Source: Thermodesulfobacteriota bacterium | GTDB lineage: Bacteria > Desulfobacterota_D > UBA1144 > Nemesobacterales > Nemesobacteraceae | DNA length: 64,000 nt | Assembly: GCA_965263275.1 (NCBI GenBank) | Contig: OZ253668.1 | Coordinates: forward strand, 705,220-769,219 | Direction: 5' to 3' | Shown here: positions 1 to 64,000 of the stretch, in pieces | Layout: the number at the start of each line of letters is the position of its first letter | Numbering within the stretch: position 1 is the first letter of the stretch | Translations under genes and position numbers: made by a program | Notes under the pieces: model-generated | Told to the model about the DNA's origin: nothing | Databases searched by the model: none | Seen by the model: only the letters and a program-made list of their open reading frames with translations

Positions 1-2
1 CT

Positions 3-811
3 TTTCTAAGCCGCCTATGCGGCGGTCAACACCATTCCGGCGGCTTTCCGACCACATCGATGTTTCTAAGCCGCCTATGCGGCGGTCAACAAAAATTACG
101 TCGTCGGCATAGCTATGACGTCTTTCTAAGCCGCCTATGCGGCGGTCAACTCAATAATCCGCTTGATCACCCCCGGGGGAAGTTTCTAAGCCGCCTATGC
201 GGCGGTCAACTGATATATCTTCCGCCTCGGCTCCCGCCGCGGCTTTCTAAGCCGCCTATGCGGCGGTCAACCTCGCTCGATGTTCTTCGCCTGCGCATTG
301 TAATTTCTAAGCCGCCTATGCGGCGGTCAACAGCTTTATCCAATGGCTTTCATCAGCATCTAATTTCTAAGCCGCCTATGCGGCGGTCAACCCGCTCAAA
401 GGGCCATACGCTTTCCTGGAACTTTTCTAAGCCGCCTATGCGGCGGTCAACTGTCGTCTCCAGCATCAGCAACAGGGCTTTTGTTTCTAAGCCGCCTATG
501 CGGCGGTCAACTTCGGTTTCCAAAGCTTTCCAAAGAATTTTCTTTTCTAAGCCGCCTATGCGGCGGTCAACGATGAGACTCCCCCGTTTCTTCGGCGCAT
601 CTCTTTCTAAGCCGCCTATGCGGCGGTCAACCTCAACTTTGTCATTTCTGCCCGCGTACTTATTTTCTAAGCCGCCTATGCGGCGGTCAACGTCTTCGTC
701 CTCGTTTGTGAGCTGTCATGAACTTTCTAAGCCGCCTATGCGGCGGTCAACTTTTCTTGAGCTCCGAGAATTCCTGCTCCGTTTTTCTAAGCCGCCTATG
801 CGGCGGTCAAC
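3..811 (-). CRISPR. Type I-F CRISPR array, 14 identical 28-bp repeats and 13 complete spacers; truncated at window start
   Basis: TTTCTAAGCCGCCTATGCGGCGGTCAAC recurs at 3, 63, 123, 183, 244 and then every 60 bp to 784. Reverse complement GTTGACCGCCGCATAGGCGGCTTAGAAA has the I-F 5-bp stem/5-nt loop and GAAA end. Spacers are 32 nt (one of 33). Confidence 0.99.
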
Positions 812-942
812 TACAAGATATGCAGCAAAAAAGTAACTATAACAACACCTTATCTAATTTTATGGGTTTTTTACCTTTAAATTTAAGGCCTATTGTAACT
901 ATATGATTTATATGTAATTTTTGAGGAGTATCGAAATAAAGG
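812..942 (-). promoter_or_regulatory. CRISPR leader with two inverted IHF-like boxes
   Basis: AT-rich gap between cas6f and the first repeat. TAACAACACCTTA (840-852, +) and AATCATATAGTTA (896-908, -) resemble WATCARNNNNTTR. Confidence 0.7.
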
Positions 943-1530
943 CTAAAACTTGGGTAGAGCAGCCTCGGCACTTAGTCCATAGCAACTAAAACCTTTCGAT
1001 ATTGATGATACGTCTACTGACTTCTGCTCAATAAACAAGCGAAAACGTTGGCCTGTTTCTTGACTAGTCATTTGAATGTAGGGCAAGTCGGTGCGTTTTT
1101 CTTCGAAACCATTTAAAGCAGCTAAGGCTTCTTCAAAACTTATATTTGAACGTTTGGCTTTTCTTCGCGCTAAACGTTCTTGATTAGTTTTTAAACGTAC
1201 CCGACAACAACATACATATTCTTCTACACTACCTGGTACATTTTTTATAGAAGTTAAGTGAACATAATCTGCCAAACAACCTAACCATTTTTGTAGGTTT
1301 AGCTGCTCAAATGTTTTGCTGTCCGGTGAGAACAGCCGCAACTTTTGCCCTAGGTAGTTTTTTTTGACATTGTATTCGGGAAAAACTACTCCTATTGGTG
1401 TTCGTTGTTTTTGATCTTTGATTGAGACTAATGCAAGATGCACTTGTTGGTAAACTTTCTCCCACAAAAAAAACAATCCGACGTCGGCACCTGGCAATAA
1501 AGTAATGTCGATATAATAGTTCATCTTCAC
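943..1530 (-). CDS. cas6f: Type I-F crRNA endoribonuclease Cas6f (Csy4)
   Basis: YYIDITLLP start, QQVHLALV catalytic His, Arg-rich ERLARRKAKR helix, FSCYGLS C-terminus. Confidence 0.96.
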   Translation of the reverse strand: MKMNYYIDITLLPGADVGLFFLWEKVYQQVHLALVSIKDQKQRTPIGVVFPEYNVKKNYLGQKLRLFSPDSKTFEQLNLQKWLGCLADYVHLTSIKNVPGSVEEYVCCCRVRLKTNQERLARRKAKRSNISFEEALAALNGFEEKRTDLPYIQMTSQETGQRFRLFIEQKSVDVSSISKGFSCYGLSAEAALPKF

Positions 1531-2555
1531 TCCTTATCACTTTCGCCAAATACCCCTCCACGAACTAAAACAGCCATCACATAATGCTCTTGCTCTTCAC
1601 TTTCTAAAGGATCGCCATTAGCGTATTTGTCAAATAATGTATAAAAATCTGTTTTACTCTTAGGATTTCGATAAGCAACGCCTAAATTCGTGACTGCACC
1701 GTATGGCTCAATAGCAATCGGACCTGTGCGTGAGTCAGCGAAGCCGGGATACCATGTATCAATACTACGTATAGCGTTACCAATCTTTTGGGAGTGTATA
1801 GCTGCTTGTTTATTGACATGGTACAAAATTTTGCTTTTTCCACCTTTGCCTTTATCTAATACCAGTTCTTCGCTTGGGTATACCTCCTGTGCTTTACCGA
1901 CTTGAGCAAACGCAGTGATATCAAGTAAAAGGAATTCAATCTCTCCAGATAGTGCTCGTGCAATTTTGCTAGCAAGCGCAGCTATATCAGGGTTCGGTGT
2001 GTCAAAACCCCTGATGCTGATTGCTCCTGCATCAAATTGCCAATACTGTTCCCCATCCTCATTTAAGATTCTCACTTGTACTTCAAGATTTTCTGCACCT
2101 ACACGATTGCGCCATAAATAACGTGCGTTCGCAATATTGGTTGCATAGCGTTTAGCTATCTCCTTGAAACCATATTTCTCAATGTAAGCTTTAGCAACCT
2201 GTATATAAGAGGTGTTAAAATCCTCGCTATTACAGGCTGACGGTTGTTCCACGCCACTCAGCACTTTCAATGTGAAGTTGAGCTTAAGCGTATCTTGATC
2301 TGTTCCGAGGGAACAGCTATCTATCGTTTGTAGATTAGGTTTTTCAACCTCAGCATCCAGCTTCGCCGGGTCGTCAGCAACAGCTTTTTTCAGGCGATTG
2401 GAGATAGTGCCTCGAACGGATTTTTCATAGAGCGATAAAGGTATCGCAAGCTCACTACGTTTTTCCCATGTTGTACCATACAGATAACCATCGGATGGCA
2501 CCAGTTTCTTCTCAAATGCAAGCACGGATGCAATGTTTTTTTTAACTTTAGCCAT
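1527..2555 (-). CDS. cas7f: Type I-F backbone subunit Cas7f (Csy3)
   Basis: ASVLAFEKKL, KSVRGTISNRLK, HSQKIGNAIRSIDTWY and VRGGVFG motifs. Confidence 0.97.
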   Translation of the reverse strand: MAKVKKNIASVLAFEKKLVPSDGYLYGTTWEKRSELAIPLSLYEKSVRGTISNRLKKAVADDPAKLDAEVEKPNLQTIDSCSLGTDQDTLKLNFTLKVLSGVEQPSACNSEDFNTSYIQVAKAYIEKYGFKEIAKRYATNIANARYLWRNRVGAENLEVQVRILNEDGEQYWQFDAGAISIRGFDTPNPDIAALASKIARALSGEIEFLLLDITAFAQVGKAQEVYPSEELVLDKGKGGKSKILYHVNKQAAIHSQKIGNAIRSIDTWYPGFADSRTGPIAIEPYGAVTNLGVAYRNPKSKTDFYTLFDKYANGDPLESEEQEHYVMAVLVRGGVFGESDKE

Positions 2556-2577
2556 GTTTATTACTCTCCTTTAATAA

Positions 2578-3498
2578 CTAATTAACATTCTCAGTCATCT
2601 TTGGTTGCCAGTTTCTGCATACATATAGATTGCTACTTGGCTCATAGATATAACGCCAAAGCAGCTTTTCAATTCGATCAAGCCGATAAGACATAACGAA
2701 TTCGCCTAATGTCACTACACTCTCGGCAAACCGGTGTGGTATTGACGTATCACGTTGATTTGACGTTTCGCCGGGTCTAGCAAGGTCTGTAATACCATGA
2801 AATCCGGTAGCGATTGGAACAATCCAGCCAGTATGTGCACGCTCAGTATGTGCACGCTCGCTGGTCCAGCTTATATTGCCTTTGTCGTCGATTTCGCTAC
2901 GGTGTTTGATACTTACTCCATCTAGCAAGGCATCTAACGCATCCTGTCCATTACTCATTGCATCAACCATAAGGTCTCGGCGTTCGATCAAAGCATAGCC
3001 AGGCATTAAACGACGCAACAGTTTACGCTGTGACTTCTCATCATCGTCTGACTCCAAACGCGGTTCACTGAAGTCGATGAGATCTCCAGATGCAAACTTC
3101 ATCATCGGCAGGAGATTTTTCAGCGCACTGAACAGACCTCTTTCATCATCAAACTGACCAAATCCTTCAAGCTTCAGAACTAAAGACACTTCAAGATGAC
3201 AACGCGCTTCCTCAATAAATGCAGGGCGCTTACCTTCTTTATCTAATGGATTCCCTGTACTCACAATCGAACTATGAAAATCGGTTTTTCCTCTATAAGT
3301 CTGTAGATCTAGACAATGAGAAATTACGCCAACCGCTACAAATCGAAGTTCATCGTAATCTCTTTGATTTAAACGCCTTTGCAATGCATGTACCGCTCCT
3401 AACCAAGCTGTCATTGCCGGAAAGCCAACGGTAAACGGGCTGGATAACGCATTGGCATTCTGAATCTTAAGATGTGGTAACACTAAAAAGAGACTCAT
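2578..3498 (-). CDS. cas5f: Type I-F subunit Cas5f (Csy2)
   Basis: IQNANALSSPFTVGFPAMTAWLGAVHALQR, FIEEARCHL and PHRFAES motifs. Confidence 0.96.
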   Translation of the reverse strand: MSLFLVLPHLKIQNANALSSPFTVGFPAMTAWLGAVHALQRRLNQRDYDELRFVAVGVISHCLDLQTYRGKTDFHSSIVSTGNPLDKEGKRPAFIEEARCHLEVSLVLKLEGFGQFDDERGLFSALKNLLPMMKFASGDLIDFSEPRLESDDDEKSQRKLLRRLMPGYALIERRDLMVDAMSNGQDALDALLDGVSIKHRSEIDDKGNISWTSERAHTERAHTGWIVPIATGFHGITDLARPGETSNQRDTSIPHRFAESVVTLGEFVMSYRLDRIEKLLWRYIYEPSSNLYVCRNWQPKMTENVN

Positions 3499-4718
3499 AA
3501 CAACGCATCCTGCTTGGTAGAGATGATTTTATGAAAGTATTGTATTTCATCGTCGTGCATCCCCAGAGCTTTTTTACCTAAAACATCTTTGTATGCAGCT
3601 ATAATCCAGCGTGCGCTATCTTGCAGAAACCTGATAATGCTTTCAGAGCTTTCTTCCCTTATTATTGCATAGTAATTATCTAAAACCTGTTTTTGATAAT
3701 CAGGTAGATGATTGAATCGTTCACGTTCTGTCCAACCGGAACCCTGATTACGAATCTGCCAGATTTTTTCTACTATACGATCAAAGACATCTAAAATGAT
3801 ACTGTCTCGACCTTGGCGTATTGCCAAGTTATTAACATCGGCTATCAGTAATTTATGCAACCTGGTAAAATCATCTCTAAAATTCTTTGACCAGAGACAT
3901 TCTCTAAAAAAGCTCCTTTGTGGCAGTCTAATCTTCTGATCCTGCAAGCTTGGAGGCAAGCTTGGTAAGAGATAAGCCTTGCCACCAAATTGGTTATTTA
4001 AGCCGCTAATATTTTGTGGTTTTGTACCCCCATAGCCAATCATGCTAAGTCCCAAAACATCATTAAAACCTGTTTCGCTGTGCTCGTTTCTTTTGCGCAG
4101 TTCCCGTGCCGTCTTAGTTGCATCATCAAAACGCATTTTTTCGATACGACTACGCATCTCGAATACAAGCCCAGAGGGTGTCAGTATAGAAAGCTGATGG
4201 TAGCCTTCATCACGAACTGGAAAATAGACCTGCTTTATTTTTGAGCTGGTCAATTGACTGTCTTCACTGTTTTTGATCGCCAAAAATCCATCTCTTAATG
4301 ATTCGTATGTGGCGGTTTCAAGACTTAACAGAGACTTGCTCAGTTCCGTTTCCTGCTCAATGTGATCAAGCAAGGTCTGTCCGTCTTCCATTTTAAGGGA
4401 GACAAACTTATAGACATCAAGTGCTGCAGCATTGCCAAGAGAGTCCAGTTCTACCTGTGTGTTACCACTTCTGCAATAGCCATCCGCAGCCCGTTTGGCT
4501 GTTGCGATAACTGAGGTGGTTTTACCATTTTTGTTCTTACGGCCACTTGGATGACTAAATGTGCAAGGATGACTGGACAGGCACATTTGTCCGGCTCGTC
4601 TTGCCGCGTCCGGAAGCCAGTTTTCCAAAGCAAATTTCTTTTTTACTTTTTCCGGGGTTTTTCTCTTTAACTCTCTTTCCCTGCGTTCTAAAAAGAACTG
4701 CTTAATTGCTGGATCCAA
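3495..4718 (-). CDS. cas8f: Type I-F large subunit Cas8f (Csy1)
   Basis: WLPDAARRAGQ, GNAAALDVYKF, KQVYFPV and GGTKPQNIS motifs. Confidence 0.96.
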   Translation of the reverse strand: MDPAIKQFFLERRERELKRKTPEKVKKKFALENWLPDAARRAGQMCLSSHPCTFSHPSGRKNKNGKTTSVIATAKRAADGYCRSGNTQVELDSLGNAAALDVYKFVSLKMEDGQTLLDHIEQETELSKSLLSLETATYESLRDGFLAIKNSEDSQLTSSKIKQVYFPVRDEGYHQLSILTPSGLVFEMRSRIEKMRFDDATKTARELRKRNEHSETGFNDVLGLSMIGYGGTKPQNISGLNNQFGGKAYLLPSLPPSLQDQKIRLPQRSFFRECLWSKNFRDDFTRLHKLLIADVNNLAIRQGRDSIILDVFDRIVEKIWQIRNQGSGWTERERFNHLPDYQKQVLDNYYAIIREESSESIIRFLQDSARWIIAAYKDVLGKKALGMHDDEIQYFHKIISTKQDALL

Positions 4719-4751
4719 CTGTATCCTACCTGTCGTGGAGTTTTGGTTGGT

Positions 4752-4780
4752 ACAATATCTGGTTGTCTTACTGAAGTCAA
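4752..4780 (-). promoter_or_regulatory. Predicted sigma70 promoter for cas8f-5f-7f-6f
   Basis: Minus strand TTGACT (4780-4775), 17-nt spacer, TATTGT (4757-4752), about 35 bp upstream of the cas8f start. Confidence 0.6.
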
Positions 4781-4850
4781 ACTACTATATGTTCACAACT
4801 CAAAGTATTTTTATGACAAATTGTTTCCCTAAATCTTCCATATTGTGGAG

Positions 4851-4935
4851 TATAATTCTTTCATCATTCAATAAGTTGCTTATAAAATTATATGTTCATT
4901 AATTTTTTCACTGCCGAGGAGGCATGTATTGTAAA
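4851..4935 (+). ncRNA. Candidate crRNA-like regulatory RNA (degenerate single-spacer mini-CRISPR)
   Basis: TATAAT at 4851; handle-like CTTATAAA 4879-4886; 19-nt spacer; repeat-like TTTCACTGCCGAGGAGGCA 4906-4924. Confidence 0.4.
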
Positions 4936-4947
4936 TATACGAATTTT

Positions 4948-7900
4948 TTATTTTCTGACCAACCCAAACTGCGGTGAATAAAAATAGTTGTCATTATCGT
5001 TATAATGGGCTAAGCAAAGTTCACCGTAACGCAACCCTGCATCTTCTATTTTTAAGTTTTGTTCTTGGGCAATATAGGTTAGCAACTTAGCATAATCTCG
5101 ATATAGCCAGAGTCGTTTTTGACTATCATCCCACTTCCTATGCTCTATCCCCATTTCTATTTCAATTTTAACAGGGCACCCAGTAGCGTCTTTTTGGCAG
5201 AAAACATAATCAGCTCGGTCAGGATTGTCGTTATCGGGAACCAGATAGATGTTTTTACCAGGTAATGTGTCCCGAAAACGGTAAAGACGCTGCGGAATAC
5301 CCGTTAACCACCAATATTGTGTTAACCATCCCTCCAAATTTCCTGCACCTCGATTATCAGGCGTATTTAACGCGTTCTTAATCGCTACATGTTCCAAATC
5401 CACCAGATTCTTTTTGGGAGTTAACTTTTTATTAGGCTGGATACGGGGAATAGCATCAACTGAATGGTTCAAATCTTCTTCGCAAACAATCTGTTTCAGA
5501 TCATGACTAATCAAACGATCATCATATGTTTCATATCCTGGACGGTAGAAAACCGGTTTGTTATCTCTTTTGTCAGAATACTTTTGTATATACCCCTTTA
5601 AATTGTATTGCATCAACATAATATTCGGTTCAACCGGAGACTTGTTTCTGTGCCGCAACACACGCCCGGCCAACTGAATAATTGACCGATAGGATGACGG
5701 CTCCACCACGGCCCAGTCAAAATCATGATCACGTCCAACTTCCTCTACTGGTGTAGCCACCAATATATAAATCACGTTTTTTGCGGAACGCTCTGAGAGA
5801 TGTTTTTTTATGATGAGATTCTCAAATGCTGCTTGTGGATTTTTTCGCTTTAACACCACATCCAAATGTTTTTCCTGTTCATTCCGCATTAAAAGCACTT
5901 GCTGGCTGTGATATGCCATCACTTTTACATTTACATCATCTCGCCATTCCGCTTCTTCTAACAAATATCTGGCCAGATTCACACACGGCTTGATGTTGGC
6001 CACTCGAACAACACCGAAGGAAACTTGGACGGTGCTGATTTCATCTACTATGAAATGTTTCTCATGCATCTGTTCAATATACTGTTTAACAGATTCGAAA
6101 TATTGTTTTTCAAGTGTTTTCACATCGTTTTCATGTGGCACTTCCAACACAGAAATCACAGCTTTTCTCTTGACTTTCTCTTCTCTCAGCTTTCTGACAC
6201 GCTGTTGGACAAACTGATCATGTAGACAAGAGAAACCGCAATGTTCACCAGATTTATATGAAATAGTTGAGACATTTGTCCTGAATTCATCCACCCAAGC
6301 ACATCCGACGTTTTGGCTAATCCCCCGGCTCGTTGCGAACAGCAACCAGCCTTGTCGATAAGCATGGAATAGTCCCTTAGCTAGATCAGGTGGAATTGTT
6401 GCCGATGAAATCATGGCTTTGCGTCCAAGCAGACCGACAAGATGTATCAGACGACCAATTGCTTTCAGGTCGTTCACATCAAAATCATCAATTTCATCAA
6501 TCACCAGATCTGAGGACATCAGTCTAAGACTCGGTAATATATGACGTCCACCACGAGTAGTCTCTGTTGCCATGATTATGTGATCAATCGTGCACGCTAA
6601 TACTGGTGCATATAAAAAGTGGCGGTCTTTACTTTTTCTGAGAATTGTTTTAAGGTATTTTTCTGGAATATTCTGGGTGTCGTAGTAAATATCTTCCCTT
6701 GAGAACTCTTCCTTTAATAGCTCTTCTGTGGATTCAGAACCGCTTTTTTCTGCTTCAGATTGCTCGTATTTCGTTTCTTGACCTTGATTATGCAGATCCA
6801 GAACTGCCTTTGATCCAATCAAAACAGCTAAATCGTTATCAGTTAGACCTAAGCGGTTCTTATATTCGTCACCTGTTTGCAAAGTAAGCGTACGTAAACC
6901 CAAAGCTAATATATAGCGTAATTTACTGCAATCACTAGATAAAGCATGCATTATTTTGGCATTTGCGAAAGTCTTTCCCTTTCCTGTACTAGCCATATTG
7001 ACAGCAAAAAAACCGAACTGATCCTCGGGTTCGGTATGATTGTTTTCTTTGCGCCATTGATTAATTTGCCTGACCGCTTTATCCTGCCATTCAAAAGACC
7101 TAGGGCTTTTTATCTTCAGACTTTTTGTTTCTTTAGCAACGGGAAGCCCCGTTTCAAATAGAGGCAGACAATTTACTATGCTCAAAGCACTCTTTAGTAC
7201 TCCAACCAAGTGTTCATCCAATTTTTGTTTTAATTTTCCACTTTCTGTATTTGCAAATAACTTAACAACTGATTTCCAGTTACCGTCAGCACCTTGAGAA
7301 GAGTAACTATGATCTCCCAGCATTAGTGAGAGTCGAGAATAAAACAAAACAACTCGCATTCCCCCATTATCCATAATATCAGCTAAAAGATCTTGCTGCT
7401 TTAGCGCCTTGCTTGCCCACTTCTTCACTTCTCTTATCCAAGGAATTGAATTACTCAAGAATCCATTTGCAAATGCCAGACAATCTTTTATATCGATTTC
7501 TGACTCGGGATTTTTATAGTCAAAATCGGCCTTCAGGGCCTTCAGTAACTGCTGATACTCCGGCAAAGGATCCTTGTACCTATGCAAGTTCTCCTTAGGT
7601 GGTAATGGCAAACGATGATGAGTCAAAACTAACCAAGCGACTATTGTTGCAAGTGGAGGAAGTTTATAGAGTGGTGCTGCTCCCTCCGCACTGCCCTTCA
7701 AAGCATTTTTTAACATATTTTCATCAATATTGCCTTTACTTAACGCATCAAGCCAATCTATATCGCTTGACTCAGCAGACCTGCAACAGTGTTGTACGAA
7801 GGCATGCAATAACAAGCAGGAAATCCATTCATGCCGCAGAGGGTCAGCTTGAAAATTGGTCTTTTTTAACTTTTCCTGAAAACAAATCGTTGCTTTTCCC

Positions 7901-8274
7901 AAATCATGAAACAAAGCAGCCAAGGCTGTCGCAACTCGAACAAGAGGCAAATAATGCCAGTTGTTTTGCCATTGATTGTTTGCAATATTTTTGGTTGTAG
8001 TATGCACAGGCACAACACCCGCATGGTTAAACTCATCCCTTTTACCCACTACCCAAAGCAATTCCGAGCGTGAACGGTCGCGTATCCAGTGGCAGCTGAC
8101 TGCAGTATTTTTACTTGCGGTTTTGCGAAGCAACTTCCTGACAGCATTCAACCCCTCTTGAGTAATAACAGTTTGCCAAGTGTTGTTACCAATGCGGCTG
8201 GCAAAGGCGTCCAATACACGCCTAGTGCGTTTTAATGCTTTCTTTTCGCACTGCGATACAAATGTCACCATCAT
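4948..8274 (-). CDS. cas3f: Type I-F Cas2-Cas3 fusion helicase/nuclease
   Basis: N-terminal MMVTFVSQCEKKALKRTRRVLD (Cas2), LFHDLGK HD motif, ASTGKGKT, DEID and VEEVGRDHDFDW. Start placed at the ATGA overlap with the cas1 stop. Confidence 0.97.
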   Translation of the reverse strand: MMVTFVSQCEKKALKRTRRVLDAFASRIGNNTWQTVITQEGLNAVRKLLRKTASKNTAVSCHWIRDRSRSELLWVVGKRDEFNHAGVVPVHTTTKNIANNQWQNNWHYLPLVRVATALAALFHDLGKATICFQEKLKKTNFQADPLRHEWISCLLLHAFVQHCCRSAESSDIDWLDALSKGNIDENMLKNALKGSAEGAAPLYKLPPLATIVAWLVLTHHRLPLPPKENLHRYKDPLPEYQQLLKALKADFDYKNPESEIDIKDCLAFANGFLSNSIPWIREVKKWASKALKQQDLLADIMDNGGMRVVLFYSRLSLMLGDHSYSSQGADGNWKSVVKLFANTESGKLKQKLDEHLVGVLKSALSIVNCLPLFETGLPVAKETKSLKIKSPRSFEWQDKAVRQINQWRKENNHTEPEDQFGFFAVNMASTGKGKTFANAKIMHALSSDCSKLRYILALGLRTLTLQTGDEYKNRLGLTDNDLAVLIGSKAVLDLHNQGQETKYEQSEAEKSGSESTEELLKEEFSREDIYYDTQNIPEKYLKTILRKSKDRHFLYAPVLACTIDHIIMATETTRGGRHILPSLRLMSSDLVIDEIDDFDVNDLKAIGRLIHLVGLLGRKAMISSATIPPDLAKGLFHAYRQGWLLFATSRGISQNVGCAWVDEFRTNVSTISYKSGEHCGFSCLHDQFVQQRVRKLREEKVKRKAVISVLEVPHENDVKTLEKQYFESVKQYIEQMHEKHFIVDEISTVQVSFGVVRVANIKPCVNLARYLLEEAEWRDDVNVKVMAYHSQQVLLMRNEQEKHLDVVLKRKNPQAAFENLIIKKHLSERSAKNVIYILVATPVEEVGRDHDFDWAVVEPSSYRSIIQLAGRVLRHRNKSPVEPNIMLMQYNLKGYIQKYSDKRDNKPVFYRPGYETYDDRLISHDLKQIVCEEDLNHSVDAIPRIQPNKKLTPKKNLVDLEHVAIKNALNTPDNRGAGNLEGWLTQYWWLTGIPQRLYRFRDTLPGKNIYLVPDNDNPDRADYVFCQKDATGCPVKIEIEMGIEHRKWDDSQKRLWLYRDYAKLLTYIAQEQNLKIEDAGLRYGELCLAHYNDNDNYFYSPQFGLVRK

Positions 8275-9227
8275 GTGACTGGCTCTCCACTGCACTGTAA
8301 GGCGGCTTGTTTGACATGGTCAAACATAAAATCCAAGGCTTTGTGGTTTGCGAAAGCTTGCAGACACTGCTGGCGAAATTCTTGTTCAGTGACGGTTTCT
8401 TTAGCACAGATAAATGCCCACGGCAGCACTAGAGCATCTTTGATTAAATCGGCCACATCAAACACAAGCGCACCGCGTCGGGTTTTACCGTGCATAACGG
8501 CTAAACCATGGGGGATGCCCAACACCCAAAGAGTGGTGGCAGCTAATCCGTATGCTAAATAGTTGCCGTGATTAAGGAAAGCATTAGCTTTATCCGTAGC
8601 TTCGCGCTGGCGCGTGAAATCGCCGTATTTAGTATTGGTGCTAGCAAATCTGTAGAGCCGTTTTGTGAGGTCAGCTTCGGTTTGCAGCAATTTACCAACT
8701 CCGGGAGCAACGGCAATTTGTTGACGGTAACGCTCCAGTGTGTGGATCAAATTGGCATCGTCACTATTGAAACCTTCTGTGTTTAAATCCCGGTCCTTGC
8801 TCCAAACATTCTGCAAGTAATCAATACGGGCTTGCTGGAATTGTTTGGCGGTTTGTAAACGGGCTTGTTTGTCAAACCAGAAACTGACCCAGCCCTGCAT
8901 ATATTCTGTTGGACGGTATTCGCTTTGCGGCGTCAGCCATTCAACTTCGCTACCCATTAACAACGGTGTACCACCTCCTCCACAAAATCCTACCAATACG
9001 CCAGCCTGAGCTAACATCCGTATCGCTGCCTGGGTAACAGAGGTTCCTGTGCCCAATAACAAGCAGGTCGTATTGGCGATTGGAATATTCCAGTATTGGT
9101 TCTCGTTTTTTGCGTCAGTCAGGTAAAGTACGCGTCCGTTTTTTTGCATGACGCGACACTTTTCCAAGTAATAGATATTGGCACGCTTGGAGTGAAGAAT
9201 TGCCTTCAGGTCTGTTAGTTGTTCCAT
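8271..9227 (-). CDS. cas1: Type I-F Cas1 integrase
   Basis: LKAILHSKRANIYYLE, WNIPIANT and HGKTRRGALVFDVADLIKD motifs; GAGG RBS before ATG at 9227. Confidence 0.97.
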   Translation of the reverse strand: MEQLTDLKAILHSKRANIYYLEKCRVMQKNGRVLYLTDAKNENQYWNIPIANTTCLLLGTGTSVTQAAIRMLAQAGVLVGFCGGGGTPLLMGSEVEWLTPQSEYRPTEYMQGWVSFWFDKQARLQTAKQFQQARIDYLQNVWSKDRDLNTEGFNSDDANLIHTLERYRQQIAVAPGVGKLLQTEADLTKRLYRFASTNTKYGDFTRQREATDKANAFLNHGNYLAYGLAATTLWVLGIPHGLAVMHGKTRRGALVFDVADLIKDALVLPWAFICAKETVTEQEFRQQCLQAFANHKALDFMFDHVKQAALQCSGEPVT

Positions 9228-9312
9228 ATAGTAAACCTCATAATAGCTCTCCAGCATATTGTGTCAGACACTTAGGAAAAAATCTGAGAGAAATTTAAAT
9301 AATCTATTTTAA

Positions 9313-11017
9313 CCTGCATTTCTCACAAAGGGGTGTAAGAAGTAAATTTTTTGGGGTTGGATCTGGATTTTGGCTGAACTGACAGGGAGCGAGTTTCTTT
9401 TTCGGGTAGGCGGCAGCGATTTACAGGTTGTTTCCGTATGTTCTTACCTTGCGAAGCGATATCAGACGCAGATGTCCCCCTGCGGTCTCAGGCAAGCATA
9501 TCCGCAATCCCTTGTTCCCTATTGATTCAACGGAATCGCCCGCAGCCTGCTCAGCACATGCTTGAACAAGTCCGCGTACGGATAGAACTCCGAGAACGAC
9601 AGCACAATTCTCCTGGCGCTCATTGTTATCAGCGTACCAATCTTAAGCAGCTTCAGGCGTATGGTATCGCACTGCGCCATCGCGTAGCGGGTTCCCTTAA
9701 GCCCGCTGTGTCTCAAACGCTCAAGCAGCACGTAGGCAAAGGCGGAGAAGTACATCCTCAACTGGTTTGACCTCATGTAGTGAGTTGAGGTGCGGTCCGA
9801 GAACAACTCAAGCTGCTGAGACTTGATACGGTTCTCCATCTCCCCCCGAGCGCAGTAAACCTTCTCGTAAAGAGTCTTGGCGTCATATTCTTCGTGTTTG
9901 ACAGACGTTACTATGAACCGGGTGTTGGCCCCTTTCTCAAGATGCTCAGCCTTGCATACCACCCTGCGGCTTCGAGACCAGCTTTTCATGGTACTGTACA
10001 TAAAGCTTACAAACCGCCTCGATGGTCTCTTGGTTTCCACATACTCTATGTGAGCTCCGCGAACCTGCTTCTTAACCCTTTTCATCAACCGGGAGTTTCT
10101 TGCCATGCCCAACACGTAATCAACCCCGTTTTGCTCACACCACCTCATAAGCTCGTCCCGGCAGAAACCCGTGTCCCCTCGTATGATAATCCCAGTGTCT
10201 TTCCACTTCCCTCGAATCCCGGAGATAATCCTCTTCAGTTCTTCCTCTGCTCCCGCCGCAGAATCCTGGTTGGCTTCGCGGAGCCGGCACCCAAGCAGAT
10301 GGCGCCCGCAGAATATGTAAGAGGGGGTGTAGCAGTACCCCCCGTAATAACCGTGATAAAACCTGCCCTCCTGATTTCCGTGCAGGGGATCGTCCGTGAT
10401 GTCTATATCGATCACTATCTTCTTCGGCCTTTTTTTGTGGAACCTGATGAACATATCCACAAGCAGTTTGTCAATCGCCCCAAAGTCAGCCTCTATCTTC
10501 TTGTAGCGATCCGTCCCCCCGGTGGTAAGCTCCATGCGGTTTACCGTGCTCTTGCCCGCAAGGGGAGCAGAGGTACCGCAGAACATGGATGCTATGGGAT
10601 CCCCTCGGAACCTGTCATGGTCGTTCACGTCTTCGTAACCCAAGCAGATTGCCAGCACCCGCTGGGCCACTATGGAGAATACGGGGTGGGTGATGTAACT
10701 GGGGTTTCGATGATCAATGAAGCACTCGGCGAACCTCCTGATAACTCCAAAACGGTGTTCGGCTTCGCGAAGCAGGGCAATGCCGCCGTCGGAACTTACT
10801 TTGTCAGAGTCGAATTTAGCAATTACTTTGCGGGTTCTTTTAGAACCGGGGCTGTTTGTGGATGTTTCGAGAGTTTTGAAGGGTAGAAATTCGATTTGTT
10901 CCGTGTTACACTGTGTACTCATGAGGCCGTTGTTCTCCTGTGTTTTAAGTTACTGTAATAACTGTATTATAACACATACAACGGCCTCTTTCTATACCTC
11001 CTTGTGAGAAATCCGGG
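9313..11017 (-). mobile_element. IS1380-family insertion sequence, 1705 bp
   Basis: Imperfect terminal IRs CCTGCATTTCTCACAAAGGGG (9313) and CCCGGATTTCTCACAAGGAGG (reverse complement, ending 11017); TTAA on both flanks (9309-9312, 11018-11021). Confidence 0.9.
9519..10922 (-). CDS. IS1380-family DDE transposase
   Basis: SSDGG, GYEDVNDHD, DDPLHGNQEG, IRGDTGF and YCARGEMENRIK motifs. Confidence 0.95.
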   Translation of the reverse strand: MSTQCNTEQIEFLPFKTLETSTNSPGSKRTRKVIAKFDSDKVSSDGGIALLREAEHRFGVIRRFAECFIDHRNPSYITHPVFSIVAQRVLAICLGYEDVNDHDRFRGDPIASMFCGTSAPLAGKSTVNRMELTTGGTDRYKKIEADFGAIDKLLVDMFIRFHKKRPKKIVIDIDITDDPLHGNQEGRFYHGYYGGYCYTPSYIFCGRHLLGCRLREANQDSAAGAEEELKRIISGIRGKWKDTGIIIRGDTGFCRDELMRWCEQNGVDYVLGMARNSRLMKRVKKQVRGAHIEYVETKRPSRRFVSFMYSTMKSWSRSRRVVCKAEHLEKGANTRFIVTSVKHEEYDAKTLYEKVYCARGEMENRIKSQQLELFSDRTSTHYMRSNQLRMYFSAFAYVLLERLRHSGLKGTRYAMAQCDTIRLKLLKIGTLITMSARRIVLSFSEFYPYADLFKHVLSRLRAIPLNQ

Positions 11018-11140
11018 TTAAGTTACTTTTGGTAAACGATTCTGCTCAAATTGCTAAAACGTCAGACCAGATATGAACTCCTTAACATCTTGTGCCACAA
11101 GCAGCAGGTCAAGCAAAGAGGTAGTATTACTCTGTCGCAT
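11018..11140 (-). pseudogene. HEPN/DUF86 toxin 5' fragment
   Basis: Manual translation MRQSNTTSLLDLLLVAQDVKEFISGLTF*QFEQNRL resembles a DUF86 N-terminus. It has an internal stop, is truncated near the IS, and overlaps the MNT stop. Confidence 0.65.
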
Positions 11141-11445
11141 AAAACACCTTGGCAGATTTTAGAACTGCATCGCGACGTATGTAGTTCCTGCTACTTTCGA
11201 CGTCAGAGCGAAAGACCAGATCCACTTCCCTTCCCGAAATGTCAACGAACTCTTCTTCTCATATCCAGTGTTTCGGTAATACCACGATAACCGACACCGT
11301 AACGGAGGTTCACAAGTACATTTATATCGCTGTCAGGACCGAAGTCATCTCGGAGAACAGACCCAAAAAACGCGAGCTCGACAATATTCCAGCACTTACA
11401 AAAAGCGACCACTTCCTCTTTCGGTACCGTCATTCGTAAACCCAT
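11127..11445 (-). pseudogene. MNT minimal nucleotidyltransferase antitoxin, frameshifted
   Basis: FFGSVLRDDFGPDSDINVLV motif; after a frameshift near 11255 it continues EEFVDISGREVDLV...RNYIRRDAVLKSAKVFYATE*. Confidence 0.8.
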
Positions 11446-11491
11446 TATTTCACCTCAAACGCCTCAGTCTTCTAACTATCCCATAATCAAC

Positions 11492-12265
11492 TCAGAAAAT
11501 CCCGCCTATAGACCTAACAAGACCCGCCTGAAGATGCGGTTTCGCATCCTCAAAATCCAAGTTCGCCTTGTTGGCAACGCTTACAACTCTGGTCCTGTAT
11601 ATTTTCCATTTAACATCATCAGCATGTGAAGTCTGCCTAGTCTGCGTCGCGGTGCCCTGCCGTGCATCAGTATCCTCTGTCTGGTAAACAAGTTCTCCTT
11701 CCTTGGCGCGTTCTCTGATCTGGATATCGGTCACCATCGTGAAAAGATCATCCGTTACGAGGGCGTCAAAAATAAATCCTGCTACTCCCCCGGCGATTCC
11801 CCCAATCACAGTGCCCTTGTTTATCTCATCAACATCTCCGCCTATGGCACCGCCTATTACTCCTCCGATAACCGCGCCTTCAACTACGCCTTGGTATCCC
11901 TCTCCAAACATTGCATTTGTTTCCTCAAGATTGGTTTTCCCGACCTTGAGAATGTTAGCCTGAAGAATGAAAGTCGCCTCGGCCGGGTCTTCTGTAACCT
12001 TAAAACCGCTAGAGACTATCCTGCCTTTGATTCCGTACTCAATTCCAGGCAGTTCCTTGTCGGTCGTATTTTTTACGTCGACGTATACGACTCTCTTTTC
12101 AGGCGACACCGGTTCAAGAAAAATCGTCTCCGACATCTTGGTCTCAACGGTAAGCTTCCTTTTCTCGATAAGGGTTCTGGTTGCCGCGCAACCGTTTACA
12201 AGAAAAACAAAACAGATAGCTATAGCAAAAAAGAGGTTTTCTTTACAAACAAGCTCTTTTCTCAT
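11492..12265 (-). CDS. traT: TraT-family complement-resistance/surface-exclusion lipoprotein
   Basis: Lipobox VNGC, TKMSETIFLEPV, KNTTDK, glycine-zipper segment and YRTRVVSVANKANL. Confidence 0.85.
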   Translation of the reverse strand: MRKELVCKENLFFAIAICFVFLVNGCAATRTLIEKRKLTVETKMSETIFLEPVSPEKRVVYVDVKNTTDKELPGIEYGIKGRIVSSGFKVTEDPAEATFILQANILKVGKTNLEETNAMFGEGYQGVVEGAVIGGVIGGAIGGDVDEINKGTVIGGIAGGVAGFIFDALVTDDLFTMVTDIQIRERAKEGELVYQTEDTDARQGTATQTRQTSHADDVKWKIYRTRVVSVANKANLDFEDAKPHLQAGLVRSIGGIF

Positions 12266-12521
12266 TAGTTCGGAACTCCTTTAATCTTAGTGTCGGAGGA
12301 AAAATTTCCGCCTTCCGAATTAGAATGGTATGTAAAAAAGAGGAAAAAACAAATGGAAAAGAAGAGTATGAAGGACACGCGCCACCCAGGCTTTTTCTCT
12401 CAGAAATACAAAACAAAGAATCACGCCTTAACCTTCTTTTGAAATGGCGTGAAAACCTTGCCAATGCAAATCAATCTAGTATGATTAGCCAATTCTTGAC
12501 TGCCGGGAGAACCGCGTTTTA

Positions 12522-14318
12522 ATGCTTGAACTTATGGGAGAGTGGAAAAGATCGAATTTCTGCGGAGAGCTTGGAAAAAAACACGTTGATCGCTCTGTTA
12601 CGCTAATGGGCTGGGTGCAGTCCCGAAGAGATCACGGCGGGGTAATTTTTGTGGATCTGCGCGACAAGGACGGACTCTGTCAGATCGTTTTTAACCCGGA
12701 GCGTGACCCAAAAATCCACCGGATCGCCGAGCAGCTCCGCGACGAATGGGTAATCGCGATAAAGGGTAAGGTAACGCCGAGAACGGAGGAAACCATAAAC
12801 CCGAACCTTAAAACCGGTGAGATCGAAATTATCGCCGAGCAAGTAAAGATTCTTAACACTTCAAAGGTAATACCGTTTCTCATAGAAAACGAGGTGAACG
12901 CCGATGAGCTTCTGAGGCTTAAGTACCGTTATCTCGACCTGCGAAGACCGCCAATGCGGGATAACATAATCTTGCGCCACAAAGTCGCAGCATCAGTGCG
13001 AAACTACCTTAATGAAAACGGGTTCCTTGAGATCGAAACCCCTTATTTCACGAAATCAACTCCGGAGGGCGCAAGGGACTTTTTAGTTCCGAGCCGGCTT
13101 AACGAAGGACAGTTCTACGCGCTTCCCCAGTCACCCCAGATATTGAAACAGACCCTGATGATCTCGGGTTTTGACAGATACTACCAAATAGTAAAATGCT
13201 TTCGGGACGAGGATCTAAGAGCGGATCGCCAGCCCGAATTCACCCAGATAGACATGGAAATGTCCTTTGTCTCAGAAGATGACGTGATTTCCATTGTTGA
13301 AGACATGATAAAAACGGTCCTTCGGGAGACGAAAGGAATTGACGTTCCCACTCCTTTTTTGAGAATGCCTTATGAAGAAGCCATGGAGAGATACGGAACT
13401 GATTGCCCTGATACAAGGTTCGGTCTTGAACTAAAAGACATCTCCTCCATATTCGAGAACTCGCAGTTCAAGGTATTTCGCGGAGCCTTGGAAAAAGGCG
13501 GAGCGATAAAGGCGCTTAACCTCAAGGGAGGAGCCGGAAAACTCACCAGAAAGGAAATAGACGATCTTACCGAATACGCAGTCTCTCTTGGGGCAAAAGG
13601 GCTTGCATGGATAAGAGTCGGCGAGGATGGATGGAACTCTCCCATAGTGAAGTTTCTAAGCGAAGAGGAACGCGGACTTTTAGCCTCCGCTCTCTTGATG
13701 GAAAAAGGAGACATAGTGTTTTTCGGTGCGGACTCCGTTGAGATGGTAAACCAGGTGATGTCAAACGTAAGGCTAAGCCTCGGTAAAACTCTTTCGCTTG
13801 TTGACGAAGAAAAACTTGAATTTCTCTGGGTAGTCGATTTTCCGCTTTTCAAGTACAGCCCCAAGGAAAAAAGACACGTCGCCGTTCACCACCCTTTTAC
13901 CGCCCCCAAGGACGAAGATGTCGAAAAAATCGAGAGTTCCCCGGGGAGCGCCGCTTCAAAATCCTACGATATAGTCTTAAACGGAGTTGAGATAGGCGGG
14001 GGAAGCATAAGAATTCACAGAAAAGACATACAGCAGAAAGTGTTTGACGCAATAGGAATCGGAGAGGATGAAGCACAGGAGAAATTCGGTTTTCTCCTCG
14101 AGGCCCTTGAATTCGGAGCTCCTCCCCACGGAGGCATAGCGCTCGGTCTTGACAGGCTTTTGATGATTCTCTCCCGAGGAGACTCGATAAGAGACGTAAT
14201 AGCTTTTCCCAAAACGCAGAAGGGCTCATGCCCGCTTACAGAAGCGCCGTCTGAAGTCTCTCCCGAGCAGCTTCTTGAAGCGGGAATAAGCATTATTGCC
14301 AGAAGATCAGAAAACTGA
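12522..14318 (+). CDS. aspS: Aspartate-tRNA ligase
   Basis: RRDHGGVIFVDLRD, STPEGARDFLVPSR, CFRDEDLRADRQPEFTQ and GAPPHGG motifs. Confidence 0.98.
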   Translation: MLELMGEWKRSNFCGELGKKHVDRSVTLMGWVQSRRDHGGVIFVDLRDKDGLCQIVFNPERDPKIHRIAEQLRDEWVIAIKGKVTPRTEETINPNLKTGEIEIIAEQVKILNTSKVIPFLIENEVNADELLRLKYRYLDLRRPPMRDNIILRHKVAASVRNYLNENGFLEIETPYFTKSTPEGARDFLVPSRLNEGQFYALPQSPQILKQTLMISGFDRYYQIVKCFRDEDLRADRQPEFTQIDMEMSFVSEDDVISIVEDMIKTVLRETKGIDVPTPFLRMPYEEAMERYGTDCPDTRFGLELKDISSIFENSQFKVFRGALEKGGAIKALNLKGGAGKLTRKEIDDLTEYAVSLGAKGLAWIRVGEDGWNSPIVKFLSEEERGLLASALLMEKGDIVFFGADSVEMVNQVMSNVRLSLGKTLSLVDEEKLEFLWVVDFPLFKYSPKEKRHVAVHHPFTAPKDEDVEKIESSPGSAASKSYDIVLNGVEIGGGSIRIHRKDIQQKVFDAIGIGEDEAQEKFGFLLEALEFGAPPHGGIALGLDRLLMILSRGDSIRDVIAFPKTQKGSCPLTEAPSEVSPEQLLEAGISIIARRSEN

Positions 14319-14427
14319 CTTTCCTGCTGTTTGTCCGTAAAGCCTGGAAATTCCAGAATACCCAACACGCCATTTATCAATTATTACTGACTTTTTCCAC
14401 CCGGATGCTCCGCTTCCGAAACATAAG

Positions 14428-14664
14428 TTACTTAAGATCGTCTATGCCTGCGCCGAAATTTATATGAAACGCGCTGTCGCCTATGACAAGCGCGGGGACG
14501 GATTTTACGCCGCTTGATTCCGCCTCCGAAATCCTGCTTTTGTCTTCTCCAAGATGCACGATTTCAAGCTCATACCTCTCTTTATCAAGAGAATCTGCAA
14601 GACCTTGTTCGGCATCCACGCAAACGGGGCACCCGGCATGATAAAAAACTGCTTTGGTTTTCAT
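14428..14664 (-). CDS. Small thioredoxin/glutaredoxin-like protein
   Basis: FYHAGCPVC CxxC and GVKSVPALV cis-Pro loop. Confidence 0.85.
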   Translation of the reverse strand: MKTKAVFYHAGCPVCVDAEQGLADSLDKERYELEIVHLGEDKSRISEAESSGVKSVPALVIGDSAFHINFGAGIDDLK

Positions 14665-14755
14665 AGTTTTAAACCTCCCTATTTAGTTTCGACTCAATAC
14701 TATCAAGAGAAACTACCGTTTGTCAAGCAAGTATCGATGCGATATTATAATTTTC

Positions 14756-15319
14756 ATGAGCCTTACGAATCTGCTGAACCTGATAGAAAGAATCGGCAAC
14801 CTGCTTCGTTCAGAACAAAGAAAGCTCCTCAAGCCCCTTGAGCTTCTGCCAATTCATCTGGCCATTCTTAATTATCTGTCGATATGCAATAAATACAGCA
14901 ATAACGCGGCTGCTTTGACCAAATATCTCGGTAATACCAAGGGTACCACTTCCCAGAGTGTAAACGTGCTTAAGGAAAAGGGTTACGTGCTCAAAAAAAA
15001 GGCGGAGAACGATAAAAGAGTAGTGAATCTTCACCTTACGGAAAAAACTTTCACCCTGCTTGAAAGACTGTCGTCTAAAAGTTCCCAAAAGATTCTTGAC
15101 GAGGAAACCATAGGAATTGCTGAAGACGCTTTGAGAACCATTCTCAGATCAATTCAGATTTCAAACAAAAACCGGATATTCGGAGTATGCAGGACCTGTA
15201 ATTTTTTCATTGACGAGGGTAGCGGATCATTAAGATGCGGTTTAACTCTGGAAAAACTTCTTGAATACGAAACCGAACAGATCTGCCAGGAGCATGAACC
15301 TGCGTCGCGCGCCATCTAA
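14756..15319 (+). CDS. MarR-family regulator with Cys-rich C-terminus
   Basis: Winged HTH (TKGTTSQSV...DKRVV); CRTC...C...CQEH tail; divergent from the thioredoxin-like gene. Confidence 0.85.
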   Translation: MSLTNLLNLIERIGNLLRSEQRKLLKPLELLPIHLAILNYLSICNKYSNNAAALTKYLGNTKGTTSQSVNVLKEKGYVLKKKAENDKRVVNLHLTEKTFTLLERLSSKSSQKILDEETIGIAEDALRTILRSIQISNKNRIFGVCRTCNFFIDEGSGSLRCGLTLEKLLEYETEQICQEHEPASRAI

Positions 15320-15425
15320 AATCGTTCGCACGTTATTTTGACGGGATACCCAGAATCCCTGTTTGCTTTATGTTTTTTTGTGCTATGATTCTATCCGTTT
15401 ACGTTTCAGAGCAGGCGGAAGGTGC

Positions 15426-18284
15426 ATGGACATCTGGAAAAATTTTCACGGACTCAATTCCGGTTACGTAATGGATCTCTACGAACGTTACGTAAGAGAC
15501 TCCTCTTCAGTTGACCCCGCCACGAAAACCCTTTTTGATGGGTGGAAACCCGATAACAAATACTCGTCCCTCAGGGTTGAAATAGAGCCTGAGATCGAGA
15601 AAAACGGTTTTAAGCAGTCATCCGTAAAGGACGTGAGCAAGGCCGTCGCCATCGCGAACATGGCCCAGGCAATCAGAAGACACGGCCATCTGGAAAGCAA
15701 GATAGACCCTCTTGGAGGTCCCCTCCACGGAGAACTCACCCTGCACGCCGAAACGTTCGGGCTTGACGAGGAAGAGCTAAGAGACTTTCCCTCAACGCTC
15801 ATAGGATGGCCCCTTTCCGAGAACTCCCTTGACGCACTTGACGGAATAAAAAAACTGAGAAAGCTCTACTCGTCCACGACGGGATATAATTACGATCATA
15901 TCTACGAAGCCGAAGAGAGAAGGTGGATGAGGGGTGCCATAGAATCGGGCGTCTACCGCCCTCCCTTAAACCCCGTGAACGAAATAGAGCTTCTGGATAA
16001 CCTGACCAGAGTAGAAATATTCGAAAACTTTCTCCACAGAATTTTCCCCGGGAAATTCAGGTTTTCAATAGAAGGCGTCGACATGCTGGTGCCGATGCTA
16101 AATGAACTTATACATCTCGCCATCAAAGCCGACATACACCAGATAATTCTCGGAATGGCCCATCGCGGAAGGCTGAACGTCATGCACCACGTAATGGAAA
16201 AAACCTACAAATACACGCTGCTTAAGTTCAAGGACCCGGTTCTGGTAAGGGATTTTGCCGATGACATGGGATGGACGGGAGACGTAAAGTACCACGAGGC
16301 CGTAAGACGCGATATTCCTAAGGGAGAAATGCTTGACCGCAGCATGAGGATAACGCTGGTACCCAACCCCAGTCATCTGGAATCGGTAAATCCGGTAGTG
16401 CAGGGGATGTCAAGAGCATGCGGAACAAGCGATGACGCTCCGGGTTCCCCGCAATTTGACCCTTCCGCGGTAATTCCCGTGCAGATACATGGAGATTCAG
16501 CGTTCATGGGACAGGGAATAAACGCGGAAACGCTTAATCTCTCCGCCCTTCCGGGTTATCACGCCGGTGGAACTATACACATAATCACCAACAACCAGCT
16601 CGGCTATACCACGCTTCCAAGCGACAGCAGGAGCACCCTTTACGCAAGCGATCTTGCCAAGGGGTTTGAAATACCGATTGTCCACGTAAACGCGGATGAC
16701 CCGGTTGCCTGCATAGAGTCAATACGCCTGGCCTTCGGCTACACATCCAAATTCGAAAAACATTTCCTGATAGACCTCGTCGGTTACAGAAGGTACGGGC
16801 ACAACGAGGCTGACGAACCGGGATTTACCCAGCCCATGATATACAAAAACATAGATAATCATCCCACAGTAATGAACATCTGGGTGAAAAAACTGGTAGA
16901 GAAGGGCGCCGTCACTGAAAAACAGGTAGAGGAACTGCAGGAAAAACACATGGAGAAGATTTCAAAGGAATTCGAATCAATCTCTCCTGACGATTCCCCC
17001 GAGGAATCAACGGCACCCTCCCCGGAACGAGGGATAGCGAAAAGAACGGTTACCAAGGTTCCGGACGAAAACCTGCGCGAACTCAATGATTCCCTCCTTT
17101 CGGTTCCAGAAGGATTCACTGTAAATTCAAAGATCGCCAGGATACGTGACAGAAGAAAAAATATTCTTGATGACCCAAAGGAAAAGACAATCGACTGGGC
17201 CATGGCGGAAGAACTTGCCTACGCATCCATAGTCGCGCAGGGCATTCCCATCAGGATAACCGGGCAGGACTGCGAGAGGGGAACTTTCAGCCACCGCCAC
17301 GCGGTACTTCATGATTCGGAAAACGGCGCAATTCACGCTCCCCTGCAGAAAATCCCCCAGGCAAAAGCCGCGTTTGAGATAAAAAACAGCCCGCTAAGCG
17401 AAAACGCCTGTCTGGGTTTTGAGTACGGATACTGCATCGAGAGAAAGAACTGCCTTGTAATATGGGAAGCTCAGTACGGAGACTTCATAAACGGAGCGCA
17501 GGCGATAGTGGATGAATATCTCGTATCGGCAAGGGCCAAATGGGGTCAGACCCCATCCCTGGTTCTCCTGCTCCCCCACGCCTATGAGGGACAGGGACCG
17601 GACCACTCAAGCGGAAGGCTTGAAAGGTTTCTTATGTCAGCTGCGGAATACAATATAAGGATAGTGAACTGCACTACATCCGCGCAGTTTTTCCATGTGC
17701 TTCGCCGCCAAGCCCTGCTGCTTGAAAAAGACCCCCTTCCTCTGATCATCATGACGCCCAAGGGACTTCTGCGAAACCCGAGGATGAACTCGTCTCTTAA
17801 AGATCTCTCCGAAGGGAAATGGCTCCCGGTAATCGACGACCCAATGAGCACGAGACAGGCGAAAAAAGTCAGAAGACTCATATTCTGCAGCGGCAAGATA
17901 TACGTTGACCTGATCTCAAGCGGACTCAGGGCAAAATCACCCGACGTGGCGATAGCAAGAATCGAGCAGCTTTACCCGAGACCCAAAGAAGAGGTAAGCG
18001 CCATTCTGGAGAGGTATGTTAAACTTGAAGAGGTAGTCTGGGTGCAGGAAGAAACCCAGAATGCGGGGGCCTGGAAATACATGCTGCCTTTTTTCAGAAG
18101 AAAGATTATCAAAAAGCGCCTTCCCCTAAGCTATATAGGGAGAAAACGTTACTCAAGCCCCTCCGAAGGACTTTCCTCCATGCACAAATACAACCAGGAT
18201 CTGCTTATAAGACAGGCCTTCAGTATAGACGAAGTAGTGGAAGGAAATGAGCAAAGCGGCATAACCTGGCACAGAGATATCTAA
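15426..18284 (+). CDS. sucA: 2-oxoglutarate dehydrogenase E1
   Basis: [27 protein letters not shown] and EGQGPDHSS motifs. Confidence 0.97.
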
Positions 18285-18309
18285 AAACAAACACAAAAGC
18301 GAGGAAAAA

Positions 18310-19572
18310 ATGGCCAAGAATATCGTCGTTCCACATCTGGGGGATTCAGTAATAGAAGCGACAATAATAAAGTGGACCAAGCAGCAGGGAGATAACGTAA
18401 GACTCGGGGAAACCGTAGTTGAGCTTGAAACTGAGAAGGCGAATTTTGAAGTCGCTGCCGAGGCAACAGGGATCTTGACTTCAATAGCAAAGAAAGCCGA
18501 TGAGGACGTCGAGGTAGGAGACATACTGGGAACCATCGAGGTATCAGAACGCAAAGAGGCCACAGAAAAAGCCGCTAAGAGAACTGAGGCCGTGCCACAA
18601 CCGAAAAGCGAAGAAGCTCCGCGGGAAAAGCAGCAGGAAGAAGAACCCCAGGTCCGCGTGACTCCCGTGGCGAGAAATATCGCTGAACAAAACGAAGTTG
18701 ACCTTTCCCAGGTCGTACCCGCGGGAAACAGGATCACGAAAGATGACGTGGAAAAACACCTTGAATCCGAGAGAACCAGAGAAGAAATCCCACAAGGGGG
18801 TCCCTCGGAGGAACAAATTCTCGAAACTCCGGTATCACCCGAGCTTTTCCCGTCCCTATCCCAACTTACCGCGAACAAGGAAAGAAGGATAAAAATGTCG
18901 AGACGTCGCAGGACTATCGCAAGACGTCTTGTGGAAGCTCAACAGACAGCCGCCATACTCTCCACTTTTAACGAAATCGACATGTCAAACGTAATGGAGA
19001 TTCGTTCGAGAAAAAAAGACGCTTTCCGGGAAAAATATGGAGTAGGCCTCGGTTTTTCTTCCTTTTTCATAAAAGCCGCTATCGGAGCACTCAAGCTGTT
19101 TCCTGAGATAAACGCGGAGATCCAGGGCGATGAAATAATCTACAAAGACTACTACGACATCGGAATAGCAGTTGGAGCCGAGGGAGGACTTGTCGTTCCC
19201 GTAATAAGAGAAACCGACAGAAAGACCTTCGCGCAGATAGAAAAAGAGGTTAAAGAACTCGCCGCAAAGGCAAACGCGAACACCCTCTCGCTTGATGAGA
19301 TCTTCGGCGGGACTTTCACCATAACAAACGGCGGAGTGTACGGTTCCCTTATGAGCACCCCTATACTGAATCCGCCGCAGGCCGCCATATTAGGACTTCA
19401 CAAAATAGAGGAGAGGCCCGTGGCGCTGAACGGAGACATAGTTATAAGGCCGATGATGTACACGGCTCTTAGCTACGACCACAGGATAGTCGATGGAAAG
19501 GAAGCAGTGCAGTTTCTCGTAAGAATAAAGGAACTTATCGAAGATCCTGAAACTCTCCTTATCGAAGGTTAA
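18310..19572 (+). CDS. sucB: Dihydrolipoamide succinyltransferase E2
   Basis: Lipoyl domain ETEKA, E3-binding domain and YDHRIVDG. Confidence 0.96.
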
Positions 19573-19630
19573 GCCCTAGGCTTTGCGCCAAGAAAAAATA
19601 AGGCAAGAAGAGCGATACCCGCTCGGCATC

Positions 19631-22111
19631 TTATGAGCTCGTATCCAGTTCAAGCATTTCACCCCATTTTTCCGTTACGTGCGTGAAGAGTTTTTCGTAT
19701 TCTGCGCAATTATCTACCTTGCCCTTTAATCCGCGGGCGCAATCTCTTGACTCGTTCAGCAGCGCAGAATCTCTTATAAGGTTGGCAAAACTGAAACCGG
19801 GAACCCCAGACTGTTTTGTGCCCATAAATTCCCCGGGACCCCTGCTGGCAAGATCAAACTCAGAGATTCTGAAACCGTCTGAGGTTTCACCCATTATTCT
19901 AAGCCTCTCCTCGGACTCCTCTCCCGACACAAACGAATACACTATGTAGCAGGTTGATTCATACCTTCCCCTCCCCACTCTTCCCCTCATCTGGTGAAGC
20001 TGTGAGAGTCCGAATCGTTCCGCGTTTTCTATAACGATGGCAGTAGCGTTGGGAACATCAACTCCGACCTCTATCACCGTTGTGGACACGAGAATATCGC
20101 TTCGCTTCGCGAGAAAATCGTCCATAACACCTTCTCGCTCATCGCTTTTCATCCTGCCGTGGAGAAGAGAAACGCGAAACTCGGAGAACTCTTCGCGCAG
20201 TTCCTCAACCATTCTGGTTACGTGCCTCACTCGCTTGAAATCCTGATTCTCGGATTCCTCTATAAAGGGATAGACGAAATACGCCTGGCGACCTTCTTTA
20301 AGTCTTTTTCTTGTCTGATCGTAAAACCATGTTCGGTTTTTCTGCGTATCCCTAAGAACAAACGTCTCTACCTTTTTTCTCGAAGGAGGAAGCTCATCGA
20401 TCACGGAGATTTCAAGATCTCCGTACACGGTAATAGCGAGGGTTCTCGGAATTGGAGTAGCCGTCATAACCAGCACGTCAGGCACCGTCGCTTTCCGTAC
20501 AAGCTTAGCCCTCTGAATAACTCCGAACCTGTGCTGTTCGTCTATTACTACGAACCCGAGGGCCTTAAAATCCACCGCTTCTGAGATCAGGGCGTGGGTT
20601 CCCACCACGATATCGGCTTGCCCGGTTTTTATCTCTTCATGAACGTGGGATTTATCCGTTCTTGAAAGCGCACTTTTAAGAAGAACTACGCTTACTCCTA
20701 TGTTCTCGGTCATTTGTCTCATATTTCGAAAATGCTGCTCGGCCAGTATTTCCGTCGGAACCATAAGCGCGGCCTGATAACCGGACTCAACCGCCCGGAG
20801 CATGGAGACAAGGGCGACAAGAGTTTTTCCGCTTCCCACATCACCCTGAAGAAGCCTGTTCATCGGGTGCGGAGAGACCATATCATCCGCTATCTCCGAA
20901 ATAGTCTTTTTCTGGGCGCGCGTAAGATCGAAAGGAAGTGAGCGGAGAAGTTTTTCTGAAAGAGAGCTGCTGGAGTTAAAAGATATGCCGTGACTTTCGC
21001 CCACTTTTCGTTTTTTGGAAAAAAGGCCAAGCTGAAGAACGAAAAACTCGAAAAATATAACGGTCCTGTGAGCCTGCGAGGCCGCGACCGACCCGGGGTC
21101 GTCAAAATCAACCGGGAGGACGTCGCCCGGAGGGAAATGCACCTGCTCAAGTGCCTCAGGCAAGTTCATCAGGTCGTGTTTTTCCTGAATGTCTTTCGGG
21201 ATAAGCCCCTTGAAGTCCTGCGCATAGCCGTCAAGAGCGTTTCTTATCGCCTCCCTCAGCTTTTTCTGCGTAAGACCTTCTGTAAGCGGGTAGACGGGAA
21301 CGATTCTTCCAAACTGAAGAGGGTTCCCTGTATCTTCTTCATCTTCTATTATCTCGATGTCCTGGGGAAGCGGATGAATTATCTGAAGAGTTCTGCCTCC
21401 CGGGCCGAGCGATACTTTGCCGTGAACTATGAAATTTCTTTCCTTCTTGAAAATTCCCCTCAGATAAGAAGCCTTGTAGTTAAACCAGGTGAGTCTCAGC
21501 CTCTGCGTTCCGTCGTAGAGTGCTACCTGGAAAAAGCTTCTCTTTCTGTTTCTTATGTCACTCACGGAAACAACCCTGCCACGAACAGTGCAGGAATCCC
21601 CGGGAACAACTTCCGATATGTCAGCTATCTTTCTTCGATCGTCGTATTTTCTCGGAGAATAAAAAAGAAGATCGGAAACGGTACGTATGGATTTTTTTGC
21701 GAGAAATCCCCCGACCCTTGATCCGATCCCCTCAAGACGCGTGACGCTTAGAGAAAAGGGGTTCCCACCCGAGAGAGGCTTTCTTCCAGAGGCAGATGTT
21801 TTTTTAGGGAGACTTCCGCGCTCGCTTTTTCTGGCAAGGCCTTTTGTCTTGCGCACGACCAAGAGGGCAGAAGATACTTTTTTTCTTTTCTCTGGCCGCC
21901 CCAATCCCTCAAAATCGGAAAAAGAATCCCGAAGGGCTGTTATGAGAGTTTTTATCTCTGCCGGAGGAGCGGAGGTAAGAACTTTTGTGCATAAATTCCT
22001 TACGTTTCCTTCCAAGCCAACTATCCTGTCAAGATTCGAGAAATTATTCTTTGAGGCAAAATCAAGTGGGTTTTCAAGACGACTCAGAGATTTTTCCAGC
22101 TCGCCCTGCAT
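19631..22111 (-). CDS. recG: ATP-dependent DNA helicase RecG
   Basis: QGDVGSGKT, DEQHRFG, TATPIPRT and QLHQMRGRVGR motifs. Confidence 0.97.
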   Translation of the reverse strand: MQGELEKSLSRLENPLDFASKNNFSNLDRIVGLEGNVRNLCTKVLTSAPPAEIKTLITALRDSFSDFEGLGRPEKRKKVSSALLVVRKTKGLARKSERGSLPKKTSASGRKPLSGGNPFSLSVTRLEGIGSRVGGFLAKKSIRTVSDLLFYSPRKYDDRRKIADISEVVPGDSCTVRGRVVSVSDIRNRKRSFFQVALYDGTQRLRLTWFNYKASYLRGIFKKERNFIVHGKVSLGPGGRTLQIIHPLPQDIEIIEDEEDTGNPLQFGRIVPVYPLTEGLTQKKLREAIRNALDGYAQDFKGLIPKDIQEKHDLMNLPEALEQVHFPPGDVLPVDFDDPGSVAASQAHRTVIFFEFFVLQLGLFSKKRKVGESHGISFNSSSSLSEKLLRSLPFDLTRAQKKTISEIADDMVSPHPMNRLLQGDVGSGKTLVALVSMLRAVESGYQAALMVPTEILAEQHFRNMRQMTENIGVSVVLLKSALSRTDKSHVHEEIKTGQADIVVGTHALISEAVDFKALGFVVIDEQHRFGVIQRAKLVRKATVPDVLVMTATPIPRTLAITVYGDLEISVIDELPPSRKKVETFVLRDTQKNRTWFYDQTRKRLKEGRQAYFVYPFIEESENQDFKRVRHVTRMVEELREEFSEFRVSLLHGRMKSDEREGVMDDFLAKRSDILVSTTVIEVGVDVPNATAIVIENAERFGLSQLHQMRGRVGRGRYESTCYIVYSFVSGEESEERLRIMGETSDGFRISEFDLASRGPGEFMGTKQSGVPGFSFANLIRDSALLNESRDCARGLKGKVDNCAEYEKLFTHVTEKWGEMLELDTSS

Positions 22112-22117
22112 TATGAA

Positions 22118-24370
22118 TCAATGTTTTTCCGCTTTAGCGACTTTTCTAACTATATTGCCGTCTTTATCGAGATTAAGGGTGCTTCTGCACTTGGGATAGC
22201 CGCTGCAGCCGAGAAACGGCCCGCGTCGGCTGCGGCGAACTACCATGGGCTTGCCGCACTTCTCGCATTTAACATCTTCGCGGATCTGGGGAGCTTCTTT
22301 CTTCTTTATGACAATCCTGCCGTCTTCCCTCGTGAATTCCTTGGGGTTTTTGCAATCGGGATACCTTGAGCAGGAAAGAAACGGCCCGTAGCGCCCTTCC
22401 TTTATCACCATGGGAGCACCGCACTTGTCGCATTCAATATCATCGCAGATCTCGGGATCGGTTTTCTTCCCCACGATGATTTCCCCGTCCTCTGCTCTTT
22501 TGAAATCCTTTGCGTTCTTACACCCCGGATACCCAGAGCAGGAAAGAAACTGCCCGTAGCGCCCTTCCTTTATCACCATGGGAGCACCGCACTTGTCGCA
22601 TTCAATATCGGTTGGAATCTCCACCTTGCGCCCCTCGATTTCCTCCTCGGCTCTGGTCACGCTCTTTGAGAACCCTTCGTAGAAGCCCCGTAACAGTTCA
22701 ACCCAGTGGATTTCACCTTCCTCCACCCTGTCAAGATCGCTCTCCATACGGGCTGTAAACTCCTCGCTCATTATCCCCGGGAACCCCTCCACCAGAAAAT
22801 CGTTTACGGAGAAACCCAGAGGGGTCGGAATAAACCTTCCCTTCTGTCGCTCGGCGTATCCCCTGTCCTGTATAGTTGAAAGGATGGACGCGTAGGTAGA
22901 AGGTCTTCCGATGCCTTTTTCCTCAAGCTCCTTTACAAGCGAGCTTTCAGAATATCTTGGAGGAGGCTGAGTAAAATGCTGCTTGGGATCAAGTTCTTTT
23001 AGAAGAGAAAGAGCGTCTTTTTCAAAAAGCTCGGGAAGCCGCTTGTCCTCGTCTTTTTTGGAGTTCTTACCAGTTTCGTTGTTTTCTTCTTTTTCCGCAG
23101 TCTCCTCGTAGGCAGCAGTAAAACCCGAAAACTTCATCACGTTGCCTGTGGCTCTGAAAATGGCTTCGCCCGCCAAGATGTTAACACGAGTCTGGTCGTA
23201 TACAGCCGGGGGCATCTGCGAGGCGATGAACCTTTTCCATATAAGGGTGTAAAGCTTGTACTGGTCCTCGGTGAGGAACTTCCTTAGTTCATCGGGCTGT
23301 TTTGAGGGGAAGGTGGGCCTTATGCATTCATGGGCGTCCTGTGCGGATTTTTTTACCTTAAACACATTCGGGCGCTTCGGCACGTAATTGCCTCCGTAAT
23401 TCTCGGATATAAAACCCCTTGCTTCCAAGACGGCGTTTTCAGACGCCCTAACCGAATCGGTTCTCATGTATGTAATGAGTCCGACCGGCCCTTCGCTTCC
23501 AAGCTCAATTCCCTCGTAGAGTGCCTGGGCAACCGACATCGTCTTTTTTACGGAGAAGCGGTTTTTTTTCGAGGAATCCTGCTGAAGAGTGCTGGTTATG
23601 AAAGGGGGAAGCGGCTTTCTTCTCCTTTCTTTCTTTTCTACCGACCCTACGACAAAGTCTTTCCCCGAAAGCGCGGAAACTATCTCTTCTGACTGCTGTG
23701 CGTTTTCAACTTTGGCCTTTTTTCCCCGGAACATATGGAGCGAAGCCGTAAAGGCATCTGTGTCGGGGGCTGCATTTTTCTTAAGGAGCGCATCAAGTGT
23801 CCAGTATTCCTGGGGCTTGAAATTCTCAATTTCCCTCTCTCTCTCCACAACGAATCTCAGGGCGACGCTCTGCACCCTCCCCGCGCTCAGTCCCTTCCTT
23901 ACCTTCTTCCAGAGAACGGGACTCACCTTGTAGCCGACGATTCTGTCAAGAATTCTTCTCGCCTGCTGAGATTCAAAACGGTCCTTGTTGATCTCAAGCG
24001 GTCTGCTCATGGAATCCCTGACTCCAGCTTCCGTTATTTCGTGTATAAGCACCCTCTGGGCTTTATCCCAGAGATCAAGACGGTTGGCTATATGCCACGC
24101 GATGGCCTCCCCTTCCCTGTCCGGATCAGAGGCCAGATAAACTTTTTCCACGTCCCGCGACGCTTTTCTCAGATTCTCAAGATACTTAGTTTTGCCCTTT
24201 ATGACGGTATAGTCGGGCTTGAAATCGTTTTGGATATCAACTCCGAGTTTGCTGCTCGGAAGATCTATAAGATGCCCCGAAGAAGCTTCCACGCGGAAAT
24301 CCCGGCCGAGATATTTTCTTATTGTTCTCGCCTTTGATGGAGATTCAACTATTACAAGGGATTTAGCCAT
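22118..24370 (-). CDS. topA: DNA topoisomerase I
   Basis: VESPSKA, DPDREGEAI, SAGRVQS and ITYMRTD motifs; three C-terminal Zn ribbons. Confidence 0.98.
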   Translation of the reverse strand: MAKSLVIVESPSKARTIRKYLGRDFRVEASSGHLIDLPSSKLGVDIQNDFKPDYTVIKGKTKYLENLRKASRDVEKVYLASDPDREGEAIAWHIANRLDLWDKAQRVLIHEITEAGVRDSMSRPLEINKDRFESQQARRILDRIVGYKVSPVLWKKVRKGLSAGRVQSVALRFVVEREREIENFKPQEYWTLDALLKKNAAPDTDAFTASLHMFRGKKAKVENAQQSEEIVSALSGKDFVVGSVEKKERRRKPLPPFITSTLQQDSSKKNRFSVKKTMSVAQALYEGIELGSEGPVGLITYMRTDSVRASENAVLEARGFISENYGGNYVPKRPNVFKVKKSAQDAHECIRPTFPSKQPDELRKFLTEDQYKLYTLIWKRFIASQMPPAVYDQTRVNILAGEAIFRATGNVMKFSGFTAAYEETAEKEENNETGKNSKKDEDKRLPELFEKDALSLLKELDPKQHFTQPPPRYSESSLVKELEEKGIGRPSTYASILSTIQDRGYAERQKGRFIPTPLGFSVNDFLVEGFPGIMSEEFTARMESDLDRVEEGEIHWVELLRGFYEGFSKSVTRAEEEIEGRKVEIPTDIECDKCGAPMVIKEGRYGQFLSCSGYPGCKNAKDFKRAEDGEIIVGKKTDPEICDDIECDKCGAPMVIKEGRYGPFLSCSRYPDCKNPKEFTREDGRIVIKKKEAPQIREDVKCEKCGKPMVVRRSRRGPFLGCSGYPKCRSTLNLDKDGNIVRKVAKAEKH
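22368..22609. repeat. 74-bp direct repeat (1 mismatch) within topA Zn ribbons
   Basis: 22368-22441 matches 22536-22609; 168-bp offset keeps frame. Confidence 0.9.
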
Positions 24371-24479
24371 AGAGACAGTTTCCTGTTCGTAAAATGATTC
24401 TAAACTTATAAAAAGCCGGCGGAATTTGTCAAGACCGACGCAGAAACCGGGATTACTCCCCCGAAGCCGCTACAGCGTA

Positions 24480-25487
24480 TCAAACTTCTATGCTCTGCGC
24501 AAGAGCCCTGTTAGCATTATACCACCTAAGCGAGTTTTCAATGCCCGTTTCGATATCAAAGCAAGGCTCCCAGTCCAAGACCCTCTTCGCCTTGTCTATG
24601 TTTGCCAGGGTAACCTTGATATCGGAAGGATGCGGAGGGCTGCAAGCGATCTTGGCCCTTTTGCCGGTTCTGCGTTCCATTACACCTATGATCTCGTTTA
24701 GGGAAACCGAGGTCGCGCTTCCGAGGTTTATTACCTCAAAGCCGAGATTCCTTATCGCCAGAACCGTCCCCGCGGCGATATCGTCAACGTAGGTAAAATC
24801 TCTTTTCTGCTCCCCGTCGCCGAGTATTTCTATCTCCTGTCCTTCGTCTATCCACTTTATGAACCGAAAAACGCTCATATCGGGTCTTCCAGCAGGACCG
24901 TAAACGGTAAAGTAGCGAAGCACCGAGATGTCTATTCCGTAAAGGGAGTTGTAAACCGAGCAAAGACCCTCGGCGGATTTTTTTGAAGATGCGTAGGGAG
25001 AAAGCTGGTAGTCGGTCTTCATATCCTCGCTGAAAGGAATATCGTTCCCCCCGTAAACACTCGAAGTTGAAGCGAGCACAAATTTGCCTATCCCCTCGGA
25101 GCGACAGAATTCAAGGAGATTAAGAGTCCCCGTCACGTTGGTAGAGTAATATATCCAAGGGTTCTCAATGCTCTGGCGAACACCTGCCCGAGCCGCCAGA
25201 TTAATTACGCAGTCAATTCGGCCACCCTCGCAAAAACCCTTTATTTCTTCACACACAGAAAGAAGCCTGGCGTTATCCGATATATCACACCCGAAAAAAT
25301 TGAACCCCTCCCGCTCGAAAAGAGTTTCTAGCCTGTGGTGTTTGAGTCTCACGTCGTAAGCATCCGACATGTTATCGAGGCCGAAAACACAATCCCCGCG
25401 CTCAAGCAGAAACTCGCATACCCTGGCGCCTATAAATCCCGCGCAACCCGAAACGATTATATGGAAATTATATACTTGTTTACCCAT
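24480..25487 (-). CDS. NAD-dependent epimerase (UDP-glucuronate 4-epimerase-like) with element-derived N-terminus
   Basis: SGCAGFIG, LAARAGVR, YASSKK and RYFTVYGPAGRPDM. Native start MNII is stranded at 26783-26772; a replacement ATG lies at 25487. Confidence 0.85.
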   Translation of the reverse strand: MGKQVYNFHIIVSGCAGFIGARVCEFLLERGDCVFGLDNMSDAYDVRLKHHRLETLFEREGFNFFGCDISDNARLLSVCEEIKGFCEGGRIDCVINLAARAGVRQSIENPWIYYSTNVTGTLNLLEFCRSEGIGKFVLASTSSVYGGNDIPFSEDMKTDYQLSPYASSKKSAEGLCSVYNSLYGIDISVLRYFTVYGPAGRPDMSVFRFIKWIDEGQEIEILGDGEQKRDFTYVDDIAAGTVLAIRNLGFEVINLGSATSVSLNEIIGVMERRTGKRAKIACSPPHPSDIKVTLANIDKAKRVLDWEPCFDIETGIENSLRWYNANRALAQSIEV

Positions 25488-26771
25488 TGGGTAGCCTCGC
25501 ATCAATTTCACGGTTCATCGGGACTGTACTAATACCAGAAACCTCCCCGTGCAGTCGCGCCATTCCCAGACGCCTTATGTTCATTGCCGCATTCGTGTCC
25601 GCATTGGACGCAAAGCCGCAACTCACACATAGGAACCGTGCTTGGGTTTTACGGTTCTCTTTATCCACATGCCCGCATTCGGAGCATGTCTGACTTGTGT
25701 ACGCGGGATTTACTTCTATGAGCCTCCCGCACTTGTACTCAAGATTCCTTCTAAGTCCCCCTATGGCGGTATCCTGTATTGCCCTGTTAAGTCCCGCCTT
25801 CTTCTTCACGTTCTTTCCGGGATTCTCTATCGTACCCTTTGCAGAGGCCGTCATGTTCATGACCTTTAAGTCCTCCACTATCACGGTCCCACATTTCTCG
25901 GCAATCTCCTTTGTGGTCTGATGAATCCAGTTCTTGCGGATATTGGGTATCTTTCTGCTCACCTTCGCAAGTTTCTTCTCCGTGTCCTTCCGCCTGTTAG
26001 ACCCCTTGACCTGCCTTGCCATCCTTCGCTGATATCTCTTCCGCCTTGCTTCTTTCTTCTTTAGATCGGGCAGGAAGTAGAAATGTCCATCCGAGGTGGC
26101 AACCTGGCGGACGTTCATGTCAACACCTAAGAACTCACCATTGTCCAATCTCTGTTCCCCTTCGACCTCATAGAAGACAAAGGCACGCCATCTGTGCCCG
26201 TCATGGCGAAGCACAACCTGCTTGGGTGCGCCGTCCTCGTAAGGATTGCCACCCCTGCGGGTGAGCCTCACCCAACCTACCAAGGGAATGCGAAGCAGAG
26301 AGTATTTTCTATCAATATTCTTTATTCTGAAGTTCTCTTTGCTGGGGAGTGTGAAACTAGGGGCAGTCCTTCTCCTGCTTCTAGGCTTCGGAAAACCCTT
26401 TTTGCCCTGCATTGCCTGCTTCAGAGCGTCTGCGAAATACTTGAGAGTATGTTTAATAGGATTGGCGGGAAGCTCCCCAGGCCAGTCCGTCTCATGCCTT
26501 AGCCTGGTGAATTCCACCCCGAGACTGAAATAACTGGCAGATGGCCTCTCTCCCTCGCCGCCCCTGGATTTCTGGTAGTCGGCAAGGTTCTTCTCCCTGA
26601 AATGGTTCCAGACATACCGACAAGCTCCCGCTATCTGGAACATCTTCTTTGCCTTAGCCTTAGCGGTAGGAAGAACGACAAACTCTACAGTACGTATTTC
26701 TTTAGTCATTACGGTATATAATACCCCACTTGCTAGTAATTATGCCTTGGGTAATCAAGTATATAAGTTCC
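25463..26771 (-). mobile_element. Non-autonomous TIR element (IS1595-like ends) carrying only tnpB, 1309 bp
   Basis: TIRs GGAAATTATATACTTGTTTACCCA (25463-25486) and GGAACTTATATACTTGATTACCCA (reverse complement of 26748-26771), 22/24 identical; GATTATAT duplicated at 25455-25462 and 26772-26779. Confidence 0.92.
25480..26709 (-). CDS. tnpB: TnpB RNA-guided endonuclease
   Basis: GACRYVWN, RuvC-I GVDMN, RuvC-II IVEDL, Zn finger CSECG...CVSCG and RuvC-III NADTNAA. Confidence 0.96.
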   Translation of the reverse strand: MTKEIRTVEFVVLPTAKAKAKKMFQIAGACRYVWNHFREKNLADYQKSRGGEGERPSASYFSLGVEFTRLRHETDWPGELPANPIKHTLKYFADALKQAMQGKKGFPKPRSRRRTAPSFTLPSKENFRIKNIDRKYSLLRIPLVGWVRLTRRGGNPYEDGAPKQVVLRHDGHRWRAFVFYEVEGEQRLDNGEFLGVDMNVRQVATSDGHFYFLPDLKKKEARRKRYQRRMARQVKGSNRRKDTEKKLAKVSRKIPNIRKNWIHQTTKEIAEKCGTVIVEDLKVMNMTASAKGTIENPGKNVKKKAGLNRAIQDTAIGGLRRNLEYKCGRLIEVNPAYTSQTCSECGHVDKENRKTQARFLCVSCGFASNADTNAAMNIRRLGMARLHGEVSGISTVPMNREIDARLPNG

Positions 26772-26814
26772 GATTATATTCATGATAGCGAGGACTGCTC
26801 CCAGTCCATTTCCA

Positions 26815-28110
26815 TCACCTGCCGATTCCGAAATACGTTATGCCCAAGGTCTTTAGTTTCGCGTGGTCATAAACATTTCTTCCGTCAAATACTACGGGTG
26901 TCTTCATGAGTTCCTTTATTCTCTCGAAATTCGGCTGTCTGTACTGACTCCACTCAGTGTGAACCACAAGGGCGTCCGCGTCCCTGCAGGCATCATAGTA
27001 GGATTCGAAGTAATCCACTTTGTCTTTGAGAACGGCCCTCGCGTTTCCCATGGCAGCCGGGTCGTGGACGGCAACCGAACATCCAGCCTCAAGCAGCCTG
27101 CCTATCACGTAAAGCGACGGGGCCTCTCTTATGTCATCGGTATTGGGCTTAAACGAAATTCCCCACACGGCGATTCTCTTTCCGCGAAGATCACCGAAGA
27201 ATCCGGCTATTTTATTAAAAAATCTCTCCCTCTGAGCCGCGTTCACGCAATCAACCGCGGTTATCACCTCGGGTTCATATCCAACATCACGCGCCATTTT
27301 CTCAAGGGCTTTTACGTCCTTTGGAAAACATGACCCTCCGTATCCGATTCCCGGGTAAAGGTAGTATCTGCCTATCCTCGAGTCAGAACCCATCACCGAG
27401 CGCACCTGGGATACGTTTGCGCCCAGAAGTTCGCAGAGGTTCGCTATATCGTTCATAAACGATATTCTGGTGGCAAGCATCGCGTTTGAGGCATACTTTG
27501 ACATTTCGGAAGACCGGATGGAAACCACGATTGTCCTGTCGGCGGACCTCATAAAAGGGGAGTAAAGCTCTCTCAGAACTGAACCTGCCGACTCGTCCTC
27601 AACGCCTATAACGACCCTGTCGGGCTTAAGAAAATCCTCAACCGCCGCGCCTTCCTTCAGAAACTCCGGGTTTGACGCCACGCCGAATTCCTGATCCGTG
27701 AGAGATTTTATGGTGTCGCGCACTTTCTCGGTGGTACCCACGGGAACCGTACTTTTGGTTACGACTATCTTATAGCCATCAAGATTGGCTCCTATTGACC
27801 GAGCCACATCAAGAACAGAAGAGATATCAGCTTCGCCGTTTTGCGCCTGAGGAGTTCCGACCGCAATGAATATCAGAGAGGATTCCCTGACGGCCGAAGC
27901 TATGTCGGTAGTAAAAGAAAGTCTTCCCTCATCTATGTTGGTGCGCACTATCTTATCAAGACCGGGCTCGAAAAACGGAACCTCAGCGCGCCGAAGGCTT
28001 TCGATCTTGTTTTCGTCTATGTCAACGCAGAAAACGCTGTTTCCGCTTCCGGCAAAACACGCTCCGGTGACAAGCCCCACGTAACCCGTTCCTATAACGG
28101 CTATTTTCAT
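26815..28110 (-). CDS. ugd: UDP-glucose 6-dehydrogenase
   Basis: GTGYVGL, SNPEFLKEG, GYGGSCFPKD and FKPNTDD motifs. Confidence 0.96.
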   Translation of the reverse strand: MKIAVIGTGYVGLVTGACFAGSGNSVFCVDIDENKIESLRRAEVPFFEPGLDKIVRTNIDEGRLSFTTDIASAVRESSLIFIAVGTPQAQNGEADISSVLDVARSIGANLDGYKIVVTKSTVPVGTTEKVRDTIKSLTDQEFGVASNPEFLKEGAAVEDFLKPDRVVIGVEDESAGSVLRELYSPFMRSADRTIVVSIRSSEMSKYASNAMLATRISFMNDIANLCELLGANVSQVRSVMGSDSRIGRYYLYPGIGYGGSCFPKDVKALEKMARDVGYEPEVITAVDCVNAAQRERFFNKIAGFFGDLRGKRIAVWGISFKPNTDDIREAPSLYVIGRLLEAGCSVAVHDPAAMGNARAVLKDKVDYFESYYDACRDADALVVHTEWSQYRQPNFERIKELMKTPVVFDGRNVYDHAKLKTLGITYFGIGR

Positions 28111-28274
28111 CTTTTAAATCTCCCAGGAAAAACCTGCGAGGAACGCTCGCGCAGGAATTTTTCAGCAACTAAAAGACAACATAGGGTACAACAAATCCTC
28201 AAAAAATAAACAGATTGGGGAAATCCTCGGCGGACAAAGTTATAGTTACCGGAAAAAAGCTAAGGAGGCGTATC

Positions 28275-28688
28275 TTGAAATCTCATACAGAGTATCTGTG
28301 GTTTAAAACAGACAAAAAAAGGGAGTTCGTTCACATAACTCCGACAGTAAGACAGATCGTGGGGCGAAGCGGCGTAAGCGAGGGTTTTGTCCTCGTGTCC
28401 GCAATGCACATAACGGCTTCTGTCTTCGTAAACGACCTTGAGCAAGGACTTTTCGAGGACATCTGGGAGTGGCTTGAAGGCATCTCCCCCTTCAGGGAAG
28501 ATTACAAACATCACCGCACGGGGGAAGATAACGGCGACGCTCATCTGAAAAATCTCCTCATGCACCATCAGGTGATAGTTCCCGTAACGGAAGGAGACCT
28601 CGATCTCGGCCCCTGGCAGGAAATCTTCTACGGCGAGTTTGACGGCAGAAGAAGAAAAAGGGTCGTCGTAAAAGCTATCGGGATATGA
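28275..28688 (+). CDS. yjbQ: YjbQ/UPF0047-family protein
   Basis: [16 protein letters not shown] and [13 protein letters not shown]; AAGGAGG precedes TTG at 28275. Confidence 0.9.
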
Positions 28689-29146
28689 AAAACAGGCAGC
28701 AGAGCAAAGAGCCCAGAATATTCATAGACAGCCGCGGCAGATGGTTCCAGGACGGGATTAGGATAACCCACAGGTGGACATATCTTGAGAATAACAAAAA
28801 TCTCGACGTGGACAAGAACGGAAGATTCTTCGTTGAAGAAGGAATTAGCAGGGTCTACGTCAAGTGCGAGGATACCCCTTTTGTTGTTACCATGGTCATT
28901 AAGACAGAAGACGGTTTTTCCATAAGGTTAAACGACGAATCCCTGGAAAAACTGGATTTGACGACTCTCACCATAGCCAAGCAGAACATACCTTACGTAA
29001 AAGTAAAAAAGGGCAAATTCACCGCCCGCCTGCTAAGCCCCGCTTATTATGAGTTCATGAAGTACGTCGGTAAGGATGAAAAAGGATTCTATGTTGAAGT
29101 CAGAAGTAAAAAACACTATCTAGAGAGCCCGCAGCAGGATCAGTGA
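28685..29146 (+). CDS. Conserved hypothetical protein (DUF1285-like)
   Basis: IDSRGRWF...EDTPFVV pattern; ATGA-coupled to yjbQ. Confidence 0.6.
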
Positions 29147-30324
29147 AAAACCTCGCACACCCTCGCCACCAACTCATTGGTAAAAACCCTTCCCTTGGCG
29201 GTCAGTCTCAGGTGGCCACCGTCTGTGAGAATAAAGCCGTCTGACTCAAGGTATTTGAGGCCACAAGCGTCAGGTTCGAAGCCGAAGCGGTTTTTTATAT
29301 CTTCAATTCCTACCCCTCCACTAAGCCTAAGCCCCATAAGAAGCGTATCTTCAAGTGCCGTTGTCCGCGAGAGATCATGAGAGACTGAGACAGCGCTTCC
29401 ATCGCCCGCAATTCGTTTAATGTAGAGTTCCGGATTTCTTACGTTTGACCACCTTCTTCCCCACCCCTTTTCTCCAGCGCGGCGAAGGTGGGAATGGGCC
29501 CCGGCACCTACACCCAGGTAATCATGGCAGTTCCAGTAGATAAGGTTGTGCCTGCACTCATAACCGCTTCGCGCGAAGTTCGATATTTCATAATTGCCGT
29601 ACCCCTCCCCCTCTAGAATCTCCCGCGCGCTTTGCATAAACCTGACCAGAACGGAATCATCGGGAATAGAGAGTTTCCCTTTGCGCAGAAGCGTCGCAAA
29701 CTCCGTACCGGGCTCAATCGTAAGGCAGTAGGCGGATATATGGGTCGGAGAGAAACTGACGCCGGTACGAATATCTTTCTCAAACTCTTCCCGGGTTTCC
29801 TGCGAGCTTCCGTATATAAGATCCAGATTGTAGTTGCGAAAACCCGCGTCCTTGACATCGTAAAGAGCTTTCGTACAGTCATCCGGAGCCGTGTATCTTC
29901 CGTAGAAATCAAGCTTCCTCTGAGAAAAAGACTGTACGCCGACGCTTATTCTGTTTACTCCGATGCGCTTGAACGAAACTAGCTTCTCCTTATCAGCGGT
30001 TCTGGGGTTCACTTCAAGGGTTACTTCTGCCGTGGGTGAAAAAGACGCGATCGAAGCGAGTTTCTCCATTACCAACTCTATGTTTCGGGGTTTGAAAAGC
30101 GACGGGGTTCCTCCCCCGAAAAACACCGTGCTTATCTCTCTGCCTTCAAGAGTCCGCCGGGAACTTTCAATTTCCCTTTTCAGAGCACGGACGTAATCAT
30201 CCTCCGGAAAGTTGCCATTAGTCCCATAAGAGTTAAAATCACAATACGGACATTTGGTAAGACAGTATGGAATATGAACGTATACGCCAAGCGGCGTGTG
30301 GTCTCTATCGATATTCTCTTTCAT
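29140..30324 (-). CDS. hemW: Radical SAM heme chaperone HemW
   Basis: YVHIPYCxxxCxYC, GGGTPS, YEISNF and HNLIYW motifs. Confidence 0.92.
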   Translation of the reverse strand: MKENIDRDHTPLGVYVHIPYCLTKCPYCDFNSYGTNGNFPEDDYVRALKREIESSRRTLEGREISTVFFGGGTPSLFKPRNIELVMEKLASIASFSPTAEVTLEVNPRTADKEKLVSFKRIGVNRISVGVQSFSQRKLDFYGRYTAPDDCTKALYDVKDAGFRNYNLDLIYGSSQETREEFEKDIRTGVSFSPTHISAYCLTIEPGTEFATLLRKGKLSIPDDSVLVRFMQSAREILEGEGYGNYEISNFARSGYECRHNLIYWNCHDYLGVGAGAHSHLRRAGEKGWGRRWSNVRNPELYIKRIAGDGSAVSVSHDLSRTTALEDTLLMGLRLSGGVGIEDIKNRFGFEPDACGLKYLESDGFILTDGGHLRLTAKGRVFTNELVARVCEVFH

Positions 30325-30360
30325 CCGCGCTCAAGCGGCGCACCGGCGGCTGCCACATAG

Positions 30361-31587
30361 ATGAGTATACCGAAAAAACTCCTTCTTTCTCTGATTTCAC
30401 TGCTGCTGTTTTCCCAGACCGCGTGGACACAGGAGATAATCCCGATTGAGCGGGCCGTCGAGATAGCCCTGCTGAACAACCCTGAACTTCGGATTTCCCG
30501 TTCCGAGGTAGACATCTCAAAATCAATACTCAGGCAGACAAAAGCTCCCCTTTACCCCCAGCTCAAGGGAAAACTCGTAGTTCCGTTTGTGGGAAGAGAG
30601 TCCGGCTTTTACGTCGATCAGATGATATGGGACTTCGGAAAGACAAGAGCAAGGGTAAAAGCAAAGAAACATTACCTCGAATCCGCAGAGCATTCGCTTA
30701 CGGGCTCAAAAACGATGCTTGTGCGCGACACGCGCATCGCCTACTACCAAGCCCTTTCCGAGAAAAACCGGCTTCAGGAAGCGACCACGGAAACTCAGCG
30801 CAGGAAATGGCTTCTTGAGAAGACCGAAGAGCTTTTCGCCGTCGGGAAAAAATCCGCCCAGCAGCTAAGTCAGGCAGAAATCGACTTGCAGCAGGCAAAA
30901 CTCGAGCTCGTCTCAAGAGAAAACTCCTATGAACTCGCCATGCTTAACCTCAGACACCTGATGAACGATCCCTCGCTCGGGCAATTCGATATCCGGGAGA
31001 ATCTAGTCTATGAGAAGGTAAATGAGACCAGAGAAGATCTTGTCCATTTCGCCCTTTCCGAAAACACGGAAGTAAAGAGCCTCTCGGCAGACCGCGACGG
31101 AATAAGAGCCTCGCTTGCGGAGAACAGAGGAAAGTTTCTCCCGTCGGTATTCGGCAGGGCCGCGTACAGGTTTGAAGGGGAAGGCGCCCAGACTCCTGCG
31201 CTTATAGCCGGGATCGGCGTAAAGATTCCCATCTTCGAAGGATTCTCAAGATTCGGCCAGATGGCGCAGTCAAGAGCTGAACTCGTAAGAAACGACGCGC
31301 AGACGGAACTGCTCAGAAACAGAATCGTCCTTTCCATCGGAGAACTCTACCTCGAACTCAAACACCTTGAGAAAAAGATGGGAATACTCGCGGAGTCGGA
31401 ATCGATATCGGAGAAGAACCTGCGACTTGCAAAGGAAAGACACGCGGCCCGAAGCACTTCAAAAATAGAACTTGCCGAAGCGCAGGCGCTTTACGAAGGG
31501 GCCGTAGCGGACTATAAAAACTCCATATATGACTATAAAACAGTGAGGTTAAGACTTCTAAGCCTCTGCGGAAAAGATATACCATGA
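30361..31587 (+). CDS. TolC-family outer membrane efflux protein
   Basis: Signal peptide, ALLNNPEL, IWDFG and IPIFEG; helical repeats. Confidence 0.9.
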   Translation: MSIPKKLLLSLISLLLFSQTAWTQEIIPIERAVEIALLNNPELRISRSEVDISKSILRQTKAPLYPQLKGKLVVPFVGRESGFYVDQMIWDFGKTRARVKAKKHYLESAEHSLTGSKTMLVRDTRIAYYQALSEKNRLQEATTETQRRKWLLEKTEELFAVGKKSAQQLSQAEIDLQQAKLELVSRENSYELAMLNLRHLMNDPSLGQFDIRENLVYEKVNETREDLVHFALSENTEVKSLSADRDGIRASLAENRGKFLPSVFGRAAYRFEGEGAQTPALIAGIGVKIPIFEGFSRFGQMAQSRAELVRNDAQTELLRNRIVLSIGELYLELKHLEKKMGILAESESISEKNLRLAKERHAARSTSKIELAEAQALYEGAVADYKNSIYDYKTVRLRLLSLCGKDIP

Positions 31588-32723
31588 AAAACTTGTCCCG
31601 CTCAAAAATTCTCTACGCCGTCGCCGCCGTAGTCGTTATCGTCGGCGGATACTTCCTTTTTTTCGGAAAGAAAGAAGGCCAAATAAAATACGTAACGCAG
31701 AAAATCGAGAGAGGAGACATAACTTCGCTGGTAAGAGCTTCGGGAACCTTAAAACCCACAAAAGAAGCGAGGATATATTCCGAAATAAACGGAACGATAA
31801 AGGAAATCCGCTCGGAGGTAAACGATGAGGTTAAAAAGGGCCAGGTACTAGCCCTCATGGAGGAGCCGGAGGGTCTCTCGGGAGACGTCGAGTATTTTAA
31901 GCAGATGCTGAAAAAAACCGCTACAGACCTTGAGATTTCAACCAATTCGCACGAGGCAAACAAAAGGCTTTATCAAAAAGAACTCATCTCCCGGGAAGAA
32001 TTCAACAAATCTCTTTCCGAACACAGCCTGGCAGTCGCCACCCAGGAAAAAGCCCAGGCCGACCTGGAAACGGCCCAAAGAGGACTCGACGCGACACGAA
32101 TCACCTCCATGCTTGACGGTATGGTGCTTGAAAAAAACATCATAATCGGCGAACAGATACACTCGAATAAATCCGAGCCCCTGTACATACTCGCCGAAGA
32201 CCCGCGAACTCTTCACCTGGTTTCAAATGTAAGTGAAGCCGATATAGGAAAGATAAAACAGGGTCAGGATGCCCTTTTCAGGGTTGACGCCTTCCCGGGG
32301 GAAAATTTCAGCGCGAAGGTAAAGGAAGTGGCGAACTCACCCAGTATAAAAAACGACGTCGTTACCTATAACGTAACGTGCCTAGTGGAGAACCCGGAAC
32401 TTGAGTTAAAACCCGGGATGACCGCCGAAGTGAAGATAGTCATATCAACCAAAAAAGACGTACTGAAAGTTCCCACCGCGGCGCTTCGCTTCATTCCCCC
32501 GAAATCTTCGGCCGTAGCGACCGAGGCGGGCGAGAACGTCTGGACCCTCAGGCAGGGAAAACTCTCCCCCGTAGGAATAGAAACAGGGGTAAGCGACGAC
32601 TTCCACACAGAAATCGTAAACGGCCCGCTCTCAGAAGGAGACTCTATAGTGGTTGAGTACACCATGTCCGGTGGAAACAGCAAGAGTCCGGGCTTTGCGC
32701 TTCCCCAGCCGAAAAGATTCTGA
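31584..32723 (+). CDS. MacA-like periplasmic adaptor
   Basis: N-terminal TM, ASGTL, VKKGQVLA, VSEADIG and LKPGMTA motifs. Confidence 0.92.
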   Translation: MKNLSRSKILYAVAAVVVIVGGYFLFFGKKEGQIKYVTQKIERGDITSLVRASGTLKPTKEARIYSEINGTIKEIRSEVNDEVKKGQVLALMEEPEGLSGDVEYFKQMLKKTATDLEISTNSHEANKRLYQKELISREEFNKSLSEHSLAVATQEKAQADLETAQRGLDATRITSMLDGMVLEKNIIIGEQIHSNKSEPLYILAEDPRTLHLVSNVSEADIGKIKQGQDALFRVDAFPGENFSAKVKEVANSPSIKNDVVTYNVTCLVENPELELKPGMTAEVKIVISTKKDVLKVPTAALRFIPPKSSAVATEAGENVWTLRQGKLSPVGIETGVSDDFHTEIVNGPLSEGDSIVVEYTMSGGNSKSPGFALPQPKRF

Positions 32724-33418
32724 TGACACCGCCTGTAATCAAGCTTAAAAACATCGGCAAAACCTACTCGAACGGAAAAATGCAGGTCGAAGCGCTTCGG
32801 TCGATAAACCTTGAAATCGGGCAGGGAGAATTTGTCGCCATCATGGGGTCTTCGGGGTCAGGCAAAAGCACCCTTATGAATATTATCGGCTGCCTTGACA
32901 CACAGAGCCGTGGAGACTACCTGCTTGACGGTACTGATATAATGGAACTTGAAACGGACGGGAAGGCAGAGATAAGAAGCACGAAAATCGGTTTTGTCTT
33001 CCAGAGCTTTAACCTGCTGCCGCGGACGACGGCACTTGAAAACGTGGAGCTGCCGTTAGTCTATTCCGCCATTGCGGGAGCGAAGAGAAAAAAGCTTGCC
33101 TCAGCCGCGCTCGCTCTCGTCGGACTCGGTCAGAGGGCAGATCACCTTCCTAACCAGCTCTCGGGGGGACAGCAGCAAAGAGTGGCGATAGCGAGGGCAG
33201 TTGTAAACGACCCGAGGATAATACTCGCAGACGAACCAACCGGAAATCTGGATACGGCCACCAGTTACGAGATAATGAAGATATTCAGGGACCTGAACGA
33301 CCAGGGAAAAACGATAGTAATGATAACGCACGAAGAAGACATAGCCTCCCACTCGAAAAGGATAATAAACCTAAAGGACGGGGAAATCACCACTGACAGA
33401 CCGAACAGCCCAGTCTGA
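32723..33418 (+). CDS. MacB/LolD-type ABC ATP-binding protein
   Basis: [17 protein letters not shown] and DEPTGNLD. Confidence 0.95.
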
Positions 33419-33532
33419 TTCACCCGATTTACTGCCCCGCCGTCTCGAGTGGGGGAGATCTTAAAAAAGGTTTGATTGTTTTGCCCCGCGTGGTAGTTTG
33501 ATACCTTTCTAAAATCTTAAAGGAGTCAATAA

Positions 33533-34810
<1,278 letters not shown>

Positions 34811-34812
34811 TC

Positions 34813-36237
34813 ATGGCGGGAAAAACTCTTTTTGACAAAATCTGGGAATCTCACCTTGTTCACGAAGAAGAGGGCAAGCCGTCCCTTCTCTATGTAGATC
34901 TTCACCTCGTTCACGAAGTCACTTCACCCCAGGCGTTTGAAGGACTAAGAATCACGGGGCGGGGAGTAAGACGGCCCGAGCTTACTTTCGCCACAATGGA
35001 CCACAACGTTCCGACCACAGACCGAAGCGAACCCATTTCTGATCCCATATCCGCAAAGCAGATAGAAACTCTCAGACAAAACTGCAAGGATTTCGGAGTA
35101 ACGCTTTTCGGAATAAGAATAAACAACCATTCCCAAGGCATAGTGCATGTGATCGGTCCCGAACTCGGCCTTACAAAACCAGGGATGACGATAGTATGTG
35201 GAGACAGCCATACTTCCACCCACGGGGCGTTTGGATCTCTTGCTTTCGGCATAGGAACAAGCGAAGTGGAACATGTCCTGGCGACACAGTGCTTAAGACA
35301 GAATCGCCCGAAGGTGTTTGAAATAAGGGTTGAGGGTGAACGCCAGTACGGGGTTACCGCAAAGGACATAATCCTGGGCATAATCGGACATATAGGAACT
35401 GCAGGGGCCACCGGAACCGTAGTCGAATATTGCGGGGAAGCGATAGAAGCGCTTTCCATGGAAGAAAGGATGACGGTGTGCAACATGTCAATAGAGGGAG
35501 GGGCAAGAGCCGGAATGATAGCGCCGGACCAAAAGACCTTCGAGTACGTGAAGGGTCGCCGGTACGCGCCGAAAAACAGTAATTACGAAAAAGCCCTTGA
35601 GCACTGGAAAACGCTCAGCACGGATCCCGACGCCGTTTTTGACAAATCGGTCAGCCTTGACGCCCGCAAGATAGCACCGCAGGTAAGCTGGGGAACTAAC
35701 CCGGGAATGGTAACGGATGTAACTTCAAAAGTGCCTGACCCTGGGGAATGCGAAGACGCAGGCAGAAGGAAATCCATGGAGCAGGCTCTTGAGTATATGG
35801 GTCTTAAGGCGAATACCCCGATAACGGATATACACGTGGACAGGGTGTTTATAGGTTCCTGCACGAATTCCAGAATGGAAGATCTTCTGGCGGTTGCGAA
35901 ATTGGTAAAAGGTAAAAAAATCGCCGGCGGAGTAAACGCCATGGTAGTTCCCGGCTCCCAGCTCGTAAAGAAAAAAGCAGAGGAAATGGAACTTCACAAG
36001 ATATTTACCGAGGCTGGATTTGAGTGGCGCGAATCAGGATGCAGCATGTGTCTTGGAATGAACCCCGACATACTCGCTCCGGGGGAAAGATGCGCCAGCA
36101 CGTCTAACAGAAACTTCGAGGGCCGCCAGGGGAAAGGGGGGAGAACCCACTTGGTAAGCCCGATAATGGCGGCTGCCGCGGCACTCACTGGACATTTCGT
36201 GGACGTGCGCGACTGGGAAATAGGAAAGGGGATCTGA
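34813..36237 (+). CDS. leuC: 3-isopropylmalate dehydratase large subunit
   Basis: [16 protein letters not shown] and [12 protein letters not shown]. Confidence 0.98.
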
Positions 36238-36241
36238 AATA

Positions 36242-36868
36242 ATGGAGAAACTTAGCAAGATATCGGGAAAAGTAGCGGCTCTTGACAGAATGAACGTCGA
36301 CACCGACCAGATAATCCCCAAACAGTTCCTAAAACGCATTGAGAGAACCGGATTCGGAGAATTTTTGTTTTTCGACTGGAAGTACAACGACGACGGAACC
36401 TTAAACGAGGACTTCGAACTCAACCTGCCAAGATACTCAGGCGCCTGCATACTGCTCACAAGAGAGAATTTCGGAAGCGGAAGCTCGAGAGAGCATGCCC
36501 CTTGGTCCATAAGGGAAGCGGGTTTTCGGGTAATACTGGCTCCTTCCTTCGCCGATATCTTTTACAGCAACTGTTTTAAGAACTCGATACTTCCCATAGT
36601 TGTTTCCAAAGACAAAACGGATGAGCTTTTTCAACTTGTATGGGAAAACGAAGGCTATTCCCTAGAGGTTGACCTGGTTAAAAAATCCGTAACTGGGAAA
36701 GGAATAGACTTTTCATTTGAGATAGACGATTTCAAAAGAAAAGTGCTCCTTGAAGGACTTGACGACATATCCCAAACCCTTGAGGTAGAAGACAGCATAG
36801 AAAAGTATGAAAAACTTTTCACGGATAAAAGAAGCTGGGTTTTTCCAGATGAGCGAAAAAGCCCTTAG
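36242..36868 (+). CDS. leuD: 3-isopropylmalate dehydratase small subunit
   Basis: NVDTDQIIPKQFL and NFGSGSSREHA. Confidence 0.98.
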   Translation: MEKLSKISGKVAALDRMNVDTDQIIPKQFLKRIERTGFGEFLFFDWKYNDDGTLNEDFELNLPRYSGACILLTRENFGSGSSREHAPWSIREAGFRVILAPSFADIFYSNCFKNSILPIVVSKDKTDELFQLVWENEGYSLEVDLVKKSVTGKGIDFSFEIDDFKRKVLLEGLDDISQTLEVEDSIEKYEKLFTDKRSWVFPDERKSP

Positions 36869-36888
36869 GCCTCACCCCTTCCCTGTTT

Positions 36889-37110
36889 TTACTTTCTGAA
36901 GAAAAGCTTTCCCAGAAGCGTAAGCAAAACGCTCAGTACTATGCAGGTCGCAATCGGGAAATAAAAACTGTAGTTCTCACCCTTGATTCTTATGTCTCCC
37001 GGGAGTTTCCCGAGAAAATCAAGTCTCGCCGCGTAAGGCAGAATGACTCCGAGCGCTATGAGCACCACACCAAGAATGATTACGGCCCTTGCGACTTCGT
37101 TTATATTCAC
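36889..37110 (-). CDS. DUF2905-family small membrane protein
   Basis: LGKLPGDI...FYFPIATC between two TM helices. Confidence 0.85.
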   Translation of the reverse strand: MNINEVARAVIILGVVLIALGVILPYAARLDFLGKLPGDIRIKGENYSFYFPIATCIVLSVLLTLLGKLFFRK

Positions 37111-37339
37111 ATAAAAAAGATAACCGCATGAAAATAATTAAGAAATTTCCCGTGGTGCCAAAGTTTTTCTGATATTATGCGATTACTGGTTTCCCGACAA
37201 CCTGAATACGCTTACCTCTATACTTGACCCTTGGGAACTGGTATGGAAATCCAAGATTGCGTTCCGACTTTTCCTCAGGAAGTTTATAAGAAGAATTTTA
37301 AAACTTTGTAGTTTTGACAACTTCTTAGGAGAAATTCAG

Positions 37340-39061
37340 ATGAAATACAGAAAAATATTTTTAGTCTTGACAATGATAGTTGCAGGACTTCTCGCAACTT
37401 CCTGTGGAGATGCCGATGATGATACCTTGACCATACTTTACTGGCAGGCCCCTACTATCGCCAATCCTTATCTTGCCGGAGGGAATAAAGATGTTGATGC
37501 CAGCGCTTTGATTTTAGAGCCCTTGGCGAACTATGATGAACAGGGAAGGTTAGTACCTCGTCTGGCCGAGGAAATTCCAACCGTGGAAAATGGTGGCATA
37601 TCAGAGGATATGACCACAATTACCTGGAAGCTTAAAGAAGGAATTCTCTGGTCCGACGGCACTCCTCTCACGGTCGAAGATATTATATTCACCCACAGAT
37701 ACCTGTGTTCCCTGCCAGCAACAGAAGATGTGTGTGATCTCGTCCCCGTAGGGAATGTGGACCCTGTCAAGGACCTTCCCCTTAATATTAGAATTACCTT
37801 CACTTCCCCCGTAACCTACCCGTATACTCTTTTTGTTGGAGCCTCACTACCCGTTCTGCAGAAAGCGCAGTTTGCAAACTGCGTCGGCGAGGTAGCTCAG
37901 GGGTGTCGCACGGAGAACCTATACCCCATCGGCACGGGACCCTACAAAATTATCGATTTCACAGTCAGCGAATCGGAGACAGAAACCACATCGGTTCTCA
38001 ATTATGAAATCAACGAACATTTCCGCTCGACCGAGAAACTCTTTTCAAAAGTAGTCATCAAAGGCGGCGGGGACGCTGCCGCATCCGCCCGGGCCGTTCT
38101 GGAAACGGGAGAGGCTGATTATGGTTGGAACTTACAAGTGGACCCCGAAACCCTAAAAACTCTGGAGGATGGTGGCAAGGGAATGGTTGAGCCCGCCTTC
38201 GCCTCCCTCGTTGAGCATCTGGTGGTAAACTTCACCAATCCTGATCCGGCTTTGGGAGATCAACGTTCGGAGTGGTTAGAAGGTAATAACCCCCATCCTT
38301 TCCTGACCGACCTGGCCGTACGCAAAGCCTTGTCCTTAGCCATTGACCGCGTCCATATTGCCGAACAACTGTACGGCCATACGGGCAGGGCAACCTGTAA
38401 TGTCCTTCCGGCTCCTCTGGAGTACGCTTCACCCAACAATGATGAATGTCTAACTCAGGATATCGAGGGAGCGAAGACATTGCTCGATGAGGCTGGCTGG
38501 ACACCTGGAGACGACGGCATTCGCGAGAAAGGCGGAACCCGCCTGAATATTACCTATCAGACCTCCACCAACCCGGTTCGCCAAGCGACCCAAGAGCTGA
38601 TTCAGAGATGGTGGCAAGAAATAGGGGTGGAAACCGAGTTGAACAATATTGATGGGGGTGTTTTCTTCAGCAGTGACCCCGACAACCCCAACAATCTCTG
38701 GAGATTCTATGCTGACGTTCAAATGTTTGCCAACGAGGCATCCATTGATCCGCAGGGTTATCTGTCAGGCTGGCAGACTACTGAAATTACCAGTTCTGAA
38801 AATAACTGGATGGGCGGTAACATACCCCGCTGGTCCAATAAGCAGTACGATGATCGCTATCAAAAATTGAGACAGACCCCCATTGGCACAGACCGCGAGA
38901 ACTTAGTCATTGAATTAAACGATCTGCTGGTCCAAAATTATGTACTGATTCCTTTGGTTGACCGTGCTTTTGCCTCGGCTTTCAGTAACAGCCTCAAGGG
39001 AGTTCGGGTGAACGGCTGGGACTCCGAACTTTGGAATATTCACGAGTGGTACAGGGAATAA
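37340..39061 (+). CDS. Peptide ABC transporter substrate-binding lipoprotein (family 5), orphan
   Basis: Lipobox-like ATSC, LAEEIPTVENG, WSDGTP and VRKALSLAIDR. Confidence 0.9.
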   Translation: MKYRKIFLVLTMIVAGLLATSCGDADDDTLTILYWQAPTIANPYLAGGNKDVDASALILEPLANYDEQGRLVPRLAEEIPTVENGGISEDMTTITWKLKEGILWSDGTPLTVEDIIFTHRYLCSLPATEDVCDLVPVGNVDPVKDLPLNIRITFTSPVTYPYTLFVGASLPVLQKAQFANCVGEVAQGCRTENLYPIGTGPYKIIDFTVSESETETTSVLNYEINEHFRSTEKLFSKVVIKGGGDAAASARAVLETGEADYGWNLQVDPETLKTLEDGGKGMVEPAFASLVEHLVVNFTNPDPALGDQRSEWLEGNNPHPFLTDLAVRKALSLAIDRVHIAEQLYGHTGRATCNVLPAPLEYASPNNDECLTQDIEGAKTLLDEAGWTPGDDGIREKGGTRLNITYQTSTNPVRQATQELIQRWWQEIGVETELNNIDGGVFFSSDPDNPNNLWRFYADVQMFANEASIDPQGYLSGWQTTEITSSENNWMGGNIPRWSNKQYDDRYQKLRQTPIGTDRENLVIELNDLLVQNYVLIPLVDRAFASAFSNSLKGVRVNGWDSELWNIHEWYRE

Positions 39062-39392
39062 TACGACCCGCCAGTACCCAGCAGACTCGCGGCTTGGGTT
39101 TTGCGATCGAGCCGGTAAAAGGAAGTTCCAGTGGATACTTCACAAGCGGAGCTTCGCATTAAAGCGGTCTGTGCTACCGCTGAAGAGCTTGATATCCCCA
39201 AGCCCACCTGACGACTACAACTTACCTTGCCTGAGTCTCCTCTGAGCAGTCACTCTTAACGCACAAACTCCTGATTAACGCTTTATAGTTCCGGGAGAAT
39301 GAAGATTAAATAAAAGGGTCAAATGGTGTTATAATCTAGATAGGTTGGTTTTATGGGGTCGGGGGAATAAAAAAAAGGAGAGAAATGGTTTA

Positions 39393-40814
39393 ATGAGCGG
39401 AGTCGGTCTTGCGCAGACCCCGAATGTCGTACAGAAGCAAAAACTCATATTAACCCAGCATCTCAGGCTTTTTCTAAGCCTGATCCAGATGAACACGGTT
39501 GAGCTCAGGGAATATCTTGAAGAGCAACTCATAGAAAACCCCGCCCTTGAAGAAGACCTTGACTCATCCGCGGAAACAGAGAAAGAAGACCAGGGAGAAT
39601 CCCTTCTGAATGAACTCGGTCCGACAGAAACCGACTACCCGATGCCCGAAGAGTTTTCCTCGGAGAGAAATGAGGAGACAGCGTGGGAAAACCAGATTCC
39701 CGATCAGGGCTCCCTGTTTGAACACCTCAACTGGCAACTCTCAATGACTGATTTAAGCGAACGGCAAAAGCAGATAGCTTCGCTTATCATCGGAAACATA
39801 AACGAGGACGGATACCTTGAGATCGAACTTGAGGAAATAGCAAAACTGCTTGACGTAAAAGGTTCCTCCACGGCGGATGGGGACAGCATGGCAGAGGTAG
39901 CATGGATCGCCGAGAAAATACGCACCACTTTTGATCCCGTCGGAATCGGTTCCCGCACCCTCTCTGAGTGTCTAGTCGCGCAGGCTACGGACCTCGGTTA
40001 CGAAAGGGGAAGCTCGCTTATGCGGTTGGTGGAAAATCATATTGACGATCTGGGCGAAAAAGACTACGACAAGATCTGTTCGGAACTTGACGTAAAAAGG
40101 GAAGACATAAAGGAGATTGAAACCGTAATAACCTCCCTTGAGCCCAAGCCGGGGCGTCCCTATTACACCAAAGACACCGCCAGAAATATCGTTCCCGACT
40201 TTTATGTGTACAAGGTGGGCGATGACCTGCAGATCCAGTCAAACAGAAGCTTTCCGAAACTCAGGATAAGTTCCTACTGCAGAAAAATTCTCGCCGACCG
40301 TGCCAACCTCACCGGAGAAATCACGGATTATCTGCGGGAAAAAATCGAGGTGGCTCAGAGAATCGTCCGCTGTATCGAAGAGCGGGAAACCACGATACGC
40401 AAGGTAATGGAAAAAATCGTAAACGAGCAAAAAGAGTTTTTCGACCACGGCAGTGCTTACATAAAACCCCTCAGGTTAAGGGATGTGGCTGACACCGTGG
40501 GTATCCACGAATCAACTGTGAGCCGGATAACGAGCAGAAAATACATACAGTGTCCCCAAGGGGTTGTAGAACTTAAAAAGCTTTTCTCAAGAGCGGTTCA
40601 CTCGTCAAACGGGCAAAAGGTTTCGCTTGAAAAGATAAAATCAATGATAAGGGGAATAGTTGACGACGAACCTGCCCGATGTGCGTTCTCCGACGAAGAC
40701 ATATCCAGGATACTCTCTATGAAAAACGTAAAGGTCGCGAGAAGAACGGTCGCGAAATACAGAAAAATACTCGGCATACCCAGTTCATCAAAAAGACTAT
40801 CAAAGGAGGCTTGA
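39393..40814 (+). CDS. rpoN: RNA polymerase sigma-54 factor
   Basis: HESTVSR and the RpoN box ARRTVAKYR. Confidence 0.97.
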   Translation: MSGVGLAQTPNVVQKQKLILTQHLRLFLSLIQMNTVELREYLEEQLIENPALEEDLDSSAETEKEDQGESLLNELGPTETDYPMPEEFSSERNEETAWENQIPDQGSLFEHLNWQLSMTDLSERQKQIASLIIGNINEDGYLEIELEEIAKLLDVKGSSTADGDSMAEVAWIAEKIRTTFDPVGIGSRTLSECLVAQATDLGYERGSSLMRLVENHIDDLGEKDYDKICSELDVKREDIKEIETVITSLEPKPGRPYYTKDTARNIVPDFYVYKVGDDLQIQSNRSFPKLRISSYCRKILADRANLTGEITDYLREKIEVAQRIVRCIEERETTIRKVMEKIVNEQKEFFDHGSAYIKPLRLRDVADTVGIHESTVSRITSRKYIQCPQGVVELKKLFSRAVHSSNGQKVSLEKIKSMIRGIVDDEPARCAFSDEDISRILSMKNVKVARRTVAKYRKILGIPSSSKRLSKEA

Positions 40815-40817
40815 ACC

Positions 40818-41360
40818 ATGAAAATTGATATCATCACGAAAAACATTCCCGACAGAAGAAAATCGGAGCACCTAAAGCGTTACGCGATGAAGAAACTGCC
40901 AAAGCTCCAGAGGTACATAGATCCCGAGAGAAATCCTTCAGAGGCGAAAATACTTCTTTCGGCTGAGAAACTCAGAAACAGCGCAGAAATAACAATCAGC
41001 TCAGGGCCACTAAAAGCGGCCGCATCAGTAGAAACGGAGGAAATGCACTCCGCCATAGACAAACTTTTCGACACGATCGTAAAGCAACTGCGAAGAAGAA
41101 CCGACAAGCAACTGACTTTAAGGAGAAGAAACATCTCAAAGACTCCTTCTGCGGCGCGCGCGCAGAAAACGGAAGGGGAAAACAACCTGAGGGTAGATCA
41201 CCAGTCTCTAAGCCCCAAGCCCATGAGCGTTGCGGAAGCACTGCTGCAGCTTGACGCGTCCGAAGAGAGGTTCGTGGCTTTTAGAAACAGCGAGACGCTT
41301 GAGATGAATGTTGTTTACAAAAAAACTGATTCGAAAAAGGTACGACTTCTTACCCCCTGA
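40818..41360 (+). CDS. hpf: Long ribosome hibernation promoting factor
   Basis: Follows rpoN; MHSAID...KQLRR and C-terminal KPMSVAEA...NVVYK. Confidence 0.88.
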   Translation: MKIDIITKNIPDRRKSEHLKRYAMKKLPKLQRYIDPERNPSEAKILLSAEKLRNSAEITISSGPLKAAASVETEEMHSAIDKLFDTIVKQLRRRTDKQLTLRRRNISKTPSAARAQKTEGENNLRVDHQSLSPKPMSVAEALLQLDASEERFVAFRNSETLEMNVVYKKTDSKKVRLLTP

Positions 41361-41373
41361 ACACGGAAAAAAA

Positions 41374-41838
41374 GTGAGAATCTCGGAATGCCTGGAAAAA
41401 AATTCCGTATTTCCCGAGCTCGTTTCGACTACAAAACCGGACGTGCTGCGAGAGCTGTCAGAAAAAGTCGCAGAAGCTATACCCAGGCTTAACGTGCAGA
41501 GACTCAACGAAACTCTGGTTGAACGTGAGGGACTGTGCAGCACAGCAATTGATTCCGGAGTAGCAATCCCACACGTAAAGCTCCTTGACATCCCGAATAT
41601 AACCATCGCATTTGCCAGAAGCGAAACGGGGATTGATTTTGACTCGCTGGACGGAGAAAAAACCCATCTTTTCGCCGTTCTGATAACCCCTGAGAACTGT
41701 TCCACGGAAACCCGAATAACATTGCTTGCGCGAATATCCAGGATACTCGGGCAAAACGACGTGAGGTCGAAACTTGTTGCTTCAAAAGAGGCTTCTGAGA
41801 TTTACAACCTGCTGATTGAAGAAGATGAGAAACTCTGA
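41374..41838 (+). CDS. ptsN: PTS EIIA(Ntr)-like protein
   Basis: EREGLCSTAIDSGVAIPH and FDSLDG. Confidence 0.9.
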   Translation: MRISECLEKNSVFPELVSTTKPDVLRELSEKVAEAIPRLNVQRLNETLVEREGLCSTAIDSGVAIPHVKLLDIPNITIAFARSETGIDFDSLDGEKTHLFAVLITPENCSTETRITLLARISRILGQNDVRSKLVASKEASEIYNLLIEEDEKL

Positions 41839-42754
41839 GAATAGCCACTCCCTCTCAGTCGGGGACTTTTACGGAAAGTTCGGAGAAAAACTCTGTCTTG
41901 AACCTATTTGCGGGAAAGAGGGGTTTGAAAGACGCATAATTTCACCGAGCGCCAAAAAGCCGGGATTAAGAATGATAGAAAAAAGGATAGAACTCGAGGA
42001 GGGAACCATACAAGTACTCGGCAGAACGGAAATTTCCTACATAAACGAATTTCCCGGCAGAACGCAAAAAAAGATAATAACGAATCTTCTGTCAAACGAT
42101 ATTCCGTGCTTTATACTCTCAAAGGGGGCTTGCCCGGAAAAGTCCTTTACCGAACATTTTGAAAGAAAACAGATACCGCTTTTTACCACGACCTTGGGCA
42201 CGGGGAAATTCATAACCATTCTCAATGAGCTGCTCGCCGAGGAATTCGCAACCCGGATAACGGTTCACGGAGTACTTCTGGATGTGCATCATATGGGAGT
42301 CCTGATCCTTGGGAAAAGCGGAATCGGGAAAAGCGAATGCGCGGTTGACCTTATAATACAGGGTTCCAAGCTTATCGCGGATGACGTGGTCGAGATAAGG
42401 AAGATAGGCTCTCAGACTCTTGTCGGAGTGGGTCCCGAGAACATAAGGTACCTCATGGAGGTAAGGGGAATAGGCATAGTAAACATAAAGGATCTTTTCG
42501 GAACCACCTGCGTTATGGAAAAAAGAGAGATCAACATGGTTATAGAGCTTCACCAGTGGGACTCTGAAACAGAATACGATCGTCTGGGCGTGGACACGAA
42601 AACATACTCCATACTAGAAATCGAACTGCCGTACATGATACTGCCGGTGAGTCCCGGCAGAAATATGGCATCCGTAATAGATGTGGCAGTGCGAAACCAG
42701 ATACTGAAGGAAACCGGCAAAAACGTCGAGATTCCGTCCGGCACTCGGGAATAA
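41825..42754 (+). CDS. hprK: HPr kinase/phosphorylase
   Basis: GKSGIGKSE, LIADD and EVRGIGI. Confidence 0.95.
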   Translation: MRNSENSHSLSVGDFYGKFGEKLCLEPICGKEGFERRIISPSAKKPGLRMIEKRIELEEGTIQVLGRTEISYINEFPGRTQKKIITNLLSNDIPCFILSKGACPEKSFTEHFERKQIPLFTTTLGTGKFITILNELLAEEFATRITVHGVLLDVHHMGVLILGKSGIGKSECAVDLIIQGSKLIADDVVEIRKIGSQTLVGVGPENIRYLMEVRGIGIVNIKDLFGTTCVMEKREINMVIELHQWDSETEYDRLGVDTKTYSILEIELPYMILPVSPGRNMASVIDVAVRNQILKETGKNVEIPSGTRE

Positions 42755-43611
42755 TGGAACGGATAATAATACTAAGCGGACTCTCCGGTTCGGGAAAGAG
42801 CACCGCGGCAAAAGTACTTGAAGACCTGGGCTTTTTCTGCGTCGAGAACCTGCCTCCCGAGCTTCTTTTCTCTTTTATCGACCTTTGCGGAAAATCGCTT
42901 ACGCAGATAAAAAAGGCGGCCGTAGTCATTGACATACGCATACCGGTAAAAGACACGCTTTATCATTTCGAAAAAGTGCTGGAAAAGATAAGAAAATCAG
43001 CCAGCAGAGTCGACCTTGTATTTCTTGAATGCTCGGACGAAACCATTGTTAAAAGATACAAGGAGACAAGGAGAATTCACCCGCTTGGGGGCCAGAAAAC
43101 TCTTCCCGAGGGAATTTCCGAGGAAAAACGAATTCTAGGATACATGCGTGAGCTCGCTGATAAGCGCATAGACACAACCACTCTCAGTGTTCATGATCTA
43201 AAAGCGATTATAGCCAAGATTGCCGGAACAACCGGCAAGCAGACCCCTCTTCTCACCTTCCTTTCCTTCGGCTACAAGTACGGGGTTCCAGAAGACGCGG
43301 ATCTGGTTTTTGACGTCCGTTTTTTGAAAAACCCCCACTTTACCGAATCCCTGAGGGATCTTGACGGAACCAGAAGCGAAATCGTAGACTTTGTCATGTC
43401 GGATAAAACTTCGCAGGAGTTTCTGGAAAAACTGTGTTCTTTTCTGCGCTTTTTGATCCCCAAATATTCCGAGGAAGGAAAATCCTACCTTACCTTGGGC
43501 ATCGGTTGCACCGGGGGGAAACACCGCTCGGTGGTTATAGCCAACGCTCTGGGCAAAGATCTCCCCGAATACTCCGCTATTATTAGACACAGGGACATAA
43601 ATAAGCTATAA
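42754..43611 (+). CDS. rapZ: RNase adapter RapZ
   Basis: GLSGSGKS, SFGYKYG and GCTGGKHRSV. Confidence 0.96.
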   Translation: MERIIILSGLSGSGKSTAAKVLEDLGFFCVENLPPELLFSFIDLCGKSLTQIKKAAVVIDIRIPVKDTLYHFEKVLEKIRKSASRVDLVFLECSDETIVKRYKETRRIHPLGGQKTLPEGISEEKRILGYMRELADKRIDTTTLSVHDLKAIIAKIAGTTGKQTPLLTFLSFGYKYGVPEDADLVFDVRFLKNPHFTESLRDLDGTRSEIVDFVMSDKTSQEFLEKLCSFLRFLIPKYSEEGKSYLTLGIGCTGGKHRSVVIANALGKDLPEYSAIIRHRDINKL

Positions 43612-43618
43612 AAATCCT

Positions 43619-44029
43619 ATGTTTTCCATAGTAGTGATCACGCACGGAGAGCTCGCGAAGGAGCTTGTATCGGCCGTGAACTTCATTCTGCCTAAAAAAC
43701 CCAGGGTCAAGATGACGGCGGTCTCAATAGACGCTTCGAAAGACTCCAAGGACTTTGAGAAAAAGGTGAGAGCCTCGATTGATACCGTTAACGAAGGGGA
43801 CGGGATACTGCTTGTAACGGATATGTTCGGAGGAACCCCTTCCAACATAAGTCTTATGTTTCTTGAAGGCGGCGAAACGGAGGTAATTTCCGGGGTAAAT
43901 CTGCCCATGCTTTTAAAACTCGGCACTGTTGAGGAAAAAACTACTCTTAAAGAAGCGGTGGAACTTGCAGCTAAGGCGGGAAGAGAAAACATAATAGTAG
44001 CGAGTGAACTTCTCAATAAAAACGGTTAA
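43619..44029 (+). CDS. PTS mannose-type EIIA
   Basis: ITHG, DMFGGTPSN and GVNLPML. Confidence 0.93.
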   Translation: MFSIVVITHGELAKELVSAVNFILPKKPRVKMTAVSIDASKDSKDFEKKVRASIDTVNEGDGILLVTDMFGGTPSNISLMFLEGGETEVISGVNLPMLLKLGTVEEKTTLKEAVELAAKAGRENIIVASELLNKNG

Positions 44030-44053
44030 GATAGGCGGGAAAGGATACTGAAT

Positions 44054-44377
44054 ATGGATGCAACCACACTTGACGCCGTAATAGAAATGTACACAAATCA
44101 CATCCTTCAGGGCGAGCTTGAGGGGTTTAAGATCGACATATCCCCAGAAATAAAAGATGAACTCGCAGCAATAGCCCTTTACCTTGATTCAAAGACCGTC
44201 AGGGCGTCCGGGGAGATAGAAGAATTCTACGAAGGGTACAAAAGGGCGGCCTTTGACATACTTTCTTTTATGGGGGTTGAGTTCTTCGAAGACAGGGAAA
44301 ACAAGCTGATCAAGATAATGAAGTCAAACGACAACTTCCAGCTCCAGGAAGAGCTTAAGAAAAGTATCTGGGGATAG
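44054..44377 (+). CDS. Hypothetical protein
   Basis: Co-oriented 107-aa acidic ORF with AGGA upstream; no motif recognised. Confidence 0.7.
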   Translation: MDATTLDAVIEMYTNHILQGELEGFKIDISPEIKDELAAIALYLDSKTVRASGEIEEFYEGYKRAAFDILSFMGVEFFEDRENKLIKIMKSNDNFQLQEELKKSIWG

Positions 44378-44412
44378 AACAACCTCCTCCCATAAAATTC
44401 CCGACCACTGCT

Positions 44413-45231
44413 ATGGATTTTCAAAATTCATTTGATCATTTCGTCTTTGACCTAGATGGGGTTATATATTCAGGTGAAAAAGCCATCGGCAACTCCCACC
44501 AAGTACTCGAAACATTAAGAGAAAATAAAAAGAGCATACGTTTCATAACCAATAACCCTTCGAGGTCTCCTTCAGACTACGCCGAAAAACTCCGCAAACT
44601 CGGAATTGAATCGCATGATAGCGAGTTTGTAACTTCTCCTATGGCAACCGTTTCTTTGATAAAGGAGAAACTTCCCTCGGAAAAATGGGAGACCGTTTTC
44701 ATAGCGGGAAGCGATTACCTGAGAAAGGAAGTCAGGAAGACTGGACTGGTTGAGCTTACCGGAGAAAATTCTCTCGACGCCGACCTCGTGGTGATAGGAA
44801 GCCACCCCGGATTTAACCTTGAGGAAATAAAAACCGCATCCATAACTGTTGGAAACGGGGCAGGTTTTATCGGCACAAGCGGAGACTATTTCTATCCCTG
44901 CGAACACGGCCGGGCCCCAGCGACAGGAGCCCTTCTCGCATCGGTTGAAGTCGCGTCGGGAAAGAGAGCTCTAACAGCGGGAAAACCCAAAAGATACATG
45001 TTTGATCTCCTGAGAAAAACCGGAATACCACAGACTAAAAAGACCCTTCTGGTTGGAGACAGTCTCCTCACCGATATTGCCGGAGGAAAAAAAGCGGGCT
45101 ATACAACGGCGCTTGTGCTGACTGGGGTTACGAAAAAAACCGACCTTGGAAACGATGGAGTAAAACCCGATTTCGTACTGGAAAATATCTCTTTTCTTTT
45201 AAAACCATTGGGAGAAACAGGTAGTGAATGA
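44413..45231 (+). CDS. HAD-IIA (NagD-like) hydrolase
   Basis: FDLDGV, TNN, GKP and GDSLLTDI. Confidence 0.92.
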   Translation: MDFQNSFDHFVFDLDGVIYSGEKAIGNSHQVLETLRENKKSIRFITNNPSRSPSDYAEKLRKLGIESHDSEFVTSPMATVSLIKEKLPSEKWETVFIAGSDYLRKEVRKTGLVELTGENSLDADLVVIGSHPGFNLEEIKTASITVGNGAGFIGTSGDYFYPCEHGRAPATGALLASVEVASGKRALTAGKPKRYMFDLLRKTGIPQTKKTLLVGDSLLTDIAGGKKAGYTTALVLTGVTKKTDLGNDGVKPDFVLENISFLLKPLGETGSE

Positions 45232-45333
45232 GGGTGGCCCAGATCCCTTAACCAAGACTTAATCTTGTGCTGTTGACTTTTGGTAATCGGGGTGTAGTGT
45301 TTGGATAGAAATTCTTTCCCGCCGGAGGTACCC

Positions 45334-45525
45334 ATGCTCAAATTTATCAAAAAAGAAGACGAAACCTTGAATTACCCATTAGATGTGTTTGATGAAGAAG
45401 ATGATTTTGAGGATGAATTTGCCGACGAGTTTGATGAGCTTTTCGAAGAAGTAAACTATCTCTATTACGATGACGACTCAGAAGAAATTTTTGAGGATGA
45501 CAGAGGAAGAAGAGTACTTCACTAA
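45334..45525 (+). CDS. Small, highly acidic hypothetical protein
   Basis: GGAGG RBS before ATG at 45334; D/E/F-rich 63 aa. Confidence 0.65.
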   Translation: MLKFIKKEDETLNYPLDVFDEEDDFEDEFADEFDELFEEVNYLYYDDDSEEIFEDDRGRRVLH

Positions 45526-45560
45526 GTAAAAGCCAAGCCGGTACAGAACAGGCCAGCATA

Positions 45561-45605
45561 TGAACCTTGCAGTCATGGCATCAAATGCCATGACTGCAAG
45601 GTTCA
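45561..45605. terminator. Perfect 21-bp-stem hairpin between convergent genes
   Basis: TGAACCTTGCAGTCATGGCAT-CAA-ATGCCATGACTGCAAGGTTCA. Confidence 0.7.
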
Positions 45606-45658
45606 AGCTTCATATTTTTGAGACAACAAAGGTGATTCAAATCACCTTCCCTTTATTA

Positions 45659-48167
45659 TCAGAAACGCATGCGCGTAACCACACCGAAAGTACGGGGTTG
45701 ACCCACTCTGTAGGCAAGACGGGCTCGTCCTCCCCGCTCGCGGTCAAACGAAAGCTTCACGTTTTCATCTGTAAGATTCTTTACGTAAGCCGTGAATTCC
45801 AGATTGTTATATACAAGTCCCGCAGAGAGGTTAAACAAGTGGTACGAGTCAAGCAGCAGATCAACTTCCGTAGTCTGATCGGCCGGGATGCCAGCATATG
45901 GCAAATTATGCTCAAAAACCCCTGCTTCTGGAACCTGGTCGCCCGACTGCGTGATGCTGTCGCCCACAAACTGCCATGAACCTGATATATAGCTTTCTCT
46001 AGCGCTCAGAAGGCCCGGCAAAGTATAAGTGGCGGATCCCGAGAGTTGCCAGTCAGGAACCGAAGGTATTCTGTTACCCTTTTCTATGCCGTTAAGAATG
46101 CCTCCATCAACCGTTCTAAGAGTAGAATCAACCTCCGCTTCCACATAGCTTCCGGCAAAAGCGACCAGCAAAGATCTTGTCGGCTGAAGAGTTAACTCAA
46201 GTTCCGCTCCTACCGTGTGAGACTCTGGTACGCTGATTGAAACCCGCGATGAGCACGGTCCTGCGTCAACGTTTATACCCAGATTCTCAATATCGGTATA
46301 AAAAACCGAACCGTTTAGCGTAACATTCTCAAACGAAGATTTAAAACCAACCTCATAGTTCCAAAGAGTTTCGTCTTCAAACTCCTGATAAACGCTGTAA
46401 ATAGGATAATAATCGACTCCGTTATCTTCACAAAGCTCTTGGTTAAGCGGATCATTAACTCCACCCAGACGAAATCCGCGGGAAATCTGAGCATTAAGCT
46501 TAAAATTATCGGTAGCATCGTAGCTCATCATGAACCGGGGCGTGAATCCGTCGGAAGAAACCGTAACTTCCTGATTCTGAATCTCCCAATTCGAAAAAAC
46601 ACCGCCTGATTTGAAAGTTTTATCCTCTTCCCAGTCATACCAGCGCAGACCGGCCGTTAAGTCTAGACGTTCAAGCAACGCGTAGGTCGCTTCTCCGAAA
46701 ATGGCAATCTGCCTCAGATCGTATGTGAGGTCGGAAATATAGTTAGAGTCTATATCGGTAAACCCGTTACTGATATCTTCCGGCGCTACACCTATCCTGT
46801 TAAGAACATGTTCGAGAGCCAGAGCGTCATAACCCAGGGTAAGATTGCGCTGCGAATAGTCACGCTTCACATTTGCGTAGAAAACACCCGCAAGCCACTG
46901 AAGTGCGCTGTCATCACCAGAGCTCAAGCGCAGTTCATGGGTCATCTGCTCCAAGTCGGTAGTATCACGCAGATTGGCTGGGATTGAAACCTTATCCTCT
47001 GGAAAAGTGAAGGGACCTGATCCGAAGGGACTTATGCCCACGCTCCCTGTCAATGCGCTGCTGTCTCGGCTGACCAGAATGTCGCGTTTTATATAGCTTG
47101 CCGAGTAAGTAATATCAAAGAAATCTTCAATGCTCCAATTTACCACAGTGTCGAAAATCAGGGTTTCATCTTCAAAAGCTTCGTCAAGCAGCAAAAACTG
47201 CTCTCTTTCGCCAAGCGTGATGCGGGGACGTATCGCGGGGTCGGTATAGGGGTTTGCGAAAAGGTTAAATACCTCATCTCGGTTAAAACCTCCAAGATCA
47301 ATTTTTTGATATACGACACGCGGGGTAATGGACAGATTCTCGGTCGGTTCCCATAAAAGAGCAATCCGCCCGCCGTAGCGGTCGCCGTCGTTTACATCCT
47401 CATCCACGCTGCCCCCTTCTTTACGCGCATCAATGAAACCGCCGTATCTAGTACCATAAGCAACCAAGCGAACGGCCGCATCATCACCCAGAGGAACATT
47501 GAGAGCCGTTTTTAGATGACCCCCGAGAGAACCTTCGTCAATATAGTTTCCGTCAATCTCGACTTTGACCTCGCTTACGCCAAGCAACGGCTGATTGGTT
47601 ATATAGCGAAGGGTACCGCCGATGGAACCTGATCCGAACAGCGTGCCCTGAGGTCCTCTTAGGGTTTCCACTCGGTTAAGATCGAAAAGATCAATGTCGG
47701 GGGTAAAAAGCGACAAGGATATCGGGGTTTCGTCAAGATAGACCCCCACCTGTTCCTTTACGCCGGGCTGATCCCGCACTACCTGTCCTGAAGAAACGCC
47801 GCGGATCGTAACTACGCTCTGGCCCGGCCCAAGGTTCTGTATGGAGAGCCCGGCCACGTTGCGGGAAAGATCTTCCAAGTTGGTAGTGTTAAGCCGCTTG
47901 ATATCATCTTCTGACTGAACATTCAGGGAAAAAAGGCACATCTTGGGCAAGCTGAACACGCTTGGTAGCGGTCACAAGCATTCTCTGAAGCGTGTAGCTG
48001 CCTTCTTCTACCAGACTAAGACGTTCCGTTTGTTCATCCTGGACACCGGATTCAGAATCCTGTCCTTCCTGCGCAACCGCGTTTAGGGAGAAAACCAGTA
48101 CAAACAAGGAAGTAAATGCAAAAAATCTTACAACTACTCCAATCTGAGTCTTAAAGTTCATCTCCAA
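45659..48167 (-). pseudogene. TonB-dependent receptor with one frameshift
   Basis: Signal peptide and LVTATKR in ORF 47904-48167; plug (LRGPQGTLFG) and barrel ending in F in ORF 45659-47959. Removing one T from the T6 at 47929-47934 joins them as QDVPFSLNVQ. Confidence 0.85.
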
Positions 48168-48338
48168 AACCTCCTTAACCTCTTTGAAACTATGCGTTTG
48201 TCACTATTCACACCACGCACTACGCAGTAATTTTCGATTTTAACACATTTGTTTCAGTGTTGTAAAGAACAAACGGAACCGAGCGGTTTCTGAACAAATT
48301 ACTCTTTACACACTTATTTCAGGGTTTATTACAAAAAA

Positions 48339-48423
48339 TGCCCAGGGCCGGACTCGAACCGGCACGGGAGATACTCCCGAGGGATTTTAAGTCCCTTGCG
48401 TCTACCAATTCCGCCACCCGGGC
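48339..48423 (-). tRNA. tRNA-Leu(TAA)
   Basis: GCCCGGGTGGCGGAATTGGTAGACGC...GGGACTTAAAATCCC...GGTTCGAGTCC; long variable arm; CCA not encoded. Confidence 0.96.
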
Positions 48424-48447
48424 TTTACGCCAAACATGGTTAAGAAC

Positions 48448-48522
48448 TGGAGGCGGCGCCCGGATTCGAACCGGGGTATAACGGTTTTGCAGACCGTCGC
48501 CTTACCTCTTGGCTACGCCGCC
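48448..48522 (-). tRNA. tRNA-Cys(GCA)
   Basis: GGCGGCGTAGCCAAGAGGTAAGGC...ACGGTCTGCAAAACCGT...GGTTCGAATCC...TCCA. Confidence 0.96.
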
Positions 48523-48613
48523 CCTGTAACTTTTAGAATTTTAGAGTTTACCGAAAAAAAGAAGTTTTGTGAATTCTGGCAAGCGGCGCGTTTGCGTTCT
48601 CTTACTATGCGGA

Positions 48614-49393
48614 TTAATTTCGAAGCTCTCCCCAACAACCGCCTTTCCCGACAAAAAGACTCTATTCTCAAGAAGTCTCGTATGAACAAGGCCACCTCTT
48701 TTTGACGCCTGGTGGCCGGTAAGCTCCTTTTTGCCAAGCCTTCGGCTCCAGAAAGGGCAAAGACAGCAGTGAGCAGATCCCGTAACCGGATCCTCATCTA
48801 TCCCGGCATTGGGCGCAAAAAACGCGATACAAAATCGTAGCGGTCAGAACTTGAGACGCTAGTTATTATAAGTCCTCTCTGAACCAAGCTTCCTAACCTG
48901 GGTCAGCCTCGGGACGGTGTTTCTTACTATTGCCTCTGCCTTCGTAAAGAGCAATATAATCAAAGCGGTTCCTGCCCACGTAAAGAGGCGTAGCTGAAAC
49001 CGCCATTAGCAGATCCTCAGGCGTCTCCACTTCCCATGGATCTTCTGAGGAAAATCCATCTCTATAAGATCGTTTTCCCTCCTCGCGGTAAGAACCCCGC
49101 TCTTTGTGGAAAACACGGCGTCTTCCGCCGCGGGGATGATGCCGAGAGTAAAGAGAATGTGGGCGCTTGCGAGGGTGGCGTGTCCGCACAGAGAAACTTC
49201 GGTTTCAGGAGTAAACCACCTGAGTTCAAAAACATCTTTTTTTTTCGAGAAGAAAAGCTGTCTCGGAAAGATTTACCTGAAAAGCGATTTTCTGTTTTGT
49301 CCGCTTCGGTATATCTTTTTCAAGAAGACACACGGCGGCCGGATTCCCCGAACGCGGTCCATCCGTAAACGCATCCACGGTGTATACTTTCAT
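48614..49393 (-). pseudogene. PhzF-family isomerase pseudogene
   Basis: Manual translation MKVYTVDAFTDGPRSGNPAAVC...NLSETAF; later [11 protein letters not shown] and EDPVTGSAH pieces fall in broken frames; no full-length ORF. Confidence 0.8.
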
Positions 49394-50613
49394 CAGAAAC
49401 CCGCTGGGAATCCCGACGCGTCAGAGGATCTGGGACGCCGCTTGAGAGCCGAAATCGCATCCTTTATACCCAGCAGCGTCAGGGGAAACATGTTGCCTTC
49501 GTAGAAATCGTTCAGAACGCCTATGCTTTCAGTCCACTTCCACTCATCCCGCGGCACGGGGTTAAGCCACACGGTAGAAGGATACTTCGCCTTCACTCTC
49601 CCGAGCCATTGCAGACCCGGCTCATCGTTATTGTGTTCAACGCTTCCGTTTGGATAAACGAGTTCCCACGGGGACATGGACGCGTCGCCGACCATAATGC
49701 ACTTGTAGTCACCGTTGTATTTATTAAGCACAGAGAATGTAGGAATCTGCTCACTGAAGCGTCTTTCGTTGTTTCTCCAGACTCTTTCGTATATGCAGTT
49801 GTGAAAGTAGTAAAACTCAAGGTGCTTGAACTCATGTCTGGCGGCGGAAAAAAGTCTTGAACAAAGCTCGACGTGATCATCCATTGAACCTCCGATGTCA
49901 AAAAACATCAAAACCTTGACGTTGTTTTTCCGCAAGGGAGCAAATTCAAGGTCAAGCAGCCCCGCGTTTTTTGAAGTCCTGTCAATCGTCTTCTCAAGGT
50001 CAAGCTCCTCCCCCACCCCCTCTCTCGTGAGAACCCTGAGTTTTCTTAGTGCCATTTTCATGTTCCTGACGTTTAATTCCACCGAATCGTCAAGATCGCG
50101 AAATTCCCTTTTGTCCCATACCTTAACAGCCCGTCTCTGCCTGCCGCCGTCCTGTCCTATGCGAACCCCTGCGGGATTGTAACCGTAAGCTCCGTAAGGC
50201 GAAGTGCCACCGGTGCCTATCCATCTGTTTCCGCCCTGGTGGCGTTTTTTCTGTTTCTCAAAGATCTCCCTGAGTCTCTCCATCAGTTCTTCAAGCCCGC
50301 CCATGGAACGGATCATCTCCTTATCCTCTTCAGAAAGGGTGTTCTCGAAATTCTTGCGCAGCCACTCAAGCGGAATCTTCATGAACTGCTCCGTATCGGC
50401 AAGCTGAGCTCCCTTGAAATAAGCGGAGAAAAGCCTGTCGAACCTGTCCATGTGCCGTTCATCTTTTACCATTATGCAACGGCTGAGATAGTAAAAATCG
50501 GTCGTGTCATAACCGATTACGTCGCGGTCTAGGGCTTCAAGAAAGGTAAGATATTCTTTGAGGGTAACGGGAAATCCGTCGTCTTTAAGCAGCAGGAAAA
50601 AATCAAGAAACAT
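49393..50613 (-). CDS. VWA-domain (CoxE-like) protein
   Basis: DIGGSM MIDAS motif, GTGGTSPYG and VGDASM; adjacent to MoxR. Confidence 0.88.
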   Translation of the reverse strand: MFLDFFLLLKDDGFPVTLKEYLTFLEALDRDVIGYDTTDFYYLSRCIMVKDERHMDRFDRLFSAYFKGAQLADTEQFMKIPLEWLRKNFENTLSEEDKEMIRSMGGLEELMERLREIFEKQKKRHQGGNRWIGTGGTSPYGAYGYNPAGVRIGQDGGRQRRAVKVWDKREFRDLDDSVELNVRNMKMALRKLRVLTREGVGEELDLEKTIDRTSKNAGLLDLEFAPLRKNNVKVLMFFDIGGSMDDHVELCSRLFSAARHEFKHLEFYYFHNCIYERVWRNNERRFSEQIPTFSVLNKYNGDYKCIMVGDASMSPWELVYPNGSVEHNNDEPGLQWLGRVKAKYPSTVWLNPVPRDEWKWTESIGVLNDFYEGNMFPLTLLGIKDAISALKRRPRSSDASGFPAGF

Positions 50614-50631
50614 GAACGTATCTCCCTGCCA

Positions 50632-51468
50632 TCACCTTCTGAATCTTCGCCTCATCATCTCGAGCATCTCGTAATCAGCCTCGTTTTTGATAAGCGCGCC
50701 CGAGTAAGGCGGAAGGTTCTCTTCAAGATCTGTTTCCGGGAGTTCCCCAGCGGCCAAGCGGTCAGCAGCAAGGAGCTTTATCCAGTCTATAAGCTCGCTT
50801 GTTGAGGGTTTTTTCTTAAGACCGTCGATTTCCCTGACGGAATAGAAGAGGGTAAGCGCGTTATCCATAAGCTTCCGCCCGAGATCCGGGTAATGCACCC
50901 CTACTATTTCCTCAAGAGTCTTGCGGTCGGGAAAAGCTATGTAATGAAAAAAGCATCTTCTTAAAAAGGCGTCTGGAAGTTCCTTCTCGTTATTCGAAGT
51001 GATTATCACTATGACTCTTTTAACCGCCCTTACGGTTTTTCTGAGCTCGTAGCAGTAAAACTCCATCTTGTCGAGTTCGAGCAGAAGATCATTTGGAAAC
51101 TCTATGTCCGCCTTGTCTATCTCGTCAATCAGAAGCACCAGCTGCTCGGGACTCTCAAAAGCTTCCCAGAGCTTTCCTTTCTTTATGTAGTTTGAGATAT
51201 CGTTTACTCTCTCGTCTCCGAGCTGCGAGTCACGAAGCCTAGCGACTGCGTCGTATTCGTAAAGACCCTGCTGCGCAGTGGTGGTGGACTTTATGTGCCA
51301 TGTTATAAGCTGCTTTCCAAGCGCCTTTGCGACCTCAAACGCGAGCATGGTCTTTCCCGTGCCCGGTTCGCCCTTCACAAGAAGCGGACGCTCAAGCGTA
51401 ATGGCAGCGTTAACGGCTACCGACAAGTCATTTGTGGCTATGTAATCGCTTGTTCCCTTAAATTTCAT
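50632..51468 (-). CDS. MoxR-family AAA+ ATPase
   Basis: GEPGTGKT, LIDEIDKAD and LPDAFLRRC. Confidence 0.93.
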   Translation of the reverse strand: MKFKGTSDYIATNDLSVAVNAAITLERPLLVKGEPGTGKTMLAFEVAKALGKQLITWHIKSTTTAQQGLYEYDAVARLRDSQLGDERVNDISNYIKKGKLWEAFESPEQLVLLIDEIDKADIEFPNDLLLELDKMEFYCYELRKTVRAVKRVIVIITSNNEKELPDAFLRRCFFHYIAFPDRKTLEEIVGVHYPDLGRKLMDNALTLFYSVREIDGLKKKPSTSELIDWIKLLAADRLAAGELPETDLEENLPPYSGALIKNEADYEMLEMMRRRFRR

Positions 51469-51507
51469 TTTTCACCCACCCGCGGGGAGACCCCGAAGAC
51501 CCCTCGC

Positions 51508-52377
51508 TTATTTATTGAATACGATTGTCCTGTTTTTGTAAATCAGAACCTCCCGGTTTATATGGGACCAGATAGCGTTTGAGAGAATTTGTTTTTCAAG
51601 ATCCTGGCCTTTTCTGACGAGGTCTTTAACCGAATCATCATAATTAACCTTTATCACATCCTGCTCTATTATGGGCCCAGAATCAAGTTCCTCGGTTACG
51701 TAATGAGAAGTGGCTCCGACGACCTTGACCCCTCTTTCGTAAGCGGAGTGATAGGGGCGGGCCCCCGGAAAGGCCGGAAGAAATGAATGGTGAATATTGA
51801 TTATCCTGTTGGGGTAATGCGATACGAAATTCCCGGTAAGAATCTGCATATACCTTGCGAGCACTATGAAATCCACATTGTAGTCGCGGAGAAGCTTTAG
51901 CTGCCGGGCCTCCACTTCTTCCTTGTTGTCCCGAACGTTTTCGAACACGTAAAAATCCGCTCCATGAAGAGCTGCCACATCCCTGAGGTCCGGATGATTG
52001 CTTATCACGAGGGGCATCTCCACGTTCCATTCCCTGGCGCGGAGCCTGTAAATTATGTCTGAGAGGCAGTGGGGAAGCTTGGAGACGAAAACCGCCATGC
52101 GCGGCACGTCTCCAGTAAAGAAGACCTCGAATTTCATGTCGAATTTTTCCGCTACTTTCTCACGGAAAATTTCCTCCGCCTCCTCGCGGGAGAGGGTAAA
52201 ACCGTCCATCCCCCACTTGGCACGGATAATGGTCACCATGTCGGTCGTGTCAACGCAATGCTGCAGCGCGTGGATATTCCCTCCGTATTTGAATATAAAG
52301 TCGGTGACCGCACGGACCAGACCGGGACGGTCGGGGGAGTGCACGAGCAAAATCGCTTCTTCCTGTTTTTCCGGCAT
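51508..52377 (-). CDS. purU: Formyltetrahydrofolate deformylase, copy 1
   Basis: ACT domain PDRPGL, LARYMQ and NIHHSFLPAF. Confidence 0.95.
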   Translation of the reverse strand: MPEKQEEAILLVHSPDRPGLVRAVTDFIFKYGGNIHALQHCVDTTDMVTIIRAKWGMDGFTLSREEAEEIFREKVAEKFDMKFEVFFTGDVPRMAVFVSKLPHCLSDIIYRLRAREWNVEMPLVISNHPDLRDVAALHGADFYVFENVRDNKEEVEARQLKLLRDYNVDFIVLARYMQILTGNFVSHYPNRIINIHHSFLPAFPGARPYHSAYERGVKVVGATSHYVTEELDSGPIIEQDVIKVNYDDSVKDLVRKGQDLEKQILSNAIWSHINREVLIYKNRTIVFNK

Positions 52378-52486
52378 TTTAGTTGAGACCCGTTTCCTGG
52401 TTTTTTACAGCTTCCGTCCGTATAGTGGGAATTGCTGTGTGATCAAGGGAGGTTTAAAACTCCAAAGTTCCAAAAAGCTTCGTGAG

Positions 52487-53356
52487 TCATTTATTGAACG
52501 TTATTGTCCTGTTTTCGTAAATCAGAACCTCTCGGTTGATATGGGACCAGATAGCGTTTGAGAGAACTCGTTTTTCAAGATCCTGGCCTTTTCTGATGAG
52601 GTCTTTAACCGAATCATCATAATTAACCTTTATCACATCCTGCTCTATTATGGGCCCGGAATCAAGTTCCTCGGTTATGTAATGAGAAGTGGCTCCGACG
52701 ATCTTGACCCCTCTTTTGTAGGCATTGTGATAGGGACGCGCTCCAGGAAAGGCAGGAAGGAAAGAATGGTGAATGTTGATTATCCTGTTTTTGTAGTGTG
52801 AGACAAAATTCCCGGTAAGTCTCTGCATGTACCTGGCAAGCACTATGAAATCCACTTTGTGGTCCGCGAGAAGTTCAAGCTGTCTGGCTTCCACTTCCTC
52901 TTTGTTCTTCTCTAGATCCCTGAACACTTCGAATTTTATGCCGTACCGGTCAGCAATAGGCTTGAGGTCAGGATGATTGCTTACAATGACGGGAACTTCC
53001 ACATTCCACTCCTTGACTCTTAACCTGTATATGATATCGGAGAGACAATGGGGGAGCTTGGAGACGAAAACCGCCATGCGTAGCGCTTTCCCGGTAAAAA
53101 ATATGTCGAATTTCGTGTTGAATTTTGAAGCTACTTCCTCTTGGAAACATCTGGAAGCTTCCTCTTTGGAAATGGAAAAATTCTCCATTCCCCACTTTAG
53201 ACGGACAAAGGTGACCATATCGTCCCTGTCCACACAGTGTTGCATTTCATGTATGTTACCGCCATGCTTGAATACGAAGTCGATTATTGCGCTGGTAAGA
53301 CCTGGGCGGTCAGGAGAATATGTAAGCAGTATTGCCTCTTCGGATTTTTCTGACAT
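52487..53356 (-). CDS. purU: Formyltetrahydrofolate deformylase, copy 2
   Basis: Same motifs; tandem paralog. Confidence 0.95.
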   Translation of the reverse strand: MSEKSEEAILLTYSPDRPGLTSAIIDFVFKHGGNIHEMQHCVDRDDMVTFVRLKWGMENFSISKEEASRCFQEEVASKFNTKFDIFFTGKALRMAVFVSKLPHCLSDIIYRLRVKEWNVEVPVIVSNHPDLKPIADRYGIKFEVFRDLEKNKEEVEARQLELLADHKVDFIVLARYMQRLTGNFVSHYKNRIINIHHSFLPAFPGARPYHNAYKRGVKIVGATSHYITEELDSGPIIEQDVIKVNYDDSVKDLIRKGQDLEKRVLSNAIWSHINREVLIYENRTITFNK

Positions 53357-53364
53357 GATCGGGA

Positions 53365-53847
53365 TCAAAGCTCCTTGTAGTAGTAGGTAAAGTTAGCGAC
53401 TTTCGGCCGTTCCGTCCAACCTTTTTTTCTGTAAAAGCCCCGCAGATAGGACGGCTTGTCCTTGCCGTTGGTCACCATCAGACGGTAGACATCCCTTTTT
53501 CTGCCTTCTTTCATGACCGCCTCGATAAGGCGGCTTCCCGCCCCCCTACCGCTTGCCGAAGGACTCACAAACAGGTCCGAAACATAGCCTTCATAGCTTC
53601 CGAGCATCACGAACGGTACCCAGTGAACAGTGGTGAAACCGACAACCCTTCCCCCTGAATCGCAGGCTACGTACATGGTGTGCCCTTCCGGATCTCCGCC
53701 GACTCCGAGTATCAGTTCCCGAATCGGAGACGACACCTCCTCAAGCGGAAGGGAATTCCTTTTTTCAGACCAGCCGATCTCCCTTAGTATCAGGGCCATC
53801 GCCTCTGCATCCTCTCCTGTGGCTTTTCTTACGGTGATTTTCTTCAA
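53365..53847 (-). CDS. GNAT-family acetyltransferase
   Basis: VRKATGED, LFVSPSASGRGAGSRL and FYRKKGW; start inferred at TTG 53847. Confidence 0.85.
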   Translation of the reverse strand: MKKITVRKATGEDAEAMALILREIGWSEKRNSLPLEEVSSPIRELILGVGGDPEGHTMYVACDSGGRVVGFTTVHWVPFVMLGSYEGYVSDLFVSPSASGRGAGSRLIEAVMKEGRKRDVYRLMVTNGKDKPSYLRGFYRKKGWTERPKVANFTYYYKEL

Positions 53848-53866
53848 AACTTTCCCTGCAAGATGA

Positions 53867-54643
53867 CTATTCTTTCTTTTTCCCCAGGGTTTCAAGCAGA
53901 GCGCCCAGGCTCTCCAAGACCCCCTGACTGCGCAGAATTCCCGGAAGCTCCCGGTCAAGCTCGGCGCAAGCTCCCTCCATGTTCGCCACGACCTCGCGGC
54001 GAAGAGCCCTTTTAGAAAAAGTGTAGCCGGGAATAAGCGACGGACCGTATTGTCCCGCGAACTCAATACAGTGAGAAAGAAGCTTGTCCGCTTCGCAGCT
54101 CTCATCGAAAAAGCCGAGCGCGACGGCATCGTGCGGTTCGTAAAGAAAACCTGTTGTAATGACCCGCTGCGCGGTCGCCGTCCCAAGCACGTAAAGCATG
54201 ATCTGCGCTATGGCCGAAGGAAGGGGAAAACCTATGGTGATTTCGTTAAGACCGAATCTTGCCCCTGAATCAACGCATACCCTGTAATCACAGCAAAGCG
54301 CGAGTATAAGCCCACCCGCTATGGCGTGACCGTTTACCGCAGCCACAACCGGTTTTTCATAATTAAAAACCCGGAGCAAAGCACCGCGAAAGCGCTTGTA
54401 CCACTGCCAGATCTCCTCCTCGTCTCCATTAGTGAAAAGCGAAAAATGGTATTTAAGGTCAAGACCCGCAGAAAAAGCTCTCTGAGAAGAGGTAAGCACC
54501 ACGGGGCTTTCTGCGTGATCGCTTTCAAGCGTCGCGAAAGCCTCTTCAAGATCGCTGAAGAAACCCTCGTTAATAACGTTCATAGGGTTTGAGTTCATGC
54601 GCATGATCGCGACGTCGCCTGTTCTTTCAATTTCCCAGCTCAT
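53867..54643 (-). CDS. Enoyl-CoA hydratase/isomerase
   Basis: FSAGLDL, NGHAIAGG and GLNE. Confidence 0.92.
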   Translation of the reverse strand: MSWEIERTGDVAIMRMNSNPMNVINEGFFSDLEEAFATLESDHAESPVVLTSSQRAFSAGLDLKYHFSLFTNGDEEEIWQWYKRFRGALLRVFNYEKPVVAAVNGHAIAGGLILALCCDYRVCVDSGARFGLNEITIGFPLPSAIAQIMLYVLGTATAQRVITTGFLYEPHDAVALGFFDESCEADKLLSHCIEFAGQYGPSLIPGYTFSKRALRREVVANMEGACAELDRELPGILRSQGVLESLGALLETLGKKKE

Positions 54644-54673
54644 AATATTTCTCCATTCGCGCGGAGGCGCAAA

Positions 54674-56392
54674 TTAAGCCACTTTGCCGCCCAACTGACG
54701 TTTCCATGAATCCCTCAGGGAAGCCGTTCTGTTAAAAACGGGCGCCCCGGGCACTGAATCAACGGAATCAAGTACGAAATATCCCTTCCTTTCAAACTGA
54801 TAGTTAATATCCCCGGCACAGTCCCCAAGAGCCGGTTCGGCCGCGCAGTTCTCAAGGACCCGCAGGGAATCCGGATTTAGAAACTCGGTAAAATCCTTTT
54901 GCTTGTCAGCCATCGGGTTGGGAACGGTAAAAAGTCTGTCATAGAGCCTGACGGTAACTTTTGAGACACTTTTCGCGCAGACCCAGTGTATAGTGCCTCT
55001 TACTTTCCTTCCGTCAGGCGCGGTCCCGCCTCTTGTGTCGGGATCGTATTCACAGTGAACCTCGGCTATCTCTCCGGTCTCCGGATCGCGCTCAAAGCCC
55101 ACGCACCTTACTATGTAGGCGTAACGCAGACGCACTTCGGAACCCGGAGAGAGCCTGTAGAACTTCTTCGGCGGGTCCTCCATGAAATCATCCCTTTCAA
55201 TGAAAAGCTCTCTTGAAAAAGGCACTTTTCTTTTTCCCATGGATGGGTCTTCCGGATTGTTTACCGCGTCGAGTTCCTCCTGGGTTCCTTCCGGGTAGTT
55301 GACTATCACGACTTTTATCGGGTCAAGTACCGCCATCACCCTTTGCGCCCTCTTGTTAAGATCTTCCCTGACGCTGTGCTCAAGAAGTTCCATGTCTATA
55401 ACGCTGTCCTGTTTCGTGATGCCTATCTTTCGACAGAAATCCTTTATCGACTCCGGCGTGTACCCTCTTCTGCGCAACCCCGAGATTGTAGGCATCCTGG
55501 GATCGTCCCAACCGCTTACGAATCCCTCGGAAACCAGCCTCATGAGATTTCTCTTGCTAAGAACCGTGTAACTGAGGTTAAGCCTCGCGAACTCTATCTG
55601 GCGGGAGTGGTATATGCCGAGCTGGGCGATAAACCAGTCGTAAAGAGGCCGGTGATCCTCAAACTCAAGAGTACAGAGCGAATGGGTGATGCCCTCAATG
55701 GAATCACTCTGTCCGTGCGCCCAGTCATACATCGGATAGATAGACCAGGAATCCGCGGTACGGGGATGAGACTTTCTCATTATCCGGTACATGACCGGGT
55801 CGCGCATGTTCATGTTGCCAGAAGACATGTCTATTTTCGCCCGCAGCACGTACTGTCCCTCGTCAAAATCCCCGCTTCTCATCGCCTGGAAGAGTCTTAG
55901 GTTCTCCTCAACTGATCTTTCCCTTGAAGAACTTTCCCTGCCGGGTTCCGAAAGAGTGCCCCGGTGCTCTCTTATTTCCTCCGCGCTCAGGTCATCCACG
56001 TAAGCTTTTCCCTCGCTAATGAGCCTCAGGGCGTATTGGTAGAGCTGCTCGAAATAGTCGGAGGCGTAATAAATTCTGTCTTCCCAGTCAAAACCAAGCC
56101 ACCTGACGTCCTCCTTTATGGCCTCTTCATACCTTATGTCTTCTTTTGAAGGATTGGTATCGTCAAAGCGAAGGTTGCACTCTCCGCCGAATTCCTCGGC
56201 GATACCGAAATTAAGGCATATGGATTTCGCGTGGCCGATATGCAGATATCCGTTGGGCTCAGGCGGAAAACGGGTAATGGGCTTTGCGATGCCGGACTGA
56301 AGATCGCTTCTTACCCTGGCCCTTATGAAATCTTCGGGCTCCGAATGTCCGTTGCTATCCGACTTCGGTTCCATGATTACGCGTGATGACAT
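54674..56392 (-). CDS. glnS: Glutamine-tRNA ligase
   Basis: [27 protein letters not shown] and QFERKGYF. Confidence 0.97.
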
Positions 56393-56447
56393 CCATCGAA
56401 CAAGGGTATGGAATTCCGGGCGTTTCCCCGCGGCGGGGAAAAACCCA

Positions 56448-57002
56448 CTATTTCCATTTTATGTTGCAACCGAGGCTCGGAATCTGCTCCCAGTCAATCG
56501 TTTCTCCTTCTATAATGGAGTCGAGTGCTTTTCGCATATCTTTTCCGGTAACCGGTTTTCCGTTTCCGGGTCTTGAGTCGTCAAACTGTCCCCTGTAAAC
56601 ACATCTCAGGTCCCGGTCATAAACGAAAAAGTCAGGGGTGCAGGCGGCGTCATAGACCCTGGCGACTTCCTGGGTCTCATCAAACAGGTAAGGAAACGAA
56701 TATCCCTTTTCCTCGGCGACTTCCCGCATTTTCTCGGGAGAATCGTCAGGGTAGTTCTCAACGTCGTTTGAATTTATCGCTATAAAGGAAACTCCTTTGG
56801 GAATGTATTCATCGGCAACTTCTACCAGTCCATCCTGCAGATGCTTTACGTAAGGACAGTGATTGCATATGAACATAAGCACCGTAGCCACGTCCGACTT
56901 AAGATCGCCAAGCGATAGCTCGCTGCCGCTTACGACATCCGGCAACCGAAAATCAGGAGCTTCGCTCCCCAAGGGAATCATAGTTGATGGAGTCTTAACC
57001 AT
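56448..57002 (-). CDS. AhpC/TSA-type thioredoxin-family protein
   Basis: [16 protein letters not shown] and GCNIKWK. Confidence 0.9.
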
Positions 57003-57027
57003 TTTTTATCTTCTCCGGGTTTCTAAG

Positions 57028-57438
57028 TTATTTGCCAGTGAAACCGATGCGCTTGTGCGAGCCGTCGCAAAACGGCTTGTTCTCAGAAGCCCCGCAGCGG
57101 CAAAGATAGTAAGGGTCATCCCCCGATAGCCCCAGATCATCCTCAACGCAAAGCTCAATATTTCCACAAACCTCATAGGGACCAGCCTCAAATGACCTTA
57201 TAACCGTATCCCCTTCCTTAGCGGGGGCAGAAGACTCGGCAGGGGAGAGACTGCTTTTAAAACCTGCGCCCTTGTGCGAGCCGTCGCAAAACGGCTTGTT
57301 CCCCGAAGCTCCGCAGCGGCAAAGAGCGATCTTCTTTTTTATCGCAACTTCTTCACCGCCTCCGCCTTCAAGCAACTGCAGGTCACTTACAATCAGCGGC
57401 CCGTCATCCATGACTTCTATTTTGGTCTTTTCACTCAT
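57028..57438 (-). CDS. Tandem CDGSH iron-sulfur domain protein
   Basis: Two LCRCGAS-NKPFCDGSH motifs. Confidence 0.93.
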   Translation of the reverse strand: MSEKTKIEVMDDGPLIVSDLQLLEGGGGEEVAIKKKIALCRCGASGNKPFCDGSHKGAGFKSSLSPAESSAPAKEGDTVIRSFEAGPYEVCGNIELCVEDDLGLSGDDPYYLCRCGASENKPFCDGSHKRIGFTGK

Positions 57439-57512
57439 ATCAAGCTCTTGATTAAAGCAATCCGCTACTGCCGGACAGTCACCGTTTGCGGTGCAGAAAC
57501 ACACTTCTGAGT

Positions 57513-58703
57513 CTACATTTTTTCAACAATCATTGCTATACCCATACCGCCTCCCATGCACAAAGAAACCATCCCGTATCCGCCGGGGCGAACGTTCTCA
57601 AATTCATGAAGAAGCTTCACAAGCAGTACCGCCCCCGTGGCCCCCACGGGATGCCCGAGAGCTATAGCTCCGCCGTTTACGTTTAACTTCTCCTTGGCAA
57701 TGGGAAAATCGCTGAGTACGGCCAGGGACTGAGCCGCAAAGGCCTCGTTGAGTTCAACCAGATCGATATCGTCAATTGCGAGCCCGGCTCTGTCGAGAGC
57801 CGCGCGCATTGCGGGAACCGGACCGATTCCCATGATCGAGGGATCAACGCCGGAGATTGCGTAGGATTTTATTGACGCAAGAGGGTTTAAGCCAAGCTTT
57901 TCCGCCTTGCTCTCAGACGTGACGATCAAAGCAGCGGCGCCATCGTTAATGCCCGAGGAATTAGCCGCCGTTACGGTACCGCCTTTCTTGAAAACCGGCC
58001 TTAACCCAGAGATCCGCTCAAGGGTCGCGTCAGACCTCGGGTGCTCGTCGGTGTCAAATTCAACGGGGGTCCTTCTGCCCTGGGGAACGGTCACCGGAAC
58101 GATCTGGGAGGTGAATTTCCCGTTCTCAATCGCAGCCTTGGCCTTCATCTGGCTTGAGTAAGCGAATTCGTCCTGCCGCTCCCTTGATATTTCATATTTT
58201 TCCGCGAGATTCTCTGCCGTAACGCCCATGTGGTAGTCGTTAAACGCATCCCAGAGCGCGTCACACAGCATTCCGTCTACAAGTTCATCTGAAGGTGTTG
58301 ACATCTTGTATCCCCACCTGGCCTTTCGCAGGTAGAATGGAGCCGCACTCATATTCTCCATCCCTCCCGCCACAACGCATTCGCAGTCACCTGACTTTAT
58401 GGCCTGGGCGGCACTTACGACGGATTGGAGGCCAGAACCGCAGACCCTGTTAATGGTGATAGCGGGGGTTTCGACTCTTAACCCCGAATTAATCGATACC
58501 TGCCTCGCGGGATTCTGCCCCAGCCCCGCCCCGAGTATGTTGCCCATTACGCAGTCATCTATCTGTTCGGGCGGTACGGACGTTCTGTTTATAATCTCCT
58601 TGACGACCGTCGTTCCGAGATCGATCGCGGAGACATCCTTAAGCGTTCCCCCGAATGTCCCTATCGCGGTTCTAAGCGGCTCTGAAAGCACGACTTTTTC
58701 CAT
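57513..58703 (-). CDS. Acetyl-CoA C-acetyltransferase (thiolase)
   Basis: NRVCGSG, NEAF, GHPVGATG and CMGGG. Confidence 0.96.
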   Translation of the reverse strand: MEKVVLSEPLRTAIGTFGGTLKDVSAIDLGTTVVKEIINRTSVPPEQIDDCVMGNILGAGLGQNPARQVSINSGLRVETPAITINRVCGSGLQSVVSAAQAIKSGDCECVVAGGMENMSAAPFYLRKARWGYKMSTPSDELVDGMLCDALWDAFNDYHMGVTAENLAEKYEISRERQDEFAYSSQMKAKAAIENGKFTSQIVPVTVPQGRRTPVEFDTDEHPRSDATLERISGLRPVFKKGGTVTAANSSGINDGAAALIVTSESKAEKLGLNPLASIKSYAISGVDPSIMGIGPVPAMRAALDRAGLAIDDIDLVELNEAFAAQSLAVLSDFPIAKEKLNVNGGAIALGHPVGATGAVLLVKLLHEFENVRPGGYGMVSLCMGGGMGIAMIVEKM

Positions 58704-58705
58704 AA

Positions 58706-59488
58706 TTATTTTCCTTTAAACTCAGCCGTTCTCTTCTCGACAAACGCGCTCATTCCCTCTACCCTGTCATAGGAATCAAAACACTCGAGTCCCGTTTCCA
58801 TTTCATACGCAAGCGCATCGGAGAGCCCCATCTCGGATCCCTGGTTTATCGCCTTTTTTGCGTAACCGACGGCAAGCGGACTGTTGCTGGCTATCTGAGA
58901 GGCTATTTTCAAAGCCTCATCCATAAGTTCTTCCTGCTCAACCACCTTGTCCACAAGCCCAAGTGAAAGCGCTTCGGCGGCGGTAACCATCTCTCCGGTA
59001 AAAATCAGTTTCTTGGTTTTTCCGGGCCCTATGAGCCTGGTCGATCTCTGGGTTCCTCCCCAGCAGGGAAAAAGGCCTAGCTTGGTTTCGGGAAACCCCA
59101 CGCGGGCGTTTTCAGAAGCGACCCTTATATCGCATGAAAGCGCGAGTTCAAGCCCTCCCCCCAAGGCGTATCCGTTTATCGCGGCTATAACCGCAAAAGG
59201 CGCCCGCTCAAGATAGTCAAAGGCTCCTCTGCCGAGTACGCAGTAATCCTTGAATCCATCCGTCGTCATCTGACTCATCTGTTTTACGTCGGCCCCGGCG
59301 ACAAAAGCTTTTTTCCCGGCTCCGGTGACAACCACTACTTTTATGTTCTCTGCGGGCAGCTGCTCGGTTACAAATTTATGGAACTGCCGTATAGTGTCAG
59401 GGCTTAGGACATTCATAGACCTCTGCTTGTTAATCGTCAGTACGCCTACGCCGTTATCAACCTTCTCAAATAAAAGATCCTCGTACAT
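58706..59488 (-). CDS. crt: Crotonase / enoyl-CoA hydratase
   Basis: AFVAGAD, NGYALGGGLE and PETKLG. Confidence 0.88.
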   Translation of the reverse strand: MYEDLLFEKVDNGVGVLTINKQRSMNVLSPDTIRQFHKFVTEQLPAENIKVVVVTGAGKKAFVAGADVKQMSQMTTDGFKDYCVLGRGAFDYLERAPFAVIAAINGYALGGGLELALSCDIRVASENARVGFPETKLGLFPCWGGTQRSTRLIGPGKTKKLIFTGEMVTAAEALSLGLVDKVVEQEELMDEALKIASQIASNSPLAVGYAKKAINQGSEMGLSDALAYEMETGLECFDSYDRVEGMSAFVEKRTAEFKGK

Positions 59489-59499
59489 CTGTACCTCCT

Positions 59500-60366
59500 T
59501 TACCTTCTTCCATATTCAAAAAAACCCTTTCCTGTTTTTCTGCCCAGATTCCCCGCCCTTACCATTTCTTTAAGCAGTGGAGCGGGCCTGAATTTCGGAT
59601 CCCCGTGCTCAGCGTAGAGAACACTGAGTACGCTCAGAGTGACGTCAAGCCCTATGAGGTCCGCGAGCGCAAGAGGTCCTATGGGGTGATTCGCTCCGAG
59701 CTTCATAGCGTTATCGATCTCCGCGGCTGCGGCGATGCCTTCGTCAAGTACAAAGATTGCCTCGTTTATCATCGGCAGCAGAATCCTGTTTACAACGAAT
59801 CCCGACCTGTCTTTTGCCATAACCGGATGTTTATCGAGGCTGCGCGCGAATTCCATTGCCTGCTCAAGGGTCTCGGGGGATGTTTTCGCGGTATTGATCA
59901 CCTCGACCAGCTTCATTATCGGCGCGGGATTAAAGAAGTGGATTCCAAGAACTTTCTCGGGCCTTGATATGCTCATGGCAAGCTCGGTAACCGAGAGGGT
60001 CGAGGTGTTAGTGGCGATAATCGCGCTTTGTTCGGTGTTCTCCTCGATTTTAGAGAAAACCGCCTTTTTAAGGTCCATATCCTCGCTTGCGGCTTCAATC
60101 ACGATATCTGTGTCGCGAAAATCGGCGTAGTCTTCAGTTGCCTGGATTCTTGAGATAATCAGGGAGGCCTGCTCCTCGTCGATTTTGCCTCTGCGCGCAA
60201 GTCTCTTGAAGTTTTTCTCTATTTTCCCTATCGCCTCTTCCACAAGGCCTTTTTCAATATCCAGAAGAACGACGTTTTTTCCCGCAGAGGCGACAAGCTC
60301 GGCTATACCCGAGCCCATAGTGCCCGCACCCACGATACCTACAGTGTTTATGTTTGACTCAGACAT
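59500..60366 (-). CDS. hbd: 3-hydroxybutyryl-CoA dehydrogenase
   Basis: GAGTMGSG, HFFNP and HPIGPLALAD. Confidence 0.92.
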   Translation of the reverse strand: MSESNINTVGIVGAGTMGSGIAELVASAGKNVVLLDIEKGLVEEAIGKIEKNFKRLARRGKIDEEQASLIISRIQATEDYADFRDTDIVIEAASEDMDLKKAVFSKIEENTEQSAIIATNTSTLSVTELAMSISRPEKVLGIHFFNPAPIMKLVEVINTAKTSPETLEQAMEFARSLDKHPVMAKDRSGFVVNRILLPMINEAIFVLDEGIAAAAEIDNAMKLGANHPIGPLALADLIGLDVTLSVLSVLYAEHGDPKFRPAPLLKEMVRAGNLGRKTGKGFFEYGRR

Positions 60367-60414
60367 GCTTTTCCCTCGACTTACAAGTAATTACAAACTG
60401 GAAATTATACCACC

Positions 60415-61563
60415 CTACACCAACTCGGAAAGAACCTGCCTGGCAATGACGATCCTCTGTATCTCCGAGGTTCCCTCATATATCTCCGTTATCTTGGCGT
60501 CGCGGAAATATCGTTCCACCGGATAATCGGTCGTATACCCGTTTCCCCCGTGCACCTGAATGCCCTTGGTCGCCGCCCACATGGCGGTCTCCGAGGCGTA
60601 GAGCTTGGCCATGGAGGAGAGCTTCGTGTATTTCTCTCCGCGGTCTTTCATCAAAGCTGCCTTGTAGGTAAGCAGCCTTGCGGCCTCAATCCTAGTCGCC
60701 ATGTCGGCAAGTATGAACTGTATCGCCTGAAAACCGGAGATCTTCTCGCCAAAAGCTTCTCTCTCCCGGGAATACTGCGTCGAGGATTCAAGGGCCGCCT
60801 GGGCTATCCCCACGGCTTGGGCAGCAACCCCTATTCTTCCCGCATCAAGCGTTTTCATGGCAACCTTAAAACCCTCGCCCTCTTTACCGAGGAGCTGGTC
60901 CGCCGGAGCCTCGCAGTTCTCAAAAACAAGCTGCACTGTGCTCGTACCCTTTATTCCAAGCTTGCTCTCCGATTTTCCAATAGAGACCCCCGGGGCGTCA
61001 AGATCGATTATAAACGCCGTGATCCCCCCGCTTCGCTTCGATCTGTCGGTTCTTGCGAAAACCACGGCGACTTTCGCCTCGCGACCGTTTGTGATCCAGC
61101 TTTTCGTTCCGTTGAGAATATAGACCCCGTCTTTTTTAGCGGCGCTTGTCTTAAGGCTTGCAGCATCGGAACCCGACTCGGGTTCGCTGAGAGCAAAGCA
61201 TCCTATAGAGCCCCGGCTCATTTGCGGCAGATATCTTTCTTTCTGCTCCTCGGTGCCGAAATCAATAATCGGAGCGCACGCAAGGGAATTATGGGCCATA
61301 ACTATCGCCCCCGTTGAAGCGCAGGCCTTTGATATCTCCTCAAGCGCGATTACATATGAGAGATAATCAAGGCCGCTTCCGCCGTAGCGCTCCGGAACGA
61401 AATGCCCCATAAAGCCCAGATCGAACAGTTTTTTCACTATTTCCGAAGGAAAAGTGCAGGTTCTGTCGATTTCAGAGGCAACAGGCCTGATTTCTTTTTC
61501 GGCAAACTCAGAGGCGAGATTCTTGATTAAACGCTGCTCTTGTGTAAGAGTCGAAGCGAGCAT
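60415..61563 (-). CDS. Short-chain acyl-CoA (butyryl-CoA) dehydrogenase
   Basis: [19 protein letters not shown] and [10 protein letters not shown]. Confidence 0.93.
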
Positions 61564-61802
61564 GGTCCATAATTCCCCTTTCAGAATTTTCTAGATGCAG
61601 AAATTTTAATTCACCCCCCTCTAAAAGGCAAAAACGCCTGCATTCATTTCATTATCTTGCACTTGAAGCAGGCTTGCCAAAATTCCGGGTTTGAAAAAAC
61701 GGACCAAATTAATTCTGGCAAATAAAAGATTCTCTCAGTCCATTTGTGGGCACCATCCGCAACTCTTCTTCCGGACAATCAAGTTCCGTGTCTAAATACC
61801 GC

Positions 61803-61831
61803 TTGACATTGTTATAGACAATTGTACAATT
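61803..61831 (+). promoter_or_regulatory. Sigma70 promoter and palindromic operator of the TA operon
   Basis: TTGACA-N16-TACAAT; palindrome AATTGTACAATT (61820-61831) overlaps the -10. Confidence 0.65.
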
Positions 61832-61852
61832 CAATTCCAAGAGGTAACCGTA

Positions 61853-62251
61853 TTGGACATCGTAATCGACACGTCGGCAATTATCGCGGTTATTATAGGA
61901 GAACCGGAGAGAGACGTTATTGTCTCCGCTACGTCTGGGCAAGAACTTATCGGTCCCGGTTCCATACCATGGGAAGTGGGAAATGCTTTTACCGCAATGA
62001 TGAAACAGGGACGAATTGAAGTTGAGGAAGCCCGAAAAGGCCTACAGATTTTCGACCGCATCCCGCTGCGATACGTTCATATCAACATGGAAAACGTCGT
62101 GTCCATTGCAGCTAAATTTAACACATATGCATACGATGCGTATTTTCTGGATTGTGCCGTGCGGTATCGCGCGCCCTTGTTGACACTGGATCTTGCAATG
62201 AAAAACACGGCAGACGAACTCGGCATTAATCTCTTAAATGTGGAGGCATAA
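61853..62251 (+). CDS. vapC: VapC-family PIN toxin
   Basis: IDTSAI, EVGNA, YDAYFL and LLTLD acidic PIN residues. Confidence 0.92.
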   Translation: MDIVIDTSAIIAVIIGEPERDVIVSATSGQELIGPGSIPWEVGNAFTAMMKQGRIEVEEARKGLQIFDRIPLRYVHINMENVVSIAAKFNTYAYDAYFLDCAVRYRAPLLTLDLAMKNTADELGINLLNVEA

Positions 62252-62252
62252 G

Positions 62253-62483
62253 ATGGAAATCTATTCATACTCGGAAGCTAGACAAAAGCTATCTAGCGTT
62301 CTAGATAAAGCAGAGTCAACTGGAAAAGTATTGATACGTCGAAGAGACGGTAGGACATACGCGCTGGTGCCGGAACATGCAACCACTTCTCCTCTAGATG
62401 TTCCTTCTGTAAAAGCGAATATGTCTACCAAGGAAGTCATCTCGCTTATAAGGAGCGAGCGAGGCAGAACGAGAGGGCAATAA
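62253..62483 (+). CDS. Phd/YefM-family antitoxin
   Basis: YSEARQKLSSVLD...VLIRRRDG; GGAGG RBS. Confidence 0.88.
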   Translation: MEIYSYSEARQKLSSVLDKAESTGKVLIRRRDGRTYALVPEHATTSPLDVPSVKANMSTKEVISLIRSERGRTRGQ

Positions 62484-62689
62484 CCTCTCAAGAATTCACA
62501 GTAGACTGGAAAAATTCATGATTACGTTTTGAGTTAGCGTAATAGCGAGATCATGGAACTCATTAAGAGGATCAATGGATCTCTTAATAATCTGCGCGCC
62601 TTGCAATTCCCTTGAGCATCCGCCTGAAAATAAGCCAGTGGACTGGGTAAAGACCATACCAGTAGATAAGGCCGCCGAGGCTCTGGGCC

Positions 62690-63454
62690 TCACAGCACTC
62701 CCGGAATCACCGCTTTCCGTCCGGTCGGATAGTCCTCGAAACGTTCCCTGTACCACCGGTGGTGGGCGAGCGCCCTCGGAACCAGGTTGGCCGCAGTGTA
62801 GCTGAAGAACGCCAGCCCGCCGAGCGACCACGTCGCCAGGGCCCACCCGGCCCATTCCAGCAACTCCCCGAGATAGTTGGGGCATGAGACGTAGCGGAAA
62901 CCCCCGCCCCTGGGGATGGAATAGCTCGGCCCACCGGGCTCGCGCAGCCGCAGCAAGATGTTGTCGGAGTGGATGTTGAGGGCGAAACCGGTCGCGAAGA
63001 TGGCCAGCCCCGCCAGAAATCGTGGATCCGCAAGCCACGTTAGCCCATACTCACCGAAGTGCGAGATGAAGCGCGCGTTGACGTACGCGTTGACCACATT
63101 GAAGGCGAATCCGCTCCCCACGACCACAATCGGCATCTTCTTGCCCGCGGTGCGCGTGCGAAGCGGATAGACGAAGGTCCGGTTCAGGTAGTGACACTGC
63201 CAGATTCCCAGGAGGATGAGCGCAACCGGATCGCTGGCGGCCCTTCCCATGAGGTAGATGCCCGCGAAGAGGACCGTCGCTGGCAGCTCCATCACGATCC
63301 ATCCTGCCCGATTCGACATCTCCAGGCCCCAGCCGCGCCCCGAATAGTGGCGGCCGTAAGGCGCCTTGAGGTACAGCAGGCTTGCGAAGGTGAGGATCGC
63401 CATCGCGAACACCGCCCACACCAGCGCGCCGTGGAAGGCTGTTTCAGTCATCAC
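62690..63454 (-). CDS. 3-oxo-5-alpha-steroid 4-dehydrogenase (steroid 5-alpha-reductase-like)
   Basis: APYGR, WIVMELP, HYLNR, NIHSD, SCPNYLGELLEW and RALAHHRWY. Confidence 0.9.
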   Translation of the reverse strand: MMTETAFHGALVWAVFAMAILTFASLLYLKAPYGRHYSGRGWGLEMSNRAGWIVMELPATVLFAGIYLMGRAASDPVALILLGIWQCHYLNRTFVYPLRTRTAGKKMPIVVVGSGFAFNVVNAYVNARFISHFGEYGLTWLADPRFLAGLAIFATGFALNIHSDNILLRLREPGGPSYSIPRGGGFRYVSCPNYLGELLEWAGWALATWSLGGLAFFSYTAANLVPRALAHHRWYRERFEDYPTGRKAVIPGVL

Positions 63455-63467
63455 GGTGTCGTTTAGA

Positions 63468-63557
63468 TTCCTGCCATTTTGGCAGACCTATTCGTTGAAG
63501 GCCCCTTGGGGCCAAGCCACGGGCCTCTGGATGAGCAGTTTCCTGCCATTTTGGCAG
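63468..63557. repeat. 18-bp palindromic direct repeat, two copies
   Basis: TTCCTGCCATTTTGGCAG at 63468-63485 and 63540-63557. Confidence 0.85.
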
Positions 63558-63701
63558 TCTTCTTGCACTTTCCAGTGCCTCATCGCCGCTCACATCACTT
63601 CTCAACCATGAAAATCAAAGTTGTGCTTTGGATTTTCCTGCACAAGGATACGCCCCTTGGCCTTAAGGTATCCGTACTCGCACGAATGCCGAATGTCCTC
63701 T

Positions 63702-64000
63702 CTACCGTATCCGCTTTAGCGCTGTTCGGGTAAAGTCGTTGGTGTCCATGTCGGTCCCGAACTTGTAGTCTGACCACAGCAGCACGGTACTCTTGCCCGT
63801 CAGCAGGTTTGTCATCGTTATCTTGCTGCTCCGCCAAAATCGATCAAGGTATTTTGCATAGCCCTCCACGACCATCGTCTTGATGTGCTCATCCCTGCGG
63901 TCGAAGTATTGGGTCTGAATTGTTCGAAGTTCCTCCTGGTCGAGCCAAACCAGTTGGCGGGAGTACCCGGAATCCTGGCTTTTCGGGATACGCTCCAGAA
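63702..64000 (-). CDS. Outer-membrane lipoprotein-sorting (LolA-like) protein, 3' end only
   Basis: Manual translation LERIPKSQDSGYSRQLVWLD...YFDRR...MTNLLTGKSTVL...DFTRTALKRIR*; absent from the ORF track because it has no start in the window. Confidence 0.75.
   Translation of the reverse strand, partial: LERIPKSQDSGYSRQLVWLDQEELRTIQTQYFDRRDEHIKTMVVEGYAKYLDRFWRSSKITMTNLLTGKSTVLLWSDYKFGTDMDTNDFTRTALKRIR

Follow-up and report, generated by a model that had tools for sequence, protein, structure and literature searches.

A non-autonomous tnpB cassette on IS1595-type transposon ends, probably mobilised in trans

A tnpB unit within an epimerase gene

The window, which is the whole stretch of 64,000 nucleotides analysed, contains at positions 25463-26771 a unit of 1309 bp whose sole gene is an intact tnpB. 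The features of the locus are listed below.

24480..25487, minus strand: rest of a NAD-dependent epimerase gene (ORF 24480..25511; Pfam Epimerase)
25455..25462: target site duplication (TSD) copy adjoining the right end, GATTATAT, which reads ATATAATC in the tnpB orientation
25463..25486, minus strand: right-end terminal inverted repeat (TIR), on the tnpB 3' side, from inverted-repeat detection and end-pattern match; includes the tnpB stop codon
25463..25511, minus strand: terminal hairpin formed between the conserved GTGAAATTGATRCG and the outer end repeat GTATATAATTYC; the inner stem covaries
25463..25712, minus strand: omegaRNA-like conserved zone over the tnpB 3' end, from synonymous-site conservation, RNAalifold and dS
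25480..26709, minus strand: tnpB, 409 aa, intact, from ORF, Pfam, ISDra2 alignment and family dN/dS
26748..26771, minus strand: left-end TIR, on the tnpB 5' side, from inverted-repeat detection and end-pattern match
26772..26779: TSD copy adjoining the left end, an exact repeat of GATTATAT
26780..26783, minus strand: ATGA, made up of the epimerase start codon and one further A, directly 5' of the duplication, where the TAM would be

The two 24-nt repeats match at 22 of 24 positions (92% complementary), and the 16-nt end pattern has two matches in the window against 0.06 expected from shuffling. The tnpB stop codon (25480-25482) is inside the right end repeat, and 38 nt separate the start codon (26709) from the left repeat. 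No transposase-like ORF of at least 100 aa besides tnpB is present in the unit. A scan for σ70 promoters returned 0 sites against 1.7 expected, therefore no promoter is claimed; one idea is that tnpB may have a leaderless start behind a TATAAT-like box.

The TnpB protein matches the Pfam models OrfB_IS605 (8e-20) and Cas12f1-like TNB (3e-18), with a weak HTH match, and its residues 7-383 align with ISDra2 TnpB (8bf8; E 4.8e-27). In this alignment GVDMN, VEDLK and NADTNAA correspond to GVDVG, GTEHLK and DRDENAA of 8bf8, positions that we take to be the catalytic D, E and D of TnpB, and both CxxC pairs are kept. The protein thus has the RuvC-like D, E, D residues, the zinc finger and the two Pfam domains (PF01385 and PF07282) by which TnpB is defined. 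A sequence-only reading had already described the TIRs, the exact 8-bp duplication, the placing of the tnpB start and stop codons, the lack of an encoded transposase and a TnpB with three RuvC acidic residues and a zinc finger, all of which agree with the repeat detection, the ORF list, Pfam and the 8bf8 alignment.

The gene disrupted by the unit encodes a NAD-dependent epimerase (Pfam 8.5e-55) and is cut after ATGA. The frame of the epimerase remainder is open back to an ATG at 25487-25485, which overlaps the tnpB stop codon; counted from the right end, the in-frame ATG is at -25 and the tnpB stop at -20. In all 11 relatives whose loci were read the unit is absent and ...GATTATAT|TCATG... is intact, with one copy of the 8-mer each. 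The nearest of these relatives has 99% flank identity. Pieces 90-99% like tnpB are found in metatranscriptome libraries X19 and X20, where some contigs join the right end to other flanks and one is a relative's empty site, and DNA run X15 has one empty-site contig; as assembled contigs, these are uninformative on transcription, RNA ends or level.

The tnpB cassette family

Two tnpB copies, one 100% and one 91% identical, occur in the genome of the window, each with its own duplication. Among the 35 other genomes of the genus, 22 have a copy that is near full length and at least 73% identical in amino acids. Type 1 tnpB accounts for 51 distinct insertions, of which 19 have a duplication that matches at 8/8 positions and 8 have one that matches at 7/8 (27 in total). 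Type 2 tnpB, only 28% identical to type 1 and present in 23 of 36 genomes, has 36 insertions, 17 with 8/8 and 5 with 7/8 matches (22 in total). The duplications match at 5/8 or fewer in 17 of the 51 type 1 and 11 of the 36 type 2 insertions, which may reflect recombination between copies, decay or the automatic delimitation.

The cassette anatomy is constant across copies that are 75-100% identical in DNA, and it recurs in the second lineage of tnpB and in G045, from a different family of the order. A more distant copy in G052 (49% identical) has no end motif within 400 nt. The tnpB gene is under purifying selection, with a median dN/dS of 0.125 for type 1 and 0.152 for type 2, and is intact in 49 of 51 type 1 and 28 of 29 type 2 copies.

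In a tree of 25 rows the TIR-bound TnpBs fall in two groups, and a single clade is rejected by the AU test (p 0.0156), for a tree with long outgroup branches and a test group named by end status after the free tree had been seen. The expectation of one clade of TIR-flanked TnpBs was therefore not upheld. Other expectations of the sequence-only reading did hold: there are further tnpB copies that share these ends and have 8-bp duplications of their own, there is an empty allele with its single GATTATAT, and there is an autonomous IS1595-type transposase with the shared TIR, described next.

IS1595 transposase-bearing elements with the same ends

Fourteen transposase-bearing elements with the same end classes and 8-bp duplications were delimited in sister genomes, the fourteenth (L207) apart from the other 13. 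The duplication is exact in 12 of these 13 as delimited, and also in L043 after a boundary shift of 1 nt. Genome searches gave a match to PF12762 (IS1595 DDE) in 14/14, and the five transposases run against Pfam all match both PF12762 and PF12760 (DDE and Zn ribbon). Several of these partners carry passenger genes, which are reportedly also present in IS1595 subgroups (ISNwi1+, ISPna2+) treated by Siguier in 2009.

The end of L207 is identical at 25 of 26 positions to the left end of the tnpB copy in G034, which belongs to the window's subfamily, and at 22 of 26 to the right end of the window's unit. Likewise, the L201 end is identical at 24/26 to cassettes L118 and L013, while L042 and the inner element of L200 share the first 23 of 26 positions with type 2 cassettes of the same genome. 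In the window's own genome the most similar end belongs to L004, an element whose transposase is broken by a TAA codon; no ends were found for L003, the only intact PF12762 gene there (G000, 214-215 kb).

No tnpB is present in any of the 14 transposase-bearing elements, and no IS1595 transposase in any of the 87 cassettes. The cassettes are therefore best read as mobilised in trans, and the link between transposase and cassette rests on the shared ends rather than on experiment. The window's unit has the 8-bp TSD and TIRs common to the transposase-bearing elements and does not encode a transposase with DDE_Tnp_IS1595 and Zn ribbon. Because it has no IS1595 transposase ORF, it should be seen as a non-autonomous IS1595 derivative rather than as an IS in its own right.

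The 3' zone of tnpB and the terminal hairpin

The 3' end of tnpB is under extra constraint. Synonymous sites in the zone at 25463..25712 are near-invariant, and dS in tnpB is 0.55 over the last 80 codons against 1.26 over the first 300, with equal dN. RNAalifold predicts 44 pairs in this zone, 7 of them compensatory. A search of Rfam with the zone gave no match, with only a snoRNA below threshold.

A conserved hairpin in this omegaRNA-like zone has the end repeat as its 3' arm, a feature that is new here. Single folds form the terminal hairpin in 29/29 copies. When scored, 85.7% of cells are paired, compared with 18-46% for slid partners, using a structure derived from the single folds, which favours that structure; changes on both sides occur at 4 pairs. 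RNAalifold on the 54-column alignment of the ends predicts only 4 pairs. These features suggest that the 3' zone would be an omegaRNA with the end repeat in its last stem, and that its guide would read the duplication and flank.

Flanking motif and insertions behind start codons

An orientation-specific motif stands where a TAM would be expected: type 1 has AWGR followed by A, type 2 ATG followed by A. In the cassettes, position 1 of the duplication is A in 26/26, position -1 is a purine in 26/26 and G in 19/19. No mirror motif is present on the other flank. Three insertions with clear duplications in G045, too few for this purpose, have no common flanking motif. Of 45 insertions, 16-17 come just after the start codon of a host gene in the same orientation, with 16 meeting the in-frame ATG of the right end, which overlaps the tnpB stop in type 1 and is inside the repeat in type 2. 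Since the motif has an ATG and the right end an in-frame ATG, the cassette could lodge immediately after a host start codon. Like the terminal-hairpin repeat, the motif at the presumed TAM position and the start-codon insertions are new here.

The motif and the start-codon positions may owe nothing to TnpB, being instead a target preference of the transposase combined with the survival of harmless insertions, and this is given close to an even chance. In G026, the left flanks of an IS that encodes only a transposase have a purine at -1 in 11/11 cases, and positions 3-4 of the duplication are A in 9/11. The type 2 ATG is part of an end class common to transposase-bearing elements, and by our estimate intergenic and start-codon sites together may account for the majority of tolerated ATGA sites. 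Against this, the 13 diverse transposase-bearing elements have A at position 1 in only 6, a purine at -1 in 7 and G in 4, which differs from the cassettes (Fisher p 1e-4 to 3e-5). The one-sidedness of the motif, and its location exactly where a TAM is required, also argue for a role of TnpB.

Such a role can be put together tentatively, as an account that is credible yet sooner wrong than right. The end repeat bound by the transposase would double as the last omegaRNA stem. Insertions would persist where AWGR|A or ATG|A precedes the 8-mer, the empty site there reading as TAM plus guide target. Behind a start codon, seated ATG to ATG, the cassette would use the host's expression signals and the host protein, slightly lengthened, would still be produced.

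Mobilisation of the cassette

Very probably, the unit is a non-autonomous IS1595 cassette, made up of two TIRs, a tnpB cargo and an RNA-like zone, that is moved in trans by IS1595 transposases. These enzymes (Zn ribbon plus DDE_Tnp_IS1595), encoded in separate elements with the same end classes and 8-bp duplications, would be the mobilisers. The TnpB of the cassette would cut empty sites. The proposal of the sequence-only reading, an RNA-guided nuclease on bacterial DDE transposon ends that moves in trans, is supported by the shared ends and 8-bp TSDs.

It is improbable that the mover comes from a DDE family other than IS1595 that also produces 8-bp duplications and recognises similar ends. 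There is an IS256-type transposase in L207 and an IS4-like one in L044, and four cassette-bearing genomes that are 92-95% complete (G005, G014, G015 and G024) have no PF12762 match. The non-IS1595 transposases look like nested insertions, however, and the PF12762 matches in every delimited element, with DDE and Zn ribbon in each of those run against Pfam, point to IS1595.

An ordinary IS200/IS605- or IS607-type element, moved by a Y1 or serine TnpA and with repeats that are a by-product of similar end hairpins, is very unlikely. Each cassette end does belong to a hairpin, canonical IS607-type TnpA+TnpB elements that look different from the cassettes are present in the genus (G006, G012), and distant homologues in other phyla adjoin ORFs that by eye are Y1 TnpA-like, with HUH-like N-termini (L109, L115). 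Elements of these families have no TIRs, make no TSD and are moved by such a TnpA, whereas unrelated sequences are exactly duplicated over 8 bp at 36 cassette insertions (19 type 1, 17 type 2), the empty site has a single 8-mer and the same ends flank IS1595 transposase genes. No TnpA adjoins either tnpB copy in the window's genome, and no Y1 TnpA was found by means short of a family-model search of the genomes.

There is hardly any probability that a tnpB element landed once by accident in a MITE and was copied afterwards, since, despite MITE-sized units with the same ends (L045, 275 bp; L048, 256 bp), tnpB fills the unit and has its stop codon in an end repeat that is an arm of the conserved hairpin, no nested IS605/IS607 ends are seen, and the anatomy is constant among the copies, the second lineage and G045.

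Significance

The usual view is that TnpB benefits IS605 and IS607 elements because their excision is scarless and the nuclease can re-cut the empty site. In this small-genome lineage, two tnpB lineages are under purifying selection and occur only as hitch-hikers on IS1595 ends. This is a natural system in which to ask what use TnpB is to a cut-and-paste element, how a guide RNA handles a duplicated target and whether one transposon end can serve both transposase and RNA. If functional, the start-codon insertions and their replacement ATG would give a mobile element an unusual means of residing in genes without harm. In a review, the rarity of DDE partners in prokaryotes is put down to the need for scarless excision (PMC13565253).

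Comparison with known systems

TnpBs linked to DDE transposases (DDE-1 to DDE-6), with inverted terminal repeats and solo copies with near-identical ends, were published in 2023 (Altae-Tran, PNAS, PMC10691335), and DDE-TnpB capture is summarised in the 2026 review, with ISL2, IS630 and IS1031 as partners (PMC13565253). The likeness extends to TnpBs in TIR transposons, to solo TnpBs taken as trans-mobilised and to a tnpB 3' end near the transposon end (PMC10691335). IS630 is the sole partner named in its text, in contrast to IS1595 here; tnpB and transposase were here never found in one element, and a single end family serves two or more tnpB lineages. 'IS1595' does not occur in the main text of PMC10691335, the supplements of which may name an IS1595-type partner, and in the literature searched IS1595 was not found as a TnpB partner. 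The DDE capture of TnpB, which the sequence-only reading did not know to be described, is therefore known in kind; what looks new is limited to IS1595 as the partner and to the strictly trans arrangement.

In eukaryotes, Fanzor and Fanzor2* (Yoon et al. 2023, PMC10711439) are likewise TnpB-type nucleases in cut-and-paste TIR/TSD elements, some of them non-autonomous, with TIR and TSD predicted within the guide-RNA scaffold. The cassette here differs in being bacterial, in its typical TnpB length (~400 aa) and in a guide RNA that is only predicted.

The IS1595 family usually makes 8-bp TSDs, as the sequence-only reading had stated and the delimited elements bear out, and has Zn_Tnp_IS1595 and DDE_Tnp_IS1595 domains, with Merlin relatives ending in GG (PMC8101967). 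The 8-bp duplications, the ends starting with GG and the two domains of the partner transposases conform to this; the window's unit differs in having no transposase gene. In its size of about 1.3 kb, with tnpB as sole gene, the unit resembles the tnpB-only IS1341 group of IS200/IS605, a family without TIRs or TSDs (PMC13565253), whereas the window's unit has both.

The tnpB cassette and its empty site

A TnpB cassette with IS1595-type ends is present in the window. Its features are:

25463-26771, cassette unit, 1309 bp, with 24-nt inverted-repeat ends
25480-26709, minus strand, tnpB, 409 aa, the sole long ORF of the unit

The ends are complementary at 22 of 24 positions and the 8-bp duplication GATTATAT is found on both sides. 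The end pattern has two matches in the window (0.06 expected), both at the unit's own ends. TnpB has OrfB_IS605 and Cas12f1-like TNB domains (Pfam) and can be aligned with the solved ISDra2 TnpB across nearly its full length. Both CxxC pairs are retained, as are acidic residues at all three motifs that we take to be catalytic. The sequence-only reading had described this unit, its repeats and duplication, three RuvC acidic residues, a zinc finger and no encoded transposase, all of which hold.

The unit interrupts a NAD-dependent epimerase gene immediately behind ATGA. In the sequence-only reading, removal of the unit and one duplication copy restores the start of a coding frame, and the empty allele, an uninterrupted gene with a single copy of the 8-mer, is found in all 11 relatives with loci read. 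Flank identity to the closest of these is 99%, therefore the insertion is recent. In the split gene (24480-25487; terminal hairpin of the right end, on the tnpB 3' side, 25463-25511), an ATG overlapping the tnpB stop codon is a possible start, from which the predicted product could be MGKQVYNFH followed by the original epimerase from residue 3.

Distribution of the cassettes

A second cassette in the window's genome is 91% identical; its 8-bp duplication differs, and one of its ends has lost 8 bp. No third copy was found there by tblastn. Of 35 further genomes in the genus, 22 contain near-full-length copies of this lineage (type 1), with protein identities of 73–89%; four other matches of the same search, weak or fragmentary, are not counted. 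A second lineage (type 2), with a TnpB 28% identical to that of type 1 over 241 residues, is present in 23 of 36 genomes and absent from the window's genome. Among the fetched loci, 51 distinct type 1 insertions were catalogued, the flanking 8-mers agreeing at 8/8 positions in 19, 7/8 in 8, 6/8 in 7, and ≤5/8 in 17. The corresponding numbers for 36 type 2 insertions are 17, 5, 3, and 11. Further tnpB copies with the same ends and different duplications had been anticipated. Genome G045, from another family of the order, has further tnpB types (38–42% identical, ≤494 aa) with similar ends and 8-bp duplications.

Loci L091 and L148, one with a type 1 and one with a type 2 cassette, share the duplication AAACGGAT at two apparently unrelated sites. 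In G025, an IS4-like (DDE_Tnp_1) gene has displaced the 3' part of a 2798 bp type 1 cassette (L044/L108), and the outer duplication AAAGCAAC is still intact. The 15-mer GGGAATTATATACTT (≤2 mismatches) occurs 5 to 46 times per genome across all 36 genomes, versus 0 to 7 for the reversed control. Some copies delimit MITE-sized units (L045, 275 bp; L048, 256 bp) and others cassettes with non-tnpB cargo (L046; L047, with a 361-aa ORF and duplication GATGAACC). At G000:C1:420485-420606, beyond the window, a tiny ORF is preceded by two solo end-repeat-like sequences in direct orientation, with ~95 bp between them. A conserved ~49-bp palindrome of two end-repeat-like 15-mers is found at G007:C4:21304-21352, with equivalents in G010, G025, and G002.

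Transposase-bearing IS1595 elements

The IS1595 DDE domain (PF12762) was found in 28 of the 36 genomes. Fourteen transposase-bearing elements of 1.3–6.5 kb were delimited, most with passenger genes; the five transposases run through Pfam all have the IS1595 Zn ribbon and DDE domain. The 8-bp duplication is exact as delimited in 12 of 13 elements, in the remaining one (L043) after a 1-nt boundary shift, and also in the fourteenth (L207). Such duplications are the rule for the IS1595 family (PMC8101967).

The end classes of these elements are those of the cassettes. An end of L207 (G034, 5555 bp) is identical at 25 of 26 positions to the left end (tnpB 5' side) of the type 1 cassette in G034, and at 22 of 26 to the right end of the window unit. 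The end of L201 matches cassettes L118 and L013 at 24 of 26. Some type 2 cassettes have the end class of L042 and of the inner of the two L200 elements, in one case within the same genome, and further type 2 cassettes have those of L204/L205, L066, and L203. In the window's genome, element L004 has a related end, the duplication GGTGTTTT and a transposase gene with an in-frame TAA. None of the 14 elements contains tnpB and no cassette contains an IS1595 transposase. The sequence-only reading had called for transposase elements sharing the repeats. Its interpretation, recruitment of tnpB by a DDE transposon and movement in trans, is supported by the shared ends, the 8-bp duplications and the separate transposase elements.

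DNA-methylase passengers are carried by L201 (3706-7152; N6_N4 methylase fused to HNH), L043 (364-3659; D12 methylase and a 297-aa ORF), and L086 (779-2973). In L200 the elements are nested (3047-9530 and 3206-7066), each with its own exact 8-bp duplication. L207, whose ends match the window subfamily, contains an IS256-type (Transposase_mut) gene at 4335-5750.

Selection on tnpB and its 3' end

An intact tnpB is found in 49 of 51 type 1 and 28 of 29 type 2 copies; the median dN/dS is 0.125 for type 1 and 0.152 for type 2. In the last 80 codons dS is 0.55 versus 1.26 in the first 300 (type 1) and 0.71 versus 1.44 (type 2), with dN equal. By these comparisons tnpB is maintained and its 3' end is under a second constraint. 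Many third positions hardly vary over the last 250 nt, and RNAalifold predicts 44 pairs there, 7 with compensatory changes. A hairpin is predicted in the final ~50 nt of all 29 copies. Its conserved GAAATTGATRCG is paired to the outer end repeat, and both sides of its inner stem show changes. On this preset structure, itself derived from the same sequences, 85.7% of cells are paired versus 18–46% with slid partners. The putative RNA would look like an omegaRNA, the TnpB guide RNA, terminating in the transposon end.

Sequence motif at the insertion sites

Orthologous sites were merged and read in tnpB orientation, giving 26 type 1 and 19 type 2 sites.

Flanking bases at cassette insertion sites (position; type 1; type 2)
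Duplication position 1; A in 26/26; A in 16/19
-1; purine in 26/26; G in 19/19
-2; G in 16/26; T in 14/19
-3; A or T in 22/26; A in 13/19
-4; A in 17/26; scored in type 1 only

C is absent from positions -4 to -1 at all 26 type 1 sites. There is no mirror motif on the opposite side, where position 8 is T in 10 and +1 a pyrimidine in 13 of these sites. Joints of IS605 donors have the TAM directly 5' of the guide-matching sequence. If the guide consists of the duplication and right flank, the cassette motif would have this geometry, lying exactly where the TAM, the motif 5' of the guide target, must be. The flanks differ from those of 13 transposase-bearing elements, of which 6 have A at position 1, 7 a purine at -1 and 4 a G at -1 (Fisher p 1e-4 to 3e-5). 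A transposase-only IS in G026 (~13 copies), however, shows a purine at -1 in each of 11 left flanks, which argues against a TnpB origin of the motif.

Insertion behind start codons

Ten of 26 type 1 sites, counting an uncertain one at the end of its locus, and 7 of 19 type 2 sites immediately follow the start codon of a host ORF in the same orientation; 7.5–9.4% of the ATGA or ATGAA occurrences in the window's genome satisfy the same start-codon criteria. In 16 of the 17 sites, the open host frame extends back into the right end to an ATG at a set position: -25 or -24 for type 1, where it overlaps the tnpB stop codon, and -15 for type 2, within the repeat. The seventeenth retains its own ATG inside the duplicated 8-mer. 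In the type 1 subfamily with ATG at -24 the sites read ATG|A or TTG|A, and in the one with -25 they read ATGA|A, which keeps the host in frame in either case. Both tnpB types have struck two of the host genes, at the same place or ≤1 nt apart (L017 and L179; L134 and L143). Much of this pattern could come from the survival of harmless insertions, therefore an adaptive reading is possible but less likely than not.

Relationship to known TnpB systems

In a 25-row tree, type 1 groups with the G052 sequence and one G045 type. The remaining two G045 types join type 2, on the IS605/IS607-type side of the tree. A single clade of all repeat-bound TnpBs, the question raised in the sequence-only reading, is rejected by the AU test (p 0.0156), in a tree with few outgroups and long branches and for a group named after the tree was seen. 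This suggests at least two captures. Canonical IS607-type elements without inverted repeats are also present in the genus (L087 in G006, L089 in G012), a serine-recombinase ORF with MerR-like HTH being followed by a TnpB 30% identical to that of the window.

TnpB in a DDE transposon is already known as a kind of system, with six DDE-associated branches, all with inverted terminal repeats, published by Altae-Tran et al. 2023 (PMC10691335); of what the sequence-only reading took to be undescribed, only the partner and the strictly trans movement look new as a kind. A 2026 review gives ISL2, IS630, and IS1031 as DDE partners and argues that the associations are rare (PMC13565253). IS1595 is not named as a TnpB partner in the passages of that review used here or in the main text of PMC10691335, and no match in a full-text search for TnpB and IS1595 appears, judged by its entry, to concern an association. 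The new parts are IS1595 as the partner, an arrangement strictly in trans, the inclusion of the end repeat in a hairpin, the asymmetry of the flank motif and the docking at start codons. The window family has in common with the DDE-linked TnpBs of Altae-Tran et al. both the inverted ends and solo copies, which those authors interpreted, from near-identical ends, as trans-mobilised (PMC10691335).
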